Below, piece by piece: positions 1 through 64,000 of a stretch of DNA of 64,000 nt. The position numbers were made by a program, and so were the translations under genes. Each line of letters begins with the position of its first letter. The stretch's first letter is position 1. The stretch comes from Patescibacteria group bacterium. GTDB taxonomy: Bacteria; Patescibacteriota; Patescibacteriia; Patescibacteriales; UBA12465. The notes beneath the pieces are model-generated. The model made no database searches and was not told the DNA's origin. It was given only the letters and a program-made list of their open reading frames with translations. The stretch lies in contig JBAZBP010000001.1 in assembly GCA_041671365.1 (NCBI GenBank), positions 261,518-325,517 of the forward strand, given 5' to 3'.

Positions 1-1
1 G

Positions 2-379
2 GCGGCGATTAAGGATTTTAGAAGCGGGGCAAAAATTTTTGCTAAAAAAGTTGATGATCCGTCCAGATTCGGAGTGGTTAAATTTAATGAACAAAATCGG
101 GCGGAAAAAATTGTGGAAAAACCTCAAGAATATTTAAGCGATTATGCCGTGACCGGTTTATATCTCTATGATTCTCGAGTAATTAACATTGCCAAAGATA
201 TGAAACCGAGTGCCCGGGGAGAATTGGAAATTACCGAAGTAAATAATTGGTATTTATCTCGGGGAGAACTTGAAGTGGTTTTAGTTAACGGTGAATGGTT
301 GGATACCGGCACTTTTGATAGCCTACTTAAGGCCCAAACTTTGGCTAAAGAAAAATTAGCCGCTAAAATGGTCATATGA
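2..379 (+). CDS. rfbA: glucose-1-phosphate thymidylyltransferase (RmlA/RfbA-type), C-terminal part; 5' end outside window
   Basis: Frame 2 is open from the window edge ([30 protein letters not shown]...[12 protein letters not shown]...[13 protein letters not shown]). This resembles the C-terminal half of RmlA-family sugar nucleotidyltransferases. The stop overlaps the next start (ATGA at 376-379). Confidence 0.8.
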
Positions 380-1383
380 AATTAGCTGTTGGCTTTTTGA
401 CTTATAACGAGGCGAGTGCTAAATATTTGGCGGATTTTTTGCCTAGTTTAGAGGCGGCGCTCGGATTTTTAAAAGAATCTGATTGTCAGGTTTTGGCTTT
501 TGACAACAGTCCTTCTTCAAATAATGTTAATCGCTTAACGCTCGAAGCTTGGAATGGAAGCTGCGACGAATCAGGACGACTACACCGACTGATAAAGTAT
601 TTAAGCGTAGGGAAAAACTTAGGTTTTGGGCGAGCTTATAATTTTTTACTCAATTTAGCCACTGATAATCAGGCTGAATATTTTTTAATTATTAATCCCG
701 ACACACTGCTGGACGCTAACGCCGTCAGTGAACTGATCGCGGCGTTAGACAAACAAGCAGATTTAGCGGCGGCGGCTCCTAAAATTTTACGTTTTGATTT
801 TGTCCGTCATCTAAAAACCGAGATAATTGATTCCTTGGGCTTAATCTTGCGTCCGGGTTTGCAATTTTTAGACTTAGGTCAAGGACAAACAGATAACAGC
901 AGCTTGTACTCGACGGAAATTATCGGACCGTCGGGAGCGGCCGGCCTTTTTCGATTAAGTGCTTTGATAAAAATAGGTGAATCAAATGCCGTTGATCAAA
1001 CTGTTCATTATTTTGATGAACGGTTTTTTATGTATAAGGAAGATTGTGATTTAGCTTATCGTCTATTTATAGCTGGTTATAAATCGCGTCTCGTAGTGAC
1101 GTCTGTAATTTATCACGATCGGACCGCCACTTCATCCGGCCGGAATTTATGGCAAATTATTATTGATCGCCAGAAAAAAAGTCGGCAAATTCGCTCTTGG
1201 TCTTTTAAAAATCAGCACCTCCTTTTTATAAAGCATTGGAAAAAACAAAATATTGTCAATCGTGTTTTTATTGTTTTCCGTTTTTTATCTATGTTAATAT
1301 TTTCTCTTATATTAGAACAATTTAATTTAAAGCAATATTATTATATCTGGTTATCCCGTAAGGAGTTGACTAATATAAAATAA
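376..1383 (+). CDS. family 2 glycosyltransferase (rhamnosyltransferase-like)
   Basis: N-terminal GFLTYNE...DNSPSS, then GFGRAYN, IINPDT and a [11 protein letters not shown] block, typical of the GT2 (GT-A) fold. Translationally coupled to the rmlA-like ORF. Confidence 0.75.
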
Positions 1384-1441
1384 TATGATAGATTAATGTA
1401 AATTAAATAGCTTGACTGTTTTATTTTTTTATATAGCTAAT

Positions 1442-2503
1442 ATGGATAATTTATTAGAAAAAATGATTAACGAAAAAAGAAGTCAAGAGTTAATGCGCTT
1501 AAACGCTATTAATATTGTTGACTCTTTATTTTCTGAGTTGCTTGATCGGGAGAAAGATATTTTATCTCGTCGTTTTGGATTAAAGGGCAATAAAGGAGAG
1601 ACTTTGGAAAAGATTGGCGGTTTACATAAATTAACTCGAGAACGAGTGCGCCAGATTGAAGTCGCTAGTATTAAAAAAATTAAAAAACTTGATAAGTTAG
1701 AAAGTTCTATTGTGACCTTAAGAGAGGTAGTACAAAGCTTATTGACTGATCATGGTGGTTTAATCAGCCGGGATTACATGTTAGATATTTTAACGGTAAT
1801 TTGTCTGGAAATTGACAGTGAGTCAGCCAACAATCAAGCTAATGCGGCGGACGATAGGTTTGATTATGGAATTAAGCGGCAGGCCTATCGCAATCATTTT
1901 AATTTTTTACTTTCTAAATTAATGAATGAGGATTTGGAACTAGTGGAAGACTCCGATAATTTTAATTCTTCTTTTAAAAATAAAAACGAAGATGTCCATC
2001 ATTTAGAAGAACTGGCGGAAGATTTATTGAAAAAAGTGGATGGTTTGAAAAAAACTTTTACTACTGAAGAATTATTCAATTTGCTGAAAAATCTTGAAGC
2101 TTATAATAAACACCAAACAAAGCTGGAATCTCGAGTCGGCGCCGACATCCCGGCGGTGTTTAAAAGTCAAATTTTTCCCGACAAGGCGGATTTAATTAAT
2201 AATAATAAACTTCTATATTCTTTAATGCAGGCGATTAAAGACATAGAACAGAATAAATACGGCGAGTGGGGTTTGGCCGATTGGGGAGAAATTAATCCCA
2301 AGACTGTTAATGATAAGATTTATTTGGTTTTAAAGCACTCCGGTTCCCCCCTGCATTTTACAGAAATAGCAAAAAAAATTAATGAGATGAAGTTTGATCG
2401 GAAAACCGCTAATGCCGCGACGGTTCATAATGAATTAATTCTTGACGATCGGTATGTTTTAGTTAATCGCGGTACCTACGGATTGAAAGAATGGAAGAAA
2501 TAA
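1442..2503 (+). CDS. sigma-70 region-4-like HTH protein with C-terminal HARE-HTH domain
   Basis: LSRRFGL...ETLEKIGGLHKLTRERVRQIEVASIKKIKK resembles sigma-70 region 4. The C-terminal IYLVLKHSGSPLHFTEIAKKI...VHNELILDDRYVLVNRGTYGLKEW resembles HARE-HTH (RpoE-delta/ASXL type). The ATG at 1442 is preferred over the TTG at 1412. Confidence 0.6.
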   Translation: MDNLLEKMINEKRSQELMRLNAINIVDSLFSELLDREKDILSRRFGLKGNKGETLEKIGGLHKLTRERVRQIEVASIKKIKKLDKLESSIVTLREVVQSLLTDHGGLISRDYMLDILTVICLEIDSESANNQANAADDRFDYGIKRQAYRNHFNFLLSKLMNEDLELVEDSDNFNSSFKNKNEDVHHLEELAEDLLKKVDGLKKTFTTEELFNLLKNLEAYNKHQTKLESRVGADIPAVFKSQIFPDKADLINNNKLLYSLMQAIKDIEQNKYGEWGLADWGEINPKTVNDKIYLVLKHSGSPLHFTEIAKKINEMKFDRKTANAATVHNELILDDRYVLVNRGTYGLKEWKK

Positions 2504-2528
2504 TTATCAATAATAAATTATCGATTAA

Positions 2529-2564
2529 AGAAATCTGCTTTCAATGACGCAGATTTCTTTTTTT
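2529..2564 (+). terminator. rho-independent terminator
   Basis: AGAAATCTGC (2529-2538) pairs with GCAGATTTCT (2549-2558), followed by a T-run. Confidence 0.7.
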
Positions 2565-2629
2565 GTGGGAATATGATAAAATATAGCTATAAAATTCATA
2601 ATTAGTAAAAGTAATTGGGGTAATTTACT

Positions 2630-4093
2630 ATGAATATTGTCATCAATACCACCGGTATTAATAATTTTTTAAATTTACCGCCTAATCAGATGTTTTGGGT
2701 TTTTTTAGGTAATGGGGGTTGGTTATTTTTGGCGGTGATTTTTTTGTATGGCGCGCGTTTGGTTTATTTATCTTATATCCAGCAGAAATGGGCCGAGACT
2801 CATAAAAATATTCTTCTGGCTATTGATATTCCGCGCGGTAACGAACAATCGCCGAAAGCGGTCGAGAATATGTTTACTTATTTAGCCGGCGCCCATGGCT
2901 CTATTAGTTTTTTTGAAAAATGGTTCGAGGGTAAATTTCAGAAATCTTTCAGTTTTGAGATTGTCAGTTTAGAGGGTTATACGCAGTTCTTGATTCGTAC
3001 GCCGGTTGAATTTACTAATTTGGTGGAGTCCGCGGTTTATTCGCAGTATCCGGATGCGGAAATTTCCGAGGTTGATGATTATGTCGGAGCGGTACCCAGT
3101 AGCGTTCCTGATGATGAATATGATGTTTGGGGCACAGAATTTATCCAATCCCTCTCTTTTGTTTATCCGATTAAATGTTATCAGGAATTTGAGCATCAAA
3201 TGGGCCCGAGCGAAACGCAATTTAAGGATCCGATGGCCAGTTTAATGGATTTATTTGGTTCTCTGCGTCAGGGCGAGCATCTTTGGTTCCAAATGATTCT
3301 TATCCCTACTGGTTTTACCTGGATTAAAGACTCTATCAAAGAAATCAATAAAATTTTTGGCCGAAAGGAAAAAACTAAACCCGGTTTAGTTGATAAACTT
3401 ATTGAAGGGATAGGAAATGCCAGCGAACTAATTTATTCGATTTGGGGAGACATCGAATCTGGCGCCAAGAAAGAAGTTAAACCTAAAACGATGATGGATT
3501 TAACACCGGACGAAAAGCGTAAAGTTGAGAGTATCCAACTTAAGGCGTCTAAGTTAGCCTTTGAGGCTAAATTCCGCATAGTTTATGTAGCTAAACATGA
3601 AGTAATGAACAAGGCTAAAGTGGTCAGCGGTATAGTTGGCTATATGAAACAATTTGCCTCATTGGACTTGAATAATTTAAGGCCTGATATGGACATGACT
3701 TTCGTTAAGGCTATTTATTTTTTCACTAAATCACGCCTGCTAACCAGAAAACGCAAGATCTTCGGGGCTTATATCGGGCGTTCGGGTTGGCGCGGGCGGC
3801 TGCCCGGTCTATATAACATTGAAGAACTAGCTACTGTCTGGCATTTTCCTTTAGAGGCAAATGTTAAAGCGGCGATGATGCAGAAAGCCCCGGGAAGAAA
3901 AGCTGATGCGCCCGCATCTCTGCCTTTAGCCGAAGAAACGGTAGTGCCGTTACCCGATATTTTTAAACAGCCGTTAATGTCTTCGCGGCGGAACATAGCG
4001 GCGGAAACGACCAAGGAGAACAAAACGTCCAATAAAGAAGATATTTTAATTGATAAAAATGTTGATCCGCCGGCTAATTTGCCTTTTGTTTAA
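2630..4093 (+). CDS. membrane-anchored protein of unknown function
   Basis: 487-aa ORF with one N-terminal hydrophobic helix (WVFLGNGGWLFLAVIFLYGARLVYL), a large soluble part and an ELATVWHFP motif. I recognise no enzymatic motif. Confidence 0.55.
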   Translation: MNIVINTTGINNFLNLPPNQMFWVFLGNGGWLFLAVIFLYGARLVYLSYIQQKWAETHKNILLAIDIPRGNEQSPKAVENMFTYLAGAHGSISFFEKWFEGKFQKSFSFEIVSLEGYTQFLIRTPVEFTNLVESAVYSQYPDAEISEVDDYVGAVPSSVPDDEYDVWGTEFIQSLSFVYPIKCYQEFEHQMGPSETQFKDPMASLMDLFGSLRQGEHLWFQMILIPTGFTWIKDSIKEINKIFGRKEKTKPGLVDKLIEGIGNASELIYSIWGDIESGAKKEVKPKTMMDLTPDEKRKVESIQLKASKLAFEAKFRIVYVAKHEVMNKAKVVSGIVGYMKQFASLDLNNLRPDMDMTFVKAIYFFTKSRLLTRKRKIFGAYIGRSGWRGRLPGLYNIEELATVWHFPLEANVKAAMMQKAPGRKADAPASLPLAEETVVPLPDIFKQPLMSSRRNIAAETTKENKTSNKEDILIDKNVDPPANLPFV

Positions 4094-4109
4094 TTTTTAT
4101 TCTACATAA

Positions 4110-5303
4110 ATGAAAATAGGGATTGATGCTCGCTTCTACGGCCCGATTGGTAAAGGTTTGGGCCGTTATACTCAAGAAGTGGTGGAAAACATCATAAAAA
4201 TTACAAATGACAGCTTGCCGGCCGATAGTCGGCTGGCTATTGATTATGTCATTTTTTTAAGTCCGGATAATTTTGATGAATTTGATGGCAACCGACCGAA
4301 TGTTAAAAAAGTTAAATTGACTTGTTCTTGGTATTCCTGGTCGGAACAATTATTTTTTCCTTATTATTTATGGCGCGAACACTTGGACTTGATTCATTTT
4401 CCTCATTTTAATGTACCCCTCTTAACGCCGATAAGATTTGTGGTCACGATTCATGATTTAATTTTAACTCATTTTCCGACTGTTCGGGCTACGACTCATC
4501 ATCATTTTTGGTATTATTTTAAAAATTTTGCTTATCGTTTCGTGATATTAATGGCTTTAAAGCGGGCGCGTCGAATAATCACCGTTTCGGAGTTTACCAA
4601 AAATGATATTGTTAAACGATTTAAAATTAATTCGTCTAAAATTATCGTTACTTATGAAGGGGTAGCCAATTTATCCGCCGGTCGCGATTCTTTGTTTGTG
4701 GCCAAACTTGATAGTCGGGAGATATTGGCGCAATACCATATTCCTCAAAATTTTTTGTTATATGTCGGCAATGCTTATCCTCATAAGAATTTAGAGATTT
4801 TATTGCAAGTTTTTAGTAAATTACACGTGGAGCGTCCGGAGTTGCGTCTGGTCCTGGTAGGGAAGATAGATTATTTTTATGAACGGGTACAGGCGGTAGC
4901 GCGTGTCCTGAATCTCTGGCAGAGTGGAAATATTAATAGTCCAGTAATTTTTCCGGGCTATGTGCCGGATGCTCAATTAGAAATTCTTTACGCGGAAGCG
5001 CGAGTTTATGTTTTTCCTTCATTGTATGAGGGCTTTGGTCTGCCGCCGCTGGAAGCTATGGCTCAGGGTTGTCCGGTAATTAGTTCTGATAGAGCGTCGT
5101 TGCCGGAAATACTAAGCGACGCCGCCTTATATTTTAATCCGGAGGATAAGACCGATATATTGTCTAAGATTAAAATAGTGCTGGAAGACAATGTCCAGCG
5201 AGATAGTTTAAAAAAACGTGGTCCAGTCCAAGCGAAAAAATATAATTGGTGGGAGTGTGCCCGCCTTACTTTAGCAGTTTATCGGGAAGCGCTTAAAATG
5301 TAG
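4110..5303 (+). CDS. family 4 (group 1) glycosyltransferase
   Basis: C-terminal FPSLYEGFGLPPLEAMAQGCPVISSDRASLPEI is the classic GT4/GT-B E-x7-E region. Confidence 0.85.
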   Translation: MKIGIDARFYGPIGKGLGRYTQEVVENIIKITNDSLPADSRLAIDYVIFLSPDNFDEFDGNRPNVKKVKLTCSWYSWSEQLFFPYYLWREHLDLIHFPHFNVPLLTPIRFVVTIHDLILTHFPTVRATTHHHFWYYFKNFAYRFVILMALKRARRIITVSEFTKNDIVKRFKINSSKIIVTYEGVANLSAGRDSLFVAKLDSREILAQYHIPQNFLLYVGNAYPHKNLEILLQVFSKLHVERPELRLVLVGKIDYFYERVQAVARVLNLWQSGNINSPVIFPGYVPDAQLEILYAEARVYVFPSLYEGFGLPPLEAMAQGCPVISSDRASLPEILSDAALYFNPEDKTDILSKIKIVLEDNVQRDSLKKRGPVQAKKYNWWECARLTLAVYREALKM

Positions 5304-5324
5304 TTGGTAGAACATTACAGCTGT

Positions 5325-7859
5325 ATGGCTAAAAAAGATAAAATTTCTATTATTGATTTAGAGCGGGAAAGGTTCTCTAATTTTGTAGTGGATTTAAGAA
5401 GGGCTGAACATAGAGCAATTCCAGATAAAGGAAAAGAATCAAAAAAATTCGGTCGAAAGTTAGCTAATCAATTGGAAAAAATAGAAATCGCGGTAAAAAA
5501 GATTAAACCGAATCTGCTCCAAGCCGATAAACCACGTCGTTCAGCTTATTTAAATCAATTGAAGCTCCGTTCTTTTTTTCATCGTTGGCGACCAGGGTTG
5601 ATTGTCAAAAAAGCAGAACAAAATCCTTGGTTAAAACTAGTCAAAGAGCGGGAACGGATTTTTAATGCTCCACCGAGTTTAAATTCAAAAAGAAAAAACT
5701 TTTTTTGGTTTAAGCGTTTTATCTTTAAACATTCCGACTCGGCTGAAGATCGAAGCGATTGGCAGCTCCCTCTTTTTTCCTTCGTTCTTGTTCTAGTGTT
5801 AATTATTTTTTTCTTTAATGTTTTATCCCGGTGGCCATTATCTAGTTTGGCCGATTGGGAGGAACGAATCACCGGTCGTTCGGTTTTAGCGGTAAACAAT
5901 CTTTTAACGGCCACTGATTTTGCGACCAAATTAAATTTCCAAAAAGCGGATATAAATTTTCAACAAGCGAGCCTGAATTTTTTAGGAGCGGCCAATGATT
6001 TAAATCGGATAAATGATAATATTCTCTCCTTAGCTACTTTATCTAATAATCCTAAAATAAAATTAGCGGCGGAAAGCAAAAAATTTATAAACGCCGGTGT
6101 TTTAGCGGCTTCTCTGGGCCACAATCTAGTCTTGGCCACAGATAGCCTGTTTAACGGTAATACAAACAGTTTTTCCGTTTCTCTCGATAATTTTTTAAAT
6201 TTTGGCCATCAAGCAGTCGGCAACGCTCAAAGCTTAAAACAGGAAGTAAATCAAATTAATCTGGCTAATTTACCTCCAGATTATCGGGTTAAATTTGCAA
6301 CCCTGAGAGATCAGGTTAGTTTATTGGCGGATAATTTAAATAATTTTGTGACGCTCGGCGATAAGCTGAAAGAATTTTTCGGTCTCAGTCGTGATAAAAG
6401 ATATTTATTGGTTTTTCAAAATAATGCCGAACTGCGAGCGAGCGGGGGTTTTTTAGGTAGTTATGCCCTCGTCGACTTAAGGGACGGTAAAATTATTAAT
6501 TTAGAGGTGCCGGGTGGCGGTTCCTACGATACCGAGGGAGGCATGAAAGTTAATGTGGCGGCACCAGAACCGTTATGGCTAGTTAATCCGCTTTGGCATT
6601 TTTGGGATGCTAATTGGTGGCCGGATTGGCCGACTACGGCCCAAAACTTAATGTGGTTTTATGAAAAAAGCGCTGGACCGAGCGTTGATGGCGTTATCAG
6701 CGTTACTCCGACAGTAGTCGAAGGTTTATTAGAAATTACCGGTCCGATCGATTTGTCTAAAGAGTATGGTTTAATTATTGGAGCTGATAATTTTTGGGAA
6801 GCAGTCCAGACTATAACTGAACAAAAAAATTTAATTAAGACTAATGCGGAGGCGTCTGTCGCTCTATCGGCAGTTTCTTTGCCGTTACAGTCGACGCTTC
6901 CTTTACAACAGGGGCTGGAGGTTAATTCCGCGAATAAACCTAAAAAAATTATTGGCGATTTAATGACTAAAATTCTAGAAGTTTTACCGCAAAAATTAAC
7001 CAAAGACAATCTTTTAAAAATTATTAATCTTTTTGAAAAAAGTTTATCGGCTAAGCAAATTTTATTTTATTTTACCGACCCCAATTTAGAGGCAACGGTG
7101 GCTAGCCGCAATTGGGCGGGGGAAATCCAGACAACCGCTCGGGATTACCTTTTGGTAGTTGATACTAATATTGCTGGTCAAAAATCCGATCGTTTAATAA
7201 GCGAAAAGATAGATCAGAGCAGCGAGGTTGAGAGCGACGGCACTATTATTAATACTGTTGAAATTACTCGGACGCATCATGGAATAAATCATGCACCCTT
7301 AACCGGCGTTCGCAATGTTGATTGGCTTCGGGTTTATGTGCCGGCCGGAAGTGAATTACTGTCTGCCACCGGTTTCCAGAGCCCCGATGCTAAATATCTG
7401 CAGGAAAAACCAGATCCAGGCTGGGAACATAGCCCCTTATTAGTCGATGAAAATAAAACGACGGATCCGCGAACCAATACTAAAATTTATCAGGAGAAAG
7501 GGAAGACGGTTTTTGCTAATTGGACCATGCTTGACCCTGGCCAAAGCACGATAATTACTTTGCGATATCGTTTACCTTTTAATTTCTTCGATTCGGTTGT
7601 CGATTCTGGTTGGTTAAAAAAAATTAATACTTGGTTAAATCCCGACATGGCTCCGTCCTTAGCCTATTCTTTAATGGTTCAAAAACAATCCGGAGCTACT
7701 TCCCGTGAATTTACCGGTCGTTTAATATTGCCTCAAAATCAGCAAATTTTTTGGCGCTATCCCGAGACGCTTAATGGTATTAATGGTTGGGAGATCAAGG
7801 ACCAGCTTGATAGCGATAAGTATTATGCTATATTATTTAAGACAACACATAATTACTAA
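5325..7859 (+). CDS. DUF4012-like membrane-anchored extracytoplasmic protein
   Basis: One TM helix (LPLFSFVLVLVLIIFFFNVL) and the block YLLVFQNNAELRASGGFLGSYALVDLRDGKI, which I recognise as the DUF4012 signature. The ATG at 5325 is preferred over the TTG at 5304. Confidence 0.7.
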   Translation: MAKKDKISIIDLERERFSNFVVDLRRAEHRAIPDKGKESKKFGRKLANQLEKIEIAVKKIKPNLLQADKPRRSAYLNQLKLRSFFHRWRPGLIVKKAEQNPWLKLVKERERIFNAPPSLNSKRKNFFWFKRFIFKHSDSAEDRSDWQLPLFSFVLVLVLIIFFFNVLSRWPLSSLADWEERITGRSVLAVNNLLTATDFATKLNFQKADINFQQASLNFLGAANDLNRINDNILSLATLSNNPKIKLAAESKKFINAGVLAASLGHNLVLATDSLFNGNTNSFSVSLDNFLNFGHQAVGNAQSLKQEVNQINLANLPPDYRVKFATLRDQVSLLADNLNNFVTLGDKLKEFFGLSRDKRYLLVFQNNAELRASGGFLGSYALVDLRDGKIINLEVPGGGSYDTEGGMKVNVAAPEPLWLVNPLWHFWDANWWPDWPTTAQNLMWFYEKSAGPSVDGVISVTPTVVEGLLEITGPIDLSKEYGLIIGADNFWEAVQTITEQKNLIKTNAEASVALSAVSLPLQSTLPLQQGLEVNSANKPKKIIGDLMTKILEVLPQKLTKDNLLKIINLFEKSLSAKQILFYFTDPNLEATVASRNWAGEIQTTARDYLLVVDTNIAGQKSDRLISEKIDQSSEVESDGTIINTVEITRTHHGINHAPLTGVRNVDWLRVYVPAGSELLSATGFQSPDAKYLQEKPDPGWEHSPLLVDENKTTDPRTNTKIYQEKGKTVFANWTMLDPGQSTIITLRYRLPFNFFDSVVDSGWLKKINTWLNPDMAPSLAYSLMVQKQSGATSREFTGRLILPQNQQIFWRYPETLNGINGWEIKDQLDSDKYYAILFKTTHNY

Positions 7860-7864
7860 AATAT

Positions 7865-9886
7865 ATGCCAGAGATAAAAAAAGTAAAAAAAGTTCTGCGT
7901 GTTGGTCAAGAGGAGTCATCAGGTCTCTTGTCTTTTGTGGAGCGTCCGGTGCCGACTGCCAGCGAAGTGACCAACTTTGAACGGGTCATTGGCCGAGAAT
8001 TGCGCGAGCAGGAAATTGACTCCAATTTAGATGAAATTTATAGCGATCGAAAGGGCGGACGAGTGGACGTCAAAAAAATGAAAGTAAAAAAACGTCCGAT
8101 ATTTTTAGTTCGTTTTTTCCGAATTTTGTTGGCCATCACTCTATTGTCTCTAACTGCTTATTTCGCTTATTTTTATTTATTCAGTAATAGCAACGATATC
8201 AGTAGTATGGATTTTAGTATTAGTTCGCCTGATAATATTATTGCCGGCCAAGAATTTTCTTATCAAGTTTCTTATCATAATCCGACTAAATATCCTTTTT
8301 CAAAATTACATCTCGAACTGCAATATCCGGAAAATTTTATTTTTGTTTCCGCTTCCCGGCCGCCGCTGAGCGGTAATGCTAGTTGGGATTTGGCGGATTT
8401 AGCGGCTGGTGAAAATGTTACTTTGACCGTCACCGGCCAGCTAATCGCGCCGCCGGATTCGGCTAACGTTATTTTTGGACATTTGAGTTATCTTCCCAGT
8501 AGCTTTACCAGCCAATTTAAAAAAGATGCATCATTTTCTACAATTATTAGTAGTTTGGGCTTTAACGTTAATTTGGATTCTTCTGGCACGGCTTTTCTTA
8601 ATTCTAACAACGATTTAACGCTTATTTTTTCGGAAGTTAAAAATAATTATTTAGGAGATTTTAATATTACTTTTTCTTTACCGGAACATGCTAGTGCGGC
8701 GGTTGTCAGTAAAGATGTCGGCGGTAATTCAACCTCAAGTGCGATTCTCACGGCAACTTCTAAACCAGCCTCTACTAGCTCGCCTAATTTGGTTATTGCT
8801 CCCGATGGAGGTACTAGTTGGCGGGTTAGCGGTTTGTATCCGCCAATTGGTCGCCAAGAAATTCCTTTAACTTATAAAGTTACCCAAGAATCGGATAAGG
8901 CTATGATTACTGTTCGTTTGGAAAAAAGATTTGATAATGGACAACCCCATATTTTTTGGGAAAAAACAATTCAGCCGCAATTAGTTAAAAGTAATTTAAA
9001 TTTAACCTTATTGTTAAATAATTCTAAAAATGATGGGGCGGTTATTTTCGGACAACCGCTTAACTATTCCTTAACTTATGCCAATCAGGACAGCAATACT
9101 TATAAAGACGTAGTGATTATGGCGGCGCTTAGCGGCGACTTTTTAGATTGGAATTCTCTGCAAGCCGGGAATAACGGTCAAACGCAAAATAGAACGATAG
9201 TTTGGACTAAAAATGAAGTTCCAGGTTTAGCGGCGATTAAATCGGGCGACAGTGGTGTTCTTAATTTTAGTTTAAATTTATTACCATTTACCGCGGATGA
9301 TCTGGGAAAGAAAATGTCTATAGTTTCTTATGGACAATACAGTATGGATAGTCAGCCGATAAGCGGCGAGAGTAATAAAAGCAATACGATTACCAGTCAA
9401 ATTAATAGCGACCTGTCTTTAAATGAACAGATTCGTTATTTCGATTCTAATAATATTCCGGTCGGTTCCGGGCCTTTGCCGCCGACCGTCGGGCAGACGA
9501 CTAGTTTTAGAGTACACTGGACGATAAAAAATAGTTTACATGAATTGACCGATACGCGGGTAGTCTTGAATTTGCCTGCATATATCACTTTAAGCAATAA
9601 TACGGTCGGTGTCGGTAGCTTATCTTATAATAATTCTAATAACCAAGTTGTTTGGGAAGTTGGTCGTTTGCCGGTTTCGGTTTCTCAGGTTGAGGCGTCT
9701 TTTAATATTAGTCTTACTCCGACTGAAGAAAATCGTAATAAAATTTTAGTTTTATCTCCGGGTTCGACGGTAACCGCTATGGATACAGTGACGATGGCGG
9801 AGATTAGTCAAACAACGCCGGCAAAAACAACAAAATTAGAAGATGATGATATCGCCGGTTTAAGTAATTCCGGTATAGTTAAATAG
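7865..9886 (+). CDS. membrane-anchored surface protein with DUF11/CARDB-like repeats
   Basis: N-terminal TM (FFRILLAITLLSLTAYFAYFYLF) followed by repeated beta-rich modules (e.g. YHNPTKYPFSKLHLELQYPENFIFVS...AAGENVTLTVTGQL). Confidence 0.6.
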   Translation: MPEIKKVKKVLRVGQEESSGLLSFVERPVPTASEVTNFERVIGRELREQEIDSNLDEIYSDRKGGRVDVKKMKVKKRPIFLVRFFRILLAITLLSLTAYFAYFYLFSNSNDISSMDFSISSPDNIIAGQEFSYQVSYHNPTKYPFSKLHLELQYPENFIFVSASRPPLSGNASWDLADLAAGENVTLTVTGQLIAPPDSANVIFGHLSYLPSSFTSQFKKDASFSTIISSLGFNVNLDSSGTAFLNSNNDLTLIFSEVKNNYLGDFNITFSLPEHASAAVVSKDVGGNSTSSAILTATSKPASTSSPNLVIAPDGGTSWRVSGLYPPIGRQEIPLTYKVTQESDKAMITVRLEKRFDNGQPHIFWEKTIQPQLVKSNLNLTLLLNNSKNDGAVIFGQPLNYSLTYANQDSNTYKDVVIMAALSGDFLDWNSLQAGNNGQTQNRTIVWTKNEVPGLAAIKSGDSGVLNFSLNLLPFTADDLGKKMSIVSYGQYSMDSQPISGESNKSNTITSQINSDLSLNEQIRYFDSNNIPVGSGPLPPTVGQTTSFRVHWTIKNSLHELTDTRVVLNLPAYITLSNNTVGVGSLSYNNSNNQVVWEVGRLPVSVSQVEASFNISLTPTEENRNKILVLSPGSTVTAMDTVTMAEISQTTPAKTTKLEDDDIAGLSNSGIVK

Positions 9887-9934
9887 AATTTATATAAAAA
9901 TAGTGATGATGCCTTCAATGGTCTAATTTTGTTT

Positions 9935-11092
9935 ATGTTTAAATTATTAAAAACAACTAAATCCGGAATACGTTTGGGTTTGATAAAAACCGTCCACGGT
10001 CTTATCAAAACCCCGTTTTATATGCCGGATGCGACTCGTGGTTTTGTTAAACTGACCGACAATGAAATTTTGAAGAAAACAAAAACAAACGCGTTAGTGG
10101 TGAATACTTTTCATTTATATTTACAGCCAGGTTTGGATATTATTAGGCGCGCCGGCGGAATTCATCGTTTTATGAATTGGCCCGGTCCGTTACTATCGGA
10201 TTCCGGGGGTTTTCAGGTTTTTTCGCTGATTCATAAAAATAAGGCTTTGGGAAAAATTACGGACGAAAAAGTAATTTTTAAATCTCCGCTTAATGGATCG
10301 CGGCACGAATTGACTCCGGAAAAATCTATTCAAATTCAATTTGCTTTAGGAGTTGATATGATGGTTTGTTTGGATGATTGCCCTCCTAATGAATTTTCTC
10401 GCGTTGATTTAGAACAAGCAGTTGAGCGGACTATCGCTTGGGCTAAAAGATGTAAGCAAGAATATAATCGGCAATTAAAAATTAAAAAATTTAAGGAAGG
10501 ACAGCGGCCATTATTGTTCGCGGTAATTCAAGGCGGGGCGGAAATTGATTTGCGTCAACGCTGTGCCCGGGAGTTAGTAAAAATCGGTTTTGACGGTTAC
10601 GGATTTGGGGCGCGGCCGGTTGATCATAACGGTAAATTTTTAAGCGAAGTTTTAGTTAAGACGGCTAGTTTTATTCCGACCAATGCCTTGCGCTTTGCCT
10701 TAGGCATTGGTACGCCGGAAGATATTATTCGTTGCGCTAAAATGGGTTGGGATATGTTTGATTGCGTTATTCCGACCAGAGAAGGGAGACACGGAAAATT
10801 ATTTTTTGCTTCAGAAACCCAGGGATTATTTCGATATAAAACTGTAAATATAAAAAATGGAAAATTCGGGCGTGATTTTAGCCCGATTAATAAAAATAGC
10901 CAGTTATTGGAGCTGAACACTAATTCTCGCGCTTATTTGCATCATTTGTTTAAACTCAATGAGCCGCTGGGGCAGCAGCTGGCCAGCTTGAATAATCTAG
11001 AATTTTATCAAGCATGGCTGAGAAAGATTGTTAAGGAAGGAGCCAGTAAAAAGCTTAAAATAGAAAATAGTTTAAACTTGGCAAAAGTTTAA
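9935..11092 (+). CDS. tgt: tRNA-guanine transglycosylase (queuine tRNA-ribosyltransferase) homologue
   Basis: TPFYMPDAT, LSDSGGFQVFSL, LFAVIQGG, LGIGTPEDI and GWDMFDCVIPTR motifs. The CxCxxC...H zinc site appears absent (see findings). Confidence 0.85.
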   Translation: MFKLLKTTKSGIRLGLIKTVHGLIKTPFYMPDATRGFVKLTDNEILKKTKTNALVVNTFHLYLQPGLDIIRRAGGIHRFMNWPGPLLSDSGGFQVFSLIHKNKALGKITDEKVIFKSPLNGSRHELTPEKSIQIQFALGVDMMVCLDDCPPNEFSRVDLEQAVERTIAWAKRCKQEYNRQLKIKKFKEGQRPLLFAVIQGGAEIDLRQRCARELVKIGFDGYGFGARPVDHNGKFLSEVLVKTASFIPTNALRFALGIGTPEDIIRCAKMGWDMFDCVIPTREGRHGKLFFASETQGLFRYKTVNIKNGKFGRDFSPINKNSQLLELNTNSRAYLHHLFKLNEPLGQQLASLNNLEFYQAWLRKIVKEGASKKLKIENSLNLAKV

Positions 11093-11137
11093 ATTTCCTT
11101 TATAATACCTATTGTAATTCTTAAAATTTTTAGTGCT

Positions 11138-12166
11138 ATGATTACCAAGATTATCGCCACGGTTGGACCAAAAACCGATGATTCGACTAAACTTTTGGCT
11201 TTGATTCGCGCGGGAGTTGATATCGTTAGAGTCAATTTTTCTCATGCCAGTTTTGAACAATATAAACGAGTTAAAAAAATAATTGATCAATTTAACGAAC
11301 ATTCGGAGCGTCGAGTCGGAATTCTTCTGGATTTACAGGGTCCGCGTATTCGTGTCGGTCAGATGCCCGCTGCCGGTTTATTTTTGGCAGATGGTGAAAA
11401 ATATAATTTTACCTATTCCTTGTTGCCCTATAAGCCTGGCGGAGCGATTCCGCTGGATAATCGGGAGTTGTATCATGATATTAAAAAAGGCCAGCCGCTT
11501 TATCTTTGTAATGGAGAGATTGAATTAATCGTCTTAGAAGTAAAAGGTAAAATTATATTTGCCGAAGTAATTCATGGCGGCCTACTCAGTTCGCATAAAG
11601 GAATTAATGTCCCGCATACGAATTTAAAGAAAGGCGGCTTGACCCCGAAGGACATTAAAGATTTAAAATTTGGATTAAAAGTTGGAGTGGATTATGTCGG
11701 CTTGTCTTTTGTTCAAACGGCGAACGATGTAATTCGTTTACGCCGTTTAATCGGAAGAAATAAAAAGATTAAAATAGTTTCTAAGATTGAACGGGCAATC
11801 GCTTTAAAAAATATCGATAAAATTATTGTCGTTTCCGATTTGATTATGATCGCTCGGGGTGATTTAGGAATTGAAACACCGCTAGAAGATTTGCCGATTG
11901 TTCAAAAAAATTTAATTAGGCATGCTCATTGGCATAAGACGGCGGCGATTATTGCGACTCAAGTCATGACTTCCATGATTAAAAATCAGGGTCCGACCCG
12001 GGCGGAAGTTAGCGATATTGCCAATGCTGTCTTGGACGGCGCGGATTATATTATGCTTTCAGACGAGACGGCCGTCGGAGATTATGCGACCGCCGCCCTG
12101 CAAATGCTTAAAAAAGTTATCGTGCGAACCGATCGTTATATTAATCGAGAATGTATTGTCAGTTAG
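11138..12166 (+). CDS. pyk: pyruvate kinase, short form (A and B domains only)
   Basis: KIIATVGP, VRVNFSHA, LDLQGPRIRVG, MIARGDLGIE and MLSDETAVG motifs. The ORF ends after about 342 aa. Confidence 0.85.
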   Translation: MITKIIATVGPKTDDSTKLLALIRAGVDIVRVNFSHASFEQYKRVKKIIDQFNEHSERRVGILLDLQGPRIRVGQMPAAGLFLADGEKYNFTYSLLPYKPGGAIPLDNRELYHDIKKGQPLYLCNGEIELIVLEVKGKIIFAEVIHGGLLSSHKGINVPHTNLKKGGLTPKDIKDLKFGLKVGVDYVGLSFVQTANDVIRLRRLIGRNKKIKIVSKIERAIALKNIDKIIVVSDLIMIARGDLGIETPLEDLPIVQKNLIRHAHWHKTAAIIATQVMTSMIKNQGPTRAEVSDIANAVLDGADYIMLSDETAVGDYATAALQMLKKVIVRTDRYINRECIVS

Positions 12167-12189
12167 TAGGGGTAATTAATTTATTTTTT

Positions 12190-13473
12190 ATGAAAATAAT
12201 CGATATCAGTGCTTTAGAAGTCTTAGATTCTCGCGGCAATCCGACGGTATCCGCTACGGTATTTTTAGATAATGGTGCCAGCGGCACATCCCTGGTTCCT
12301 TCCGGCGCCTCGACCGGAAGTTATGAGGCAGTGGAGTTGCGCGATAATGACGCCGCCCGTTTTAATGGTTTGGGGGTGTTAAAGGCTATAAATAATATTA
12401 CGACGAAAATTAAACCGGCACTTTTAGGATTTAATCCGGAAAATCAGAAAGAAATTGACGAGTTGATGATTAAGTTGGATGGAACGGAGAATAAAGCAAA
12501 TTTAGGGGCTAATGCTATTTTAGCAGTTTCTTTGGCGACTGCCCGAGCGGCCGCCAATGGTTTGAATATTCCGCTTTATGAATATTTAACTAGATTTAAT
12601 CCTAATTTTATCGGTAATTATGAAATGCCTATACCGATGATGAATGTTTTAAATGGCGGTAAACATGCGGATTGGGCGACTGATATTCAGGAATATTTAA
12701 TTTTACCGATTGGCGCTAAAAATTTAACGGAAGCGGTTAGAATTGGCGCTGAAATTTATCAACAATTGAAGAAAAATTTGAAAAAACAGGGTTACAGCAT
12801 TATGGTCGGAGACGAAGGTGGGTTTGCTCCGACGGTAAAAAGCAATGAAGAGCCTTTTATTTTATTATCCGAAGCGATTAAGGCGGCCGGTTATCAGTTA
12901 AAGAAAGATGTTGTTTTTGGCGTTGATGCCGCAGCCACGGAATTTTACGCCGCCGGCGTCTATACGCTCAAAAAAGAAAATAAAAATTTAACCGCCGCTA
13001 AGTTAGCCGATTTTTATTCCGACTTGCAAACAAAATATCCAATTTATTCCTGGGAAGATATTTTTTCCGAAGACGATTGGTCGGGTTTCCATGATTTTAG
13101 CGTCGCTCATCCCGAACATCAGATTGTCGGCGATGATTTATATGTTACCAGTATTAAACGATTAGAGCGGGGAATAAAAGAAAAAACTACTAATTCAATT
13201 TTGATCAAATTAAATCAAATCGGCACTTTATCGGAAACGGTCGAGGCGATTTTATTGGCGGAAAAAAATGGTTTAACCGCGGTTATTTCTCACCGTAGCG
13301 GTGAAACCGAAGATACTTTTATTGCCGATCTGGCTGTGGCTTTAGGCACTGGTCAGATTAAGACCGGTGCGCCGGCTCGCAGCGAGCGTTTGGCTAAATA
13401 TAATCGGTTAATAGCGATTGAAGCGGAATTAAAGACTAGAGCGAGTTATGCTCATTGGCCGTTTACTATATGA
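12190..13473 (+). CDS. eno: enolase
   Basis: ALEVLDSRGNPTV, GASTGSYEAVELRD, LIKLNQIGTLSET and SHRSGETEDTFIADLAV motifs. The ATG at 12190 fits the family N-terminus. Confidence 0.95.
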   Translation: MKIIDISALEVLDSRGNPTVSATVFLDNGASGTSLVPSGASTGSYEAVELRDNDAARFNGLGVLKAINNITTKIKPALLGFNPENQKEIDELMIKLDGTENKANLGANAILAVSLATARAAANGLNIPLYEYLTRFNPNFIGNYEMPIPMMNVLNGGKHADWATDIQEYLILPIGAKNLTEAVRIGAEIYQQLKKNLKKQGYSIMVGDEGGFAPTVKSNEEPFILLSEAIKAAGYQLKKDVVFGVDAAATEFYAAGVYTLKKENKNLTAAKLADFYSDLQTKYPIYSWEDIFSEDDWSGFHDFSVAHPEHQIVGDDLYVTSIKRLERGIKEKTTNSILIKLNQIGTLSETVEAILLAEKNGLTAVISHRSGETEDTFIADLAVALGTGQIKTGAPARSERLAKYNRLIAIEAELKTRASYAHWPFTI

Positions 13474-14579
13474 TGCAATTTATTTTTTTCGCCTTGGCCA
13501 CCATCGTGCTTATCGCCGGACACGCTTTGTTCTGGTATATTTTTATTAAATTATTCCATATTATTGCGCTGCATACTCAAATTATAGTAGCACTGGTTAT
13601 TTTTGGTTTATTTTTAAGCGCCGTCGTTTCGTCGTATATCAGTCATAAATGGGATAATTGGCTAACCCGTACTTATTATATTTTTTCCGGCTTTTGGATT
13701 GGACTATTTATAAATTTATGTTTGATGGCGCTTTTGATTTTATTATTAAAACTCGTCGGTCTAATTTTTGGTTTTATTCTACCATACTGGTTGATTAAAA
13801 TTATTTTTTTTGGCGGCGCTTTAGTTTTTTCACTTTTTGGAGTTTATCGCGTTTGGATGCCGCAGATCACGAATTATGAGGTGAGTATTAAAGATTTGCC
13901 GGAAGCTTGGAATAATAAAACGATTGTCCAGCTTTCCGACGTCCATCTGGGACCGGTTTATCAGGAAAAATTCTTTTATCGTTTAATTAAAAAAATCAAT
14001 GAGCTTAAGCCGGAGGCAGTTTTCATTACCGGTGATTTATTTGACGGGACAGAGGCAGGCTTTACTTGGTTAAATCATCCCTTTGCTAAATTACAGGCGC
14101 CGAAAGGAATATATTATGGCTTTGGCAATCATGACTTGTACTTAGGTTTTAATCGGGTGATTGCTCTGTTAAAAGAAAATCCGGTAAAAATTTTGGATAA
14201 TAAAATGGTGGTGGTGGACGGTTTGCAGATTATCGGAGTTAATTATTCTTTTAATAGTTCGTTCGATTTAGAGGAGGAGATTTTAAAGCAAGTTAACTAT
14301 AGTCGGAATAAACCCAGCATTCTTTTATTGCACGCCCCACATAATATTGAGTTAGCCAAGAAGGCCGGTATCGATTTGCAGCTTTCCGGCCATACTCATG
14401 ACGGACAACTATGGCCGTTTAATCACGTCATTCAGTGGGCGCACAAAGGTTATGGTTACGGATTTTTTAAAGAAGACGATTTTTCTTTAGTTGTTAATAG
14501 CGGCGCCGGAACTTGGGGTCCGCCCATGAGAACCGCGGCTCGCAGCGAAATTGTGAAAATAACTTTGAAACGGAAATAA
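13470..14579 (+). CDS. membrane-anchored metallophosphoesterase (YkuE-like)
   Basis: Several N-terminal TM helices, then QLSDVHLG, ITGDLFDG, GNHD and SGHTHDGQ calcineurin-like motifs. The start overlaps the eno stop. Confidence 0.75.
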   Translation: MMQFIFFALATIVLIAGHALFWYIFIKLFHIIALHTQIIVALVIFGLFLSAVVSSYISHKWDNWLTRTYYIFSGFWIGLFINLCLMALLILLLKLVGLIFGFILPYWLIKIIFFGGALVFSLFGVYRVWMPQITNYEVSIKDLPEAWNNKTIVQLSDVHLGPVYQEKFFYRLIKKINELKPEAVFITGDLFDGTEAGFTWLNHPFAKLQAPKGIYYGFGNHDLYLGFNRVIALLKENPVKILDNKMVVVDGLQIIGVNYSFNSSFDLEEEILKQVNYSRNKPSILLLHAPHNIELAKKAGIDLQLSGHTHDGQLWPFNHVIQWAHKGYGYGFFKEDDFSLVVNSGAGTWGPPMRTAARSEIVKITLKRK

Positions 14580-14586
14580 AAACTAT

Positions 14587-15603
14587 ATGAATTTAACTCA
14601 GCTCTCTACAATTTTAGCGACGGAGCCTAAATTTCGTTATGCTCAAATTAATCAAGCTTTATATCAAGACTTTATTTCTTCTTGGACGGAAGCGTCTAGT
14701 TTATCTAAGATCTTACGGGAAAAATTAGAATTGGCTTGTCCTTTAGAGATTAAGGTGGAAATTTTTAAAGCCGTTAACGGACCTAAAAGTTCTAAGGCTT
14801 TAATTACCTTAGACGATGGAGAGATGATTGAAACGGTTTTGATTCGGCAACACGGGAAAGATCATGACGGTCGTAATACGATTTGTATTTCTTCTCAGGT
14901 CGGCTGTCCTTTGGCCTGCGCCTTTTGTGCAACCGGACAGAATGGCTTCAGCCGTAATTTAACGGCCGAAGAAATAGTGGAGCAGGTAATTTTTTGGGGC
15001 CGTTATTTAAAGCAAGAAGGGAAAGGAGAAAAAATTGATAATTTAGTTTTCATGGGCATGGGGGAACCGTTTTTAAATTATGAGCAATTTATTAAAGCGG
15101 TGAAGTTTATTAATAATCCCGAGACTTTAAATATCGGCGCTCGTCGCCTGTCGGTTTCTACGGTGGGGATTGTTGAAGGCATCAAACGATTGGCCGGCGA
15201 AAAAATTCAGATTAATTTAGCAATTTCTCTTCATGCTCCTAACGATAATTTGCGGAGCGAGTTAATGCCGGTAGCCAATAAATATTCGCTTTATGAAATT
15301 TTTAAGGCGGTCGATAATTATATTATTAAGACCGGACGGCGCGTCATGTTTGAATATTTAATGATTAAAGGTATAAACGATCATGACCAAGAAGCGCGGG
15401 AATTAGCGGATAAGATGAAAAAACCTTTGTATTTAGTTAACCTGATTCCTTATAATTCAACCGGAAAATTTCGTCCCTCGGATCGGGAACGGATTGAGAA
15501 GTTTAAAAAGATTTTAGAAGATAATAATATACCGGTCACCGTGCGTTTAAGTTTCGGATCGGATATTTCCGCGGCTTGCGGGCAGTTAAGAGGAAAAAAA
15601 TAA
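14587..15603 (+). CDS. rlmN: 23S rRNA/tRNA adenine-C2 methyltransferase RlmN (radical SAM)
   Basis: [17 protein letters not shown] radical-SAM cluster motif, [10 protein letters not shown] and C-terminal ACGQL. Confidence 0.9.
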
Positions 15604-15629
15604 TTACTAATAATTTAATTTTTAATCAT

Positions 15630-16220
15630 ATGTTTACTTTAGCTCCGTTACCCTATGAGGCGTCGGCTCTAGAGCCGCAAATATCAGCACAAACTTTATC
15701 CTTTCATTACGGCAAGCATCACCAGGCTTATGTGGATAATTTAAATAAATTAATCACCGACACTGATTTAGCTGCCGCCCCGCTGGAGGAAATTATTTTA
15801 AAAACCGCCGGTAATGCCGAACAGGCGGGTATTTTTAATAATGCCGCCCAACACTATAACCATACTTTTTTTTGGTCCGGGCTTGAGCCAATGGCGGAAA
15901 AATCTGAACCTACCCCGGAATTATTAGAGCTTTTGAATAAGAGCTTCGGTTCCTTAGAAATGTTTTATACCGAATTTAAAGTTGCCGCCGTCAGTCTCTT
16001 CGGTAGTGGTTGGGTGTGGTTAGTCAAGGACGGAGAAACGTTAAAAATTATTAAGACTTTTAACGGTGATAATCCCTTGACTCATAAACTGAAACCGCTC
16101 TGGTCTCTGGACGTCTGGGAGCATTCTTATTATTTAGATTATCAGAATAAACGAGCTGATTTTGTCGAAGCGGTTTTAAAGAATCTAATTAATTGGAAAT
16201 TTATTGCCGCTAACCTCTAA
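15630..16220 (+). CDS. Fe/Mn superoxide dismutase
   Basis: [23 protein letters not shown] and [15 protein letters not shown] motifs. Confidence 0.9.
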
Positions 16221-16230
16221 AATATTTTTT

Positions 16231-16902
16231 ATGTATCAAAATCCCTATGTCAAATTAAAGCCCTCGACCCATCAGCCCTATACGGAAATTTTTTTAATTC
16301 GTCATTGTCACCCCAACTACGCTTTGGAACATAAAGTCGGGGGATATAATATGCCCTTATCAACGACCGGTCGCAAACAACGGAAGTTTTTGACTAAAAA
16401 ATTATTAACGATGAATATTGATAAGATTTACGCCAGTGGTTTGCTCCGAGCGCAAGAGACGGCTGCCGTTTACGCCCGACTGGCCAACAAAAAAATTATC
16501 ATCGATAAAGACCTGGATGAAATTGATTGGACTAACTGGTATAGTTTGAAATATTTTAATATGTCGGAAGAAACGCGAGAGAAAAAATTAAAAAATCATT
16601 TAAAATTAGATCGAGAACTAGACAAAATACAAACCGTTGTCCGGCGATCTTTAGCCGACTTATTTCGTTCTAATCGGGGTAGGCGGTTAGCGATTTTTTC
16701 TCATGGTAATTTTATAAAAGCCTTAATTACCGGAGTTTTGAATGCCGATGTTATTGGTTTTTTGTCTCTGGAGATATTTCAATCGTCTATCAGTAAACTG
16801 ATAATTGATCAAGACGGTTATATTAAAATCGCTTATATCAACGACGTGAGCCACTTGCCTCTACCGCCGACCGAGGATTTATTTATAACCATGTCCGATT
16901 AA
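16231..16902 (+). CDS. histidine phosphatase family protein (phosphoglycerate-mutase-like)
   Basis: IFLIRHCHPN (RH catalytic motif), LLRAQETA and IFSHGNFIK. Confidence 0.7.
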   Translation: MYQNPYVKLKPSTHQPYTEIFLIRHCHPNYALEHKVGGYNMPLSTTGRKQRKFLTKKLLTMNIDKIYASGLLRAQETAAVYARLANKKIIIDKDLDEIDWTNWYSLKYFNMSEETREKKLKNHLKLDRELDKIQTVVRRSLADLFRSNRGRRLAIFSHGNFIKALITGVLNADVIGFLSLEIFQSSISKLIIDQDGYIKIAYINDVSHLPLPPTEDLFITMSD

Positions 16903-16904
16903 CT

Positions 16905-18413
16905 ATGAAGTCTAAATTTTTATCAACAATTTTTATTTTTTTAATCGGCGCCCTATTGTTTGGCGCTGATTTTAATGGAGCGCTTTCGTTTAACTCGTCA
17001 TTAGCTCGAGCCGCGGCCAATTTAAACGGTCGAATTTTGCTTCAAGTTCAGGCTCAAGGACAGGCTTGGTATGTTAATCCTGTAAACAGTCAACGTTATT
17101 ATTTAGGCCGGCCCGCCGACGCTTTCGCCGTTATGCGTTCCTTAGGGTTAGGCGTGACTGACGCTGATTTAAGTTCTTTTAAGGTTATGGCGCCGCGTCG
17201 TTTAGCCGGTCGAATTTTGCTTCAAGTTCAGGCTCAAGGACAGGCCTATTATGTTAACCCGTTAAATTTGAAATTATATTACCTTGGTCGCCCGACTGAC
17301 GCCTTTAATTTAATGCGGTCGCAGGGCCTAGGCATTAGCAACCAAGATTTGGCGTTGATTCCTATAGCGCAGACAGCGATAATGTCGGACGCTTCTATCT
17401 CGGTTAAAGCCACTTCGATCATCGGTCATTGGTTATTTAAATATCAAAATAATAATTACGAAATTTTTCAGAATCTTTCGCCGGCTTTATATCAGGCTTA
17501 TGCCGGTATGCCTAAAATTTATTCTTATAAAATCGGAGATGAACCGACGAATTTACGCGACTCTTTTTATGGTTTGTTTCTAACTTTAAGGTCCGGAGAC
17601 ACATCACTGGATGATTTGATTTCCCGATTGCGAATTATAGCCGTTGAAAATAATTGGACGAGCGATCAGTTATTGGAATTTACTTTAGCCTTGGTTCAAT
17701 ATATTCCTTATGATCACGCGAAGCTGGCGGCGGACAGCAATCGCAATACCGATCCTTATTATCCTTACGAAACTTTATATTTAGACCGAGGCGTCTGTTC
17801 CGATAAAACATTCTTAGCCGTTTCATTGCTCAGAAAATTAGGTTATGGCGCCGCTATTTTGGATTTTCCGGATTTAAATCATTCGGCTGTCGGCATCGCC
17901 TGTCCGGTCGCCGATTCTCTTAACGGTTCGGGTTATTGCTATGGCGAAACTACTAATTATTTTCCTTTAGGAGTTATTCCGCAGAGCATTAATTCCGGTC
18001 AGGCTCAGACTTCGGAAAATGGATTTACGACTTTATTTAATTCTTCTAATTTAGGTACGATTGAAATATATCAAAAAACTATTGGTAAAATTTATCAGGG
18101 GGTGCCGGCCACTCGCGCTCAAGTAGCCTTGCTCGCCGCGTCCAAAAATGATCTCGATGCCCGAGAAACGGAAATGACGGCCATACAAGCCGATATCACC
18201 GCGCAAGAAAAGGATTTAACGGCGATGAAAACACAAATGGATAATTATTATAACAACGGTCAAACTAGCCAATATAATAGTCTGGTAGCTAGTTATAATG
18301 ATTTAGTTAACAAGTATAATGCGGCGATTGTGAATTATCAGTCTAAAATCGCTGATTATAATCAAAAAGTAGTAGATTTTAACTTGGCCGTAAATAAATT
18401 TTATCAGAAATAA
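16905..18413 (+). CDS. secreted protein: two 60-aa N-terminal repeats, transglutaminase-like Cys/His core, C-terminal coiled coil
   Basis: Signal-like N-terminus; GRILLQVQAQGQAxYVNP..YYLGRP.DAF.xMRS.GLG occurs twice; RGVCSDKTFLAVSLLRKLGY...HSAVGIA core; Q/N/A heptad-like tail. Confidence 0.6.
   Translation: MKSKFLSTIFIFLIGALLFGADFNGALSFNSSLARAAANLNGRILLQVQAQGQAWYVNPVNSQRYYLGRPADAFAVMRSLGLGVTDADLSSFKVMAPRRLAGRILLQVQAQGQAYYVNPLNLKLYYLGRPTDAFNLMRSQGLGISNQDLALIPIAQTAIMSDASISVKATSIIGHWLFKYQNNNYEIFQNLSPALYQAYAGMPKIYSYKIGDEPTNLRDSFYGLFLTLRSGDTSLDDLISRLRIIAVENNWTSDQLLEFTLALVQYIPYDHAKLAADSNRNTDPYYPYETLYLDRGVCSDKTFLAVSLLRKLGYGAAILDFPDLNHSAVGIACPVADSLNGSGYCYGETTNYFPLGVIPQSINSGQAQTSENGFTTLFNSSNLGTIEIYQKTIGKIYQGVPATRAQVALLAASKNDLDARETEMTAIQADITAQEKDLTAMKTQMDNYYNNGQTSQYNSLVASYNDLVNKYNAAIVNYQSKIADYNQKVVDFNLAVNKFYQK
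17027..17065 (+). repeat. 39-nt perfect direct repeat, copy 1
   Basis: CGGTCGAATTTTGCTTCAAGTTCAGGCTCAAGGACAGGC, identical to 17207-17245, exactly 180 nt (60 codons) apart. Confidence 0.9.
17207..17245 (+). repeat. 39-nt perfect direct repeat, copy 2
   Basis: Identical to 17027-17065. Confidence 0.9.
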
Positions 18414-18474
18414 AGATATTTATGCTAATATTGGTTAGTTTAGATTATATGTTAATAATTTAATAAAATTTTGA

Positions 18475-18505
18475 TTGACATGTAATAAACTTTGTGATGT
18501 AATAT
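18475..18505 (+). promoter_or_regulatory. sigma-70-type promoter candidate
   Basis: TTGACA (18475-18480), 17 nt, then TGTAATAT (18498-18505). An imperfect palindrome AATATTTCAATACT/CAAATATTGAATATT follows directly. Confidence 0.45.
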
Positions 18506-18579
18506 TTCAATACTCAAATATTGAATATTAACCCAAATTCGCCGGGTAAAGCGCGATAAAATTCTTTAACAAAATACTG

Positions 18580-19791
18580 GTGAAAAAAATGAAAAAGCAA
18601 GACAACACTGGTCTTGGACTCATCAAAACAACTATTGAGAGAGTTCAAAACGACAAGTCACTGTTTAACAGCGCACTTAATAAACTTGTTAATTCTTCGG
18701 AGGAAGAATTGGGCGACTTTCTAAAAAGGAAGATTGCGGGAACAGTTAAGGGTAATATTCTCCGCCTGATTTCCGGAGGACATGTTTTAACCCTCAAAGC
18801 TTTGAACGGCCAGTGTCTTATTTACAATTCCAAAAAGATTTTTAATTCTTTCATTGATTCGAATTTCGTCAATTGGAATTTAAATAAGACGGGCGTCGCT
18901 ACTCCAAAAACTCCGGTGCAGGTACACAAGATAGTCGGCGATGGTACAATAATGGAAATATTTAGCTCTATGCCAGGCAACTGGAACCAAAAATGGCTTT
19001 CGCAAAATCAAGTAATTGATTTCTGTGAGACGCTGTCCGATTGGTTGAGTCAGGACCATTATTCCACATTGTTTCTTATCAAAAAAGATGAGAATAAGCC
19101 GATTGACGAAGCCAAACCGCAGAATAACTTAGTTGCGGTAGACGTGGACGTGAGTTCAGGTGGACTGCATGTCGACGTGCGCCACCTTACAAATGGCAGT
19201 TCCTGGCAAGGCGAGTCTCGTCATCGCGTGGTCTCCCCGAAACTATTGACATTTTTAGCCGATAACGGCGAACTAAAGCCTTCAATTCTTCGTCTCATTT
19301 CTAATGGACAGACTTTGACTCTCAAAGCTTTGGACGGTCAGCGCCTCATCTATAATTCCAAAAAAACTTTTAAGTCCTATATCGACCAGAATTTCGTCGA
19401 TTGGGATTTAAATAAGACGGGCGTCGCTACCCCCGAGACTCTAGTACAGGTGCATGAAATAGTTGATAACGGTACATTTATCGACATTTTCAGTTCCATC
19501 CCAGGTAACTGGAACCAAAAATGGCTCTCGCAAAATCAAGTAATTGATTTCTGTGAAACGTTGCCCGATTGGTTAATTCAGAATAGACACGCCACGATGT
19601 TTCTTGTAAAAAAAGATGAAAATAAATCAGTTGACGAAGATAACCCACAAGAGAACTTAGTCGTGGTCAACGTGGATGTGCTTTCGGACGGTTTGTATGT
19701 GCGCGTGTCTTGCCTTGAGCATAACCTTGTCTGGCTTGGCGAGTATCGTAATTGCGTTGTCTCCCCACAACTTATACCTTTGGTTTCTTAA
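18580..19791 (+). CDS. hypothetical protein made of two tandem ~165-aa homologous modules
   Basis: Residues from ILRLISGG (nt 18757) and from ILRLISNG (nt 19285) align colinearly over about 163 aa with a 176-aa period. No signal peptide or TM. Flanked by its own promoter and terminator. Confidence 0.7.
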   Translation: MKKMKKQDNTGLGLIKTTIERVQNDKSLFNSALNKLVNSSEEELGDFLKRKIAGTVKGNILRLISGGHVLTLKALNGQCLIYNSKKIFNSFIDSNFVNWNLNKTGVATPKTPVQVHKIVGDGTIMEIFSSMPGNWNQKWLSQNQVIDFCETLSDWLSQDHYSTLFLIKKDENKPIDEAKPQNNLVAVDVDVSSGGLHVDVRHLTNGSSWQGESRHRVVSPKLLTFLADNGELKPSILRLISNGQTLTLKALDGQRLIYNSKKTFKSYIDQNFVDWDLNKTGVATPETLVQVHEIVDNGTFIDIFSSIPGNWNQKWLSQNQVIDFCETLPDWLIQNRHATMFLVKKDENKSVDEDNPQENLVVVNVDVLSDGLYVRVSCLEHNLVWLGEYRNCVVSPQLIPLVS

Positions 19792-19812
19792 GCCCTAGTG
19801 TTTGTTCCTTTG

Positions 19813-19872
19813 TCCCTCGGATTCTTTGAACTTAGTCTAAAACTAAGCTCTTGGATTCCGAGGGATTTTTTT
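19813..19872 (+). terminator. rho-independent terminator (two-tier hairpin)
   Basis: TCCCTCGGATTC (19813-19824) pairs with GATTCCGAGGGA (19854-19865), with inner CTTAGT/ACTAAG pairing, followed by TTTTTTT. Confidence 0.7.
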
Positions 19873-19926
19873 ATTATGAAAGCATGGTTTTGCTTTGTCT
19901 GCCGACCAAGACTGTTGTAATTTATA

Positions 19927-19955
19927 TTGACATTAGTCAAAATTTACTCTATCTT
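19927..19955 (+). promoter_or_regulatory. promoter candidate for rpsB-tsf
   Basis: TTGACA (19927-19932), 17 nt, then TATCTT (19950-19955), about 145 nt upstream of the rpsB ATG. Confidence 0.45.
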
Positions 19956-20101
19956 TAATATAGAGGTTTAACCTCCGACCGCCGAGCGGTCATTTTATTA
20001 ATTATCATGCTCTCAGGGCCTTTTTGGCCATTATTTTTCTTCCTTGGTTTTCCGAGGCAGGAGGGCAGATGTAACAGGCTTTGGCCTTAAAAAGAAAAAA
20101 T

Positions 20102-20797
20102 ATGATTAACGTTCCTAGCGTGGAAGAGATGTTAAAAGCCGGTATGCATTTTGGCCATCGGACTAACCGTTGGCACCCCAAGATGAAGCAATTCATTTTT
20201 ACTTCTAAAAACGGCATTTACATTATTGATTTGCGCAAAACGCAAGAAAAATTACAAGAAGCTCTGGAATTTATGGCTAAATTAGTCGGTGAAGGAAAAA
20301 GCCTTCTTTTTGTCGGCACCAAGAGTCAAGTATCCGCTCCCTTAAAGAAAATGGCGGAAGAAACTCGCCAGTCCTACGTTGTCGGGAAATGGCTTGGTGG
20401 TTATCTTACTAATTTCGCTATCGTAAAAAAATCTGTCAAAAAATATTTAGATTTAATTGAAAAAAGAGAAACCGGAAAATTAGAAAAATATACTAAAAAA
20501 GAACGTTTAAATTTTGATCGGGAAATAAAAAAATTAGAAATGCGCGTCGGCGGTTTGTCTGCTTTGACTAAATTACCGGATGCTTTGTTTGTTTGGGATA
20601 TTAAAGAAGAAGAAACGGCAGTTAAAGAAGCGCGTCAGAAAAACATTCCCATTATCGCTATTTGCGACACTAACGTCAATCCGGAAGAAGTTAATTATCC
20701 GATTCCGGCCAACGATGATTCTACTAAAACTATTAAACTGGTTTTAGACGCAATAAAAAATGCGATTCTGGAGGGTCAGAAAAATCTTAAAAATTAA
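20102..20797 (+). CDS. rpsB: 30S ribosomal protein S2
   Basis: MLKAGMHFGHRTNRWHPKM, LFVGTK and ICDTNVNP motifs. Confidence 0.95.
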   Translation: MINVPSVEEMLKAGMHFGHRTNRWHPKMKQFIFTSKNGIYIIDLRKTQEKLQEALEFMAKLVGEGKSLLFVGTKSQVSAPLKKMAEETRQSYVVGKWLGGYLTNFAIVKKSVKKYLDLIEKRETGKLEKYTKKERLNFDREIKKLEMRVGGLSALTKLPDALFVWDIKEEETAVKEARQKNIPIIAICDTNVNPEEVNYPIPANDDSTKTIKLVLDAIKNAILEGQKNLKN

Positions 20798-20808
20798 GAA
20801 TTATTAAT

Positions 20809-21603
20809 ATGGAACTCATAAAACAATTACGCGAAATAACCGGGGCGGGCATGGTCGATTGTAAAACGGCTTTGATTGAAGCCGGCAATGATTTGACCAA
20901 GGCCGTGGAAATTTTGCGCAAGAAAGGAATTTTGAAGGCCGCTAAACGTACCGGTCGCGAGGCCAAAGAAGGCGTGGTGAAGGTGGCCGTTAACGCCGCT
21001 AAAACCGAAGCTTATATTTTAGAACTTAATTCTGAAACCGATTTTGTTTCGCGCAATGAAAAATTTGTTGCTTTAGCCGACGCTATTTTAGCGGTGATTA
21101 TCGCGCAAAAGCCGGCGACTTTAGAAGTCTTATTGTCTTTGGATTTAAACGGCGTTTCGGTGCAGGATGCCCTAGCTACTTTAAGCGGGACAATCGGTGA
21201 AAATTTGGCTATTAAACGCTTAGCCATTATTTCCGGAGCGACCGTAGCCGCTTATTCTCATTTAGGCGGTCGGCTTGGCGTCTTAGTCGCGCTTGATCAG
21301 CCTGATCAAGACATGTTGGCCGCGGACATTGCTATGCAAATAGCAGCGGCTAATCCTAAATATCTTTTACCGGCAGAAGTTGATCCGACGGAAATGGCGA
21401 AAGAACAGGAAATTTATAAAGAGCAGTTATTAAAAGAGGGTAAACCGGAGAATATGGTGGAAAAAATTGTGGCCGGCAAGATGGGCAAATATTATTCTGA
21501 AGTTTGCTTGATGGAACAAGAATATATTAAGGATGAAAAGAAGAAAGTTAAAGACATTTTAGGCGCGGTGAATATTTTAAAATTCGTGCGCTATTCTCTC
21601 TAG
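20809..21603 (+). CDS. tsf: elongation factor Ts
   Basis: IKQLREITGAGMVDCKTALIEAGNDLTKAVEILRKKG (UBA-like N-terminus); directly downstream of rpsB. Confidence 0.95.
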   Translation: MELIKQLREITGAGMVDCKTALIEAGNDLTKAVEILRKKGILKAAKRTGREAKEGVVKVAVNAAKTEAYILELNSETDFVSRNEKFVALADAILAVIIAQKPATLEVLLSLDLNGVSVQDALATLSGTIGENLAIKRLAIISGATVAAYSHLGGRLGVLVALDQPDQDMLAADIAMQIAAANPKYLLPAEVDPTEMAKEQEIYKEQLLKEGKPENMVEKIVAGKMGKYYSEVCLMEQEYIKDEKKKVKDILGAVNILKFVRYSL

Positions 21604-21619
21604 GCTCAATTAAATTATC

Positions 21620-22432
21620 ATGCTTATTGCTCAGGTCCAATTTATTTCTTGGGACAAGATTTATAATTTTTCCGTTGGCCAATTAACTCTGGCCGCCGGT
21701 GATTATGTAATTGTTAAAACTGAATTAGGCTTAGAGTTAGGTAAGATTGTAGCTTTAATTGAAGAAACCGAAGCCACGTCTATTAAAAAAGAACTAAAGC
21801 CGGTTATTAGAAAAGCATCCAATGATGATTTGTCTAAAATTCCGGAAGCATCCCAAAAGAAAGAAGCTCTGGAGTTTTGCCGGGAAATGATAAAAAAACA
21901 TAATTTATCCATGAAACTGGTTGATGTTCATTTTTCTTGGGAAGGCGGCCGCCTTAATTTCGCTTTCACGGCCGACGGCCGTGTTGATTTCCGCGATTTA
22001 GTTAAAGATTTATCCGGACATTTTAACGCCAGTATCCGCCTGACGCAAATCGGGACTCGGGATGAAGCTAAAATTACCGGTGATTGCGGTTCCTGCGGCC
22101 TGACTCTTTGCTGCCGGGGATGCTTGAAGGATTTCTGTTCTATTACTTCCGAAATGGCCGAAACTCAGCAGGTTGTCCATCGCGGCAGCGAGCGGATTTC
22201 CGGAATGTGCGGGCGCCTAAAATGCTGTTTGTCTTTTGAATATGAGGGTTATAAATTTTTGGCCGGACAACTACCGCCAATCGGAACTAAAGTTAACGCA
22301 GATGGTATTCGGGGAACTATTATTAATCATCATGTCTTAAAACAGACGGTTGATGTTCGGATTCCGGCCGAGCGAGTGGACGAGCGCGATACGATTATCG
22401 AAGTGGATATTAATCGCCATAAGAAAAAATAA
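21620..22432 (+). CDS. PSP1-domain protein (YaaT/RicT-like)
   Basis: AAGDYVIVKTELGLELGKIV N-terminus and the Cys-rich CGSCGLTLCCRGCL...GMCGRLKCCLSFE block typical of the PSP1 C-terminal domain. Confidence 0.8.
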   Translation: MLIAQVQFISWDKIYNFSVGQLTLAAGDYVIVKTELGLELGKIVALIEETEATSIKKELKPVIRKASNDDLSKIPEASQKKEALEFCREMIKKHNLSMKLVDVHFSWEGGRLNFAFTADGRVDFRDLVKDLSGHFNASIRLTQIGTRDEAKITGDCGSCGLTLCCRGCLKDFCSITSEMAETQQVVHRGSERISGMCGRLKCCLSFEYEGYKFLAGQLPPIGTKVNADGIRGTIINHHVLKQTVDVRIPAERVDERDTIIEVDINRHKKK

Positions 22433-22445
22433 TTATATTTTTATT

Positions 22446-22469
22446 AACCGCCTAAATGGCGGTTTTTTG
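22446..22469 (+). terminator. rho-independent terminator
   Basis: AACCGCC-TAAAT-GGCGGTT followed by TTTTT. Confidence 0.7.
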
Positions 22470-22501
22470 TTTTTAGTCGATTTTAATCTTTCACGGGGAT
22501 A

Positions 22502-22510
22502 TGTTATAAT
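22502..22510 (+). promoter_or_regulatory. extended -10 element (TGTTATAAT) upstream of gap
   Basis: Exact TGnTATAAT about 37 nt upstream of the gap start. Confidence 0.5.
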
Positions 22511-22546
22511 AACTACGTTAATAATTTAATTATTCTTAATATTAAT

Positions 22547-23557
22547 ATGAAAAAAATGAATATTGCGATTAACGGTTTTGGACGAATTGGTCGAGCCGTT
22601 CTTAAAATAATTTGGTGGCGTTTTCCAAATTTACACATCGTTGCCATTAACGACTTAACCGATCCGGCGACCTTAGCCCATCTCTTGAGCCATGATTCCT
22701 GCTATGGCTCCAGTCAACAAAAAATTAGCGCGACTAAAGATTCTTTAATTATCAATGGTCATAAAATTCCTGTTTTAGCGATTAAAGATCCGAGTATGCT
22801 TCCCTGGAAAGCTTTAAAAGTTGATGTTGTTTTAGAATGTACCGGTCGTTTTACCGATAAAGCCGGTTTAAGCTTGCATTTGCAAGCTGGCGCGAAAAAA
22901 GTCATTTTATCGGCACCGGCGAAAAAGGGCGGAGTTAAGACTATTGTACCGGGAGTGAATATGAATAAAGTAACGAAGTCAGATAATTTATTGAATTGCG
23001 CTTCTTGCACGACAAATTGTTTAGCACCGGTAACCAAGGTAATTAAAGACGCCTATGGTATTAAAAAAGCCTTGATGACGACGGTGCATTCTTATACCGC
23101 CGATCAGAATTTAGTGGACGGACCGCATAAAGATTTACGTCGAGCGAGGGCGGCCGCTATTAATATTATTCCGACAACGACCGGAGCGGCGATTGCCGCG
23201 ACCGAGACCATCCCGTCTTTAAGGAATAAATTTGACGGACTGGCAGTACGCGTTCCTACCCCGGTCGGTTCGTTATGCGATACGGTTTATTTATTAAAGA
23301 AAAAAACTACTACGGGGGCCGTTAATCAGGTTTTTAAAAAAATTGCGCGTGGAAAAATGAAAGGAATTATTGAAGCTTCCGACGAAGAACTTGTTTCCAG
23401 TGATGTTATCGGTAATGCTCACAGCGCCATTGTGGATTTGAAAAATACGCGAATTGTCGACGGTGATTTATTAAAAGTTATTTCTTGGTATGACAATGAG
23501 TGGGGCTATTCTAATCGTTTGGTGGAATTAGCTGATTATTTAAAAAAATTTATTTAA
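22547..23557 (+). CDS. gap: glyceraldehyde-3-phosphate dehydrogenase
   Basis: INGFGRIGR, SCTTNCLAP and WYDNEWGYS motifs. Confidence 0.95.
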   Translation: MKKMNIAINGFGRIGRAVLKIIWWRFPNLHIVAINDLTDPATLAHLLSHDSCYGSSQQKISATKDSLIINGHKIPVLAIKDPSMLPWKALKVDVVLECTGRFTDKAGLSLHLQAGAKKVILSAPAKKGGVKTIVPGVNMNKVTKSDNLLNCASCTTNCLAPVTKVIKDAYGIKKALMTTVHSYTADQNLVDGPHKDLRRARAAAINIIPTTTGAAIAATETIPSLRNKFDGLAVRVPTPVGSLCDTVYLLKKKTTTGAVNQVFKKIARGKMKGIIEASDEELVSSDVIGNAHSAIVDLKNTRIVDGDLLKVISWYDNEWGYSNRLVELADYLKKFI

Positions 23558-23598
23558 AAAGAAGAACTAATTATTTTTAATTTAATAAATAAAAATTT

Positions 23599-23698
23599 AG
23601 ATATTAGTAATTTTCTGGCTGCGGAACTCGCTCGCTCTCAATAATAAACTAACAGAGGCGAGCTCGGACAGTCCTCGCTGCAAAAATTCCTAATATCT
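23599..23698. repeat. ~100-nt nested inverted-repeat element (AT-rich outer stem, GC-rich core)
   Basis: AGATATTAGTAATTTT (23599-23614) pairs with AAAATTCCTAATATCT (23683-23698) with one mismatch. Inner pairing CGCTCGCTCT / AGAGGCGAGC and a GGACAGTCC hairpin. Confidence 0.5.
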
Positions 23699-23773
23699 GA
23701 ATTCTTATTATAATTAAAATTTGCGAAAGGCCCATAAGAAAAATATTATGGACTATTCCAAATTTAGAACATT

Positions 23774-24505
23774 ATGAAACTAACTGACAAAGTCGCGATA
23801 GTAACCGGCGCCGCTTCCGGTATCGGTCGCGCCATCGCTAATTTATTTGTAACCGAAGGAGCAATAGTTGTTTATACCGATTTGGCGCCCGGAGATTTAA
23901 AATTGGATGGGACGAGAGCGGTTTTTGTAAAATGTGATGTCGCCAAGAAAGAAGAAATGGTCGATTTAGTTAAAGGTACCGTCGCGAAATATGGTCGTTT
24001 GGATATTATGGTTAACAATGCCGGTATTGGTACCCTGGGCGGTGTTTTGGATGTTACCTATGAAGCCTGGGATAAAACTTTGGCCGTTAATTTGTCGGGA
24101 GTTTTTTATGGCGCACATTTAGCCGGGCTAGCGATGAAAGATTTAGGCATAAAAGGATCAATTATTAACATGAGTTCAATTTTAGGCAGCGTTGGTCTGG
24201 CCGGTTCGATTTCTTATTGCGTGTCTAAGGGCGGGGTGGTGCAATTAACCCATGCCGGCGCTTTGGATTTAGCGCCGCTGGGAATAAGGATGAACGCCAT
24301 TGCTCCGGGTTTTATCGAGACAAATATGACCAAGGGAATTCTCACCGATGATGGTTTTAATAATATGGTTAAAACCAATACGCCTCTTGGTCGGGTCGGA
24401 GAACCGGAAGATATTGCCCAAGCCGCTTTATATTTAGCCAGCGACGATTCTAAGTATGTTACCGGTACCGTAATTTATGTTGATGGCGGCTGGACAGCCA
24501 GATAA
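23774..24505 (+). CDS. short-chain dehydrogenase/reductase (FabG/glucose-dehydrogenase-like)
   Basis: TGAASGIGRA cofactor motif, NNAGI and the SxxxxxxxxxxxxYxxSK catalytic pattern (SSILG...YCVSKGG). Confidence 0.85.
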   Translation: MKLTDKVAIVTGAASGIGRAIANLFVTEGAIVVYTDLAPGDLKLDGTRAVFVKCDVAKKEEMVDLVKGTVAKYGRLDIMVNNAGIGTLGGVLDVTYEAWDKTLAVNLSGVFYGAHLAGLAMKDLGIKGSIINMSSILGSVGLAGSISYCVSKGGVVQLTHAGALDLAPLGIRMNAIAPGFIETNMTKGILTDDGFNNMVKTNTPLGRVGEPEDIAQAALYLASDDSKYVTGTVIYVDGGWTAR

Positions 24506-24513
24506 TTTTCCGT

Positions 24514-25539
24514 ATGATTAATTCGCGAAGTATTATAAAAAAAATAGAAGCCGCCGGCCTGGTCGGCCGGGGTGGCGCCTCATATTCGACTGCGCAGAAA
24601 TGGGCGGTGGTTAAGGCGGCTTTGAAAAATAAAAAATCCGGTTATATTATTTTGAACGGCGCCGAAGGCGAGCCGGGAGTTAAGAAGGACGGTTATATTA
24701 TAAATCATTATCCGGCTGAAGTGATTGCCGGTCTTTATTTGGCCGATCAGTTTTTAGGAACAGCCAAAATAAAAAAAGTTTATATTTTTTTAAATCAAGA
24801 ATATTATAAAAAATATTCTGCCGGACTAAAAGTAATTTTAGAGCGGCCAAAATATAAATTTTTAGAAGCCAAGACGGAATTTTTTGTAAAACCGGAACGT
24901 CTGGCTTATATTAGCGGGGAAGAAAGTGCCCTTTTAAATTTAATTGAGGGCAAAAAAGTAGAGCCGAGGTTAAAACCACCATTTCCGGCGGAAAGCGGTT
25001 TGTATGACCAGCCGACTTTGATTAATAACACTGAAACTTTTTATAACCTTAGTCTGGCCGTTAAAAATAAATATCGAGATACCAGATTTTATACCATTGA
25101 CGGTGCCGTTAAGCATTCCGGAGTTTATAATTTAGCGGCCAATTTAACCATTGAAGCAGTTTTACGCCAAACTAATAATTGGCCGACCAGTTTGTTTTTT
25201 GTCCAAGCGGGCGGAGCGGCGAGCGGGGAAGTTTTAAATTCTCACCAGTTAGAGCGTCCGGTGGAGGGAGCGGGGTCTATAAGAGTTTATGATTTATCTT
25301 CGACCGTGGGAAAGAAATTATTTCAGAGTTGGATTAAATTTTATCAGGAACAAAGTTGCGGTAAGTGTACCGCCTGTCGCGAAGGAACTTATCGTCTAGC
25401 AGAGCTTGTTAGCTCTCCGACTTATGACGACGGATTGTTTTGGGAAATCGTGGATAATTTAGCAGATTCCAGTTTTTGTGCTTTAGGTTCTTCGCTGCCG
25501 GAGGCGCTAAGAAGTTATGTAAATAATTTAAAAAAGTAA
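24514..25539 (+). CDS. NuoF/HydB-like NAD(P)H-binding flavoprotein subunit (short form)
   Basis: GRGGASYSTAQKW, NGAEGEPGVKKD, SCGKCTACREG and FCALG motifs (51-kDa subunit family). The stop overlaps the hydA start (TAATG at 25537-25541). Confidence 0.8.
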   Translation: MINSRSIIKKIEAAGLVGRGGASYSTAQKWAVVKAALKNKKSGYIILNGAEGEPGVKKDGYIINHYPAEVIAGLYLADQFLGTAKIKKVYIFLNQEYYKKYSAGLKVILERPKYKFLEAKTEFFVKPERLAYISGEESALLNLIEGKKVEPRLKPPFPAESGLYDQPTLINNTETFYNLSLAVKNKYRDTRFYTIDGAVKHSGVYNLAANLTIEAVLRQTNNWPTSLFFVQAGGAASGEVLNSHQLERPVEGAGSIRVYDLSSTVGKKLFQSWIKFYQEQSCGKCTACREGTYRLAELVSSPTYDDGLFWEIVDNLADSSFCALGSSLPEALRSYVNNLKK

Positions 25540-27290
25540 TGCAATTTAAGATTGATGATAAAATTGTCGAGGGTCGGGAGGGGCAAACCATTTTAGAAGT
25601 TGCTCGCGCTCAGGGAATTAATATTCCGTCTTTGTGTTACCATCCTGATTTGGATGTCAAAGCTAATTGTCGGGTTTGTTTAGTTGAGATTAAGGGTCGT
25701 CATAAATTAGTCACGGCCTGTTCCACACTTATTCAACCGGCCATGGAAGTTTATACAACCAGTCCTCGCGTCAGCGCGGCGCGGCGTTTAAATTTAGAAT
25801 TAATTATTGCTGAGCATACTAAAAAGTGCGGAGATTGCCTGATTTTGCCTGATTGTCAGTTATTGCAATTAGCTCAAGAATATCAAGTTAAAACTAATCG
25901 TTTAACCGAACGCAAGACTCTTCGTCAGACTTATCGTTTCGGTTCAGCCGTAGAGGTCGACGGCTCCCAATGTATTGACTGTCAAAATTGCGTGGAGGCT
26001 TGCGCTCGTCAAGGAATTAATTATTTAAAAATTAAAGGATCGGGCAGTAATCAGGAAGTTATGCCCAGCCGCGACTCGACGGCCGCTTGTGTTTATTGCG
26101 GACAGTGTACTCTGCATTGTCCGGTATCCGCCGCTCAGGAGCAAGTCGCTTGGCCGGAGGTGGAAAAAATATTAAAAGATAAAAGTAAGGTGGTCATCGC
26201 TCAATTTGCGCCTTCTATTCGGGTCAGCCTGGGGGAAGAATTCGGTTTGCCTTATGGTGAAAATTGCGAAGGCCAAATTATTACGGCTTTAAAAAAACTA
26301 GGATTTCAAGAAGTATTGGATGTTAATTTTGGAGCGGATATTACCACCATGGTTGAAGCCGAGGAATTGTTAGCGCGGCTTCGAGACAAGCGAGCCGCTT
26401 GGCCCATGATGACTTCCTGCTGTCCGTCCTGGGTTTCTTATGTGGAATTTTATCATCCGGAACTTATTCCTAATTTGACGACGGCGCGTTCTCCCCATAT
26501 TCATTTAGCCGGAGCGTTAAAAACCTATTGGGCTAAACAGCAGGGAATTAATGCGAAAAATATTGTGGTGGTTTCAATTATGCCTTGTACCGCTAAAAAA
26601 GAGGAAGCTCGGCGTCCGGAATTAAGCCTCAATGGTCAACCGTTAGTGGATTATGTTTTAACGACGCGTGAACTTGCGTATTTAATAAAAAAAGCCAAGA
26701 TAGATTTTAAAAATTTAGTTCCGAGCACCAATCAATCGTTGTTTAATAGTGGTTCGGGTGCAGCGGCAATTTATGGCGCTTCGGGCGGAGTAATGGAGTC
26801 GGCTCTGCGAACCGCAGTTTCTCTAGTTAATAAGGAAAGCCAGAATAAAATTTTTGATAATCGTTTAGAATTTACCGAAGTACGCGGCCTGCAGGGGTTT
26901 AAAGAGGCAAAAATTCAATTTCCCGGTCAACGTTTAAAAGTGGGCGTTATTAATGGTCTTAGTAATTTTTCCTTGCTTCTTCCTAAATTAAAAGACTATC
27001 ATTATATAGAAGTAATGGCTTGTCCCGGAGGCTGTATCGGCGGCGGCGGCCAACCTTTGCCGACCACCAAAGCTATCTGCGAAAAAAGAATCGCCGGTTT
27101 ATATAAGATTGATAAGAGTCGAATTATTCGACGCGCGCATGAAAACACGGCGATGCAAACCTATTATCAATGGGTTAAAGACAACCATTTGTCTTTTCAG
27201 CTTATTTATACTAAATTTAAGAAGAGTAACGGTTCGTTAGTAAAGAGTGTTGTTAATAAAAAATCGATTTTTACTCAGCTTTTTAAATAA
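25539..27290 (+). CDS. hydA: [FeFe]-hydrogenase catalytic subunit (2Fe-2S plus multiple 4Fe-4S N-terminal domains)
   Basis: H-cluster motifs MTSCCPSW, MPCTAKKEE and EVMACPGGCIGGGGQP. N-terminal CYHPDL..CRVCLVEI, HTKKCGDC..C, CIDCQNCVEAC and CVYCGQCTLHCP. Confidence 0.9.
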   Translation: MQFKIDDKIVEGREGQTILEVARAQGINIPSLCYHPDLDVKANCRVCLVEIKGRHKLVTACSTLIQPAMEVYTTSPRVSAARRLNLELIIAEHTKKCGDCLILPDCQLLQLAQEYQVKTNRLTERKTLRQTYRFGSAVEVDGSQCIDCQNCVEACARQGINYLKIKGSGSNQEVMPSRDSTAACVYCGQCTLHCPVSAAQEQVAWPEVEKILKDKSKVVIAQFAPSIRVSLGEEFGLPYGENCEGQIITALKKLGFQEVLDVNFGADITTMVEAEELLARLRDKRAAWPMMTSCCPSWVSYVEFYHPELIPNLTTARSPHIHLAGALKTYWAKQQGINAKNIVVVSIMPCTAKKEEARRPELSLNGQPLVDYVLTTRELAYLIKKAKIDFKNLVPSTNQSLFNSGSGAAAIYGASGGVMESALRTAVSLVNKESQNKIFDNRLEFTEVRGLQGFKEAKIQFPGQRLKVGVINGLSNFSLLLPKLKDYHYIEVMACPGGCIGGGGQPLPTTKAICEKRIAGLYKIDKSRIIRRAHENTAMQTYYQWVKDNHLSFQLIYTKFKKSNGSLVKSVVNKKSIFTQLFK

Positions 27291-28760
27291 ATGATTATAC
27301 CCGATTATATAAGAAAAATTGTTAAAGATTTACGAGCCGCCAATTACGAGGCCTATATTGTGGGTGGCTGCGTCCGTGATTTTTTGATGAATAAGGAACC
27401 GCAAGACTGGGATATAACTACCAATGCTCGGCCGGAACAAATTTTAGAGGTTTTTTCCGGAGCTAAATATGAAAATGAATTTGGTACGGTTTTGTATCCG
27501 ATTCGTCATCAAGCCAACAATCGGGAAACGGCCGATAAACCTTCAGAAACATTAATAGACGTAGTGGAAATTACGACTTATCGCAGCGAGCAAAATTATG
27601 TCGATCGGCGCCATCCGGAAATTGTCCGATTTGAAACGGAATTAGACAAAGATTTAGAGCGTCGGGATTTTACGATTAATGCTCTCGCTCTTGATCCGGA
27701 AAAACCGGAAGAAATTATTGATTTATTTGGCGGCCGGAAAGATTTGAAATTAAAGATAATTCGGGCGGTCGGCGAGCCGAGCGATCGCTTTAAAGAAGAC
27801 GCCTTAAGAATGTTGCGGGCGGTTCGTTTTAGCGCTCAGCTTGGTTTTGAATTAGAACCAAAAACGCAACGAGCTATTTTTAAACTAGCCGGCAGCCTAA
27901 AATTTATTTCGCCGGAAAGAATTCGGGATGAATTAATTAAAATTCTTTCTTCATCCCGGCCCAGTGAGGGGATTCTATTACTTCATGATACTAAATTATT
28001 GCAATATATTTTGCCGGAACTGGAGCAAGGGGTCGACGTTAAACAGGATCGCCATCATATTTATCCCGTATTTAAACATAACATTTTAGCTTTAAAATAT
28101 TGTCCGAGTTCAGGGTGGCCGGTGCGTTTAGCGGCTTTACTCCATGACGTCGCCAAACCAAAAACTCGTAAGATAATTAAAGGAATAGCCACGTTTTATA
28201 ATCATGAATACTTGGGCGCGAAAATGACGGAGCGCATTATGAGTCGTTTAAAATTTTCCAATGAAGACCGTGGGCGCGTTGTTAATCTGGTAAAAAATCA
28301 CATGTTTTATTATAATGTCGGTGAAGTTACGGCCGCCTCCGTTCGCCGTTTGATAGTTAAAACCGGGAAAGATAATTTACAAGATTTAATCCATTTGCGA
28401 GTGGCCGATCGTCTAGGTTCGGGAACGCCCAAGGCCATGCCTTATAAATTACGCCATTTGCAGTATATGTTGGAAAGCGTACAAAATGACCCGGTTTCCG
28501 TTAAGATGTTAAAGATTAATGGCCATGATTTGATGTCTGCCCTTAAATTAGAGCCCGGACCGAAGATTGGTGCTGTTTTAGACGTATTATTAGCCGAGGT
28601 GATAGAAGACCCGGAACGGAATACAATCGAACAACTTATGCCGGCCGCTAAAAAATTAGCGGAACTTGATTTAGCTGAATTGCGTCATCGCGCTAAAAAT
28701 ATTATCGCCGATAAGCGCGTCGAAGAAGACAAAAAAATTAAAAAACAATTTAAAGTTTAA
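27291..28760 (+). CDS. cca: CCA-adding tRNA nucleotidyltransferase with HD domain
   Basis: YIVGGCVRDFLMNKEPQDWDITT, RDFTINALA and LLHDVAKP motifs. Confidence 0.85.
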   Translation: MIIPDYIRKIVKDLRAANYEAYIVGGCVRDFLMNKEPQDWDITTNARPEQILEVFSGAKYENEFGTVLYPIRHQANNRETADKPSETLIDVVEITTYRSEQNYVDRRHPEIVRFETELDKDLERRDFTINALALDPEKPEEIIDLFGGRKDLKLKIIRAVGEPSDRFKEDALRMLRAVRFSAQLGFELEPKTQRAIFKLAGSLKFISPERIRDELIKILSSSRPSEGILLLHDTKLLQYILPELEQGVDVKQDRHHIYPVFKHNILALKYCPSSGWPVRLAALLHDVAKPKTRKIIKGIATFYNHEYLGAKMTERIMSRLKFSNEDRGRVVNLVKNHMFYYNVGEVTAASVRRLIVKTGKDNLQDLIHLRVADRLGSGTPKAMPYKLRHLQYMLESVQNDPVSVKMLKINGHDLMSALKLEPGPKIGAVLDVLLAEVIEDPERNTIEQLMPAAKKLAELDLAELRHRAKNIIADKRVEEDKKIKKQFKV

Positions 28761-28779
28761 TAATTAATTCGATAAAATT

Positions 28780-29553
28780 ATGCCGAGAAAAATTTTATTT
28801 ATGTTAGCAATTTTAGCGATTGCTTTTAGCGTGTCAGCTTGTTCCAGCCCTAATACTAATCAGTCGACCGATCAGGCTGAAGTTAATTCGTTAACCGGCT
28901 CAGTTGAGCCAGATCCTAGTTTATCTAATAATTTAGCGACGCTCTCTTCGAGCGCCGCACCGGTTGCTAATTCTGAGATTAACCCCGATCAGTCGGTGTC
29001 GTCTCCGGTCGCGCCGGTTCAAAACATTACTACTATGCCGACTCCCGATCAGCAAGTTGATTTAACTAAAAAGTATTCACAAGCCGTGATTAAAACCAGT
29101 CTTGGTGATATTACGGTCAAGTTTTATGCCGCCGATTCGCCCGTGGCGGTCAATAATTTCTTGAATTTAGCCCAAGCCGGTCTATATAATGGAACTAAAT
29201 TTCATCGGGTGATAAAAGATTTTATGATTCAAGGCGGCGATCCGTTAAGCAAGGGAAATGATACTTCTATTTATGGCACCGGTGGGCCGGGTTATCAATT
29301 TAAAGATGAATTTAATTCTCATAAATTAATCGCTGGGTCCTTGGCCATGGCCAATTCCGGTCCCGACACCAACGGTTCTCAATTTTTTATAGTTACTGCC
29401 CCAGAAACTCCTTGGTTGGACGGCAAACATGTAAATTTCGGTGAGGTTGTCAGCGGAATGGATGTCGTTAAAAATATTGAAGCCGAGCCGGTTAATGGCC
29501 GAGACCTTCCCTTAAAAGATGTTAAAATTATTAGCATCGAATTAATCAAATAA
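28780..29553 (+). CDS. cyclophilin-type peptidyl-prolyl isomerase lipoprotein
   Basis: Lipobox FSVSAC, a low-complexity linker, then FHRVIKDFMIQGGDP and SLAMANSGPDTNGSQFFI. Confidence 0.9.
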   Translation: MPRKILFMLAILAIAFSVSACSSPNTNQSTDQAEVNSLTGSVEPDPSLSNNLATLSSSAAPVANSEINPDQSVSSPVAPVQNITTMPTPDQQVDLTKKYSQAVIKTSLGDITVKFYAADSPVAVNNFLNLAQAGLYNGTKFHRVIKDFMIQGGDPLSKGNDTSIYGTGGPGYQFKDEFNSHKLIAGSLAMANSGPDTNGSQFFIVTAPETPWLDGKHVNFGEVVSGMDVVKNIEAEPVNGRDLPLKDVKIISIELIK

Positions 29554-29587
29554 ACATTTAATTCTCTATTTGTGGCAGTGTGAGCCA

Positions 29588-29627
29588 AACAGCCCTTAAC
29601 GACCTATTGAGTCGTTGGGGCTGTTTT
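29588..29627 (+). terminator. rho-independent terminator
   Basis: AACAGCCC pairs with GGGCTGTT, with inner AACGAC/GTCGTT pairing, followed by TTTT. Confidence 0.6.
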
Positions 29628-29702
29628 AAACAGTCTTCCAGGTTTAGAAGCATGGTAAAAAAACCAGCGATTTGCTAAAATATAAAAATAAGCTATAAAA
29701 AT

Positions 29703-30302
29703 ATGAAATTACAAAATTTTTTAAAATTATTGGCGGCCATTTTTATCTCTTTACTGGCCGGCGCCATTGGCAGCTTATTTACTATCCCCGCCATCTCTAC
29801 TTGGTATGCGACCTTAGCTAAACCGGCGTTTAATCCGCCCAATTGGGTTTTTGCCCCGGTGTGGACGCTATTATTTATTTTAATGGGAGTTTCCGCTTTT
29901 TTAATTTGGCGGGAAGGGTTAAATAATAAAAATGTTAGGACGGCTTTAGTTCTTTTTATTTTTCAATTAATTGCTAATATTTTCTGGCCAATGATTTTTT
30001 TTGGCATACACAATACAGGTTTGGCCTTTATAGAAATTATAAGTTTGTGGTGCGCAATTTTGGCGACAATTTTAGCTTTTTATGAAATTTCTCGTATTTC
30101 CGCTTATTTATTAATACCCTATATTATTTGGGTGACCTTTGCCGGTTTCTTAAATTATTCTATTTGGCGTTTAGAGGTTAATGTCGCCAATGTTCCCGAA
30201 GCAGTGGCTTGTACACAGGAGGCAAAAATTTGTCCTGATGGATCAGTGGTTGGTCGGAGCGGTTCAAATTGTGAATTTACTGCTTGTCCTCCGGGAAAAT
30301 AA
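29703..30302 (+). CDS. tspO: TspO/MBR family membrane protein with Cys-containing C-terminal tail
   Basis: WYATLAKPAFNPPNWVFAPVWTLLFILMG and five hydrophobic helices. Extra tail ACTQEAKICPDGSVVGRSGSNCEFTACPPGK. Confidence 0.8.
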   Translation: MKLQNFLKLLAAIFISLLAGAIGSLFTIPAISTWYATLAKPAFNPPNWVFAPVWTLLFILMGVSAFLIWREGLNNKNVRTALVLFIFQLIANIFWPMIFFGIHNTGLAFIEIISLWCAILATILAFYEISRISAYLLIPYIIWVTFAGFLNYSIWRLEVNVANVPEAVACTQEAKICPDGSVVGRSGSNCEFTACPPGK

Positions 30303-30329
30303 GTTATACTTAGTTTTTTTTGGGTTACC

Positions 30330-30361
30330 AAAAACACCCGTGTTGGACACGGGTGTTTTTA
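30330..30361. terminator. bidirectional rho-independent terminator between convergent genes
   Basis: ACACCCGTG-TTGGA-CACGGGTGT, flanked by an A-run on the left and a T-run on the right. Confidence 0.75.
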
Positions 30362-30395
30362 AAAGTCAATCTAATATCGATTACGTGAAAATTGA

Positions 30396-30653
30396 TTAGA
30401 ATCTTTTTTCCAAGGGACGGGCTTCATTAACAACTACATTGCGTCCGTCTAATTCCTGGTTGTTATACATGGCGATAGCTTTGTCCGCTTCCTCGTCATT
30501 AGCCATTTCTACGAAGCCAAAGCCCTTAGAGCGATGGGTCATGCGATCGGAGATAATCACGGCGGAGACAACCTGGCCGGCCTTAGCGAAAGCTTCTGCT
30601 AAACCCTCTTCAGTTGTCTTGAAAGACAAGCCGCCGATAAATAATTTTTTCAT
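30396..30653 (-). CDS. RRM-type RNA-binding protein
   Basis: KLFIGGLSF (RNP-2) and KGFGFVEM (RNP-1). Confidence 0.9.
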   Translation of the reverse strand: MKKLFIGGLSFKTTEEGLAEAFAKAGQVVSAVIISDRMTHRSKGFGFVEMANDEEADKAIAMYNNQELDGRNVVVNEARPLEKRF

Positions 30654-30701
30654 TTCTTTTTTCTAAAAAAAATTTATTAAATTGTAAGACGACCTTTTTC
30701 T

Positions 30702-30728
30702 TAAAAAAAGAACGAAATGGTTCGCTCT
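30702..30728 (-). terminator. rho-independent terminator of the secE-nusG-rplK-rplA unit
   Basis: On the minus strand, AGAGCGAA-CCAT-TTCGTTCT (one G-U pair) followed by TTTTTT. Confidence 0.6.
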
Positions 30729-30806
30729 TTCTTTAAAAATGCTTACCTGATTTAACTATATATTATTTTAGTTGGTCAGTCAAGAATTACTAAAATAGTT
30801 TATAGA

Positions 30807-31513
30807 TTAAGAAACTATGACCTTGACGCCGGGACTCATTGAAGAAGATAGACTGATATTTTTGAGATAAGTTCCCTTGGAAGAGGCTGGCTTAGCCTTC
30901 TTAACGGTATTTAGCAGGGCTTGGTAATTATCCAGTAATTTTTTAGTTTCAAAACTGACTTTTCCGATAACAGTATGGACATTGGCCGTATCGTCATTTT
31001 TAAAGCTAATTTTGCCCTTTTTTAATTCTTCCACAGTTTTTGCCGGGTTAGTGGTGACGGTATCATTTTTCGGTGAAGGCATTAAACCGCGAGTGCCTAA
31101 AATTTTAGCGATTACGGCTAAATTTTTCATCATTGTTGGTTCGGCAATTGCTACCTGAAAATCAGTTTTTTCAGTTTTTTTAATTTCATTTATCAACTCC
31201 TCGCTGCCAACCAGATCAGCGCCGGCAGCTTTGACGGCTGCTTCATTTTCCGGAGTTACAAAAGCTGCAACGCGAATAGTTTTTCCGGTACCATGCGGCA
31301 GGCTGACTGCCCACGAACCTGTTGGTCTCCTTTTTTAGTATTAATACCCAAACGCATATGAACTTCAATGGAGGCGTCAAATTTAGTCTTTGTTAATTTT
31401 TTGACTATTTCCAAAGCTTCTTCGGCGGCATAAGTCTTGGATTTTTCGTAAATGGCGGAGTAATCTGTTTTTTTAGGAGTTTTTATTACTTTTTTAATTT
31501 TTTCTGTTTTCAT
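30807..31513 (-). pseudogene. rplA: 50S ribosomal protein L1 interrupted by a 1-nt frameshift (true frameshift or assembly error)
   Basis: N-terminal frame: MKTEKIKK...FDASIEVHMRLGINTKKGDQQVRG. L1 homology then continues in the -1 frame as AVSLPHGTGKTIRVAAFV...SSMSPGVKVIVS. The switch is at the GGG run (plus-strand CCC at 31310-31312). Confidence 0.8.
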
Positions 31514-31576
31514 AAATTTTAGTCGTGGTTTAACGTTTTTAAGCCCGAGGCCAAAAAACTCCCACAATTTAGGTAA

Positions 31577-31999
31577 TTATTTAATTTCTACGCCCATTTG
31601 TCGGGCGGTACCGGCAATAATTTTTTTAGCCGCTTCTAAATCGTTAGCATTTAAATCGGGCATTTTAGTTTTAGCAATTTCTTCTAATTGAGCGTCGCTA
31701 ATTTTTCCGACTTTTTCCGTTAGCGGTTTGCCCGAACCCTTTTTAATACCGGCCGCCTTTTTAATTAATTCGGCCGCTGGTTGGGTTTTTAGAATAAAAT
31801 CGTAACTGCGATCTTCATAAACGGTAATTTCTACCGGGATGATATCGCCGACTTTATCCTTAGTTCGATCATTGAATTCTTTACAGAATTGAGCAATGTT
31901 AAGGCCATGTTGACCTAAGGCCGGACCGATTGGAGGCGCCGGATTAGCTTGACTGCCCGGAATTTGCAGCTTTATTTTAGTTTTTATTTTTTTAGCCAT
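31577..31999 (-). CDS. rplK: 50S ribosomal protein L11
   Basis: [27 protein letters not shown]...FCKEFN motif. Confidence 0.95.
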
Positions 32000-32081
32000 A
32001 TAATTTTAGATTAAAAATTTAAATTCGGAAATTAAGAAATTTAGAAGCTAATTTTTCAATTTTCAAATTTTTATCGTTTTT

Positions 32082-32627
32082 TTATACTTTTCTTATTTGC
32101 AGAAAGTCCAGTTCGACCGGAGTTTCCCGTCCGAACATGGAAACGGAAACTTTAATTTTCCCTTTGGCTTCGTCCACGGCCGTAACCTTGCCCTCCATGT
32201 TTTTAAACGGTCCTTCGTTAATATGCACCGGAGTTCCGACCACCACGTCAATTTGGAATTTCGGATCGTCCACGCCCATTCTTTTCTGCAGCGATTTGAT
32301 TTCGACGTCGCTAATCGGCGTCGGAATCGTCCCTGTTCCGATAAAACCGGTGACGTTAGGCGTATTGCGGACAATATACCAGGATTCATCAGTTACTTCC
32401 ATTTCCACTAGAATATAACCAGGGAATATTTTTTCCTCCACTACTCGTCGTTTACTATTTTTTATTTTAATTTTTTTTTCAGTCGGAATCAAAATATTAA
32501 AAATTTTATCCTCCATATCCAGGGACTCTACTCTTTGTTTTAAGTTTTGGGTAACATTTTCTTCGTAGCCGGAGTAAGTGTGAATTACATACCAGCGGCG
32601 ACCCTGATTCAAAAGTTGCTTAGCCAT
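32082..32627 (-). CDS. nusG: transcription termination/antitermination factor NusG
   Basis: WYVIHTYSGYE NGN start, FPGYILVEM and a KOW region (GTPVHINEGPFKNMEGKV). Conserved secE-nusG-rplK order. Confidence 0.95.
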   Translation of the reverse strand: MAKQLLNQGRRWYVIHTYSGYEENVTQNLKQRVESLDMEDKIFNILIPTEKKIKIKNSKRRVVEEKIFPGYILVEMEVTDESWYIVRNTPNVTGFIGTGTIPTPISDVEIKSLQKRMGVDDPKFQIDVVVGTPVHINEGPFKNMEGKVTAVDEAKGKIKVSVSMFGRETPVELDFLQIRKV

Positions 32628-32657
32628 ACGTTTGATATTAAGAACGAATATTTTTTA

Positions 32658-32840
32658 TTATTTTATAATAAATTGAAAACCTTGAGTAAAAATATAATCC
32701 AGGATGCCTAAAAAAATTGCCACGCCTAAACTAATGCCAATAACGAGCACCGTATAATTATAAGTTTCTTTTTTGGTTGGCCAAGTAACCTTCTTCATTT
32801 CGGCGATAGATTCTTGGATATAATTGGTGATTTTGTTCAT
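32658..32840 (-). CDS. secE: preprotein translocase subunit SecE
   Basis: 60-aa ORF, EMKKVTWPTKKET followed by a single TM helix. Position upstream of nusG. Confidence 0.8.
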   Translation of the reverse strand: MNKITNYIQESIAEMKKVTWPTKKETYNYTVLVIGISLGVAIFLGILDYIFTQGFQFIIK

Positions 32841-32889
32841 ATTATTAGTATTTAAAAAAAAGCCTTCTGGGCCAAGTTTTACTACTCAA

Positions 32890-32918
32890 ATATTACAAAA
32901 AAATTATTAGTCTGTCAA
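32890..32918 (-). promoter_or_regulatory. sigma-70 promoter for secE-nusG-rplK-rplA
   Basis: Minus strand reads TTGACA (32918-32913), 17 nt, then TAATAT (32895-32890), about 45 nt upstream of secE. Confidence 0.6.
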
Positions 32919-32975
32919 GGGCTTGTATTAGTCTTGTATCGGTCTTGGCTGGAGTTAGAATTTTTAAGATTATTT

Positions 32976-32984
32976 TGCTAGAAT
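32976..32984 (+). promoter_or_regulatory. extended -10 element (TGCTAGAAT)
   Basis: TGnTAGAAT upstream of the LtaS-like gene. The same 9-mer recurs at 40330-40338. Confidence 0.45.
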
Positions 32985-33037
32985 GTAATAATTGGGGACA
33001 TTAATTAGGTTCAACCAAGTTCGTCCGAGTTAAGATC

Positions 33038-34960
33038 ATGATGAAAAAACCATTTAATTTTTATAAGATAAAATTTTATTGCTCGGCTTTTGGGTGGCCG
33101 GTAGTTTTAGCGTTGCTGTTTGTTTGGCAGAATCAGGCTTATAATAGTTGGTTGAATATTTATCCGCAGCAATATATTATCCGCAGAGTTTTAGTTACTT
33201 TTTCTCTGGGTATTATTGTTTATGGTCCCGCCTGGTTTTTTAAAAAACGCGGTCAGTATCTATATCTGTTTCTAGTCTCTATTTTAATTTCTTTTATTTT
33301 TGTGGCGCAGTTTATTTATTATGAATACGCTACGGCCTTTTTACAGGTTTCGGCTTGGAAATATGCGTCATTAGCCACCAGTCAGACCGGCACAATTGTC
33401 ACGCTTCTTAATTGGCGGATTTTACTGTTTGTCGCCAATTTAATTTTGCTTATTTTAGCTTTAATTATTGATCGTCAGATTAAATTTACCGATTTTAAAA
33501 AAACTAATAGGGAAAAGTTGGTTATTCTAATGATTATCTTATTTGTTGGTTTTAGCGGTTATTATTATTTATTTCAGCAAGAAACGAAAGAATGGGGTGA
33601 CGGTAGCCGTTTATACAGTGATTTATATGATTTGGAAACTTTAGTGGCCAAAGCCGGGGTGATTAATTTTACCTTGGAAGACACAGCCAAATATTTAACA
33701 CGCGATAATCATCCGTCGGCCGCCGAGCTGGCTTTCGTTCAAGCTTGGAATATAAATCGAGAGGCTACGATTCAGACTGTCACCACCCCAAAATATTTTG
33801 CTTTAGCAAAAAATCGTAATGTTATTTTTATAGAGGTTGAATCCTTAGAAAACGCCGTGATTGGTCAATCTATCGGGAATCAAGCTATCACTCCGTATTT
33901 AAATGAATTGGCGCGCCGTGGTCTTTATTTTGATAATTATTATACCCAGGTTGGCCAGGGCAATACGGCCGATGCCGAATTTGTAACCATGAATTCTATT
34001 TTCCCCCTGCCTACCGATGTGGTTTTTATTGATTATGCTCATAATAATTATCAAGCTTTACCGCAATTATTAAAAAATAATGGTTATCATACCTATGCCC
34101 TGCATGGTGATGTGCCGACTTTTTGGAATCGTTCTAATATCTATCCCCAGTTAGGTTATAGTGGTTCATTTAGTAAACAAGATTATATAATTTCTCGTAA
34201 AGTTGGACCAGGTTTTGCCGAATTAGGCGATGAAGATTTTTTAAATCAATCCGCGTTAAAATTAAAAAATCTAGCGACGCCATTTATGGCCACGCTCATT
34301 ACTATCAGCTCTCATACACCTTTTGAAGTTCCGCTGGATTTGCAAACTTTAAAAATACCGACGGATACCAAGTTTAACAAGACTCAGCAGAATTATTTGC
34401 AAAGTATTCATTATGTCGATCAAGCTATCGGAAAGTTTTTAAATCAGTTAAAAACTTTAGGGTTATATGATAATTCATTGATTGTTATTTATGGTGATCA
34501 TGGGAGCTACACTTCTATTAGCCGGGCTTTAAAGGCAGATAACGCTATTTCGGTGGGGCTGAGCGATAATCAAGTTCCATTAATTATTTTAGCGCCAGAT
34601 ACCAATTTGTCCGGGACTATTAATAATCCTTCCAGTCATTTGGATTTTTATCCGACGATCGCTAATCTTCTGGGACTGAAGATTCCACGCAGCGTCTTGG
34701 GTCAAGATATTTTAAATTCCTCGACTCCAGTCATGACGCGACGCAATAGCGGTTCTGGTACGATTAATTCGATTTTAACGCCTAGATTGGCTTATGAGGC
34801 CTCTAGTGATGGAGTTTTTGAGCGTGGTCGATGTTTGACGTTACCGAATAAGCAGTTTTTACCTAGCCAGAATTGTCGGTCTCTATATGAAGAACAAAAT
34901 AATCTTATTAAGGCTTCGGATATTATTGAGCGCGGCAATTTAATTACGACGATTAAGTAA
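33038..34960 (+). CDS. LTA-synthase-family (sulfatase-fold) phosphoglycerol/phosphoethanolamine transferase
   Basis: Five N-terminal TM helices, then an extracytoplasmic sulfatase-like domain (NVIFIEVESLEN, GNTADAEF, YGDHGS). Confidence 0.8.
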   Translation: MMKKPFNFYKIKFYCSAFGWPVVLALLFVWQNQAYNSWLNIYPQQYIIRRVLVTFSLGIIVYGPAWFFKKRGQYLYLFLVSILISFIFVAQFIYYEYATAFLQVSAWKYASLATSQTGTIVTLLNWRILLFVANLILLILALIIDRQIKFTDFKKTNREKLVILMIILFVGFSGYYYLFQQETKEWGDGSRLYSDLYDLETLVAKAGVINFTLEDTAKYLTRDNHPSAAELAFVQAWNINREATIQTVTTPKYFALAKNRNVIFIEVESLENAVIGQSIGNQAITPYLNELARRGLYFDNYYTQVGQGNTADAEFVTMNSIFPLPTDVVFIDYAHNNYQALPQLLKNNGYHTYALHGDVPTFWNRSNIYPQLGYSGSFSKQDYIISRKVGPGFAELGDEDFLNQSALKLKNLATPFMATLITISSHTPFEVPLDLQTLKIPTDTKFNKTQQNYLQSIHYVDQAIGKFLNQLKTLGLYDNSLIVIYGDHGSYTSISRALKADNAISVGLSDNQVPLIILAPDTNLSGTINNPSSHLDFYPTIANLLGLKIPRSVLGQDILNSSTPVMTRRNSGSGTINSILTPRLAYEASSDGVFERGRCLTLPNKQFLPSQNCRSLYEEQNNLIKASDIIERGNLITTIK

Positions 34961-35023
34961 TTATTCAAATTAATTAGAATATCGAGAGGAGTTGTGTTAT
35001 AGTGATACTAATATATTTATAAT

Positions 35024-35725
35024 ATGATTGATAATAAATTAAATATACCGCTACACGTTGGTATTATCTTGGACGGTAATCGTCGTTATGCTAAGGCCAA
35101 CGGTCTGCCGCGTTTTGAAGGGCATCGCCGCGGTTTGATGAATGTTAAGACGATTGTTAAAGCGGCCTTTTCCCAAGGTATAAAAATTTTAACTGTTTAC
35201 GCTTTTTCGACCGAAAATTGGAATAGAGAAAAAGTTGAAATCGATTACTTGATGAAATTATTTAAGATTTTTGTTAATCGGGAAGTTAAGACTTTGGTAG
35301 CGCAGGGCGTCAAGATTAATTTTTTTGGTCGATTGACCGACTATAATGCCGAGATCCAGGCAGATATTAAGAAAATAGAAGCACAAACTCGCCGGGGTCT
35401 CAAAGGAATTTTAAATATTTGTCTTAGCTATGGCGGTCGCGATGAATTAGTACGGGCAGTTAAAAAAATTGTTAATCAAGAAATATCAGTCTCAGAAATC
35501 TCGGAAAGTTTAATTGAAAAAAATTTGGATTCAGCCGGGTTACCCGATCCGGATTTGATAATCAGAACTTCTGGGGAGCAGCGTTTATCGGGATTTTTAA
35601 CTTGGCAGTCGGTTTATAGTGAATTATATTTTACAAAAAAATATTGGCCGGAATTTTCTAAGCTTGATTTGATAGAGGCAATTAATGAATATAGTCGAAG
35701 ACAAAGACGATACGGCGCAAATTAG
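35024..35725 (+). CDS. uppS: undecaprenyl diphosphate synthase
   Basis: HVGIILDGNRRYA, FSTENWNR and IRTSGEQRLSGFLTWQS motifs. Confidence 0.95.
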   Translation: MIDNKLNIPLHVGIILDGNRRYAKANGLPRFEGHRRGLMNVKTIVKAAFSQGIKILTVYAFSTENWNREKVEIDYLMKLFKIFVNREVKTLVAQGVKINFFGRLTDYNAEIQADIKKIEAQTRRGLKGILNICLSYGGRDELVRAVKKIVNQEISVSEISESLIEKNLDSAGLPDPDLIIRTSGEQRLSGFLTWQSVYSELYFTKKYWPEFSKLDLIEAINEYSRRQRRYGAN

Positions 35726-35792
35726 CTGTATAATTAGCCGCTTGTTTAAACATTAAAAGACATAAGCTCGATATTCCCCGGAGCTTATTTTT

Positions 35793-36293
35793 TTAGTCAA
35801 TTTTAATAATTTTATATTCAATTTGACGATCGGCCAGTTGAACTTTAATAATATCGCCGACTCGTCGATTAATTAAAGCGGCGCCGAGCGGAGAATTATG
35901 AGAAATAACGCCGATGTCCGGATTAGTTTCGGCTGAACCGAGCAGGCGGTAAGTTTTTTGTTTTTTTGCCGTTTCAACAGTTACTAAATGTCCGAGTCTG
36001 ACAGTGTCATTATTTCCATCCCCATTAATGATTTCAGCAAACTTAAGCTGTTCTTCAATATCAAGAATTCGTTGATTAATTCCGCGTAGACGGCCTTTGG
36101 CTAGTTGATAGCCGGCATTTTCGGAAAAATCACCCATCAGAGCTAATCTCTTAACTTCTTGAGATTCACGGGGACGGCTCACGGTTTTTAATTTTTCTAA
36201 TTTTAACGTTAATTCCCGAAATTTTTCCGGAGTAATGTAAGGATCGGGTTTTGGACGCCGGTAGGTTTCGGCTTTTCTGATTGGTGTTTGCAT
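35793..36293 (-). CDS. greA: transcription elongation factor GreA
   Basis: GDFSENAGYQLAKGRL coiled-coil tip motif and C-terminal SPLGAALINRRVGD. Confidence 0.9.
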   Translation of the reverse strand: MQTPIRKAETYRRPKPDPYITPEKFRELTLKLEKLKTVSRPRESQEVKRLALMGDFSENAGYQLAKGRLRGINQRILDIEEQLKFAEIINGDGNNDTVRLGHLVTVETAKKQKTYRLLGSAETNPDIGVISHNSPLGAALINRRVGDIIKVQLADRQIEYKIIKID

Positions 36294-36458
36294 AAATTTT
36301 ATTTGACAAAAATTAGTGTATTATGATATTTTAAACATAACAAATCGTTATTTCAAATATTTAATCAACAAATTACGGAGATACAAATAAAAGTCAAGTT
36401 TTTTGTTACTCGGATCGCTCCTGGAGAGACATTTTCGGATGTCCTTCGGAGGTATAAA

Positions 36459-36638
36459 TTGGCCACCGATGTGAAGGTCAAAAAAATTTTATTTCGCTGG
36501 TTAATTTCTCAGGTTAAAATCGCGCATGACTCGATAGCCACGAATGGCGTCGCTTTGGCCGAAGAATTATGGCGAGCTACGCCGTATGACAGCGAAGAAG
36601 AAACGCAGTCTGGCGCCCTAACGGTAATTTTTGTGTAG
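36459..36638 (+). CDS. candidate 59-aa small protein (TTG start), unannotated in the ORF track
   Basis: GGAGG (36448-36452), 6 nt, then TTG at 36459. Open to TAG at 36636-36638 (LATDVKVKKILFRWLISQVKIAHDSIATNGVALAEELWRATPYDSEEETQSGALTVIFV). One codon below the apparent 60-aa cut-off of the track. Confidence 0.3.
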   Translation: MATDVKVKKILFRWLISQVKIAHDSIATNGVALAEELWRATPYDSEEETQSGALTVIFV

Positions 36639-36665
36639 AACCTTGATGCTGGATTATTGCATTTT

Positions 36666-36691
36666 AGCTCGATATAATGTCGGGCTTTTTT
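36666..36691 (+). terminator. rho-independent terminator (plus strand only)
   Basis: AGCTCGA-TATAATG-TCGGGCT (one mismatch) followed by TTTTTT. There is no T-run on the opposite strand. Confidence 0.5.
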
Positions 36692-36717
36692 ATTAATTTA
36701 AGTCAAGTTGATATAGC

Positions 36718-37479
36718 TTAACCCTTGGTGTTAATTTTTGTTTCGTTATTAGTAAATTTTTTTTCTGATTGCACTATTAACCATTCAGTCCAACTTATTC
36801 CCAAAATTAGCCAGAGAAGTCCGGAAAGGTAACCGGCCCAAACATCACTTAAATAATGAACCCCTAAATATAATCGGGAAAAACCAATAGCTATAACTAA
36901 GGTTAGTCCGAGAAATAAGATTAAAATTTTGTTGATTAATTTTTTGGTCTGACGAAGAAAAAAATATATTATAAAACCATACATAGCCACTGCTACTGAG
37001 GCGTGACCGCTAGGAAAGGAGAAGCCGCTTTCTGTATAAACCGGATATAATGGTCGGGGGCGATGAAAGGCTAATTTACTTAAAAAATTTACTAAAGTAG
37101 ACCCCATTAGAGATAACCAAAAAGTCGGAATATAGGTTCTTTTTTTCAATAACCAGAGGATTAAGAAAAACGCTACAGCTACATTGACCACGATTAGCCA
37201 ACTGCCCAGAGAAGTTATTTCCATAAATATCTTGGTCAGATAATCGGAACGGAATAGAATCATTAATTGATTAAAATTGTTATCGACGGCGACAATCGGA
37301 TCAGAATGAATAAAATCTTCTACTATGCCTAACAATAAGAATAAGGCATATATAAAAGTCAGGCTTAGCCAGGTGGCAGTCAATCCCCAAAAAGACTCCC
37401 GACTAAAACGATTTTTGATGAATCTGTAAATATTGGTTGATATATGAGTAGTATTCATAAATATATATTCTTTTATCAT
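36718..37479 (-). CDS. PAP2-family phosphatase (undecaprenyl-diphosphatase-like)
   Basis: KLAFHRPRP, PSGHAS and SRLYLGVHYLSDV motifs; multiple TM helices. Confidence 0.85.
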   Translation of the reverse strand: MIKEYIFMNTTHISTNIYRFIKNRFSRESFWGLTATWLSLTFIYALFLLLGIVEDFIHSDPIVAVDNNFNQLMILFRSDYLTKIFMEITSLGSWLIVVNVAVAFFLILWLLKKRTYIPTFWLSLMGSTLVNFLSKLAFHRPRPLYPVYTESGFSFPSGHASVAVAMYGFIIYFFLRQTKKLINKILILFLGLTLVIAIGFSRLYLGVHYLSDVWAGYLSGLLWLILGISWTEWLIVQSEKKFTNNETKINTKG

Positions 37480-37556
37480 TATATCAGATTACATCTTTTT
37501 TGCTTAGCTTTGGACAAGTGGTATAATAAAAATATAAGAAGTAAGGACAAAAGAGT

Positions 37557-38561
37557 ATGAAAAAAGTAGCTATCTATGGTATCGGTAATTTTGGTTATGC
37601 GGTTTTAAAGCATTTAGATAAAAAAAATTCTTCTGATTTTGATTTATACGCCTGCGATCGCGACCGGGAACTTATTAATTTTTTAGACAAGAATCGCGAA
37701 CATCCTTATTTCCACCCCGGCAAGAAAATAAGCGAAAAAGTAATTTTTGTTTCCGGCGTTCGGGAACTTTTAACAAATTGTGATATTTTAATCGTGGCGG
37801 TTACCTCTAGTTGTATTAGTCAGGTTTTTAAAGATATTAAAAAGTATTTGGAACCCCAGACTATTATTCTTAATACTTCCAAGGCTTTGGATTGGAATTC
37901 AGGCAAAAGACTCTCGACAATTATCCAGAAAGAATTATCCGGTCGGGTTTATAAATATGCCGTTTTAGCGGGAGGGACTATCGCTCAAGATTTATTTGAT
38001 CATGAACCCTTGGGAGCCAATATTGCCTGTGAGAATCGCCTAGTTTTAAAAAAGTTGGTCGCTTTATTTAGTTCAGCCAATTTATTTATTTATCCGACAA
38101 GTGACGTCGTCGGGACAGAGTATGCCTCGGCTTTTAAAAACGTGATTTCTATTTTAGCTGGAATCACCAAGGGTCTGGGTTTTTCCTATGGCGCGGAAAC
38201 ACATATTATTTCCCGAGCGGCGACAGAGGTGGAAGATTTAGTGGTTAAAAAATTAGGCGGAAAAAAATCAACTTTCGCCTTGGGCAGCCAGTGCTGGGGC
38301 AATGATTTGTGGATGAGCTGTACGGGAAATACGAGAAATCGAGAATTTGGTATTTTAGTAGGCCAGGGGAAGAGCACTAAAACAGCCTTAGCCAGAATGA
38401 AAAGTGAGAATAAGACCGTAGAAGGTATTAATACTATTAGAATCCTTAATAAAATTAGGGGCATTAAGGATTATTATATTCTATATTTAGTTTATCGTTT
38501 ATTTGCTGGAGAAATAAAATTAGAAGCTTTTAAAGATTTAATTTTTAGAAATCACCGCTAG
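37557..38561 (+). CDS. gpsA: NAD(P)H-dependent glycerol-3-phosphate dehydrogenase-like
   Basis: VAIYGIGNFGYA Rossmann start, NTSKAL and AFKNVISILAGI blocks. Confidence 0.7.
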   Translation: MKKVAIYGIGNFGYAVLKHLDKKNSSDFDLYACDRDRELINFLDKNREHPYFHPGKKISEKVIFVSGVRELLTNCDILIVAVTSSCISQVFKDIKKYLEPQTIILNTSKALDWNSGKRLSTIIQKELSGRVYKYAVLAGGTIAQDLFDHEPLGANIACENRLVLKKLVALFSSANLFIYPTSDVVGTEYASAFKNVISILAGITKGLGFSYGAETHIISRAATEVEDLVVKKLGGKKSTFALGSQCWGNDLWMSCTGNTRNREFGILVGQGKSTKTALARMKSENKTVEGINTIRILNKIRGIKDYYILYLVYRLFAGEIKLEAFKDLIFRNHR

Positions 38562-38630
38562 ATTATGGTTTGTATGTCTGTTAAATAAAATCCCGTTAAT
38601 TAATAAAAATTAACGGGTTTTAAAGTTGTT

Positions 38631-40190
38631 TTAAAGTAAAATTTGTTCCTCTCCCATTTTGGGGATGACGATTTTATGTTTTTGATTATGAGAAACACTA
38701 TCTAATAAAGCCAGTTTAAGGAAGGCGGCGCTCATTTCTTCACCGTGAATGATAAATATTTTTTTAGTATCATCGGGATTTTTAGCCATCACTTCGTTAG
38801 TATATGATACTAAAAATGTTGAATCGGCGTGCGCCGAAAAGCTATCAAAGCTCACTATTTCCGCTTTGACGATAATTTCTTCGTTGTTCATTTTGACTAT
38901 TGGCAGTCCATCTTTGAGTTTCTTTCCTAAACTATCTTCGGCCATATAACCGACAAGACAAATGACTGTATCTGATCTCCCTAGGCCCGCCCGTAAATGC
39001 TCCCTGATACGTCCGGCATTACACATTCCTGAGCCAGCTATGGCTATATATGGGCCAGCACTGGCGATAAGAGCCTCGGAATCTTCCCAGCTGCCGATAA
39101 TTTTTAAAAATTTATTCTCTTTGATGTCAAAGGGATTAAATTTTAATTTTTCTTGACCGAGAAACATTCCGGTTTGCCAATTGGCGGCAAAAATTTCTGT
39201 AATTTTTGCGGCCATAGGCGAATCTAGGTAAATCGTAATCGGCGATATTTTTTTGTTTTGAATATAATAAGAAAGTAAAAAAATTATTTCTTGAGCTCTT
39301 TCCAAAGCGAAAGAGGGAATTATAATTTTTTGTTTTTTTTCTTGAGCTTTTCTTATTAATGAAATCAGTTTATTGATTTCTTCTTCGCGTGGCGGATGAA
39401 TTTTCCCGCCATAGGTCGATTCAATAAACCAGTAATCGATTGGTTCTTGAATCATTTCCGGTGGCGGCAGAATAACACCGTCTTGGCGTCCCAGATCTCC
39501 ACTGAAACCTAAATAAACATCTTTAGTTTTAGTTTTGATTTTAATAACACAGATGGCTCCGCCGAGAACGTGGCCACTGGGGTAGAGTTTTAGGCTGATA
39601 TTATTAGCTAATTTTATCCAAATAAAGTATTCAATTCCGTCGTTTTTTATCAGATTACATGCTTTTTTTACGTCCAACATAGTATAAAGTGATTCGATGG
39701 GGACTGTTTTGTTTTTAGCATGTTTTTTCCATTTTTTTCTTTCATAATTTCCCAGAGTTAAATCACTATGACTAAAATTTTTAGCCTTTTTTGAATTTTT
39801 TTTATTTTCTCTGGATTTCAGACGGCCAATGTCTACCATTTGAATTCTGGCGCTATCCTCCAACATAACGCTCAATAGACCACTTGTCGCCTTAGTACAA
39901 ATTATTCTCCCCCTTTCACCAAAACCATATTTAATCAGTAGCGGTAAGCGACCGATATGGTCGATGTGGGAGTGGGTCAGAATAATTGAATCCAAGGTTT
40001 TAGGATTTAATTGGTTTAGAAGTTCTTTGTTCCTTTCTAGAAAATCTTCCCTGGATTGAATTAATCCGATGTCGATTAATGTCCTGGTAATTTTCTTTTC
40101 GTGCTCGATCAGTAATAAGATGCATGAACCGGTTAAATTTTTGCCGTCGGCGACGCCGCCCAAAAATTTAACAGTAATACGCGTATTCAT
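38631..40190 (-). CDS. metallo-beta-lactamase / beta-CASP family ribonuclease-like hydrolase
   Basis: ILTHSHIDHIGRLP (HxHxDH), ESTYGG and SAHAD beta-CASP-type motifs. Contains a Lys-rich insertion (SRENKKNSKKAKN...KKWKKHAKNK). Confidence 0.8.
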   Translation of the reverse strand: MNTRITVKFLGGVADGKNLTGSCILLLIEHEKKITRTLIDIGLIQSREDFLERNKELLNQLNPKTLDSIILTHSHIDHIGRLPLLIKYGFGERGRIICTKATSGLLSVMLEDSARIQMVDIGRLKSRENKKNSKKAKNFSHSDLTLGNYERKKWKKHAKNKTVPIESLYTMLDVKKACNLIKNDGIEYFIWIKLANNISLKLYPSGHVLGGAICVIKIKTKTKDVYLGFSGDLGRQDGVILPPPEMIQEPIDYWFIESTYGGKIHPPREEEINKLISLIRKAQEKKQKIIIPSFALERAQEIIFLLSYYIQNKKISPITIYLDSPMAAKITEIFAANWQTGMFLGQEKLKFNPFDIKENKFLKIIGSWEDSEALIASAGPYIAIAGSGMCNAGRIREHLRAGLGRSDTVICLVGYMAEDSLGKKLKDGLPIVKMNNEEIIVKAEIVSFDSFSAHADSTFLVSYTNEVMAKNPDDTKKIFIIHGEEMSAAFLKLALLDSVSHNQKHKIVIPKMGEEQILL

Positions 40191-40329
40191 TTTGAGCCTC
40201 TTTGAATTTTTGAATGTTAAAGAATGGTTATTTATATAATCATTATCTCCTAATTTTGGATTATATTCAAGTTTTTTTAAAATTTTCCGGGTAAGCGATT
40301 ATTTATCCTTTTTAAATTTTAGATTAATG

Positions 40330-40338
40330 TGCTAGAAT
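40330..40338 (+). promoter_or_regulatory. extended -10 element (TGCTAGAAT)
   Basis: TGnTAGAAT 32 nt upstream of the lipoprotein ATG. Confidence 0.45.
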
Positions 40339-40370
40339 AGATAAATCTTAATTATTAATTTAATAAATTT

Positions 40371-40838
40371 ATGAAAAATATATTATTTATTTTACCGGTA
40401 GTTTTATTGTTGGCTGCCGGCTGTAGCTTAACCTCAAATGTCGACTTGAATTCGAGTAATAATCAACCCAATACGCCGACCAATAGTCCGTCGGTTACAA
40501 CCGACACCGTCAGTCAAAAATTTGTCGATCAGCCCTATTATAGTTATTCCTATCTTATTTCCGGCGACACTCTAAGCACTGACGCTCAGCAGGCTTTAGC
40601 TGGCTTTGCTTTAACCAAAAAAGCTTTGCCGGACGGCACCACCCAAATTGATTTGAAAGCCCAAAAAGCCGAATATAAAGATCAGCAATATATTCTTAAA
40701 TCCGGTGAGCAATTATATTTTGTGGAAAAATTCTTAGCGGATGATCAGAATAATCAGGAAAATAATATACTAGACGATCAGGCGGCCGTGGTTGATAGTC
40801 AGGGGAATGTCGTAACGGCGCCAATTTCTTGGAAATAA
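40371..40838 (+). CDS. lipoprotein of unknown function
   Basis: Signal peptide with lipobox LLAAGCS. Confidence 0.7.
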   Translation: MKNILFILPVVLLLAAGCSLTSNVDLNSSNNQPNTPTNSPSVTTDTVSQKFVDQPYYSYSYLISGDTLSTDAQQALAGFALTKKALPDGTTQIDLKAQKAEYKDQQYILKSGEQLYFVEKFLADDQNNQENNILDDQAAVVDSQGNVVTAPISWK

Positions 40839-40853
40839 GTAATTAATAAAACT

Positions 40854-41990
40854 ATGAGTGATATTTATCAAGAGGCGGTAGAATTGCATCGACGCAGTAA
40901 GGGCAAATTAGCGGTTTCTAGTAAAGTTTCATTAGAAACCCGGAAAGATTTATCTTTAGCTTATACTCCGGGAGTAGCTGAAGTTTGCCGAGTTATTTCT
41001 CGTGATTTAGCTCAAGTTCGCGAATTAACCTTAAAAAATAACACTGTCGCGGTTATTTCTGACGGTAGTGCTATTTTAGGTTTGGGAAATTTAGGAGCGG
41101 AAGCGGCCATTCCAGTCATGGAGGGCAAATGTATTCTGTTTAAAAAATTTGCCGGAGTAGACGCTTTTCCGATTTGTTTGCAGACTCAAGACGTTGAAGA
41201 AATTATAAAAACGGTTAAAAATATCGCTCCGGTTTTCGGAGGGATTAATCTGGAAGATATTTCTGCACCCCGGTGTTTTGAAATTGAAAATCGGCTGAAA
41301 GCGGAATTAAATATTCCCGTGATGCATGACGATCAACACGGAACAGCGACGGTCGTGTTGGCGGGTTTGATCAATGCTTTAAAGGTGCGCGGATCTAAAA
41401 AAGAAGAAATAAAAATAGTAATTAATGGTTGTGGAGCGGCCGGAACAGCCGTGACTAAATTATTGCTTGCTTATGGTTTTAAGCAGATTATTGTTTGCGA
41501 CACTCAGGGTATAATTTATGAAGGAAGAAATAATTTAAATCCGATTAAACAAGAGTTAGCTTTATTAACAAATCATGAGAAAGTTTCCGGCCTATTAAGT
41601 GACGCCATTAAAGGAGTGGATATTTTTATTGGTGTGAGCGCTCCAGGAATTCTAAGCGTAGAAATGATAAAGAATATGGACGCTCGGCCGATAATTTTTG
41701 CGTTAGCCAATCCGATTCCGGAAATTATGCCGGATCTGGCGAAAGCAGCCGGAGCCTTAATTGTCGCGACCGGTCGCAGCGATTATCCTAATCAATTAAA
41801 TAATGTTTTAGCTTTTCCGGGAATCTTTCGCGGCGCGTTAGATAATCACGTTACTGAGATTACTGATACTATGTTAATTAAGGCCGCGTCCAATTTAGCT
41901 GGATTAGTTCCTCGGCCGACCGCGGACATGATTTTGCCCGATCCGTTTGATAAAGAAATAGCCTTGACGGTAGCGGCGGCTATCTGTTAG
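40854..41990 (+). CDS. NAD(P)-dependent malic enzyme (short form)
   Basis: LAYTPGVA, VISDGSAILGLGNLG, FGGINLEDI, HDDQHGTA, GCGAAG and ALANPIPEI motifs. Confidence 0.9.
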   Translation: MSDIYQEAVELHRRSKGKLAVSSKVSLETRKDLSLAYTPGVAEVCRVISRDLAQVRELTLKNNTVAVISDGSAILGLGNLGAEAAIPVMEGKCILFKKFAGVDAFPICLQTQDVEEIIKTVKNIAPVFGGINLEDISAPRCFEIENRLKAELNIPVMHDDQHGTATVVLAGLINALKVRGSKKEEIKIVINGCGAAGTAVTKLLLAYGFKQIIVCDTQGIIYEGRNNLNPIKQELALLTNHEKVSGLLSDAIKGVDIFIGVSAPGILSVEMIKNMDARPIIFALANPIPEIMPDLAKAAGALIVATGRSDYPNQLNNVLAFPGIFRGALDNHVTEITDTMLIKAASNLAGLVPRPTADMILPDPFDKEIALTVAAAIC

Positions 41991-42023
41991 TCTGTTGAAG
42001 TTATTATAATTAATTAGTTCTCT

Positions 42024-43478
42024 ATGGCCGAAGAAGTCGTTTTAAGATTTGACGAAGTGAAATTTGAATATGCTCATAAAAAACCAATTTTAGATGAGGC
42101 GTCTTTTAATTTGCGCCAAGGAGCTAAAGTTACTCTGATGGGCCAGAATGGGGCCGGTAAGAGTACTATTTTTGGATTAATAAAGAAGGAATTGGAGCCG
42201 CAAGGCGGACGAATTTCGGCGGCTAACGGGGCGACAATTGCGACCGCCCGCCAAACTATGGCGCGAGAAGATTTAGGTCTGACGGTGGAAGCTTATTTTG
42301 CCCAAGCCTTTGATCCGGTTCCCGGAAATATAAAAAGTCGCATTGCTCAAGCTTTAAACGCGGTCAATTTCACTGTCCCCTTAGATCGAACAGTCGGCAG
42401 GCTTTCCGGCGGTCAACAAGCTCGATTATTATTAGCCTATGCCTTAATCCAGAACCCGGATATTTTACTTTTAGATGAACCGACCAATAATCTTGATAAG
42501 GCGGGAATTGATCATTTAATAACTTTTTTAGTGATGTATGATAAAACCGTCATGGTTATTTCCCATGACGCCGATTTTTTAAATTGTTTTACCGAGGGCG
42601 TTATTTATCTTAATAATTTTACGCACAAAACTGAAATGTATGTCGGAGATTATTATTCGGTGGTGGAAGAAATTACTAAGCGAGTCGAGCGCGAGCAGCA
42701 TAAAAATGCTCAGCTTGAAAAATTGATTAAAGATCGTAAAGAAAAAGTTAATTTTTTCGCTCATAAAGGAGGGAAGATGCGTAAATTGGCCAAAAAATTA
42801 AAGGATGAGACGGAAGATTTGGAAGAAAACAAAATTGAGGTTCGACAGGAAGATCGGACAATTAGAAATTTTACTATTCCGGCACAGCCGAATTTAAGCG
42901 GAGAAATTGTTAATTTAAAAACTATCAAAATTATTAGAAATCATGAGCCGGTTTTACAGGATATTAATAAAGTCTTGCGTAAATCAGACCGTTTATTAAT
43001 TGTGGGACCTAACGGTATCGGGAAAAGCACTTTATTGCGTTCGTTGGTCAGCGGCGAGCAGGTTGGCCAGAAAATAAAAGATGGTGTGCGGGTTGGTTAT
43101 TATAGCCAAGATTTTTCAACTTTAGATTTTTCGGAGAAAGTTTTTTCTTCTTTGAAAAATATTATGGCTGATGGTTTAGGCGAACAAGAATTGCGCTCGG
43201 TAGCAGCCGGTTTTTTAATTACCGGAGATTTAATGGAACATAAAATCGGAGATTTATCCGAAGGGCAGAAAGGATTATTATCTTTTGCTCGTTTAGTTTT
43301 AATGCAACCGGGAATTTTGATTCTTGATGAACCGACTAATCATATTAATTTTCGTCATATTCCGATTATTGCCGAAGCGATAAATAATTATGAGGGCTCT
43401 TTAATTATGGTCAGTCATATGCCGGAATTTGTGGCCGCTGTTAAGGTTAATGATGAATTAGATCTGGGTCGCCTCTAG
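42024..43478 (+). CDS. ABC-F family ATPase (two ABC domains, no TM domain)
   Basis: Two Walker A motifs (GQNGAGKST, GPNGIGKST), two signature motifs (LSGGQQ, LSEGQK), Walker B LLLDEPTN / LILDEPTN, and a charged inter-domain linker. Confidence 0.85.
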   Translation: MAEEVVLRFDEVKFEYAHKKPILDEASFNLRQGAKVTLMGQNGAGKSTIFGLIKKELEPQGGRISAANGATIATARQTMAREDLGLTVEAYFAQAFDPVPGNIKSRIAQALNAVNFTVPLDRTVGRLSGGQQARLLLAYALIQNPDILLLDEPTNNLDKAGIDHLITFLVMYDKTVMVISHDADFLNCFTEGVIYLNNFTHKTEMYVGDYYSVVEEITKRVEREQHKNAQLEKLIKDRKEKVNFFAHKGGKMRKLAKKLKDETEDLEENKIEVRQEDRTIRNFTIPAQPNLSGEIVNLKTIKIIRNHEPVLQDINKVLRKSDRLLIVGPNGIGKSTLLRSLVSGEQVGQKIKDGVRVGYYSQDFSTLDFSEKVFSSLKNIMADGLGEQELRSVAAGFLITGDLMEHKIGDLSEGQKGLLSFARLVLMQPGILILDEPTNHINFRHIPIIAEAINNYEGSLIMVSHMPEFVAAVKVNDELDLGRL

Positions 43479-43480
43479 AC

Positions 43481-43509
43481 TTGACTTGTTTTTAGTTATA
43501 TGCTATTAT
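43481..43509 (+). promoter_or_regulatory. strong sigma-70 promoter for the cold-shock gene
   Basis: TTGACT (43481-43486), 17 nt, then TATTAT (43504-43509) with TG at 43501-43502. Implies a 5' UTR of about 85 nt. Confidence 0.6.
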
Positions 43510-43600
43510 TCCTAATGAGCAAAAATACGTGATTAGAAAAGTAGTCGATTTTCAAAAACATATCAAATTGCCACTTTATTTATTTAAGTTTGAAAATTCC

Positions 43601-43798
43601 ATGACTGGTATTATTAAAACTTTGACTGATAAAGGTTTTGGTTTCATCACCGTTGAAGGTCAGGAAAAGGATTTATTCTTCCATAGCAATGCTTTGGTTG
43701 GAGTCCAATTCAATGAACTTCGTGAAGGTGATTCCGTTACCTTTGAGTCAGAAAGATCTCCGAAAGGAATGAACGCGGTTAACGTTAAACGCGCTTAA
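43601..43798 (+). CDS. csp: cold-shock domain protein
   Basis: MTGIIKTLTDKGFGFITVEG..DLFFH (RNP-1/RNP-2 of the CspA family). Confidence 0.9.
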   Translation: MTGIIKTLTDKGFGFITVEGQEKDLFFHSNALVGVQFNELREGDSVTFESERSPKGMNAVNVKRA

Positions 43799-43817
43799 TG
43801 GCCTAGAGTAAGATCTT

Positions 43818-43857
43818 AAAAACACTCGCCGCTCGGCGGGTGTTTTTGTTTTTTTAA
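43818..43857 (+). terminator. rho-independent terminator
   Basis: ACACTCGCC-GCTC-GGCGGGTGT followed by a long T-run. Confidence 0.75.
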
Positions 43858-43935
43858 AAAGGCCGGTATAGCCAAAAAACCGGTCTGGCCAAAAGAAAAA
43901 AGAGATTGTAAAAACAATCTCTCTTTCAAATTTTT

Positions 43936-44091
43936 TTATTGAGGCAAGTTTACTTGAGCGAGTAAATCTTTAACTAAGGTTAAGACCTTAATTAAAATAT
44001 CACTGGCTAAAGAAACTGCCTCGGGAGGAAGGAACCATTTTAGGACGACAATCATGACGATTATCCCTAAAAAACCATTTAATACCTTCAT
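43936..44091 (-). CDS. candidate 51-aa small membrane protein
   Basis: Internal ATG at 44091 gives MKVLNGFLGIIVMIVVLKWFLPP... with one TM helix. A minus-strand hairpin (43901-43922) plus T-run follows the stop. No clear RBS. Confidence 0.4.
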   Translation of the reverse strand: MKVLNGFLGIIVMIVVLKWFLPPEAVSLASDILIKVLTLVKDLLAQVNLPQ

Positions 44092-44280
44092 ATTTTTAGT
44101 ATTAAAACAGCTCGAGTTTCTAATGCTCGAGCCTCTTAGTTTTTTTAACTTTGAGTCTCGGAGCATCAGCTCGCTGGTTTTTATTCCTCCTATTTTAAAG
44201 AACATTATAATATACCAAAATTATCAGATTACGTCAAGAGCTAATCATTTCTACCCATTCAGTCCGCTTATTTAATATGT

Positions 44281-44309
44281 TTGACTATTATTTAAAAAAG
44301 ATGTATGAT
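44281..44309 (+). promoter_or_regulatory. sigma-70 promoter candidate
   Basis: TTGACT (44281-44286), 17 nt, then TATGAT (44304-44309). Confidence 0.45.
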
Positions 44310-44325
44310 AGGAACGACTTAATCG

Positions 44326-44353
44326 AAAATTACGTCAGGTGCGTAATTTTTTT
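44326..44353 (+). terminator. hairpin plus T-run directly downstream of the 44281 promoter
   Basis: AAAATTACG-TCAGGTG-CGTAATTTT followed by TTT. Confidence 0.5.
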
Positions 44354-44401
44354 ATTTTTTAGATTTTAAGTTATAATTTTGTTAAATTTTATTTATAAAC
44401 T

Positions 44402-46186
44402 ATGGAAATTCGTAACATCGCCATTATCGCTCACGTTGATCATGGTAAGACAACTTTAACCGATGCTTTGATGCGCCAAACAGGCATGACCGATGGCAAT
44501 GTCAGCATGGATTCTAATGATTTAGAAAAAGAACGAGGAATTACTATTTATTCTAAAAATACCTCGGTCTTTTATGGTAATACTAAGATTAATATCGTGG
44601 ATACTCCCGGACATGCCGATTTTAGTTCTGAGGTTGAGCGTATTTTACGTTCGATTGATTGTGTTTTGCTATTAGTCGATGCTCAGGAGGGTCCGATGCC
44701 GCAAACTAAATTTGTTTTAAAAAAATCTTTGGAACTCGGTTTAAAACCGATTGTGGTTATAAATAAAATTGATAAACCGGCGGCGCGGCCAGAAGAGGTT
44801 TTAGAAATGGTTTATGAATTATTTTTGGATCTAGGAGCCAGCGACGAGCAATTAGATTTTCCGGTAATTTATGCGGCTTCCAAACAGGGAATAGCCAAGA
44901 AAGAGTTAAGTGATGAGTCCACCAATTTAGAACCCTTACTTAATTTAATTATTGAACATGTCCCGGCAGCTTCCAGCCCGGAATTAGAGACTAAACAGCT
45001 CTTAGCTCAGCCTTTTAATTTAGCTTATGATAATTTTTTAGGACGCTTAGCGATCTGTCGAATTTATGAAGGAGAGATTAAAGCGGCACAAACTATTTAT
45101 ATTGAAGATTTGGATGGGAGTACTCGGAGCGGAAAAGTTACGAAATTATTTACTTTTTCCGGAATTTCTCGTCAAGAGGTAACGGCCGCTTCCGCCGGTG
45201 ACATTGTTATGGTCGCCGGTTTGCCTGATATATATATTGGCGAGACGATTGCCGAAAAGGCGGAACAAGGACCGCTCCCGGCGATTAAAATCGATGAACC
45301 GACTATATCTCTCGGATTTTTAGTTAATAATTCACCATTTGCCGGTCGCGAAGGGAAATACGTGACTAATCGTCAAATTAAAGAACGTTTAGAAAAAGAA
45401 TTAGAAGTTAATGTCGGACTTAAAATTGATTTTTCCGACATGAATTCTTATCAGGTTTTTGGTCGGGGTGAACTACATATTGCTATTCTTTTAGAAAATT
45501 TACGTCGAGAAAATTATGAATTGCAGGTTTCTCAGCCCCAAGCGATTATCAAAGAAGAAAATGGTCAAAAAATGGAACCTTACGAAGAAGTAACTATTGA
45601 TATTCCGGAGGCGATGACCGGTGTAGTCATCGACAAAATTTCCAAACGCAAAGGCCGGATGTTGGATTTAAAAACTCATAATGGTCAGTCTCGAATTTTA
45701 TTTGAAGTGCCGACTCGGGGTTTATTGGGTTATCGCAATGAATTTGTGGTTGATACGCGAGGCGAAGGTATTTTATGCACCCATTTTTTAGGTTTTAAAC
45801 CCTATGTCGGAGAGATTCAAAAAAATAAATTAGGTTCCATGGTTTCGATGATTACCGGCAAAGCCCTGGCTTTTTCTTTGTGGAATTTACAAGATCGTGG
45901 TGATTTGTATATTTCTCCTAATACCGAAGTTTACGAGGGAATGGTTATCGGCAATGCTGCCAAAGGTAATGATTTAATGGTCAATCCGATAAAAGGCAAA
46001 CAGCTAACCAACGTTCGGGCTTCCGGTACCGATGAAGCGATTATTTTAATTCCGCCTTTAGATTTAACCTTAGAAAGAGCTTTGAGTATTATGAATGACG
46101 ATGAATATTTAGAAATTACGCCGAAGAATATTCGCTTGCGTAAACAGTATTTAACCGAAAATGAACGCGTGCGCGCGAAGAGATAA
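44402..46186 (+). CDS. typA: translational GTPase TypA/BipA
   Basis: IRNIAIIAHVDHGKTTL, DTPGHADF and NKIDK G-motifs; length and C-terminal region typical of BipA. Confidence 0.95.
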   Translation: MEIRNIAIIAHVDHGKTTLTDALMRQTGMTDGNVSMDSNDLEKERGITIYSKNTSVFYGNTKINIVDTPGHADFSSEVERILRSIDCVLLLVDAQEGPMPQTKFVLKKSLELGLKPIVVINKIDKPAARPEEVLEMVYELFLDLGASDEQLDFPVIYAASKQGIAKKELSDESTNLEPLLNLIIEHVPAASSPELETKQLLAQPFNLAYDNFLGRLAICRIYEGEIKAAQTIYIEDLDGSTRSGKVTKLFTFSGISRQEVTAASAGDIVMVAGLPDIYIGETIAEKAEQGPLPAIKIDEPTISLGFLVNNSPFAGREGKYVTNRQIKERLEKELEVNVGLKIDFSDMNSYQVFGRGELHIAILLENLRRENYELQVSQPQAIIKEENGQKMEPYEEVTIDIPEAMTGVVIDKISKRKGRMLDLKTHNGQSRILFEVPTRGLLGYRNEFVVDTRGEGILCTHFLGFKPYVGEIQKNKLGSMVSMITGKALAFSLWNLQDRGDLYISPNTEVYEGMVIGNAAKGNDLMVNPIKGKQLTNVRASGTDEAIILIPPLDLTLERALSIMNDDEYLEITPKNIRLRKQYLTENERVRAKR

Positions 46187-46207
46187 AAAAATCTTTTTTA
46201 GTTTTTT

Positions 46208-46238
46208 AAAAAAGCGTCTGTCGAAACAGACGCTTTTA
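46208..46238. terminator. bidirectional terminator between convergent genes
   Basis: AGCGTCTGT-CGAA-ACAGACGCT, flanked by an A-run and a T-run. Confidence 0.75.
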
Positions 46239-46246
46239 TTAAACTT

Positions 46247-47101
46247 TTATTCTATATAAATGTGTTCGGGTGATTTTTTTATCCACATGATATATGAGCC
46301 GATTCCTCCGGCTAAAACATACCAGGCTGCATATTCCCAGATAAATCGAAAATCTGAGCTAAAGGGGTTGATTCCCATTAGATGCAATCGTGCAGATAAT
46401 GTTCCGACACAGGTTCCTATAATAATTCCCGAGGTAATTATTGTTTTTACCAAAAGATTCGGAAAATTCATTATCACGATTATAAGTAACAAGAGAACTA
46501 TAGAAATTGCTATAAATCCATTAGTTATTATTGAGCTGATTATTGCTCCTAGAAAAATTAAAATAAATATCCAGGTATCAGTAAAAATAATAAAATTACT
46601 TATTAATTTTTTATCATCTTTTCTCTTGATAAATAATGGTAATATCAGAATTGTTAAGACCGGCAAGTAAAAAGAAATTAGTGAAATATCTATAGCTATT
46701 TCCGCTGGTGAGATTTTGTTCTGAGTAGCAATTTTTTTTACTACGCCGGCATTACTTTTATAAGTGCTGACGCTGTATACGTCGCTAGCGGCGATTAGCG
46801 GTAAAACGTTATAGTTATATTGGAAGTTTAAAATTATAAATTTCCAAGATTTTATCGGAACAGCCTGACCGATGGCCAGGTTATTGAGCTCATCAACAGA
46901 AAAAATTTTAGCCTCAACTCCCTCAAAAGATAGATTCGCTCTCAGATTTGCCAGTTCCTGAGTCGCCAATTTTTTAGTGGCGTTTTTTATGATAATTTGG
47001 CGACTTTCTGGGGTGCGGACTTGATGGACTTGGGCATAAATCTCTGAACTTAATAAGAAAATAATTATTAGAACCGCTGTAACTGAAAATAGATTTTTCA
47101 T
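46247..47101 (-). CDS. hypothetical membrane protein (signal peptide, extracytoplasmic domain, C-terminal TM bundle)
   Basis: N-terminal VTAVLIIIFLLSSEIYA and several Ile/Leu-rich helices. Visibly more AT-rich than its neighbours. Confidence 0.6.
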   Translation of the reverse strand: MKNLFSVTAVLIIIFLLSSEIYAQVHQVRTPESRQIIIKNATKKLATQELANLRANLSFEGVEAKIFSVDELNNLAIGQAVPIKSWKFIILNFQYNYNVLPLIAASDVYSVSTYKSNAGVVKKIATQNKISPAEIAIDISLISFYLPVLTILILPLFIKRKDDKKLISNFIIFTDTWIFILIFLGAIISSIITNGFIAISIVLLLLIIVIMNFPNLLVKTIITSGIIIGTCVGTLSARLHLMGINPFSSDFRFIWEYAAWYVLAGGIGSYIMWIKKSPEHIYIE

Positions 47102-47251
47102 GTTTTCTCCTGATATTTTGTGATTATTTTAATGAACTTTTTTAGTTAATAGAAAACTATAACAAAAAATCATAGGTATTGTCAACCTTTGAAAGTTTAG
47201 GTGGGGGTAGGGGGTTAAAAAAACACGGAGGGGCTGTAAAAACAGATTTTA

Positions 47252-47260
47252 TGTTATAAT
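47252..47260 (+). promoter_or_regulatory. extended -10 element (TGTTATAAT) 6 nt upstream of an ATG
   Basis: The -10 ends at 47260 and the start codon is at 47267-47269, consistent with a leaderless mRNA. Confidence 0.45.
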
Positions 47261-47266
47261 AAATTT

Positions 47267-48013
47267 ATGCCAGACCTAAAAAAATTAACTAAAGAAATAA
47301 CCAATTATGCCAATCAATCGCAGGCGGCAATTCTGCAGCGATTTTTTAAAACCGCACTGGGCCAGTATGGCGCGGGGGATATTTTTTTAGGTCTCAAGGT
47401 ACCGCTGCAGCGGCAAATCGCTAGAAAATATAGTGATTTAGATTTAGTGGCGATAGCTAAACTTTTGGCTAATAAAATTCATGAATTTCGCTTAATTGGA
47501 TTATTAATTTTGGTTGAACAATACGCTTTTGCTCCTGATTTACGACATAAAAAAATAATTGTAGATTTTTATTTGCAAAACACATCTCGAATTAATAATT
47601 GGGATTTAGTGGATTTATCGGCCCCGAAGATTTTAGGGGATTTTTTATGGGAACAGAAAAAGTTGTCGAGTAGAAATTTTCGCTTAACTTCTAAAACCGA
47701 AAGTATTTTGTCTAAGCTGGCCATCTCTTCTAGTTTATGGGAGCGCCGGATAGCTATAGTCGCGACTTATGCTTTTATTAAAAATGGTCAAGCCGACGAA
47801 GCGCTGGGTATCGCTCAGAAATTATTAGGCGATCGCGAAGACTTAATTCATAAGGCGGTCGGCTGGATGCTGCGAGAAGTCGGTAAACGAGTTAGCGAAC
47901 GGAAATTATTGATTTTTCTAAATTATAATCATTTAAGTGTGTCGCGGACTACCTTGCGTTATGCGATTGAACGCCTTAGTCCGTCGCTTCGAGCCAGTTA
48001 TCTCGCCAAGTAG
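47267..48013 (+). CDS. DNA alkylation repair protein (AlkD/AlkC-like HEAT-repeat glycosylase family)
   Basis: QRFFKT..GQYGAGDIFLGLKVPLQRQIARKY, NNWDLVD and HKAVGWMLRE blocks. Confidence 0.75.
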   Translation: MPDLKKLTKEITNYANQSQAAILQRFFKTALGQYGAGDIFLGLKVPLQRQIARKYSDLDLVAIAKLLANKIHEFRLIGLLILVEQYAFAPDLRHKKIIVDFYLQNTSRINNWDLVDLSAPKILGDFLWEQKKLSSRNFRLTSKTESILSKLAISSSLWERRIAIVATYAFIKNGQADEALGIAQKLLGDREDLIHKAVGWMLREVGKRVSERKLLIFLNYNHLSVSRTTLRYAIERLSPSLRASYLAK

Positions 48014-48078
48014 CTGTTTTTATTGTGGTTTTTAAAAGAAGTGTTATAATAATATTAATTATAAATATTAAAAAAAAT

Positions 48079-48852
48079 ATGTTTGAAGAAAATTCTCAAA
48101 ATAATATTAGTGCCGGACAGAAAACAGCTATTATATTAACCGCCTTTGTCTTGTTGGCGTCCGTCATTATTATGGCTATTTTGCGTGATCGAATCGTTAA
48201 TCAGCAATATAAAAATGTAACCGTGACCGGCCAAGGAAAAATAACCTATATACCGGACTTGGCGATAGTTAATCTGGGCGTGCAGATCGATAAAGTCGCT
48301 AAACCGGAAGACGCTTTAAATCAGCTTAACGCCAAGGTCGCCGGTATTATTAAAAGTGTTAAGGAGGCGGGAATCAGTTCGGAAAATATTCAGACGCAGA
48401 ATTATTCTTTATATGCGCAGTATGACTACAAAGATAATGTTTCTCTTATTTCCGGTTATAATGCGAACGAACAGTTAACGATTAAAGTTAGCGGTTATGA
48501 TAAAGATCAGAATAAATTAAGCCGCGTGATTGCTGCCGCAACCAAAGCCGGTGCAAACCAGGTCAACAGTTTAAATTTTGACGCCTCTAATATGATCGAT
48601 TTAAAGCAGTCGGCTCGGATTATGGCAATACAAGACGCTAAAAATAAGAGTGCGGCGCTAGCCTCGGCGGCCGGTGTGAGCCTGGGCGAGATTACCGGTT
48701 GGTATGAGAATTTGATTAATCCCGTGCCTTCTTATAGCAGTTCGATTGATGCTAAAGGCGGTATGGGGGCCGGAGGAGGGGCGGTACCGCAGATTCCCGC
48801 CGGAAATCAGGAAGTTATTATTGAGATTGGTTTAACATATAATATTAAGTAA
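48079..48852 (+). CDS. SIMPL (DUF541) domain protein
   Basis: One TM helix, then VTGQGKITYIPDLAIVNLGV...QNYSLY...GYNANEQLTIKV...AKNKSAALA, typical of SIMPL / 26-kDa periplasmic immunogenic protein. Confidence 0.8.
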   Translation: MFEENSQNNISAGQKTAIILTAFVLLASVIIMAILRDRIVNQQYKNVTVTGQGKITYIPDLAIVNLGVQIDKVAKPEDALNQLNAKVAGIIKSVKEAGISSENIQTQNYSLYAQYDYKDNVSLISGYNANEQLTIKVSGYDKDQNKLSRVIAAATKAGANQVNSLNFDASNMIDLKQSARIMAIQDAKNKSAALASAAGVSLGEITGWYENLINPVPSYSSSIDAKGGMGAGGGAVPQIPAGNQEVIIEIGLTYNIK

Positions 48853-48854
48853 TT

Positions 48855-51323
48855 ATGAACGGAAACGGTAACGCAGATTCCAACCGTAATCTTTTGGCTG
48901 GTAAAACGGTTATAATCGTGAACACGGCCAGTGCTCACGACCCTCTACACTCGAAGAAATCATTTATTAGAAAAGTAAAAAGTTTCGGACTGAAAATAAT
49001 TGTTTTAAGTCGCGAGGCTAACACTTTTCAGCCTTACGTTGACTATTGTTTGACGGCCAACACTTTAAATTATGCCGAGGCCTTAACGGTTCTGGATGAT
49101 TTCTTAAAAGATAATCCGGAGGTTAAACCGGATGGTGTCATTACCTTTTTAGAAGATGATGTTCTGTTAACCGCAAAAATTGCCGATAAGTATAAATTAA
49201 TCAGCACTTCTTATAAAGTCGCTAATCGCGTTCGCAATAAGCATTCTTTTCGGGAGTTTTGTGCGGCCAATAGTTTGCCGGTAGTTAAATTCCGCGAGTT
49301 GAAGAGTAGTCGAGATTTAGAGGAGGTTATTAAGTTATTTCATTTTCCCTTGGTTGTTAAACCAATTTACGGAGCGGCTAGCGCTTTTGTAATTAAAGTG
49401 AATAACGAGGAAGAATTGCGGGAGAGTTATCGCGATATTAAAAAAGATATTTCGGCCAAAGTAGAGTCGGCGCTAAACGACGGTTTAGAAGTTTTTGTCG
49501 AAGAGTATATTGATGGCGATGAAGTTGATATGGATATCTTGATTCAAAATGGAAAAATTAAATTTTGGGCAATTAGCGATAATGGTAAAACTAAAGAACC
49601 GTTTTTTATTGAAACCGTCCGCGTTACTCCTTCAAACTTGCCTCAAAAGAATCAAGCCGAACTTTTAGTGATGGCCGATGAAACTCTAGAAAAATTAGGG
49701 ATTTTAAACGGTTGTATTCATTTTGAAGCGAAATCAACGCCGCTTGGACCAATGCCTTTAGAAATTAATTTACGTCTTGGGGGCGATGAAGTCTATCCGA
49801 GCGTCAAAGCGGCTTGGCATGTGGATTTAATCGAGAATTTATTAAAAATTGCTTGCGGTTTATATATTCCGAAATTTGAATTTCCGTCGGGACCCTATGA
49901 ATATTTAATTGCCGATACTTTTTCTTCGGATTATTCCGGAATTGTCGTAAATTTGGATATCGCCGATGATTTAAGACGGCGGCCCTATATCAAGGAATTT
50001 CAGTTTGAAAAAAAGATCGGTGATTCGGTTTTAACGCCGCCGGACGGTTACGAATACCTCGGTTGGATTTTAGTCAGCGGCAGCAATGCGCTCGACGCTC
50101 AAGATAATTTGCAGGAAGCGGAAAAAGCGGTTAATTATGAAGTCGCGAAATTTCACCCCGCTTCTTCAATAGGTAAGACGGCCAGAAAGTCGCCTTTTTC
50201 AGCTTCCGTGATTAATCGGGAAATTTTGAAGCGCGGGAGTAAAATTGAAAAAATTCGGCGGATGGCTATTTCCAGCCAGCGTAATTTACATATCGGCATC
50301 GCCTGTAATTTATACGAGGAAAACGCCGCCGATCAGGAAACGGCCGTTGAAAACGATTTAACGGTTATCGGCAAAGATATTGAAAAAACTCTTAAGGAAA
50401 GGGGTTATAAAATAAGTTTTTTTGATTTTAACGATTTACCGAAAGCCTTTAATGATTTAAAAAACAGCGACGTCGATTTAGTGGTTAATGTCTGCGAGCG
50501 GATTAATAATTCTAGTTTGCTGGAACCGCATGCGGCCTCAATTTTAGATACTCTGCAAATTCCTTATACCGGATCCAATCCTTTTACCCTGGGACTTTGT
50601 ATCGATAAAATTAGGGTAAAAAAATTATTAAGTTATCATAAAATTCCTACCCCAGAATGGGATTATGTTTATTCGTTAGATGATGATATTCGTGAGGACT
50701 TAAAATATCCTCTAATAGTAAAACCGGCCAACACTGATAATTCTATCGGTATTACTAATGATTCCGTAGTTAGAAATAAAGAAGAGCTATACCGGCAATT
50801 AGAAGTGGTCTTAAAACAAATCGGTCGTCCGGCGTTAATTGAGGAATATATTGATGGCGACGAGTATGATGTGCCGATTATCGGCAGCGAAGATGATGAT
50901 TTGCGCATTCTTCCTTTAGCACGCTCAATCTTCGATGAATTACCGGCTAATTTATGGCATATTTATCCCTTTGAGGCGAAATATACGGACGGCGGTGAAT
51001 ATAAAAAGATTGTGGTGCAGCGTCCGCCAAAAAATATTAATAAGAAGCTTGAGGCGCTGCTGGGAGAAATTGCTCTTGATACTTATAATATTCTGGATTG
51101 TCACGATTACGGACGGATTGAAATTCGGGTCGACAAAAACAATAACCCTTATGTTCTCGAACTTAATCCCAATCCATCACTCGACGCCGAAGGAACTTTT
51201 TCCGCTTCGGCCGAAGTTATCGGCCTGGATTATGGGGACTTTTTAGAAGAAATAATTCGACTGGCCATTAAGCGCTATAAAGACAATCCGCCTTATTATC
51301 ATCTGCAACCGAACGTGATGTAA
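48855..51323 (+). CDS. fused protein with two ATP-grasp ligase modules (N-terminal amino-acid-ligase-like, C-terminal D-Ala-D-Ala-ligase-like)
   Basis: Module 1: FPLVVKPIYGAASAFVIKV, VFVEEYIDGDEVDMDIL and LEINLRLGGD. Module 2: YPLIVKPANTDNSIGIT, ALIEEYIDGDEYDVPIIG and YVLELNPNPSL. 822 aa in total. Confidence 0.8.
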   Translation: MNGNGNADSNRNLLAGKTVIIVNTASAHDPLHSKKSFIRKVKSFGLKIIVLSREANTFQPYVDYCLTANTLNYAEALTVLDDFLKDNPEVKPDGVITFLEDDVLLTAKIADKYKLISTSYKVANRVRNKHSFREFCAANSLPVVKFRELKSSRDLEEVIKLFHFPLVVKPIYGAASAFVIKVNNEEELRESYRDIKKDISAKVESALNDGLEVFVEEYIDGDEVDMDILIQNGKIKFWAISDNGKTKEPFFIETVRVTPSNLPQKNQAELLVMADETLEKLGILNGCIHFEAKSTPLGPMPLEINLRLGGDEVYPSVKAAWHVDLIENLLKIACGLYIPKFEFPSGPYEYLIADTFSSDYSGIVVNLDIADDLRRRPYIKEFQFEKKIGDSVLTPPDGYEYLGWILVSGSNALDAQDNLQEAEKAVNYEVAKFHPASSIGKTARKSPFSASVINREILKRGSKIEKIRRMAISSQRNLHIGIACNLYEENAADQETAVENDLTVIGKDIEKTLKERGYKISFFDFNDLPKAFNDLKNSDVDLVVNVCERINNSSLLEPHAASILDTLQIPYTGSNPFTLGLCIDKIRVKKLLSYHKIPTPEWDYVYSLDDDIREDLKYPLIVKPANTDNSIGITNDSVVRNKEELYRQLEVVLKQIGRPALIEEYIDGDEYDVPIIGSEDDDLRILPLARSIFDELPANLWHIYPFEAKYTDGGEYKKIVVQRPPKNINKKLEALLGEIALDTYNILDCHDYGRIEIRVDKNNNPYVLELNPNPSLDAEGTFSASAEVIGLDYGDFLEEIIRLAIKRYKDNPPYYHLQPNVM

Positions 51324-51332
51324 CCCAATAAT

Positions 51333-52247
51333 ATGATTGAACTAAAAGTAATCAGCGACTTAGAGACGGCGCGTAAGGTTTGGGAAGCTTTATCGCCAGG
51401 GGAAACTATTTATGATCTGTGGGAATTCCGCCTGTGTTTTTATCGACAAGAGCCGCAAGCTCTATATTTTTATACTATTTATGAAAACGAGCAGCCGGTA
51501 GCGCTATTGCCTTTGCAATATAATCAGGAATTAGTTTGTTTAGAGTTTTTTGCGGAAAATTTTATGGACGATAATCGTCCCTTTTTTAGACCGGGATATG
51601 AATATTTATTGCCTCAATTATTTCAGATAGATTTTAAACAAACGGTTAAAATTTATGATCTTAAAGGCGAAGATAAATTTACGAGTGCATTGCCGCTGGA
51701 AGATTATATTTATTTTTTGGACACGACAAATCTTCGCAGTTTTGATGACTATTTAAAACAGGCTTTTTCTGACGGTCATAAGCGAGCTAATTTTAAACGT
51801 TTATTTACTCTTTTAGAACGAGATCATGAGGTTAAGGTCAACGTGAATGATTTTAATGACCTGTCGCTTATCATAGATTTAAATGTTAAGCATTTTGGTG
51901 ATGAATCATATTTACGAACAGTTAAAGAACGGCAGGCTTTTTATGATTTATTGAAATTACCGTTGGATTGGCACCTCATAACTATCAGTGTGGACGGTCA
52001 AAAATTGGCCGGATCGCTGGCCATAATTTATCGAGGTACTTATTTTTATTTGCTGGTCGGTTCTGATTTGAGTATTTTTCCTAATGTTTTTAAATATTTA
52101 ACTAAGATTAATTTAGAGACCGCTTTGGCCAAGGCGGTAAAAATTTTTGATTGTTCGCTGGGCGACTGTAATTGGAAGAGTCATTGGCATTTAGCGCGGC
52201 GGCCGCTTTATAAATTTATTAAGTCGCCGGCGACTGACATAAATTAA
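51333..52247 (+). CDS. FemAB-fold GNAT-like acyl/aminoacyl-transferase (CelD/BcsL, Acetyltransf_6-like)
   Basis: 304 aa. The N-terminal W..L...........W...W pattern and C-terminal GSLAIIYRGTYFYLLVGSD...KYLTKINLETA resemble CelD-type GNATs. Recognised by eye only. Confidence 0.6.
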   Translation: MIELKVISDLETARKVWEALSPGETIYDLWEFRLCFYRQEPQALYFYTIYENEQPVALLPLQYNQELVCLEFFAENFMDDNRPFFRPGYEYLLPQLFQIDFKQTVKIYDLKGEDKFTSALPLEDYIYFLDTTNLRSFDDYLKQAFSDGHKRANFKRLFTLLERDHEVKVNVNDFNDLSLIIDLNVKHFGDESYLRTVKERQAFYDLLKLPLDWHLITISVDGQKLAGSLAIIYRGTYFYLLVGSDLSIFPNVFKYLTKINLETALAKAVKIFDCSLGDCNWKSHWHLARRPLYKFIKSPATDIN

Positions 52248-52256
52248 GATATTTAT

Positions 52257-52796
52257 ATGATCATGAAATACGTTAAAACTATACCGCGGTTGATGTTTGA
52301 ATTGCGCCCCTCTCGGGCCTTACCTGGAGAGGTAGCGACTTTTGCGGTACGTAACATTAAAAAAGGGGAAATTATCGCCGATGTTGATTCGCCGGAAGAA
52401 GCGGTTATCATCTCGAGGAACGATTTAAAAAATTTGGATCCAATTACTCGCCGCAAGATTGCCAACTTCGCTCTTTTAGAGGATGATGAATATATCTTAC
52501 CGGCTGATTTTAATAACATGGGAGCATCTTGGTATTTTAATCATAGCTGTGCGGCTAATGTCGGTTATGATAAAAAGGGAAATTTTGTGGCGGCGCGAGC
52601 CATCAAAAAAGATGAAGAATTATTCCTGGATTACGGACGGATGTTTACCGATCCGAAGTTTAAAATGAAGTGTAGCTGCGGGGCGCCCGCCTGTCGGCGG
52701 GTCATTACCGGCAACGACTGGCTAGATCCGGAATTTAGAAAAAAAAATATTACGGCCATGTGGCCGGCGATGAGAAAATTATCGCCTAAAAAATAA
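52257..52796 (+). CDS. SET-domain protein methyltransferase (paralogue 1)
   Basis: WYFNHSCAANV, DEELFLDYG and post-SET CSCGAPACRR. Confidence 0.85.
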   Translation: MIMKYVKTIPRLMFELRPSRALPGEVATFAVRNIKKGEIIADVDSPEEAVIISRNDLKNLDPITRRKIANFALLEDDEYILPADFNNMGASWYFNHSCAANVGYDKKGNFVAARAIKKDEELFLDYGRMFTDPKFKMKCSCGAPACRRVITGNDWLDPEFRKKNITAMWPAMRKLSPKK

Positions 52797-52799
52797 TTT

Positions 52800-53546
52800 A
52801 TGTTTTTATTACCACCTGTCTATTATCAAGTTAAAAAAACTAAGCACAAAGGGCGTGGTGTTTTTGCGCGCAAAGAAATACCGGCCGGAACAATTATCGG
52901 CGACTATACCGGCCGTTTAATTAAAGACGAAGAAATTGAGGCGATTGAGGAGAAATTTGGCCGTGCTTGTTATTCCATGGATTATAATAATAACGGCTTA
53001 TCGATTTTTCCTTTAGATGTAAAAGCCTCGGGCGTTCATTTAATCAATCATTCTTGTTCGGCTAATTGCGATACTTATTTTTATTACGGCCATACTTTAT
53101 TTTTTTCTTTGCGCCGGCTTTTGCCGGGTGAGGAAATAACCATCGATTATAGTTTTGATCCGGAAGATGGCGGCAAACAAGAGGGAATTAATCCCTGTTT
53201 CTGCGGCAGCCCATTTTGTCGCGGGACGATGTATACGAGTGATGAAAAGCTTAGACGCTACGGTGCATTTTGTCGCCAAGAAACCAAGGGGCAGAAGTTT
53301 ACATTATTGACCGCCGGAGAATTTCTGTCGCCTTTGAAAAAATATCCCAAGAGAATAAAAGATAATAAGATTTTTAATTTATTTGCTGATTTAAAGATAA
53401 AATCTTTAAGTTACGACGATAAGAAGCTACCGTCGCTCACCGAATTAAGAAAACGTCTAAGAACTACAGGTAGGATTTTAAATTTTATTAGTTTAGGGTT
53501 AAAGGTTGTGGCCGTGGTTGACGGGAAAATAGTGGTAGAAAAATAA
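52800..53546 (+). CDS. SET-domain protein methyltransferase (paralogue 2, with ~100-aa C-terminal extension)
   Basis: GRGVFARKEIPAGTIIGDYTG, LINHSCSANC, GEEITIDYSF and post-SET CFCGSPFCRG. Confidence 0.85.
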   Translation: MFLLPPVYYQVKKTKHKGRGVFARKEIPAGTIIGDYTGRLIKDEEIEAIEEKFGRACYSMDYNNNGLSIFPLDVKASGVHLINHSCSANCDTYFYYGHTLFFSLRRLLPGEEITIDYSFDPEDGGKQEGINPCFCGSPFCRGTMYTSDEKLRRYGAFCRQETKGQKFTLLTAGEFLSPLKKYPKRIKDNKIFNLFADLKIKSLSYDDKKLPSLTELRKRLRTTGRILNFISLGLKVVAVVDGKIVVEK

Positions 53547-53595
53547 TCATTGGCTGGAAATTTTTAGGAACAAGAGAATTAAAAAGCCTTGTATA

Positions 53596-53625
53596 TTGGC
53601 ATGTTTTTAGGAGGTGTGCTATAAT
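53596..53625 (+). promoter_or_regulatory. promoter candidate for the HU gene
   Basis: TTGGCA (53596-53601), 18 nt, then TATAAT (53620-53625) preceded by TGC (extended -10 TGCTATAAT at 53617-53625). Confidence 0.55.
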
Positions 53626-53798
53626 AGACTTATAAACATTAGAGTTCTTAAAACAGGGAGTCAAAAAGGCTGATAAATCAAGGTAATTCCAGATCATTAA
53701 TAATTAATTTCTAATTAATTTAAAATAGTAATCATTTTTAATTGGTATTATTATTAAGCAGTTTTAAACTACTTATTAGTAATCCCCATGCTAAAATT

Positions 53799-54080
53799 AT
53801 GTCAAAAATGACAAAATCGCAGATGATCGCTTCCTTAGCGGAGACGACCGGTTTGAGCAAAAAAGACACTGTTAGTTTTATGGATAAATTGGCGGAATTC
53901 GTTTATAAAGAGGTTAAGAAATCCGGTGAATGTATCGTTCCTGGTTTTGGTAAATTAGTTAAGGCTAAGAGAAAAGCGCGTGATGGTCGCAATCCGGCAA
54001 CCGGCGAAACTATCCACATTCCAGCTAAAACCGTGGTAAAATTTCGTTTAGCCAAGGCAGTAAAAGATACAGTTCTTTAG
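53799..54080 (+). CDS. hup: DNA-binding protein HU
   Basis: MTKSQMIASLAE.TGLSKKD...FGKLVKAKRKARDGRNPATGETIHIPAKTVVKFRLAK, the canonical HU/IHF fold sequence. Start at the ATG at 53799 or 53808. Confidence 0.9.
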   Translation: MSKMTKSQMIASLAETTGLSKKDTVSFMDKLAEFVYKEVKKSGECIVPGFGKLVKAKRKARDGRNPATGETIHIPAKTVVKFRLAKAVKDTVL

Positions 54081-54098
54081 TTTGTTGTTAGTCTACTT

Positions 54099-54137
54099 AA
54101 AAAACCAGCCCGTCGGAATCCGGGGTGGTTTTTTTTG
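54099..54137. terminator. bidirectional terminator between HU (+) and the HTH gene (-)
   Basis: AACCAGCCCG-TCGGAAT-CGGGGTGGTT (one mismatch), flanked by an A-run and a T-run. Confidence 0.7.
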
Positions 54138-54154
54138 TTGATAGGTGATATTTA

Positions 54155-54418
54155 TCATTTCCATTCAGCGACATATTGGCCCAAGCCGAAGTCGCGCAAT
54201 TTATTTTTCAGTTTAGTATTCTTATTAAGAAAGATTAAAAGGGAGGCGAAATCAATTTGATAACGGTTCTTAACTATTTTATATTGTAGATTTGGATCGG
54301 TTTTAATGGCTCGTCTGATGGTTTTTCCTTGGACGCCGCCTAAAGACGCGGCTTCAGAGACTGAAACCCAGATAGGATAAGTTACTTCCTTAGTCTTTGT
54401 AGTAATTGCATTAATCAT
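54155..54418 (-). CDS. small helix-turn-helix DNA-binding protein (excisionase/MerR-type HTH_17-like)
   Basis: WVSVSEAASLGGVQGKTIRRAIK...KNRYQIDFASLLIFL. Confidence 0.75.
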   Translation of the reverse strand: MINAITTKTKEVTYPIWVSVSEAASLGGVQGKTIRRAIKTDPNLQYKIVKNRYQIDFASLLIFLNKNTKLKNKLRDFGLGQYVAEWK

Positions 54419-54440
54419 TTGCTTGAGTACTTATTATATA

Positions 54441-54465
54441 TAAGTCTACAATGTTTTGGACTTAA
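54441..54465. promoter_or_regulatory. palindromic operator-like site 1 (TAAGTC-N12-GACTTA)
   Basis: TAAGTC (54441-54446), 12 nt, then GACTTAA (54459-54465). Lies just upstream of a minus-strand TATAAT (54438-54433) of the HTH gene. Confidence 0.5.
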
Positions 54466-54500
54466 ATTGAATATAAGCTAATAAATAATTAAAAATTTAT

Positions 54501-54526
54501 TTAAGTCTAAAGTATTATGGACTTAA
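54501..54526. promoter_or_regulatory. palindromic operator-like site 2 (TTAAGTC-N12-GACTTAA)
   Basis: Perfect 7-bp arms at 54501-54507 and 54520-54526. Confidence 0.5.
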
Positions 54527-54595
54527 ATATAATAATTATTATAAAAAATGTCAAATTTAAAAAACAACAAATTGTATAACTCTGAATATTTAGCT

Positions 54596-54621
54596 TTAAG
54601 TCTATATATGTTTAGACTTAA
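54596..54621. promoter_or_regulatory. palindromic operator-like site 3 (TTAAGTC-N12-GACTTAA)
   Basis: Perfect 7-bp arms at 54596-54602 and 54615-54621. Abuts a plus-strand TATAAT at 54624-54629. Confidence 0.5.
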
Positions 54622-54893
54622 GTTATAATATCTTAAATCTTTTATTTATATAAAGTCAATGGGCAAATCGTTCGGCACTTAGGATGGTAAAAAAGAAGAC
54701 TGGATAAAATGATAAATATCTATTTAAAGCGCAATAAATGGGAAGGCATTACTTTAATTTTTAGCTCTAGAGCGTTTATTATAGAGGTTATTTTTCTTGC
54801 TTTTTAGCTCTTCTTTTGTTAACATAGGGAGCGTAAACTTAAGAGTAAATTGTAGCCGGGCAAAACTATTCTCGTTATTTTTTGTTAATATAG

Positions 54894-54958
54894 ATTATTC
54901 GCTACGCCTGTCTGCCCTGCCTACCGGACAGGCAGGCGGCAAGCAGACTCAGAATAAT
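54894..54958. repeat. 65-nt nested hairpin element (AT outer stem, GC-rich core)
   Basis: Three nested stems: ATTATTC/GAATAAT (54894-54900 / 54952-54958), GTCTGC/GCAGAC, and CTGCC/GGCAG around TACCGGACA. Confidence 0.45.
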
Positions 54959-55010
54959 AACGAAAAATTAGTCAAGATAATGGAGAAAAAAATTGTCATT
55001 AATAATATAG

Positions 55011-55586
55011 ATGTCTATAAAATTAGTTAAAAAATTTAAAGATAAGCAAACCCTAAGTCGCTTAAAAAACCGCGATAAAGAGGCTTTTATTGCTGTTTAT
55101 GACGCTAATGTTAAGGATATTAATCGTTTTGTTTATTTTAAAATCGGTAACCGGGAAGAGGCTAACGACCTCACATCCATGATATTTTTAAAGGCCTGGA
55201 ACCATATTCAAAATAAAACCTTGGAAGATGCCAAAACTTTACGGGCTTTGTTATATAAAATAGCTCGAAACTCCATTGTGGATTATTATCGAGAGACTGG
55301 TAATAAAGTAACAATTTCTTTAGATAATGAAGAACATAAAATTGATGTCAGTGATGATACGAAACCGACGCCGGATCGTTTGGATGAAGAAGCTAATTTA
55401 GAATTAATTAGACGTCAGCTGCCGTTTTTAAAGGAAGAATATCGCGAAGTGATTGTGATGAAATTTATTAATGATTTAAGTTTAGATGAAATAGCTGATA
55501 TTAGCGGAAAAAGTAAGGGAAATGTGCGCGTCCTTATTCATCGGGCCCTAAACGCTTTGCGCGAACTGGTTGAAGAAAGCGAATAA
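55011..55586 (+). CDS. ECF-type RNA polymerase sigma factor
   Basis: Region 2 (EANDLTSMIFLKAW...LYKIARNSIVDYYRE) and region 4 (EYREVIVMKFINDLSLDEIADISGKSKGNVRVLIHRALNALRE). Confidence 0.9.
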   Translation: MSIKLVKKFKDKQTLSRLKNRDKEAFIAVYDANVKDINRFVYFKIGNREEANDLTSMIFLKAWNHIQNKTLEDAKTLRALLYKIARNSIVDYYRETGNKVTISLDNEEHKIDVSDDTKPTPDRLDEEANLELIRRQLPFLKEEYREVIVMKFINDLSLDEIADISGKSKGNVRVLIHRALNALRELVEESE

Positions 55587-55646
55587 CTGTAACATTTATG
55601 CGGTTTTTACGTATATTAAGGTGTCAGGAAACTAATACTAAAACAA

Positions 55647-56537
55647 ATGAATAACCGCGATCTCATCTCAAAATTAAATAGTTTTAAAAAAGTTAATCCC
55701 GATCAAAAATGGCTCGACAGTAATCGAGAACTTTTGTTATCACAGATTTCTAATTCCGGTGCCGAATCTTTATCGGTGTGGAAAAATTTACTGATTACTC
55801 TGACTAGTCTGTCTAAAGCTGCGGCTCAGCCGGTTTACGCTTTAGGTATTTTTGTTTTACTGCTTATCGGCGGCAGCTTTTTTAGTCAAGGATTATTAGC
55901 CCAAACAAAACCAAACGACTCTTTATATATAGCGCGGATTATTGCGGAAAGCGTTAAATTAAATACGACTTTTGATTCGGTGGAGCGAAATAAGTTAGCG
56001 CTGCAATATGCTTCCGGCCATGCTCAAGATATCAGTTCGGTTTTAGCTAATCCGGAATTCAATAACGCGGAAAATAGTGCTCAGGTCGCGAAACTTAATA
56101 CCAGTTTTAACGAGGAAGTTAAAACCGTTAAAAATCGAATCAAGAGTTTAGTCGTTCCGGCTACTGGTCAATCAGGAGAAATAATTAATAATTCCACTAA
56201 ATCGGAAAGCGTCGATTTGGTTATCGCTGATAGTTTTAAAGATAGGCAAGGCATTTCTTTGGAGGAAAATAATTTATCGGAGAGTTTGGTTAACGGCGGT
56301 GAAAAAGTTTCTAGCGGAACGGAAAAAATTAAAGCGACCGGCACCGGAGACACCCTGAACTCCGGCGCGACTCTTACCGCCACGACTACAAATTTAAATT
56401 CCAGTACGACTTTAGAAATAATTAACCCCGCTTCGACGGCAGATAAAATTTTAGATGAAGCGCAGAAATTGTTTGATTCTAAAAATTATAGTCAAGCGGC
56501 CGATAAGTTAAAAGAAGTAGAGAAAATTATTAATTAA
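55647..56537 (+). CDS. putative anti-sigma / membrane-anchored partner of the ECF sigma
   Basis: Position directly after the sigma gene. Short cytoplasmic N-terminus, one TM helix (PVYALGIFVLLLIGGSFF), then an extracytoplasmic low-complexity part. Confidence 0.5.
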   Translation: MNNRDLISKLNSFKKVNPDQKWLDSNRELLLSQISNSGAESLSVWKNLLITLTSLSKAAAQPVYALGIFVLLLIGGSFFSQGLLAQTKPNDSLYIARIIAESVKLNTTFDSVERNKLALQYASGHAQDISSVLANPEFNNAENSAQVAKLNTSFNEEVKTVKNRIKSLVVPATGQSGEIINNSTKSESVDLVIADSFKDRQGISLEENNLSESLVNGGEKVSSGTEKIKATGTGDTLNSGATLTATTTNLNSSTTLEIINPASTADKILDEAQKLFDSKNYSQAADKLKEVEKIIN

Positions 56538-57037
56538 TTTTTTAGTCGTTATTTTTAAGCGCTAGTTTGTTAGTTTATCTCAAAATTACGGTCAATCCTT
56601 TCCGGAAGATTTCCTTCATCCGATTACGGAAGAGCCGGTTCGAGATAAATTAACAAATTCGCGGTTAGAACTTCGGTTCGAAAAAGCGGATTAACAAACC
56701 AAAGCAAGGTCGAATCTCGCAGGGCGAGATGGTTTGTTCCTTATAAACCTTATTATTTCGATTCAAAGCTGAAACAAGATGAAAAAAAATTTAAACAGTA
56801 CATCGGTTAAGCTTTTCTCCAGCCTATCGGCAACACGCACTAGGTTGGCAGAACTTATGATTTAAGATCGGTCAACCTTCGCTTTAAGCCTTAAGGGGCT
56901 GGCGGAGCGGGATTCCGACTGATGTACAGTCCAAGATTAAATTTCTCTCGTGAAAGCGGCGAATCGAACAACATATCATTTATAATTCGTTTAGACTCTA
57001 ATGTCCTAGACAATTAAAATGATCTTAACTATTATTT

Positions 57038-60000
57038 ATGAAAAAATTACGCAAATTCCTAGTCGTCGGCGTAATGGTATTATCGGTGATTGCTATGAGC
57101 GGCCTTGCGGTTGCTCCTTCAGCTAAAGCTTCGGCTTCGGCTGGTGATCTTATCAAGATGAGCGGTTTATCATCCGTTTATTACCTAGGTGCTGATGGCA
57201 AGAGATATGTTTTCCCTAATTCAGCTACTTATTTCTCTTGGTATCCTGATTTCAGCGGCGTGGTAACCATTCCGGCTTCTGAATTACAGAGCTATCCGTT
57301 GGGTGGCAATGTTACTATGAGAGCGGGTACAAAGTTAGTGAAAATTACAACCGATCCGTCGGTTTACGCTGTTACTCCTAATGGAGTATTAAGCAAAATC
57401 GGCAGTGAAGCTCAAGCTTCCGCTTTATACGGAACTGATTGGGCGAAAAGAGTCGTGGACGTTCCTGATGCTTTCTTCACTAACTACACAATTGGTGCAG
57501 CTTTAGCCAACGGTTCTGTTCCAGCCGGCTCTTTAGTAAAGAACGCCAGCTCGCCTGCCGTTTATTACTATGATGGAACCAATTATCTTTCCATTTCGAG
57601 CGAATCTGTATTTAATTCCAATCGTTTCGATTGGGCCAATGTCGTAGCTGTTAGCTCGACTATTACTGCCGGCGGTACAGCCGTTACTGGCAGCCAGTTC
57701 GTTAATGTCGCGCAAAATGGCGGTAATGGCAGTACACCTGTAACCGGTTCCGGTTTAATGGTTAGCTTAAATGCTAGTACTCCAGGAGCCCTTTCTGTAC
57801 CAAATAACGGTGCTCGCGTTCCGATGGCTAAAGTTAATTTAACTGCAGCTAATGACGGCGCTATTACTGTTAACTCTATTACTGTTAAGAGAATTGGTCT
57901 TTCCACTTACTCTAACATTAGTAAAGTTTGGGCGGAACAAGACGGCGTTATCGTCGCCTCTAAGAAGTCTATGAATTCTAACGATGAATCTATTTTAACT
58001 TTCTCTCCAGCTTTAACTATTAACGCCGGCCAGACCGTTACTTTAGATTTGCTTGTTTCTTTGAATAGCGCTTCCGGCAACGTCGGCTTAAGCATCGCTA
58101 CTGCTTCGGCGGTTAGTGCTACTTCCGCTTCTGTTTCCGGTTCTTTCCCGATTAACGGAAACTTAATGTCCCCAACCACTTATAGCGTTGTTAACTTATA
58201 TATCGCCTCGACCACTGTTTCCACCACCGTTAAAGTTGGTGATGAAAAAGTGGAATTAGGTAAATTTGAGGTTGGCTTCAATAACTATTCCGGTGGTATA
58301 GCTAAAGATGTAGTTTTGACCTCTATCATGTTAAAGAATAATGGCACCGAGGATTTATCCAAGGCGACCATGAATCTTTTTCTTGAACAGGCCGGTAATA
58401 AAGTTTCTTCTAGCTACACCATTGATGGTCGCTGGGTAACTTTTTATTTCCCGGGCACAGGTTTAAATCTTTTGAAAGATGATTCCTCTAAGATCTTTTC
58501 GATCAAAGGTGATGTTATCGCAAAAGAGAATACCGGTGACAGCTTTGTCTTTACTCTTAATAAAGGTACTGACTTAGTAGCTTATGAGAAATCAACCGGT
58601 TTTGGTGCTAATGTTTATAACACTATCAGTGGTAACACGGCGGCTGATTCTTATGCAATTTCTACCATTACTATCGACGCTGGAGCGGTTTCAGTTTCTA
58701 AGAAATCAACCTCTCCTTCCGATACTACTATCGTTAAGGGTTCGGATAATGTTGTCTTATTGGCCAATGTCCGCGCTGATGAAGCGATTACAGCCGATGG
58801 TTTAAATTTGCTTTATAGCGACGACGCTACTACTACTAATCAATTTGAGAATGTAAGAGTTTACTTAAATGGTCTTCTTTTAGATTCTTTTGATCCTTCT
58901 GCCACCACCACCGATACATCCATAGCGATTGATAGTACCTTGACTCTTAACAAGGGTGATAACGAAGTAAAAGTAATGGCTAAAGCTAAAACAACGGCTG
59001 TGGCCAGCTCTCACTTCCAAGTTAAGTTAGGTAGTACTATCTTTAACAGTATGAATCCGGAATATGTAGTTTCTGGCAATCCGGTTACTGTCGCTGTCGG
59101 CGGCACAGCCACTGGCGGTATCTTTACTGTCCAGGGTGCTACTTTAGAAACCGTTAAAAATGATGGTTATACCGATGGCAAAACCATTGTTAAAGGTTCT
59201 ACTGATGTTTCCTTAGCTAAATTTAATGTTAAGGCAACTAACGACGTTGTTCATGTAACTTCCATTTCTTTCGGTGATAACTTAGGAACTGTTTTATCTA
59301 CTTCTATCTCTGATATGAAGTTGTATGTTGACGGTTCTCCGGTTGGCAATACCACTGATTTTGGCAGTTCCGGTGTTAATTTTTCTTCGTTGAACTTTGA
59401 CATTGCCAAAGATTCAACTAAGGCGATTGAATTAAAGGGTTCTTTTGATTCTTCGGCGACTGGAACTTTCCAGACCCTGATGACTATTAGTGCCCAGGAT
59501 TCTCGCGGTACCTCTATCAATTCCGGTAATGTTGCTACAACTACATCATTCACCGTGGCTGATGCTGGTACTTTGAATGTTGCCTTAGGCGGCAATACCC
59601 CGGCTGCCGGTATGTTAGCGGCCAAGAGTGCTGAACAAGAAGTTGCTCAATTTAAGTTTACCGCTATCAATGATAGCGCCAGCTTGACTGAGTTAAACGT
59701 TGTTAACACTGCTATCGACGCAACAACAGCTACTAGTACTTCTGCTACTAGTTCGGCTGATGCCAGAATTGCCTCCGTTAAATTATATGACGGAACAACT
59801 TTAATTGATTCCTTCGTACCGGTTAGCGGTGCTGGTAAATTTACTATCACCAACGACAAGGTAAAGGTATTAGCTAATCAGAGCAAGACTTTATCTATCA
59901 AGGTTGTATTGAACAGCATTGATAATCAAGCTTCTGAAACTAATAAAGATATTCACCTGGGTATCACCACCCTGAAGTTTAAATCTTCAGCCGGTACGGA

Positions 60001-60556
60001 AACTACTCAGAATTCGAATGGAGCTACTGGCATCTTGGCCAATAACTTCCGGGTTAGAAAGACAGTTCCGACTGTGGCTTTGTTAGCCTTACCGACGACA
60101 GTATTAACTGCCGGAGAACAAGTGATCTCCAAATTTACAGTTACTGCCGACGCTAGTGGCGACGTTGAGTTACATCAGATTGCCTTAGATACTTCTAACA
60201 CCGCTAGTGCGACCATTACCGCCTTAGCTACTAGCTCGACCTTAAAAGTTAACGGTTCTTACAAGGACGTTACAGTTAGCACCAGTTCTAATCGTTTGAT
60301 TATTACTTTTGCAACAACTACTAACGAAATTGTTTCCGCTGGCAGTTCCAAGACCTTCGAAATTTTAGCTTCTCTTTCTGTAGCCGGTTCCGGTTCAGAA
60401 TCAGTTACTTCTAAGATTTCTGAAGATACTGATTACACTGTTGGCGCTACTAGTAACTTTGTTTGGTCTGATGGCGCTTCTATCGAAACTCAAACTTATT
60501 CTACTGGTTACAGAGTTAGTGGTCTAAGCACCGCGACTCAAGTAATATCTAAATAA
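57038..60556 (+). CDS. 1172-aa secreted surface (S-layer-like) protein
   Basis: Signal peptide MKKLRKFLVVGVMVLSVIAMSGLAVAPSAKA. N-terminal YYLGADGKRYVFPN module, then about 900 aa of T/S/A/V/N-rich beta-type repeats. Strong terminator downstream. Confidence 0.8.
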   Translation: MKKLRKFLVVGVMVLSVIAMSGLAVAPSAKASASAGDLIKMSGLSSVYYLGADGKRYVFPNSATYFSWYPDFSGVVTIPASELQSYPLGGNVTMRAGTKLVKITTDPSVYAVTPNGVLSKIGSEAQASALYGTDWAKRVVDVPDAFFTNYTIGAALANGSVPAGSLVKNASSPAVYYYDGTNYLSISSESVFNSNRFDWANVVAVSSTITAGGTAVTGSQFVNVAQNGGNGSTPVTGSGLMVSLNASTPGALSVPNNGARVPMAKVNLTAANDGAITVNSITVKRIGLSTYSNISKVWAEQDGVIVASKKSMNSNDESILTFSPALTINAGQTVTLDLLVSLNSASGNVGLSIATASAVSATSASVSGSFPINGNLMSPTTYSVVNLYIASTTVSTTVKVGDEKVELGKFEVGFNNYSGGIAKDVVLTSIMLKNNGTEDLSKATMNLFLEQAGNKVSSSYTIDGRWVTFYFPGTGLNLLKDDSSKIFSIKGDVIAKENTGDSFVFTLNKGTDLVAYEKSTGFGANVYNTISGNTAADSYAISTITIDAGAVSVSKKSTSPSDTTIVKGSDNVVLLANVRADEAITADGLNLLYSDDATTTNQFENVRVYLNGLLLDSFDPSATTTDTSIAIDSTLTLNKGDNEVKVMAKAKTTAVASSHFQVKLGSTIFNSMNPEYVVSGNPVTVAVGGTATGGIFTVQGATLETVKNDGYTDGKTIVKGSTDVSLAKFNVKATNDVVHVTSISFGDNLGTVLSTSISDMKLYVDGSPVGNTTDFGSSGVNFSSLNFDIAKDSTKAIELKGSFDSSATGTFQTLMTISAQDSRGTSINSGNVATTTSFTVADAGTLNVALGGNTPAAGMLAAKSAEQEVAQFKFTAINDSASLTELNVVNTAIDATTATSTSATSSADARIASVKLYDGTTLIDSFVPVSGAGKFTITNDKVKVLANQSKTLSIKVVLNSIDNQASETNKDIHLGITTLKFKSSAGTETTQNSNGATGILANNFRVRKTVPTVALLALPTTVLTAGEQVISKFTVTADASGDVELHQIALDTSNTASATITALATSSTLKVNGSYKDVTVSTSSNRLIITFATTTNEIVSAGSSKTFEILASLSVAGSGSESVTSKISEDTDYTVGATSNFVWSDGASIETQTYSTGYRVSGLSTATQVISK

Positions 60557-60589
60557 GTAGATAGAACAAAGGTCATCGACTAAGTCGAT

Positions 60590-60620
60590 AAAAAAGAGCC
60601 TCCGCAAGGGGGCTCTTTTT
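60590..60620 (+). terminator. rho-independent terminator
   Basis: GAGCCTCC-GCAA-GGGGGCTC followed by TTTTT. Confidence 0.75.
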
Positions 60621-60684
60621 GTGTAGTCTAGCTATTTACTCTGCATACTCAAGCGTGAGTTGAATCGACAGGTAATCGTGGCTA

Positions 60685-60693
60685 TGTTATAAT
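60685..60693 (+). promoter_or_regulatory. extended -10 element (TGTTATAAT) upstream of the ferritin gene
   Basis: Exact TGnTATAAT 32 nt upstream of the ATG. Confidence 0.5.
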
Positions 60694-60725
60694 TAAGTTT
60701 AATTTATTAATTAATCATTAAATAT

Positions 60726-61253
60726 ATGACAGAGAAAACCAAAGAAATAATCAATCAGCAAATTAAGGAAGAATTCTATTCGGCCTATCTTTATATCGCC
60801 TTAGCCGCTCGCTTGGAGAGCCTGAATCTTAAAGGCGCAGCCGCTTGGATGCAGGTTCAAGCTAAAGAGGAAAATGACCACGCTTTGGGCTTTTTTCGCT
60901 TTTTAGTCCAGCGCTCGGAAGAACCAAAACTTTTAGCTTTAGCTGAACCTAAAATTGCTGAACTTAAAAATATTGGGGCTATTTTTTCTGCCGGCTTGGA
61001 GCACGAGAAACATATCACCGCTCTTATTTATAAGATTTATGAAGTAGCCAGGGAAGAGAAAGATTATGCGCTGGAGTCGTTTATTCGCTGGTATATTGAC
61101 GAACAACGAGAAGAAGAAGCTAATTCCGTAGATATTATAGAAAAGATAAAAATGATTGGTGATAACGGTTCCGCTCTATATCTTTTAGATCAAGAGCTTA
61201 GTACTAGAGCTTATACGCCTTCCAGTCCGTACACGACAGGAGCCGTTAAGTAA
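60726..61253 (+). CDS. ferritin (non-haem, Ftn-like)
   Basis: EEFYSAYLYIALAARLE...QAKEENDHALGFFRFL...EHEKHIT...WYIDEQREEE ferroxidase-centre pattern. Confidence 0.9.
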   Translation: MTEKTKEIINQQIKEEFYSAYLYIALAARLESLNLKGAAAWMQVQAKEENDHALGFFRFLVQRSEEPKLLALAEPKIAELKNIGAIFSAGLEHEKHITALIYKIYEVAREEKDYALESFIRWYIDEQREEEANSVDIIEKIKMIGDNGSALYLLDQELSTRAYTPSSPYTTGAVK

Positions 61254-61296
61254 AATAGTTCCGATATTCCAGCCGTCGACAATTTGTCGGCGGCTG

Positions 61297-61305
61297 TGTT
61301 ATAAT
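61297..61305 (+). promoter_or_regulatory. extended -10 element (TGTTATAAT)
   Basis: Upstream of the O-antigen-ligase-like gene. Confidence 0.45.
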
Positions 61306-61366
61306 AAAAACGATATTTATGTCCCCTGGCGGGGTCTATTTAAAGATTAATTAATATTAAATAAAT

Positions 61367-63706
61367 ATGTCAGCTAAAACTTATTTGCGTATTTTGCAAG
61401 GCGGGTTAATCGCGTCGCTTCTGATAGTTTTTTTTGTTTTTAAGGATTTATTGTTTCCTTACATTACTTCCAAACAACTCAGTTTCAACGTGTTAATGGA
61501 ATTTTTGCTGGCCATTTGGCTGGTTTTTATTATGCGTTTTCCGGAGTATCGGCCGAAAAAAAGTTATGTTACCTGGGGTTTATTCGCTTATTTCGCGGCT
61601 ATTCTCGCCTCCTGCGCGGTCAGTGTTAATTTTACTTTGAGTTTCTGGGGTAACGCCGAACGGATGCTGGGATTTTTTCATCTTATCCATTTTTTAATTT
61701 TTTATTTAATCTTAATTACCGTTTTCCGCTCCTGGGCGGAGTGGCGGACGCTCCTGCTTTCCTCGGTTGTCGTCTCTATTTTTGTCAGTTATATCGGTTT
61801 AAAGGGTCCAGAAGCTTACAGTACCATCGGCAATACCGCTTATGTCAGCGGTTATTTGATTTTTAATATTTTTTTCAGTTTAATTTTATGGTTGCGCAGC
61901 GAGCATAAGGGTTGGCGCTGGCTTTACGCCCCGGGGGTGCTGATTATGCTCTTAGAGTTTTGGTCCTGTCATACTTCCGGCGCGATTATCGGTTTGTTTG
62001 CCAGTATTCTCCTGCTGTTTTTATTATTAGGCTTAACTCATAAAAATAAAACTCTGCGACGTTCGGCTCTGATTATTTTTATTGTCGCAATTATTGGCGT
62101 AGTCGGGATTTTTTCGCAAAATCAATCCGCTTGGTTTCAGCAAAGTTTTCTAAGAAATTTAACGACAGAAAAAGCCACTTTTCAGACGCGCTTAATATCC
62201 TGGAAAGGCGCGCTCGCCGACTTTAAATATCACCCTTGGCTCGGTACCGGCTTTGGTAATTATGCGATAATTTTTGATGCTCATTTTAACTCCAGTTTCT
62301 TTAATTATTCCACTTCCGATACTTATTTTGATCGGGCGCATAATAATTTAATTGACATTACTTCTACTACCGGCTTAGTCGGCCTGATCGCTTATTTAAG
62401 TATTTTTGCGGCCGTTATTTATTATTTAGTCAAAAAATTTAAGACTAACGGCGGCTACGTCGGAACCGATGATGCGGTTAGCCGTAAAAACCTGGAAATT
62501 ATTTTTATTATTGCGCTTTTAGCCGCTTATTTTATTCAGAATTTGGCGGTTTTTGATTCGCTGGTGACTTATATCGGCTTAATGATTATTCTCGGTTTTA
62601 TTTATTGGCTGACGGTGGGACAAGCGACGAGCGAAGAAGACGATGAGTCCGATAATAGTATTTCCTCGAAAAAATCTTTTTTAAACTTAACGTCTAACTG
62701 GGAGTGGACGGTTTTGGTTATTTTGCTCCTGCTGGCTTATATTTTTACCAGCGCTTATAATCTCAAACCTTGGCGCATGTTTCAGGAAACAATTCAGGGT
62801 TATAGCGAGATCATTAATGGAAATTTTCCGGCCGGTTTTATCGCTTATCAGGCGGCGCTGGTGGACACACCGCTTGATCATGACGCTCGCGTTACTTTAG
62901 TTAATTTATTGACTTCTAATCAGCAGATTTTAAAATCATTAACCGAGGCTTCGGCTGCGACCGATTTAAATTATGTTATTTCTTTAGCCGAAAAAAATGT
63001 GGCCGCCGGGCCGCGAGATAGTTTAGGTCAAATGCAGCTCGCTCAGATTTTGGATGCGGCGGCGCGCTTCTATTCTTCTGACTTAACTAAATTTAAAAAT
63101 TATTCCGATCAGGCTCTTCAGGCTTTGGAACGCTCTATTGCCGCCAGTCCCGGTCGAGCGCCAATCTATTTTATTAAAGCTCAAATGCTTTTAGTCCGGT
63201 CGCAAGTACTCTCGGCCAATGGAGAAAATACCGACGCGCTTAATACGGAAGCGCTAAATGTCACAAAATATGCTATCAGTTTGAATCCTAAGTATTCGGA
63301 GGGTTATTGCCGTTTAGCGCAGTTTCATTCTTTCTTAAAAGATGAGATTAACACTTGGCCGCCCCTGACGACCTGTTTAGATTTGGGTGGAGTCGTCTAT
63401 GTTAATTCCGCCTCGATTTTAGCTAATGGCTTGAATCATTATGCGAATATCAAAGACTATGCCCACGCTTTAATGCTGGCGGAACGCCTAGCCTCTTTGA
63501 GCGGAGAAGATCCGCAGATCTGGATTAATTTAGCTAGATTATATTTCCTTTCCGGTGAAAATTCCAAAGCGGAAGCGGCGGCGCAAAAAGCGATTAGCAT
63601 GGACAAGACTTTAAGCCAGGCTTGGACGGATTTTAAGCAAAAGTTCGGGAACTCTTCGTCCTCAAGCGTTTCGGCAAGCAGTTCGCCGGCAACCGGAAGA
63701 AAATAA
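61367..63706 (+). CDS. O-antigen ligase (Wzy_C) family polytopic membrane protein with C-terminal TPR-like domain
   Basis: About 10 TM helices, FDRAHNNLIDITSTTGLVGL (Wzy_C-type loop), then repeated A/L/Y-rich helical repeats and a Ser-rich tail. Confidence 0.8.
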   Translation: MSAKTYLRILQGGLIASLLIVFFVFKDLLFPYITSKQLSFNVLMEFLLAIWLVFIMRFPEYRPKKSYVTWGLFAYFAAILASCAVSVNFTLSFWGNAERMLGFFHLIHFLIFYLILITVFRSWAEWRTLLLSSVVVSIFVSYIGLKGPEAYSTIGNTAYVSGYLIFNIFFSLILWLRSEHKGWRWLYAPGVLIMLLEFWSCHTSGAIIGLFASILLLFLLLGLTHKNKTLRRSALIIFIVAIIGVVGIFSQNQSAWFQQSFLRNLTTEKATFQTRLISWKGALADFKYHPWLGTGFGNYAIIFDAHFNSSFFNYSTSDTYFDRAHNNLIDITSTTGLVGLIAYLSIFAAVIYYLVKKFKTNGGYVGTDDAVSRKNLEIIFIIALLAAYFIQNLAVFDSLVTYIGLMIILGFIYWLTVGQATSEEDDESDNSISSKKSFLNLTSNWEWTVLVILLLLAYIFTSAYNLKPWRMFQETIQGYSEIINGNFPAGFIAYQAALVDTPLDHDARVTLVNLLTSNQQILKSLTEASAATDLNYVISLAEKNVAAGPRDSLGQMQLAQILDAAARFYSSDLTKFKNYSDQALQALERSIAASPGRAPIYFIKAQMLLVRSQVLSANGENTDALNTEALNVTKYAISLNPKYSEGYCRLAQFHSFLKDEINTWPPLTTCLDLGGVVYVNSASILANGLNHYANIKDYAHALMLAERLASLSGEDPQIWINLARLYFLSGENSKAEAAAQKAISMDKTLSQAWTDFKQKFGNSSSSSVSASSSPATGRK

Positions 63707-63735
63707 AAATTAAAATCTAAAATAAATATGAAGAG

Positions 63736-63764
63736 AAATCAGACCACTTGGTCTGATTTTTTTT
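63736..63764 (+). terminator. rho-independent terminator
   Basis: AATCAGACC-ACTT-GGTCTGATT followed by TTTTTT. Confidence 0.75.
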
Positions 63765-63898
63765 GTCGGTGAAAATTATCGTATATTCGGAATTTTTCTT
63801 AATCTAGAGATCGATTAAGTCTTTAAAATTAATTTAAAAAAACATCAGGGTTACTTTGCTATAGTAGGGGCATTAATAATTAATAATTTTACGCTCTA

Positions 63899-64000
63899 TG
63901 TTTAAATTAAAAACAAAATTAGTCGGTGTTCTGGAATGGTTTAAAAAACATTCTTTCGCAAAATGGCTAAGAAAACGTTCTTTAGTTCAAAAATTTGAAC
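63899..64000 (+). CDS. 5' end of an unidentified ORF running off the window
   Basis: ATG at 63899 opens MFKLKTKLVGVLEWFKKHSFAKWLRKRSLVQKFE with no stop before the edge. Preceded by TGCTATAGT at 63857-63865. Confidence 0.3.

Follow-up and report, generated by a model that had tools for sequence, protein, structure and literature searches.

Within the 64-kb stretch of Patescibacteria group bacterium DNA that we analysed (64,000 nt, hereafter the window), we studied a gene that encodes two tandem modules and whose product is 100% identical to the 400-aa JGI protein P0001 (Table 1). The mechanically defined open reading frame opens at GTG 18580 and runs to the stop at 19791. This GTG, taken as the start in a preliminary description made from the sequence, is not the likeliest one: ATG 18589 is preferred since related proteins begin there with MENQDN or MEKQDN and since GGTGA is found just 5' of it, and the product, read from this ATG, is probably 400 aa long. 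By eye, the protein has neither a signal peptide nor a TM segment.

As initially described, the surrounding genes are housekeeping genes: radical SAM, Fe/Mn SOD and His phosphatase genes upstream, and genes for ribosomal protein S2, EF-Ts, PSP1 and GAPDH downstream. The 502-aa product of the upstream gene (16905–18413) begins with a hydrophobic, signal-like segment and has a long C-terminal tail rich in Q and N as well as two copies of a ~45-aa repeat (GRILLQVQAQGQA[WY]YVNP.N...YYLGRP.DAF..MRS.GLG). It had no match in a Pfam search, and its gene lies in synteny beside the target gene in the sister contig L019 too. On the downstream side, the region 5' of rpsB (19927–20080) contains a strong promoter-like TTGACA–17 nt–TATCTT (19927–19955), and, beyond it, a GC-rich hairpin whose tail is T-rich (19977–19991, GACCGCCGAGCGGTC), which may be an rpsB leader or attenuator. 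A search of Rfam assigned no family to this region, and scanning the whole window and the locus itself for Rfam families and tRNAs gave no matches.

The TTGACA previously assigned to the gene is indeed present at 18475–18480 and is kept in L019, where the promoter-like sequence reads TTGACA–17 nt–TATATT. A consensus promoter scan made no call at 18475–18503, which is explained by the -10 hexamer, TGTAAT.

Table 1. Positions of the gene, its parts and its flanking signals in the window (DGR, diversity-generating retroelement; TR, template repeat; VR, variable repeat)
Feature	Position	Strand	Basis
Promoter-like TTGACA, 17-nt spacer, TGTAAT	18475..18503	+	Direct reading; position and spacing kept in sister locus L019
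Conserved 5' untranslated element ..CGCCGGGTAAAGCGCG..TTTAACAAAATACTGGTGA, with likely GGTGA ribosome-binding site	18523..18588	+	Similar elements in L015, L016 and L019
CDS, two-module DGR-type variable protein, 400 aa	18589..19791	+	Homology search (JGI protein P0001) and relatives' alignment
N-terminal leader, ~56 aa, three predicted helices	18589..18756	+	AF2 full-length model; present in most single-module relatives
Module 1, 163 aa	18757..19245	+	Self-alignment; confident fold in full-length model
VR1, former variable repeat of module 1, internal, most decayed	19133..19247	+	In register with relatives' TRs and VRs
Linker between modules, 13 codons, predicted flexible	19246..19284	+	pLDDT <50 at residues 222–230
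Module 2, 163 aa, ortholog of the sister P0003 single module	19285..19773	+	Alignment, NJ tree, AF2
VR2, variable repeat of module 2, terminal, followed by conserved hairpin	19661..19775	+	In register with relatives' TRs and VRs
Conserved two-tier hairpin and T-run	19813..19872	+	Folding; kept after every VR in 12 related loci
Cassette-spacer remnant (hairpin-to-TR spacer of intact cassettes)	19873..19915	+	35/43 to L012 (E 4e-6), 34/43 to L018 (E 2e-4)

Module architecture, family and predicted structure

The internal duplication recognised in the preliminary description is borne out by the self-alignment: the two modules align without gaps over 163 aa with 69% identity (E 1e-75, period 528 nt), and their DNA is 78% identical across the first 300 nt. 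Both belong to the subtype that carries a KKDENKPIDE insert (B, see below) and have a VR at their end. Also as described, the two modules share the near-identical stretch AACTGGAACCAAAAATGGCT.TCGCAAAATCAAGTAATTGATTTCTGTGA, in which 2 of 51 nt differ. We considered it as a possible DNA-level element and rejected this, since its synonymous sites are variable among relatives. Within the coding stretch that is best conserved in both modules (SQNQVIDF) lies a perfect 7-bp inverted repeat, AAATCAA-GTAA-TTGATTT, at 19005–19022 and 19533–19550; given the same synonymous-site variation in relatives, it probably just follows from the amino-acid sequence. The two-module ORF may have arisen by tandem duplication inside one gene or by the joining of two neighbouring target genes; on manual inspection the linker shows only marginal similarity to the C-terminal tail and to the end of the leader.

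Searches of the window protein against Pfam, PHROGs, NCBIfam and PADLOC returned only noise, as did a PDB sequence-profile search with the protein and a Pfam search with 91 family members (E≤0.1). Of the Pfam families into which known DGR VR domains fall (e.g. FGE-sulfatase, DUF1566), none matched the window protein at E≤10 or the 91 members at E≤0.1. The homology search yielded 96 close clusters, of which the labelled ones are all Patescibacteria or 'bacterium' and most are unlabelled; the majority are 221–249 aa long, corresponding to a ~56-aa leader and one module. An exhaustive profile search extended the family to 2,264 representative clusters at E≤1e-3 (600 at E≤1e-30), including proteins with two or three module-length matched stretches. 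The original assignment to an unknown family therefore stands only in the sense that no curated library recognises the protein, which otherwise belongs to a large family of Patescibacteria.

Multi-module relatives with two or three matched stretches include P0217 (476 aa), P0218 (560 aa), P0221 (381 aa), P0300 (355 aa), P0005, P0050 and P0054, some of them lacking the leader. P0217 and P0218 have three matched stretches each and are apparently three-module proteins. Since such relatives exist beyond the window gene, tandem fusion of VR-bearing modules is, as read from these alignments, a repeated event in the family.

Module 2 was modelled by AF2 with a pLDDT of 91.9 and a pTM of 0.87. The model has an N-terminal extension with two short strands, followed by beta(65–72), alpha(78–83), alpha(96–105), beta(116–122), beta(138–146), beta(149–156) and beta(170–174), and the VR covers the last three of these strands. 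The variable codons alternate with conserved Val and Leu in the pattern x-V-x-V-x-S-D-G-L-x-V-x-V-x-R-L, which on a beta-hairpin would place the variable side chains on one face. The full-length model (pLDDT 84.8, pTM 0.58) consists of two separately folded modules joined by a disordered linker and preceded by leader helices at residues 8–20, 25–34 and 38–56 (pLDDT 67–87), and it suggests a beads-on-a-string arrangement rather than a fixed pseudo-dimer. Foldseek searches gave no significant match against the PDB (module and full length) or BFVD, and none to any C-type-lectin DGR protein; the faint rows that were returned are snake-venom and BDCA2 C-type lectins (TM 0.30–0.42, probability ≤0.10).

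DGR cassettes in relatives of the window gene

The window protein had been described as isolated. This does not hold for its family, since homologues sit in DGR cassettes of relatives, in the order target gene, hairpin, TR, bAvd and reverse transcriptase (RT). A bAvd gene (PF22296, minus strand) and an RVT_1 RT gene lie directly downstream of the homologue in L001–L004, L016 and L017; P0012 and P0016 (both 61% identical to the window protein) and P0006 (66%) are encoded directly upstream of bAvd and RVT_1 RT, and in L018 a TR is found downstream of the target gene. Among the matches listed, target and RT share a contig for 13 homologue pairs, and recurrence on at least 13 contigs makes a coincidental linkage to RT, Avd and TR unlikely. 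The usual locus in relatives holds two tandem single-module targets and one TR, one target being of the 'A' subtype, which lacks the KKDENKPIDE insert, and the other of the 'B' subtype, which has it.

The VR of these relatives is the last ~115 nt of the target gene. The corresponding TR lies at 10995–11109 in L001 (VR at 10542–10656) and at 2475–2611 in L016, where it matches two VRs. Mismatches between a VR and its own TR fall almost exclusively at TR adenines (16/16, 16/16, 17/17, 16/18, 17/18, 12/13 and 8/9). P0012 and P0016 are identical save for scattered codons in the last ~40 residues, and the same positions differ between the two window modules; this pattern of differences is the signature of a DGR. 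The window gene is thus almost certainly a member of a DGR-target family. This connection to a retroelement, missed at first, accounts for the GC-rich C-terminal segments, the conserved hairpin and the differences between the modules.

A ~45-nt element, ..GCCGGGAAGTGCGG..TATTTTTAACAA.., is located 5' of every target gene (window 18523–18570, L015 5134–5185 and 5934–5985, L016 ~1440–1490, L019 190–240), and a related sequence lies 5' of the TR in intact cassettes (L001 ~10830–10880). As far as its distribution goes, targets and TR RNA could be coordinated through this element, as a promoter, operator or 5'-UTR structure common to them.

Not every target gene adjoins a cassette. L015 (5204–6675 of a 96.6-kb contig, Logan SRR19748635) and L006/L008 (JBAZKO010000002.1) contain one or two targets with nearly intact VR backbones (0–3 changes) and no adjacent TR, Avd or RT, which suggests trans-acting DGRs or very recent detachment in the clade; detachment alone is therefore no proof of inactivity. 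The target genes of L015 are followed by tRNA-like repeats and holA. In L018 (429–1701) and L015 (3675–4911) the target gene or cassette adjoins rpsT, rpsO and an NYN-domain gene, and the window gene adjoins rpsB and tsf; ribosomal protein genes inside CPR DGR loci have been noted before (Wu et al., PMC5758913).

In the intact relatives, RT and Avd would copy the TR into cDNA with misincorporation opposite adenines, and the cDNA would then replace the VR at the end of the target gene. Each homing event would rewrite ~9 AAY codons and several single-adenine codons. From the sequence pattern and the predicted secondary structure, the variable codons would occupy alternate positions of the C-terminal beta-hairpin and the loop that follows, forming a hypervariable ligand-binding face. 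An AAY codon can be turned into codons for 15 amino acids, and nine of them give 15^9, or ~4e10, variants.

Age of the duplication and drift in the variable repeats

The 925-nt contig L019, from SRR22388067, encodes a single-module protein, P0003, and has the same upstream gene end, promoter and 5' UTR as the window, with leader DNA that is 86% identical; judging by this shared arrangement, it is the orthologous locus of a sister genome. In an NJ tree built from 123 non-VR columns with 300 bootstraps, module 2 and P0003 were grouped in 285/300 replicates and modules 1 and 2 in 2/300. The possibility that the sister module is a recombinant of modules 1 and 2 was ruled out, as over its entire length it resembles module 2 more closely. 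Outside the VRs, modules 1 and 2 differ with a dS of 1.35 (dN/dS 0.11) and module 2 and P0003 with a dS of 0.40 (dN/dS 0.18); for the leader, window versus P0003, the values are 0.46 and 0.19. The saturated dS between the modules, together with the grouping of module 2 with the sister protein, indicates that the duplication is old and preceded the sister split, contrary to the earlier description of it as recent. Purifying selection acts on the leader and on both modules (dN/dS 0.11–0.19).

The slightly GC-rich composition that was reported for the gene is real and modest: its GC is 0.418 against an ORF mean of 0.394 ± 0.025 (z 0.95), with a GC3 z of 2.25. The excess is, however, confined to the two C-terminal VRs (0.565 and 0.504), and the remainder of the gene, at 0.392, matches the background. 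This, and the synteny of the locus with L019 (same upstream gene, promoter and leader), speaks against the horizontal acquisition that had been proposed.

Across five TRs of divergent genomes, 72 of the 86 non-A TR positions are invariant, and these served as the backbone reference. The two window VRs align in register with the TRs and VRs of the relatives, but they have drifted: VR1 is changed at 11 and VR2 at 7 of the 72 positions, as compared to 0–3 in thirteen VRs of other loci. Between VR1 and VR2, 41 positions are different, among them 15 of the 24 that are adenine in all TRs and 24 of the 86 in the backbone, and with 24 backbone differences they cannot both be recent copies of one TR. 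GC-to-AT changes make up 6/7 of the backbone changes in VR2 and 5/11 in VR1, as is expected from ordinary drift in a 39% GC genome acting on a TR-derived segment of 50–57% GC. The VR of P0003 has 9 backbone changes, none of them in common with VR2, and differs from VR2 at 14/24 adenine positions and 20/86 backbone positions; the flanking coding DNA differs at 8–16%. Evidently, as far as these substitution patterns can be read, diversification ran until about the sister split, after which both lineages drifted without TR-templated resetting.

No TR or further VR copy was found within the 64-kb window, nor was an RT-like YxDD ORF, and Avd is absent from it. A search for RT homologues gave a weak indication in the same direction: none of the best 120 matches (≥63% identity) lies on a contig of 529,534 bp, which is the length on record for the contig of the window protein. 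Downstream of VR2, the strong two-tier terminator of the preliminary description was recovered as a hairpin at 19813–19865 with a T-run (DNA dG -14 kcal/mol, z -4.5). The left arm of the post-VR hairpin, CTTTGTCCCT[CT]GGAT, does not vary across the 12 loci, and one pair shows a compensatory change from C-G to T-A; no comparable hairpin is found downstream of VR1. Efficient homing of the Bordetella phage DGR depends on a hairpin or cruciform just 3' of its VR (Guo et al. 2011, PMC3240598); the window hairpin is an intrinsic terminator and, by analogy, probably also a DGR target-recognition hairpin or cruciform. VR2 thus keeps the conserved VR 3' end and the hairpin that homing would, on the phage model, make use of, and VR1 has no hairpin.

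Beyond the hairpin, similarity to the hairpin-to-TR spacer of intact cassettes continues for 43 nt and stops after 19915, where the rpsB upstream region begins. This segment looks like the scar of a deleted TR–Avd–RT segment, and its position after the hairpin suggests that the cassette was once adjacent and was then removed. A VR that is still being diversified shares the backbone of its TR; here the backbones disagree both between VR1 and VR2 and between VR2 and the sister VR, and the window gene is probably no longer being diversified.

Taken as a whole, we consider it likely, at a similar level of confidence, that the window protein is a once-hypervariable ligand-binding DGR target that has become detached from its retroelement and is now frozen. 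Systems of this kind are known; what is unusual is the decayed state of this one. In the course of events that we propose, two B-type modules, each with its own VR, would have come to lie in one ORF behind a single three-helix leader; the TR, Avd and RT would have been lost from the locus, with 43 nt of spacer left behind; and both VRs would then have drifted by ordinary, mostly GC-to-AT, substitutions. By analogy with other DGR targets, the protein would most likely bind a ligand through two faces that are now fixed in sequence; we infer, too, that the cassette was lost by deletion and that the genome holds no DGR elsewhere. The gene most likely encodes a frozen bivalent binding protein kept by purifying selection. 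The part of the preliminary description that saw an accessory, non-housekeeping, binding-type protein of tandem modules fits this reading and is retained.

Alternative readings and place among known DGR targets

The window gene might instead be an active DGR target served in trans by a TR–Avd–RT cassette elsewhere in the genome, with VR2 as the live substrate and VR1 as a relic. Remote targets are documented for other DGRs (PMC5758913), and L015 and L006/L008 show that intact VRs occur away from a cassette. VR2 retains, besides the hairpin, a nearly intact 3' end (GTTGTCTCCCC.CAACTTAT, one change), and six of its seven backbone changes are compatible with a private TR that has extra adenines. 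TR backbones are, however, very conserved, yet VR2 and the sister VR differ at more backbone positions than the flanking coding DNA would predict and have no changes in common; the best 120 RT matches include no cognate RT on a contig of the length recorded for the window protein's, and the spacer remnant suggests that the cassette was adjacent before it was removed. We regard service in trans as quite unlikely.

Loss of the cassette and drift in both VRs could also be expected of a pseudogene-like relic that decays without function. This is very improbable: the 400-codon ORF is intact, promoter, leader and terminator are conserved, both modules model confidently, and the low dN/dS of leader and modules holds against the paralogous module as well as against the sister ortholog. 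Hardly credible, finally, is a recently duplicated and horizontally acquired stand-alone immunity or binding protein with no tie to a retroelement, a reading that draws on the position of the gene amid housekeeping genes, the lack of a curated match and the GC3 value, and that is countered by the homologues in DGR cassettes with their adenine-specific TR/VR mismatches, the dS between the modules, the grouping of module 2 with the sister ortholog, the background GC outside the VRs and the synteny in the sister; the immunity role in particular found no PADLOC match (0 families) and no toxin partner, the neighbours being housekeeping genes.

The preferred reading, a detached and frozen DGR target, places the gene next to the targets described for Patescibacteria and the CPR. 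Patescibacteria have their own DGR clade (clade 2), the targets of which have no recognisable domains or TM segments (Roux et al. 2021, PMC8144416), and VR classes of unknown fold ('UVR1-6') as well as remote targets have been described in the CPR (Wu et al. 2018, PMC5758913). The window protein shares with these the phylum-level host, the small size, the lack of a domain, TM segment or signal peptide, and the C-terminal VR, and its relatives share the cassette of target(s), TR, Avd and RT together with the adenine-specific mismatches. It differs from them in that one ORF holds two VR-bearing modules, that the 64 kb contain no TR, Avd or RT, and that both VRs show non-adenine drift. Like the seven extra targets of the Treponema DGR (PMC5758913), the window gene lies away from an RT; what identifies those remote targets is that they depart from the TR by A-to-N changes alone, whereas the two window VRs cannot both do so, given the backbone differences between them.

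One likeness to Mtd, the variable protein of the BPP-1 phage DGR, is a hairpin downstream of the VR, as required for BPP-1 homing (PMC3240598), although the window hairpin starts ~38 nt past the TR homology and not immediately after it. There is likewise a C-terminal VR with AAY-coded variable residues and a presumed ligand-binding face. Mtd of the Bordetella phage BPP-1 and TvpA of Treponema denticola are DGR variable proteins with a C-type-lectin fold. The beta-alpha-alpha-beta-beta-beta-beta order of the modelled module would be compatible with a CLec-like domain. Unlike in Mtd and TvpA, the variable residues of the window protein alternate along two predicted strands (x-V-x-V-x), and there is no sequence or profile similarity to these proteins and no significant Foldseek match. 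A further proposal, which we put forward tentatively and hold to be rather unlikely, is that the 163-aa module is a non-C-type-lectin scaffold for DGR hypervariation, or one divergent enough to form a new class, with randomised residues at every other position of a beta-hairpin; in that case the window gene would be its domesticated form, a bivalent fusion that has lost the retroelement, has fixed its specificity and is held by purifying selection.

The interest of the gene is modest: it comes from a two-module protein that is orphaned and yet maintained by selection, and from the fold of a CPR target family of very large size. A gene that would otherwise be 'hypothetical' joins a small number of known systems in which protein hypermutation is programmed, and DGRs are especially common in the tiny, host-dependent Patescibacteria. 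Tandem fusion of the family's modules is seen repeatedly, in two-module and apparently three-module proteins. A confident model of the family without a significant structural neighbour bears on how universal the C-type-lectin fold is for DGR VRs, and a target that has no retroelement and is still under purifying selection offers a natural 'frozen' variant to compare with live ones.

What the first reader, a model, noticed from the sequence alone, without database searches (positions are those of the whole stretch)
48855..51323. Single polypeptide fusing two different ATP-grasp modules
Seen: the N-terminal half (about residues 1-350) has K-P...G / EEYIDGDE / LEINLRLGG motifs resembling L-amino-acid-ligase or carboxylate-amine-ligase ATP-grasps. 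The C-terminal half (about residues 480-800) resembles D-Ala-D-Ala-ligase-type enzymes (YPLIVKP, EEYIDGDEYDV, LELNPNPSL). An unassigned linker of about 120 aa lies between them. Inference: two ligation steps are encoded in one chain, as for dipeptide/tripeptide formation or for initiation plus elongation of a peptide tag. This differs from single-module RimK or Ddl.
Basis: partly seen in the sequence, partly recalled or inferred. Interest (0 to 1): 0.55.

Follow-up and report, generated by a model that had tools for sequence, protein, structure and literature searches.

The report
Fused two-module ATP-grasp peptide ligase
One 822-residue protein of a candidate-phyla-radiation (Patescibacteria) bacterium joins an L-amino-acid-ligase module to a D-Ala-D-Ala-ligase-like module, both apparently active; it is a conserved, uncharacterised enzyme that probably builds a small peptide without ribosomes or NRPS.

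Summary
The ORF at 48855-51323 (+, 822 aa) is real, and it does fuse two different ATP-grasp ligases. Residues ~12-433 are an L-amino-acid-ligase (LAL) module (ATP-grasp_4 + LAL_C2; nearest structure BL00235, 3VOT). Residues ~479-810 are a complete Ddl-type module. All ATP/Mg/transition-state residues are invariant in both halves across 30 homologues, so neither half is degenerate. The "120-aa unassigned linker" is wrong. Most of it is the LAL_C2 domain and the Ddl N-domain, and the true inter-module segment is about 45 aa and conserved.

The fusion is a family. More than 120 sequence clusters were found, and relatives occur in 467 species genomes. Almost all are Patescibacteria; one distant copy lies in a Bdellovibrionales MAG. 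None is characterised.

The C-half is not an orthodox Ddl: the D-Ala site residues are replaced and its scores fall below NCBIfam cut-offs.

Neighbours vary between lineages:
- a FemX-like aminoacyl-tRNA-transferase-fold protein (present in this window);
- SET methyltransferases (two in this window);
- elsewhere, a third ATP-grasp, an Orn/Arg/DAP-type decarboxylase, a PP-loop MurL-like protein and an ABC exporter.

Best reading: it is the core ligase of an NRPS-independent small-peptide pathway whose product is unknown. I rate it a new variant of a known kind, of moderate interest.

The parts
48855..51323 (+). Whole gene: 822-aa fused LAL-type + Ddl-type ATP-grasp ligase
   Evidence: ORF. It is 100% identical to a protein of an NCBI Patescibacteria MAG (529-kb contig) and has more than 120 full-length homologue clusters at 62-97% identity. 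Relatives occur in 467 species genomes.
48855..50153 (+). N-module (residues 1-433): L-amino-acid-ligase-type ATP-grasp, comprising an ATPgrasp_N-like domain (~42-112), the ATP-grasp_4 core (163-310; nt 49341-49784) and LAL_C2 (356-430; nt 49920-50144)
   Evidence: Pfam. PDB 3vot at 3e-28. In the AF2 model this part has pLDDT ~85-95, and Foldseek's best match is 3vot with TM 0.86 normalised to the target. Invariant residues are R127, K129, K169, E216-Y218-I219-G221-E223, H289, E291, E303, N305, R307 and G309-G310.
50154..50288 (+). Inter-module segment (residues 434-478): short, conserved, predicted partly helical, low model confidence
   Evidence: pLDDT is below 50 for 434-461, with helices at 455-477. 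The conserved motif is RFHPASSIGKTxRK..FS.S...KIEKIRRM.
50289..51320 (+). C-module (residues 479-822): complete Ddl-type ATP-grasp (N-domain, central domain and C-domain) with altered substrate pocket
   Evidence: Pfam and NCBIfam. Alignment to E. coli DdlB (sequence verified as 1iov/2dln) shows the following retained and invariant: K97->K585, K144->K623, S151->S630, E180->E663, K215->K709, R255->R754, D257->E756, E270->E769, N272->N771. The following are replaced: H63->E548, S150->N629, G276->S775, S281->G/D780, L282->T/C781.
51333..52247 (+). Conserved partner: 304-aa tandem-GNAT (Acetyltransf_6) protein with the FemX / aminoacyl-tRNA-dependent transferase fold
   Evidence: It starts 9 nt after the ligase gene. 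It lies within 6 kb of the fusion in 36 of 71 species loci, and where present it usually follows the fusion gene directly. The AF2 model has pLDDT 95.6. Foldseek's best matches are FemX 7z6a/4ii9/1ne9, Sba18/Sbb17 aa-tRNA-dependent peptide synthases and A-PGS/MprF.
52257..52796 (+). SET-domain methyltransferase 1 (179 aa)
   Evidence: Pfam SET 3.7e-11. NHSC and DY motifs and a post-SET CxCxxxxC are visible in the translation. It starts 9 nt after the GNAT gene.
52800..53546 (+). SET-domain methyltransferase 2 (248 aa)
   Evidence: Pfam SET 1.2e-18. SET genes lie near the fusion in 18 of 71 species loci, and also in L005 (Komeilibacteria, 4-nt overlaps) and L095 (Bdellovibrionales).
48025..48852 (+). 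Upstream SIMPL/DUF541 gene, 2 nt before the ligase gene. It is syntenic only in the close Falkowbacteria-like clade and is probably not part of the system.
   Evidence: It is present in 27 of 71 loci, all of them close relatives, and absent from distant loci.

Best explanation
The gene encodes a bifunctional amide-bond ligase that forms the core of an NRPS-independent, ribosome-independent small-peptide pathway.

Proposed mechanism:
- Each module works by the ordinary ATP-grasp mechanism: carboxylate + ATP gives an acyl-phosphate plus ADP, and attack by an amine then gives an amide plus Pi.
- The N-module (LAL type) most likely joins two alpha-amino acids.
- The C-module (Ddl type, with a re-modelled acceptor/donor pocket) carries out a second, different ligation. 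It either extends that dipeptide or makes a second building block. One chain would therefore deliver a tripeptide-like product or two linked amide bonds.
- In this window the product would then be extended by the FemX-fold protein, which would transfer an amino acid from aminoacyl-tRNA to a free amine.
- One or both SET enzymes would then N-methylate it, probably on a lysine-like amine.
- Other lineages swap the tailoring set for a third ATP-grasp, an Orn/Arg/DAP-type PLP decarboxylase, a PP-loop MurL-like protein (a possible ATP-dependent C-terminal epimerase), an enolase-superfamily enzyme and an ABC exporter.

Shown: the architecture, the intact catalytic residues, the family conservation, the partner folds and the gene neighbourhoods.
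Inferred: small-molecule (not protein) substrates, the order of steps and the roles of the partners.
Unknown: the identity of the substrates and the product.
For: Two distinct, complete ligase modules.

Every ATP/Mg/transition-state residue is invariant in both halves over 30 homologues at 61-89% identity.

The fused form is the norm. There are more than 120 clusters and relatives in 467 species genomes, with full-length copies down to 28% identity. The only 'split' copy found is a 1-nt indel of a fused gene.

Both halves fall in families whose characterised members ligate free amino acids (PDB hits).

The partner directly downstream has the aminoacyl-tRNA-dependent transferase fold.

In other lineages the fusion sits in tight arrays, often with 4-nt overlaps. 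These arrays hold a PP-loop MurL-like protein, a third ATP-grasp, a PLP decarboxylase, an ABC exporter, an MR/MLE enzyme and SET.

The combination fusion + ATP-grasp_3 + decarboxylase + SET recurs in a Bdellovibrionales MAG where the fusion is only 28% identical. There the decarboxylase is 37% identical to the CPR one (E 8e-94) and the third ATP-grasp matches at E 8e-36.

There are precedents for two sequential ATP-grasp ligases building small peptides. Phevamine A is made by HsvB/HsvC, which add Phe and Val to a polyamine (PMC6187163). Rhizocticin is made by RhiM/RhiC (PMC13579937 abstract).
Against: No substrate, product or activity is known for any member.

The C-half of the AF2 model is of low confidence (pLDDT 30-60), so nothing can be read from its pocket geometry.

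20 of 71 loci show none of the recurring partners. The fusion must therefore be able to work alone, and the partners are not obligatory.

SET enzymes are known as protein-lysine methyltransferases, which fits a protein substrate better than a small molecule.

The MurL_epimerase_C match of the PP-loop partner is only a 'weak' precomputed hit, and I could not reproduce it with the local Pfam copy.

The nearest stand-alone relatives of the C-half sit beside Mur ligase and MurB genes, which leaves a cell-wall role open.
Confidence: 0.55

Rival explanations
1. Cell-wall role. The C-module is a functional D-Ala-D-Ala (or D-Ala-D-X) ligase, and the N-module makes another stem- or bridge-peptide building block. 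The FemX-fold partner would add a branch residue to a peptidoglycan precursor, and the MurL-like partner would supply a D-residue by epimerising a peptide terminus.
For: The C-half aligns over the whole Ddl model and keeps the catalytic set, with E499 aligning to DdlB E15 in 24 of 30 sequences.

Its closest stand-alone relative, P0178 (36% identity), lies beside a Mur ligase and MurB. That clade is annotated as 'Ddl family' in Woesearchaeota.

The partner's best structural match is FemX, a peptidoglycan branch transferase.

MurL is a peptidoglycan-pathway epimerase (PMC5808125).

A DAP/Orn-type decarboxylase and an MR/MLE enzyme (the superfamily that contains the L-Ala-D/L-Glu epimerases) occur nearby.
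Against: The residues that hold D-Ala in DdlB are replaced and the replacements are fixed: S150->N, S281->G/D, L282->T/C, H63->E, G276->S.

Scores are well below the NCBIfam Ddl cut-offs: 184 for the whole protein and 152 for the C-half alone, against a cut-off of 243.

In none of the 92 held loci is the gene in a mur/dcw context.

Its distribution is patchy (467 of about 185,000 species genomes), and identity is high across CPR classes. That pattern looks like an accessory, laterally moving gene.

SET methyltransferases and an ABC exporter have no place in precursor synthesis.
Confidence: 0.17
2. Protein-tagging system. The two modules add amino acids to a C-terminus or side chain of a protein, in the manner of RimK or tubulin-tyrosine ligase. 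The SET enzymes would methylate lysines of the same target, possibly the HU protein encoded just downstream.
For: All characterised SET enzymes methylate protein lysines (general knowledge).

HU follows the SET genes in the window and in its close relatives.

There are weak Pfam RimK/TTL similarities.
Against: The RimK and TTL hits are marginal, with no stretch that passes on its own. The best matches are to LAL and Ddl, which use free amino acids.

HU is also adjacent where no SET is present, and it is absent from the Komeilibacteria and Bdellovibrionales clusters that do have SET.

A decarboxylase, an exporter and epimerase-like partners point to a small molecule.

No conserved candidate target gene was found.
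Confidence: 0.1
3. RiPP (graspetide-like) maturase. The ATP-grasp modules would form lactam or lactone cross-links in a ribosomal precursor peptide.
For: Graspetide clusters have been reported in CPR bacteria (PMC8939145). Microviridin clusters combine two ATP-grasp ligases with a GNAT (general knowledge).
Against: Both halves belong to the LAL and Ddl families, not to the RimK-like graspetide ligase clade.

The partner GNAT has the tandem FemX fold and is not a small N-acetyltransferase.

No conserved short ORF accompanies the gene across the loci.
Confidence: 0.03
4. One half is a degenerate, non-catalytic scaffold, and only one ligation is catalysed.
For: AF2 gives low confidence for the C-half.
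Against: All ATP/Mg/transition-state residues are invariant in both halves. The C-half is the more conserved half, with 20-residue windows at 0.9-0.97 identity. The low pLDDT is explained by a shallow alignment of 30 close sequences.
Confidence: 0.05

Closest known systems
L-amino acid ligases (BL00235 of Bacillus licheniformis, PDB 3VOT; RizA 4WD3; YwfE/BacD 3VMM)
   Same: The N-module has the same domain set (ATP-grasp_4 + LAL_C2) and the same fold (Foldseek E 1e-29, TM 0.86 to 3vot). It also has the same catalytic Lys, Glu and E-x-(N/G/A)-x-R-x-G-G motif.
   Different: Identity is only 22-23%. The module is fused to a second ligase and has the canonical E-x-N where these LALs have E-x-G/A. 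It scores far below the BacD equivalog cut-off (54-62 against 850). Its substrates are unknown.
D-alanine--D-alanine ligase (E. coli DdlB, 2DLN/1IOV)
   Same: The C-module aligns over all three Ddl domains and keeps K97, K144, S151, E180, K215, R255, E270 and N272, plus an acidic residue at position 257.
   Different: The D-Ala-binding residues S150, S281, L282, H63 and G276 are replaced, and Y216 is variable (Y/W/F). Scores are below all Ddl cut-offs. The gene is not in a mur/dcw context and is fused to an LAL.
Phevamine A pathway (hsv operon of Pseudomonas syringae: HsvA, HsvB, HsvC)
   Same: Two ATP-grasp ligases act in sequence to build a short amino-acid conjugate without NRPS or ribosome. 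The amine acceptor there is a polyamine, which matches the Orn/Arg-type decarboxylase found in the related clusters (PMC6187163).
   Different: In the hsv operon the ligases are separate proteins and the accessory enzyme is an amidinotransferase. No sequence relationship to HsvB/HsvC was tested here. This is a functional analogy only.
Sequential LAL pairs in dipeptide/tripeptide antibiotics (rhizocticin RhiM/RhiC; dapdiamide DdaG/DdaF)
   Same: Two different ATP-dependent ligases each form one amide bond of a small peptide (PMC13579937 abstract; reference list of PMC6187163).
   Different: These are separate polypeptides in actinomycete, Bacillus or enterobacterial antibiotic clusters. None pairs an LAL with a Ddl-type module.
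Carbamoyl-phosphate synthetase large subunit (CarB)
   Same: One chain carries two ATP-grasp modules that catalyse two different ATP-dependent steps.
   Different: CarB arose by internal duplication of one family and acts on bicarbonate and carbamate. Here two different families are fused. The Foldseek superposition on CPS is poor (rmsd ~20 A), and Pfam reports no CarB-specific domains.
FemX / aminoacyl-tRNA-dependent peptide synthases (FemX of Weissella viridescens; Sbb17/Sba18 of streptothricin-type pathways)
   Same: The conserved downstream partner has the same tandem-GNAT fold (E 8e-11 to 3e-10, TM 0.65-0.67).
   Different: Identity is 12-15%, and use of tRNA is untested. The family (Pfam Acetyltransf_6) is almost confined to Patescibacteria.
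MurD2/MurL route to D-Glu in peptidoglycan (Xanthomonas)
   Same: In some lineages the fusion is directly adjacent to a ~456-aa protein with a PP-loop-like SFGKDS motif and a weak precomputed MurL_epimerase_C hit. MurL is an ATP-dependent, AMP-forming epimerase of a peptide terminus (PMC5808125).
   Different: The match is weak and could not be reproduced with the local Pfam copy. This partner is absent from the window.

Membership tests
ATP-grasp superfamily (both halves) | ATP-grasp fold with a conserved Lys pair for ATP, a hinge Glu, and two acidic residues plus Asn for Mg2+ | tested here: met
   N-half: K129, K169, E216/E217, E291, E303, N305 and R307 are invariant. C-half: K585, K623, E663, E756, E769, N771 and R754 are invariant. 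Pfam E-values are 5e-30 and 2e-36.
L-amino acid ligase (LAL) family, N-half | ATP-grasp_4 core followed by the LAL-specific C-terminal domain 2 | tested here: met
   PF13535 at 163-310 and PF18603 at 356-430. The best PDB sequence hit and the best Foldseek hit are both 3vot.
L-amino acid ligase (LAL) family, N-half | Reaches a curated equivalog threshold for a characterised LAL (BacD, NF053745) | tested here: not met
   62 bits for the whole protein and 54 bits for the N-half, against a cut-off of 850. It is not an orthologue of BacD. No curated model covers this clade.
L-amino acid ligase (LAL) family, N-half | ATP-dependent ligation of two free L-amino acids | not testable with these tools
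   This needs an enzyme assay.
[quoted passage not shown] | Three-domain Ddl architecture aligned end to end | tested here: met
   NF002378 positions 27-302 of 305 align to residues 506-805.
[quoted passage not shown] | Score above the curated NCBIfam/TIGRFAM Ddl cut-off | tested here: not met
   184 bits (whole protein) and 152 bits (C-half alone) against 243 for NF002378. For TIGR01205 the scores are 152 and 125 against 245.65.
[quoted passage not shown] | D-Ala-binding residues of DdlB (E15, S150, Y216 triad; S281 and L282; H63) | tested here: not met
   S150->N629, S281->G/D, L282->T/C and H63->E548 are fixed in the family. Y216 is Y/W/F. E15 is mostly kept as E499. The alignment of the N-domain is less certain.
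[quoted passage not shown] | Location in a mur/dcw peptidoglycan gene cluster | tested here: not met
   None of the 92 loci shows mur genes next to the fusion. Only the stand-alone relative P0178 does.
RimK / tubulin-tyrosine-ligase-type protein ligases | Significant match to the RimK or TTL models, and a protein substrate | tested here: not met
   RimK scores 34 bits and TTL 16.8 bits. Neither has a stretch that passes on its own, and both overlap stronger LAL and Ddl hits.
Carbamoyl-phosphate synthetase large subunit | Two homologous CPSase_L_D2 modules plus oligomerisation and MGS-like domains | tested here: not met
   Only a weak CPSase_L_D2 hit on the N-half. The halves are 33% identical over 69 aa. 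Foldseek to CPS gives rmsd ~20 A.
Graspetide (microviridin-type) maturases | RimK-like ligase next to a ribosomal precursor peptide gene | tested here: not met
   The halves are of the LAL and Ddl families. No conserved small ORF lies beside the gene in my clustering of neighbours. The precursor search was not exhaustive.
Fem-type aminoacyl-tRNA-dependent transferases (partner gene 51333-52247) | Tandem GNAT fold as in FemX | tested here: met
   The AF2 model has pLDDT 95.6. The top Foldseek hits are FemX, Sba18/Sbb17 and A-PGS/MprF, all aminoacyl-tRNA users.
Fem-type aminoacyl-tRNA-dependent transferases (partner gene 51333-52247) | Use of aminoacyl-tRNA as donor | not testable with these tools
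   This needs an assay. A profile search of PDB sequences gave no significant hit.

The most novel reading that the evidence does not exclude
Episymbiotic CPR bacteria (and at least one Bdellovibrionales MAG, a predatory order) may use this two-site ligase to make a lysine- or polyamine-containing, N-methylated short peptide. The peptide might resemble a peptidoglycan stem peptide, and it would be exported or displayed to act on the host cell. On this reading the SET enzymes would be the first SET-domain methyltransferases working on a small-molecule or peptide metabolite and not on a protein. The conserved 45-residue inter-module segment would help pass the intermediate between the two active sites.
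Probability: 0.15. Interest if true: 0.75.

Novelty: new variant of a known kind. Interest (0 to 1): 0.55.

Why it matters
CPR/Patescibacteria have tiny genomes with almost no biosynthesis. Yet this 2.5-kb gene is kept at 57-97% identity across several CPR classes and recurs with peptide-tailoring enzymes. If it makes a small peptide, that would be one of the few dedicated secondary-metabolite or surface-chemistry pathways in these episymbionts, and so a candidate mediator of host interaction.

For enzymology, it is a natural fusion of an LAL and a Ddl-type ligase. A single-chain two-step peptide synthase is useful for biocatalytic tripeptide synthesis.

The repeated link with SET methyltransferases and a FemX-fold protein makes a testable case for these folds acting outside their known roles of protein-lysine methylation and cell-wall branching.

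Tried and rejected
1. The '120-aa linker' is rejected. It consists of LAL_C2 plus the start of the Ddl N-domain.

2. A natural split version (L011: an LAL-like gene followed by a 318-aa Ddl-like gene) is rejected. L011 differs from the fused gene of L092 by a single 1-nt indel at 99.95% nucleotide identity.

3. Recent internal duplication is rejected. The halves share only 33% identity over 69 aa around the hinge.

4. I used the AF2 model to try to read the C-half pocket and the module interface. The C-half has pLDDT 30-60 with the 30-sequence alignment, so it is unusable.

5. Sequence-profile searches of the PDB for the GNAT partner and for the PP-loop partner gave only insignificant hits (SidK, TtuA). 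The fold search was needed instead.

6. The MurL_epimerase_C and CntK_N labels come from a newer precomputed Pfam release. They were not reproduced with the local Pfam copy, so I keep them as leads only.

7. The JGI name 'carnosine synthase' on a 781-aa homologue (P0126) is an automatic label and I did not follow it up.

8. Literature searches found no description of this fusion or cluster. I searched for ATP-grasp + SET, for Patescibacteria + ATP-grasp/Ddl, for tandem or fused ATP-grasp, and for CPR + BGC. The key review, Iyer et al. 2009 (PMC3268129), is not held.

9. There is no second Ddl-like gene in the 64-kb window or in any held locus. This says nothing about the rest of the genome.

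10. The promoter and terminator scans were not above shuffled expectation and were not used.
Full report
OBSERVATION. The window has an uninterrupted ORF at 48855..51323 on the + strand that encodes 822 aa. EEYIDGDE occurs at residues 216 and 663, LEINLRLGG at 302, FPLVVKP at 164, YPLIVKP at 618 and LELNPNPSL at 768.

Pfam places ATP-grasp_4 at 163-310 (E 5e-30), the L-amino-acid-ligase C-terminal domain 2 (LAL_C2) at 356-430 (7e-13), a weak ATPgrasp_N at 42-112, and Dala_Dala_lig_C at 609-801 (2e-36). NCBIfam Ddl models align to residues 506-805, which covers positions 27-302 of a 305-position model.

Against PDB sequences, the N-half is closest to the L-amino acid ligase BL00235 (3vot, 3e-28, residues 40-411), followed by BacD/YwfE and RizA. 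The C-half is closest to Ddl enzymes (3r23, 3e-26, and about 30 others).

The two halves resemble each other only around the nucleotide-binding hinge (33% identity over 69 aa, E 6e-6). This is therefore a fusion of two different ATP-grasp families and not a recent duplication. The identical octapeptide in both halves is simply the hinge consensus.

CORRECTION TO THE OBSERVATION. The "unassigned linker of about 120 aa" does not exist. Residues 356-430 are LAL_C2, part of the N-module. The AlphaFold2 model is confident (pLDDT ~85-95) from residue 12 to 433, and it superposes on 3vot with TM 0.86 normalised to the target. The Ddl-like N-terminal domain begins at strand 479-484, where HIGIACNLY aligns to KIAVLLGG of DdlB. 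The true inter-module segment is about 434-478. It is modelled with low confidence, yet it is conserved in sequence (RFHPASSIGKTxRK..FS.S...KIEKIRRM.I.NQRNLHIG). It is therefore more than a passive tether.

ARE BOTH HALVES CATALYTIC? I aligned 30 full-length homologues at 61-89% identity.
- In the N-half the following are invariant: R127 and K129; K169 of VVKP; the hinge E216-Y218-I219-G221-E223; H289 and E291; and E303-x-N305-x-R307-x-G309-G310.
- For the C-half I aligned the family to E. coli DdlB.
- Every ATP, Mg2+ and transition-state residue of DdlB has an invariant counterpart: K97/K585, K144/K623, S151/S630, E180/E663, K215/K709, R255/R754, D257/E756 (a Glu), E270/E769 and N272/N771.

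The C-half is in fact the more conserved half, with 20-residue windows at 0.90-0.97 column identity.

IS THE C-HALF A Ddl? Probably not an orthodox one.
- The residues that position the two D-Ala molecules in DdlB are replaced, and the replacements are fixed in the family: S150 to N629, S281 to G/D, L282 to T/C, H63 to E548 and G276 to S775. Y216 is Y/W/F.
- The scores are below the curated cut-offs: 184 bits for the whole protein and 152 bits for the C-half alone, against 243 for NF002378.
- No other Ddl-like gene is present in the window or in any held locus. The rest of the genome could not be examined.

HOW WIDESPREAD IS IT?
- The exact protein is in NCBI as an "ATP-grasp domain-containing protein" of a Patescibacteria MAG (529-kb contig).
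- At least 120 clusters (90% identity level) are full length, 805-839 aa, at 62-97% identity.
- A scan of one genome per species found relatives in 467 species genomes.
- The best 80 (56-88% identity, full length) are Falkowbacteria (the closest), Komeilibacteria, Peregrinibacteria, Gracilibacteria, Roizmanbacteria, Jacksonbacteria, Paceibacterota and Saccharimonadales. Some TPA records among them are titled "uncultured Gammaproteobacteria", which I take to be mislabels.
- In the library of 50%-identity representatives, full-length fusions continue down to about 29% identity. One of these belongs to a Bdellovibrionales MAG.
- The only apparently split copy (L011) differs from a fused gene by a single-base indel.
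- No member carries a functional name beyond automatic labels such as "D-alanine-D-alanine ligase" and "carnosine synthase". My literature searches found no description of the fusion.

NEIGHBOURHOODS. In the window the genes are packed on one strand: DNA-alkylation-repair-like, 11 nt gap, SIMPL/DUF541, 2 nt, the fusion, 9 nt, Acetyltransf_6 GNAT, 9 nt, SET, 3 nt, SET, 195 nt, HU.

I called ORFs in 92 related loci and clustered them. Among the 71 species loci with at least 1.5 kb downstream, the following lie within 6 kb of the fusion:
- the Acetyltransf_6 gene in 36, usually directly downstream;
- SET genes in 18;
- a ~456-aa protein with an SFGKDS PP-loop-like motif in 10, often overlapping the fusion by 4 nt;
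- a third ATP-grasp (ATP-grasp_3, ~434 aa) in 8;
- an Orn/DAP/Arg-type PLP decarboxylase in 7;
- an ABC exporter in 6;
- an enolase-superfamily (MR/MLE) enzyme in 3;
- none of these in 20.

SIMPL and the alkylation-repair gene are syntenic only in the close clade.

The most telling locus is L095 from the Bdellovibrionales MAG. It encodes, in order: the fusion (28% identical to the window protein), ATP-grasp_3, an Orn/Arg decarboxylase, a second stand-alone LAL, SET, and a GNAT-nitrilase fusion. Its decarboxylase is 37% identical to the CPR one (E 8e-94). Its third ATP-grasp and its SET are also homologous to the CPR versions. The set fusion + extra ligase + decarboxylase + SET is therefore a conserved functional neighbourhood that extends beyond the CPR.

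THE PARTNER IN THE WINDOW. The 304-aa Acetyltransf_6 protein has homologues almost only in Patescibacteria (96 clusters). Its AlphaFold2 model is excellent (pLDDT 95.6, pTM 0.91). The best structural matches are all aminoacyl-tRNA-dependent transferases with a tandem GNAT fold. They are FemX of Weissella viridescens (E 8e-11, TM 0.65), the aminoacyl-tRNA-dependent peptide synthases Sba18/Sbb17, and the aminoacyl-phosphatidylglycerol synthases A-PGS, L-PGS and MprF. Both SET proteins carry the canonical NHSC and DY motifs and a post-SET CxCxxxxC (translations; Pfam).

RELATIVES OF THE TWO HALVES.
- Stand-alone LAL-like relatives exist (for example P0142, 43% identical, next to a GCS2 carboxylate-amine ligase).
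- The closest stand-alone relatives of the C-half (P0178, 36% identical) are "Ddl family" proteins, mostly of Woesearchaeota, which are DPANN archaea.
- P0178 lies beside a Mur ligase and MurB. This clade also fails the Ddl cut-offs. In a larger and less certain alignment it shares with the fusion N at DdlB position 150, and it has W at 216 and C at 281.
- Other members of the wider Ddl-like clade are fused to a GNAT, to a second Ddl-like module, or to lysine-2,3-aminomutase.
- Taken together this clade looks like a pool of amino-acid ligases recruited to diverse small-molecule pathways, several of which involve lysine-type substrates.

INTERPRETATION. The best-supported reading (confidence 0.55) is a bifunctional amide ligase at the core of an NRPS-independent small-peptide pathway.
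- Each module uses the acyl-phosphate mechanism common to ATP-grasp enzymes.
- The LAL module couples two amino acids, and the Ddl-type module forms a second, different amide bond.
- In this window the FemX-fold enzyme would add a residue from aminoacyl-tRNA, and the SET enzymes would N-methylate an amine.
- Other lineages exchange these tailoring steps for a further ligase, a decarboxylase that supplies or creates an amine, a PP-loop protein and an exporter. The PP-loop protein may be related to MurL, the ATP-dependent, AMP-forming epimerase of a peptide terminus (PMC5808125), but that hit is weak and I could not reproduce it.
- There are known precedents for such chemistry with separate ligases: phevamine A (PMC6187163) and rhizocticin.
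- The architecture, residues, folds and neighbourhoods are shown. Small-molecule substrates, the order of the steps and the roles of the partners are inferred. The product is unknown.

RIVALS.
- A cell-wall role (0.17). It is suggested by the Ddl and FemX folds, the possible MurL resemblance, and the Mur context of the Woesearchaeota relatives. It is opposed by the altered D-Ala site, the sub-threshold scores, the non-mur context, the patchy accessory-like distribution, and the presence of SET and exporter genes.
- A protein-tagging system with SET acting on the same target, perhaps HU (0.10). It fits what SET enzymes are known to do, but not the ligase families or the decarboxylase and exporter partners. 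In addition, HU adjacency does not track SET.
- Graspetide maturation (0.03) and a degenerate half (0.05) are disfavoured by the family assignments and by the invariant catalytic residues.

VERDICT. The protein is an uncharacterised fused LAL + Ddl-like ligase, widespread but patchy in Patescibacteria, with informative and partly unusual partners (a FemX-fold protein and SET methyltransferases). I rate it a new variant of a known kind, with interest 0.55.

Noticed in passing
window 52257-52796 and 52800-53546 (SET genes); 53742-54080 (HU): Two canonical SET-domain methyltransferase genes sit between the FemX-fold gene and an HU gene. SET also accompanies the fusion in Komeilibacteria (L005, 4-nt overlaps) and in a Bdellovibrionales MAG (L095). 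Bacterial SET proteins linked to a ligase cluster, rather than to host chromatin, are unusual.
   Followed up: partly
L096:195-3873: A two-gene unit encodes [lysine-2,3-aminomutase + Ddl-like ligase] (702 aa) followed by [Ddl-like ligase + GNAT] (518 aa), next to Na+/H+ exchangers. It looks like a separate uncharacterised pathway, possibly for a beta-lysine-derived acetylated peptide or solute.
   Followed up: no
P0195 (697 aa), P0242 (675 aa): These proteins carry two Ddl-type modules in tandem. That is a different kind of double ATP-grasp fusion, and it is annotated only as 'D-alanine-D-alanine ligase'.
   Followed up: no
L097:159-5197; P0178 and P0381-P0499: The closest stand-alone relatives of the C-half are 'Ddl family' proteins, mostly of Woesearchaeota (DPANN archaea). 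One lies beside a Mur ligase and MurB. They too fall below the Ddl cut-offs and, in the alignment, have N/W/C at DdlB positions 150/216/281. This hints at a shared CPR/DPANN ligase clade.
   Followed up: partly
window 50154-50288 (residues 434-478): The inter-module segment is strongly conserved (RFHPASSIGKTxRK..FS.S...KIEKIRRM) although AlphaFold2 models it with pLDDT below 50. The SSIGKT stretch resembles a Walker A motif but is not one. Its function is unknown.
   Followed up: partly
L005:4941-6311; L092:11325-12698; 13 loci in all: A ~456-aa protein family with an invariant SFGKDSLL (PP-loop-like) motif and a Cys cluster (C318, C329, C332, C335 in L005 numbering) lies directly adjacent to the fusion in several CPR lineages. 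It has only a weak precomputed MurL_epimerase_C hit and no hit in the local Pfam copy.
   Followed up: partly
L011:1-1877 compared with L092:9001-11316: An apparently split LAL-like / Ddl-like gene pair turned out to be a single-base indel of the fused gene (99.95% nucleotide identity). It is an assembly error or a pseudogene.
   Followed up: yes
L009:10506-12331; L038:4630-6448: In some Falkowbacteria-like genomes, two paralogous FemX-fold (Acetyltransf_6) genes follow the fusion and no SET gene is present. This suggests that tailoring steps are interchangeable.
   Followed up: no
L056:8001-11259: In this locus the match to the fusion spans 3.26 kb and my ORF caller split it into 364-aa and 799-aa pieces. 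This may be a partial duplication or an insertion at the 5' end.
   Followed up: no
window 50935-51246 (+) and 46260-46670 (+): These ORFs (103 aa and 136 aa) overlap real genes. The first lies in another reading frame inside the ligase gene. The second lies on the strand opposite the 46247-47101 (-) ORF. There is no evidence that either is a gene.
   Followed up: no
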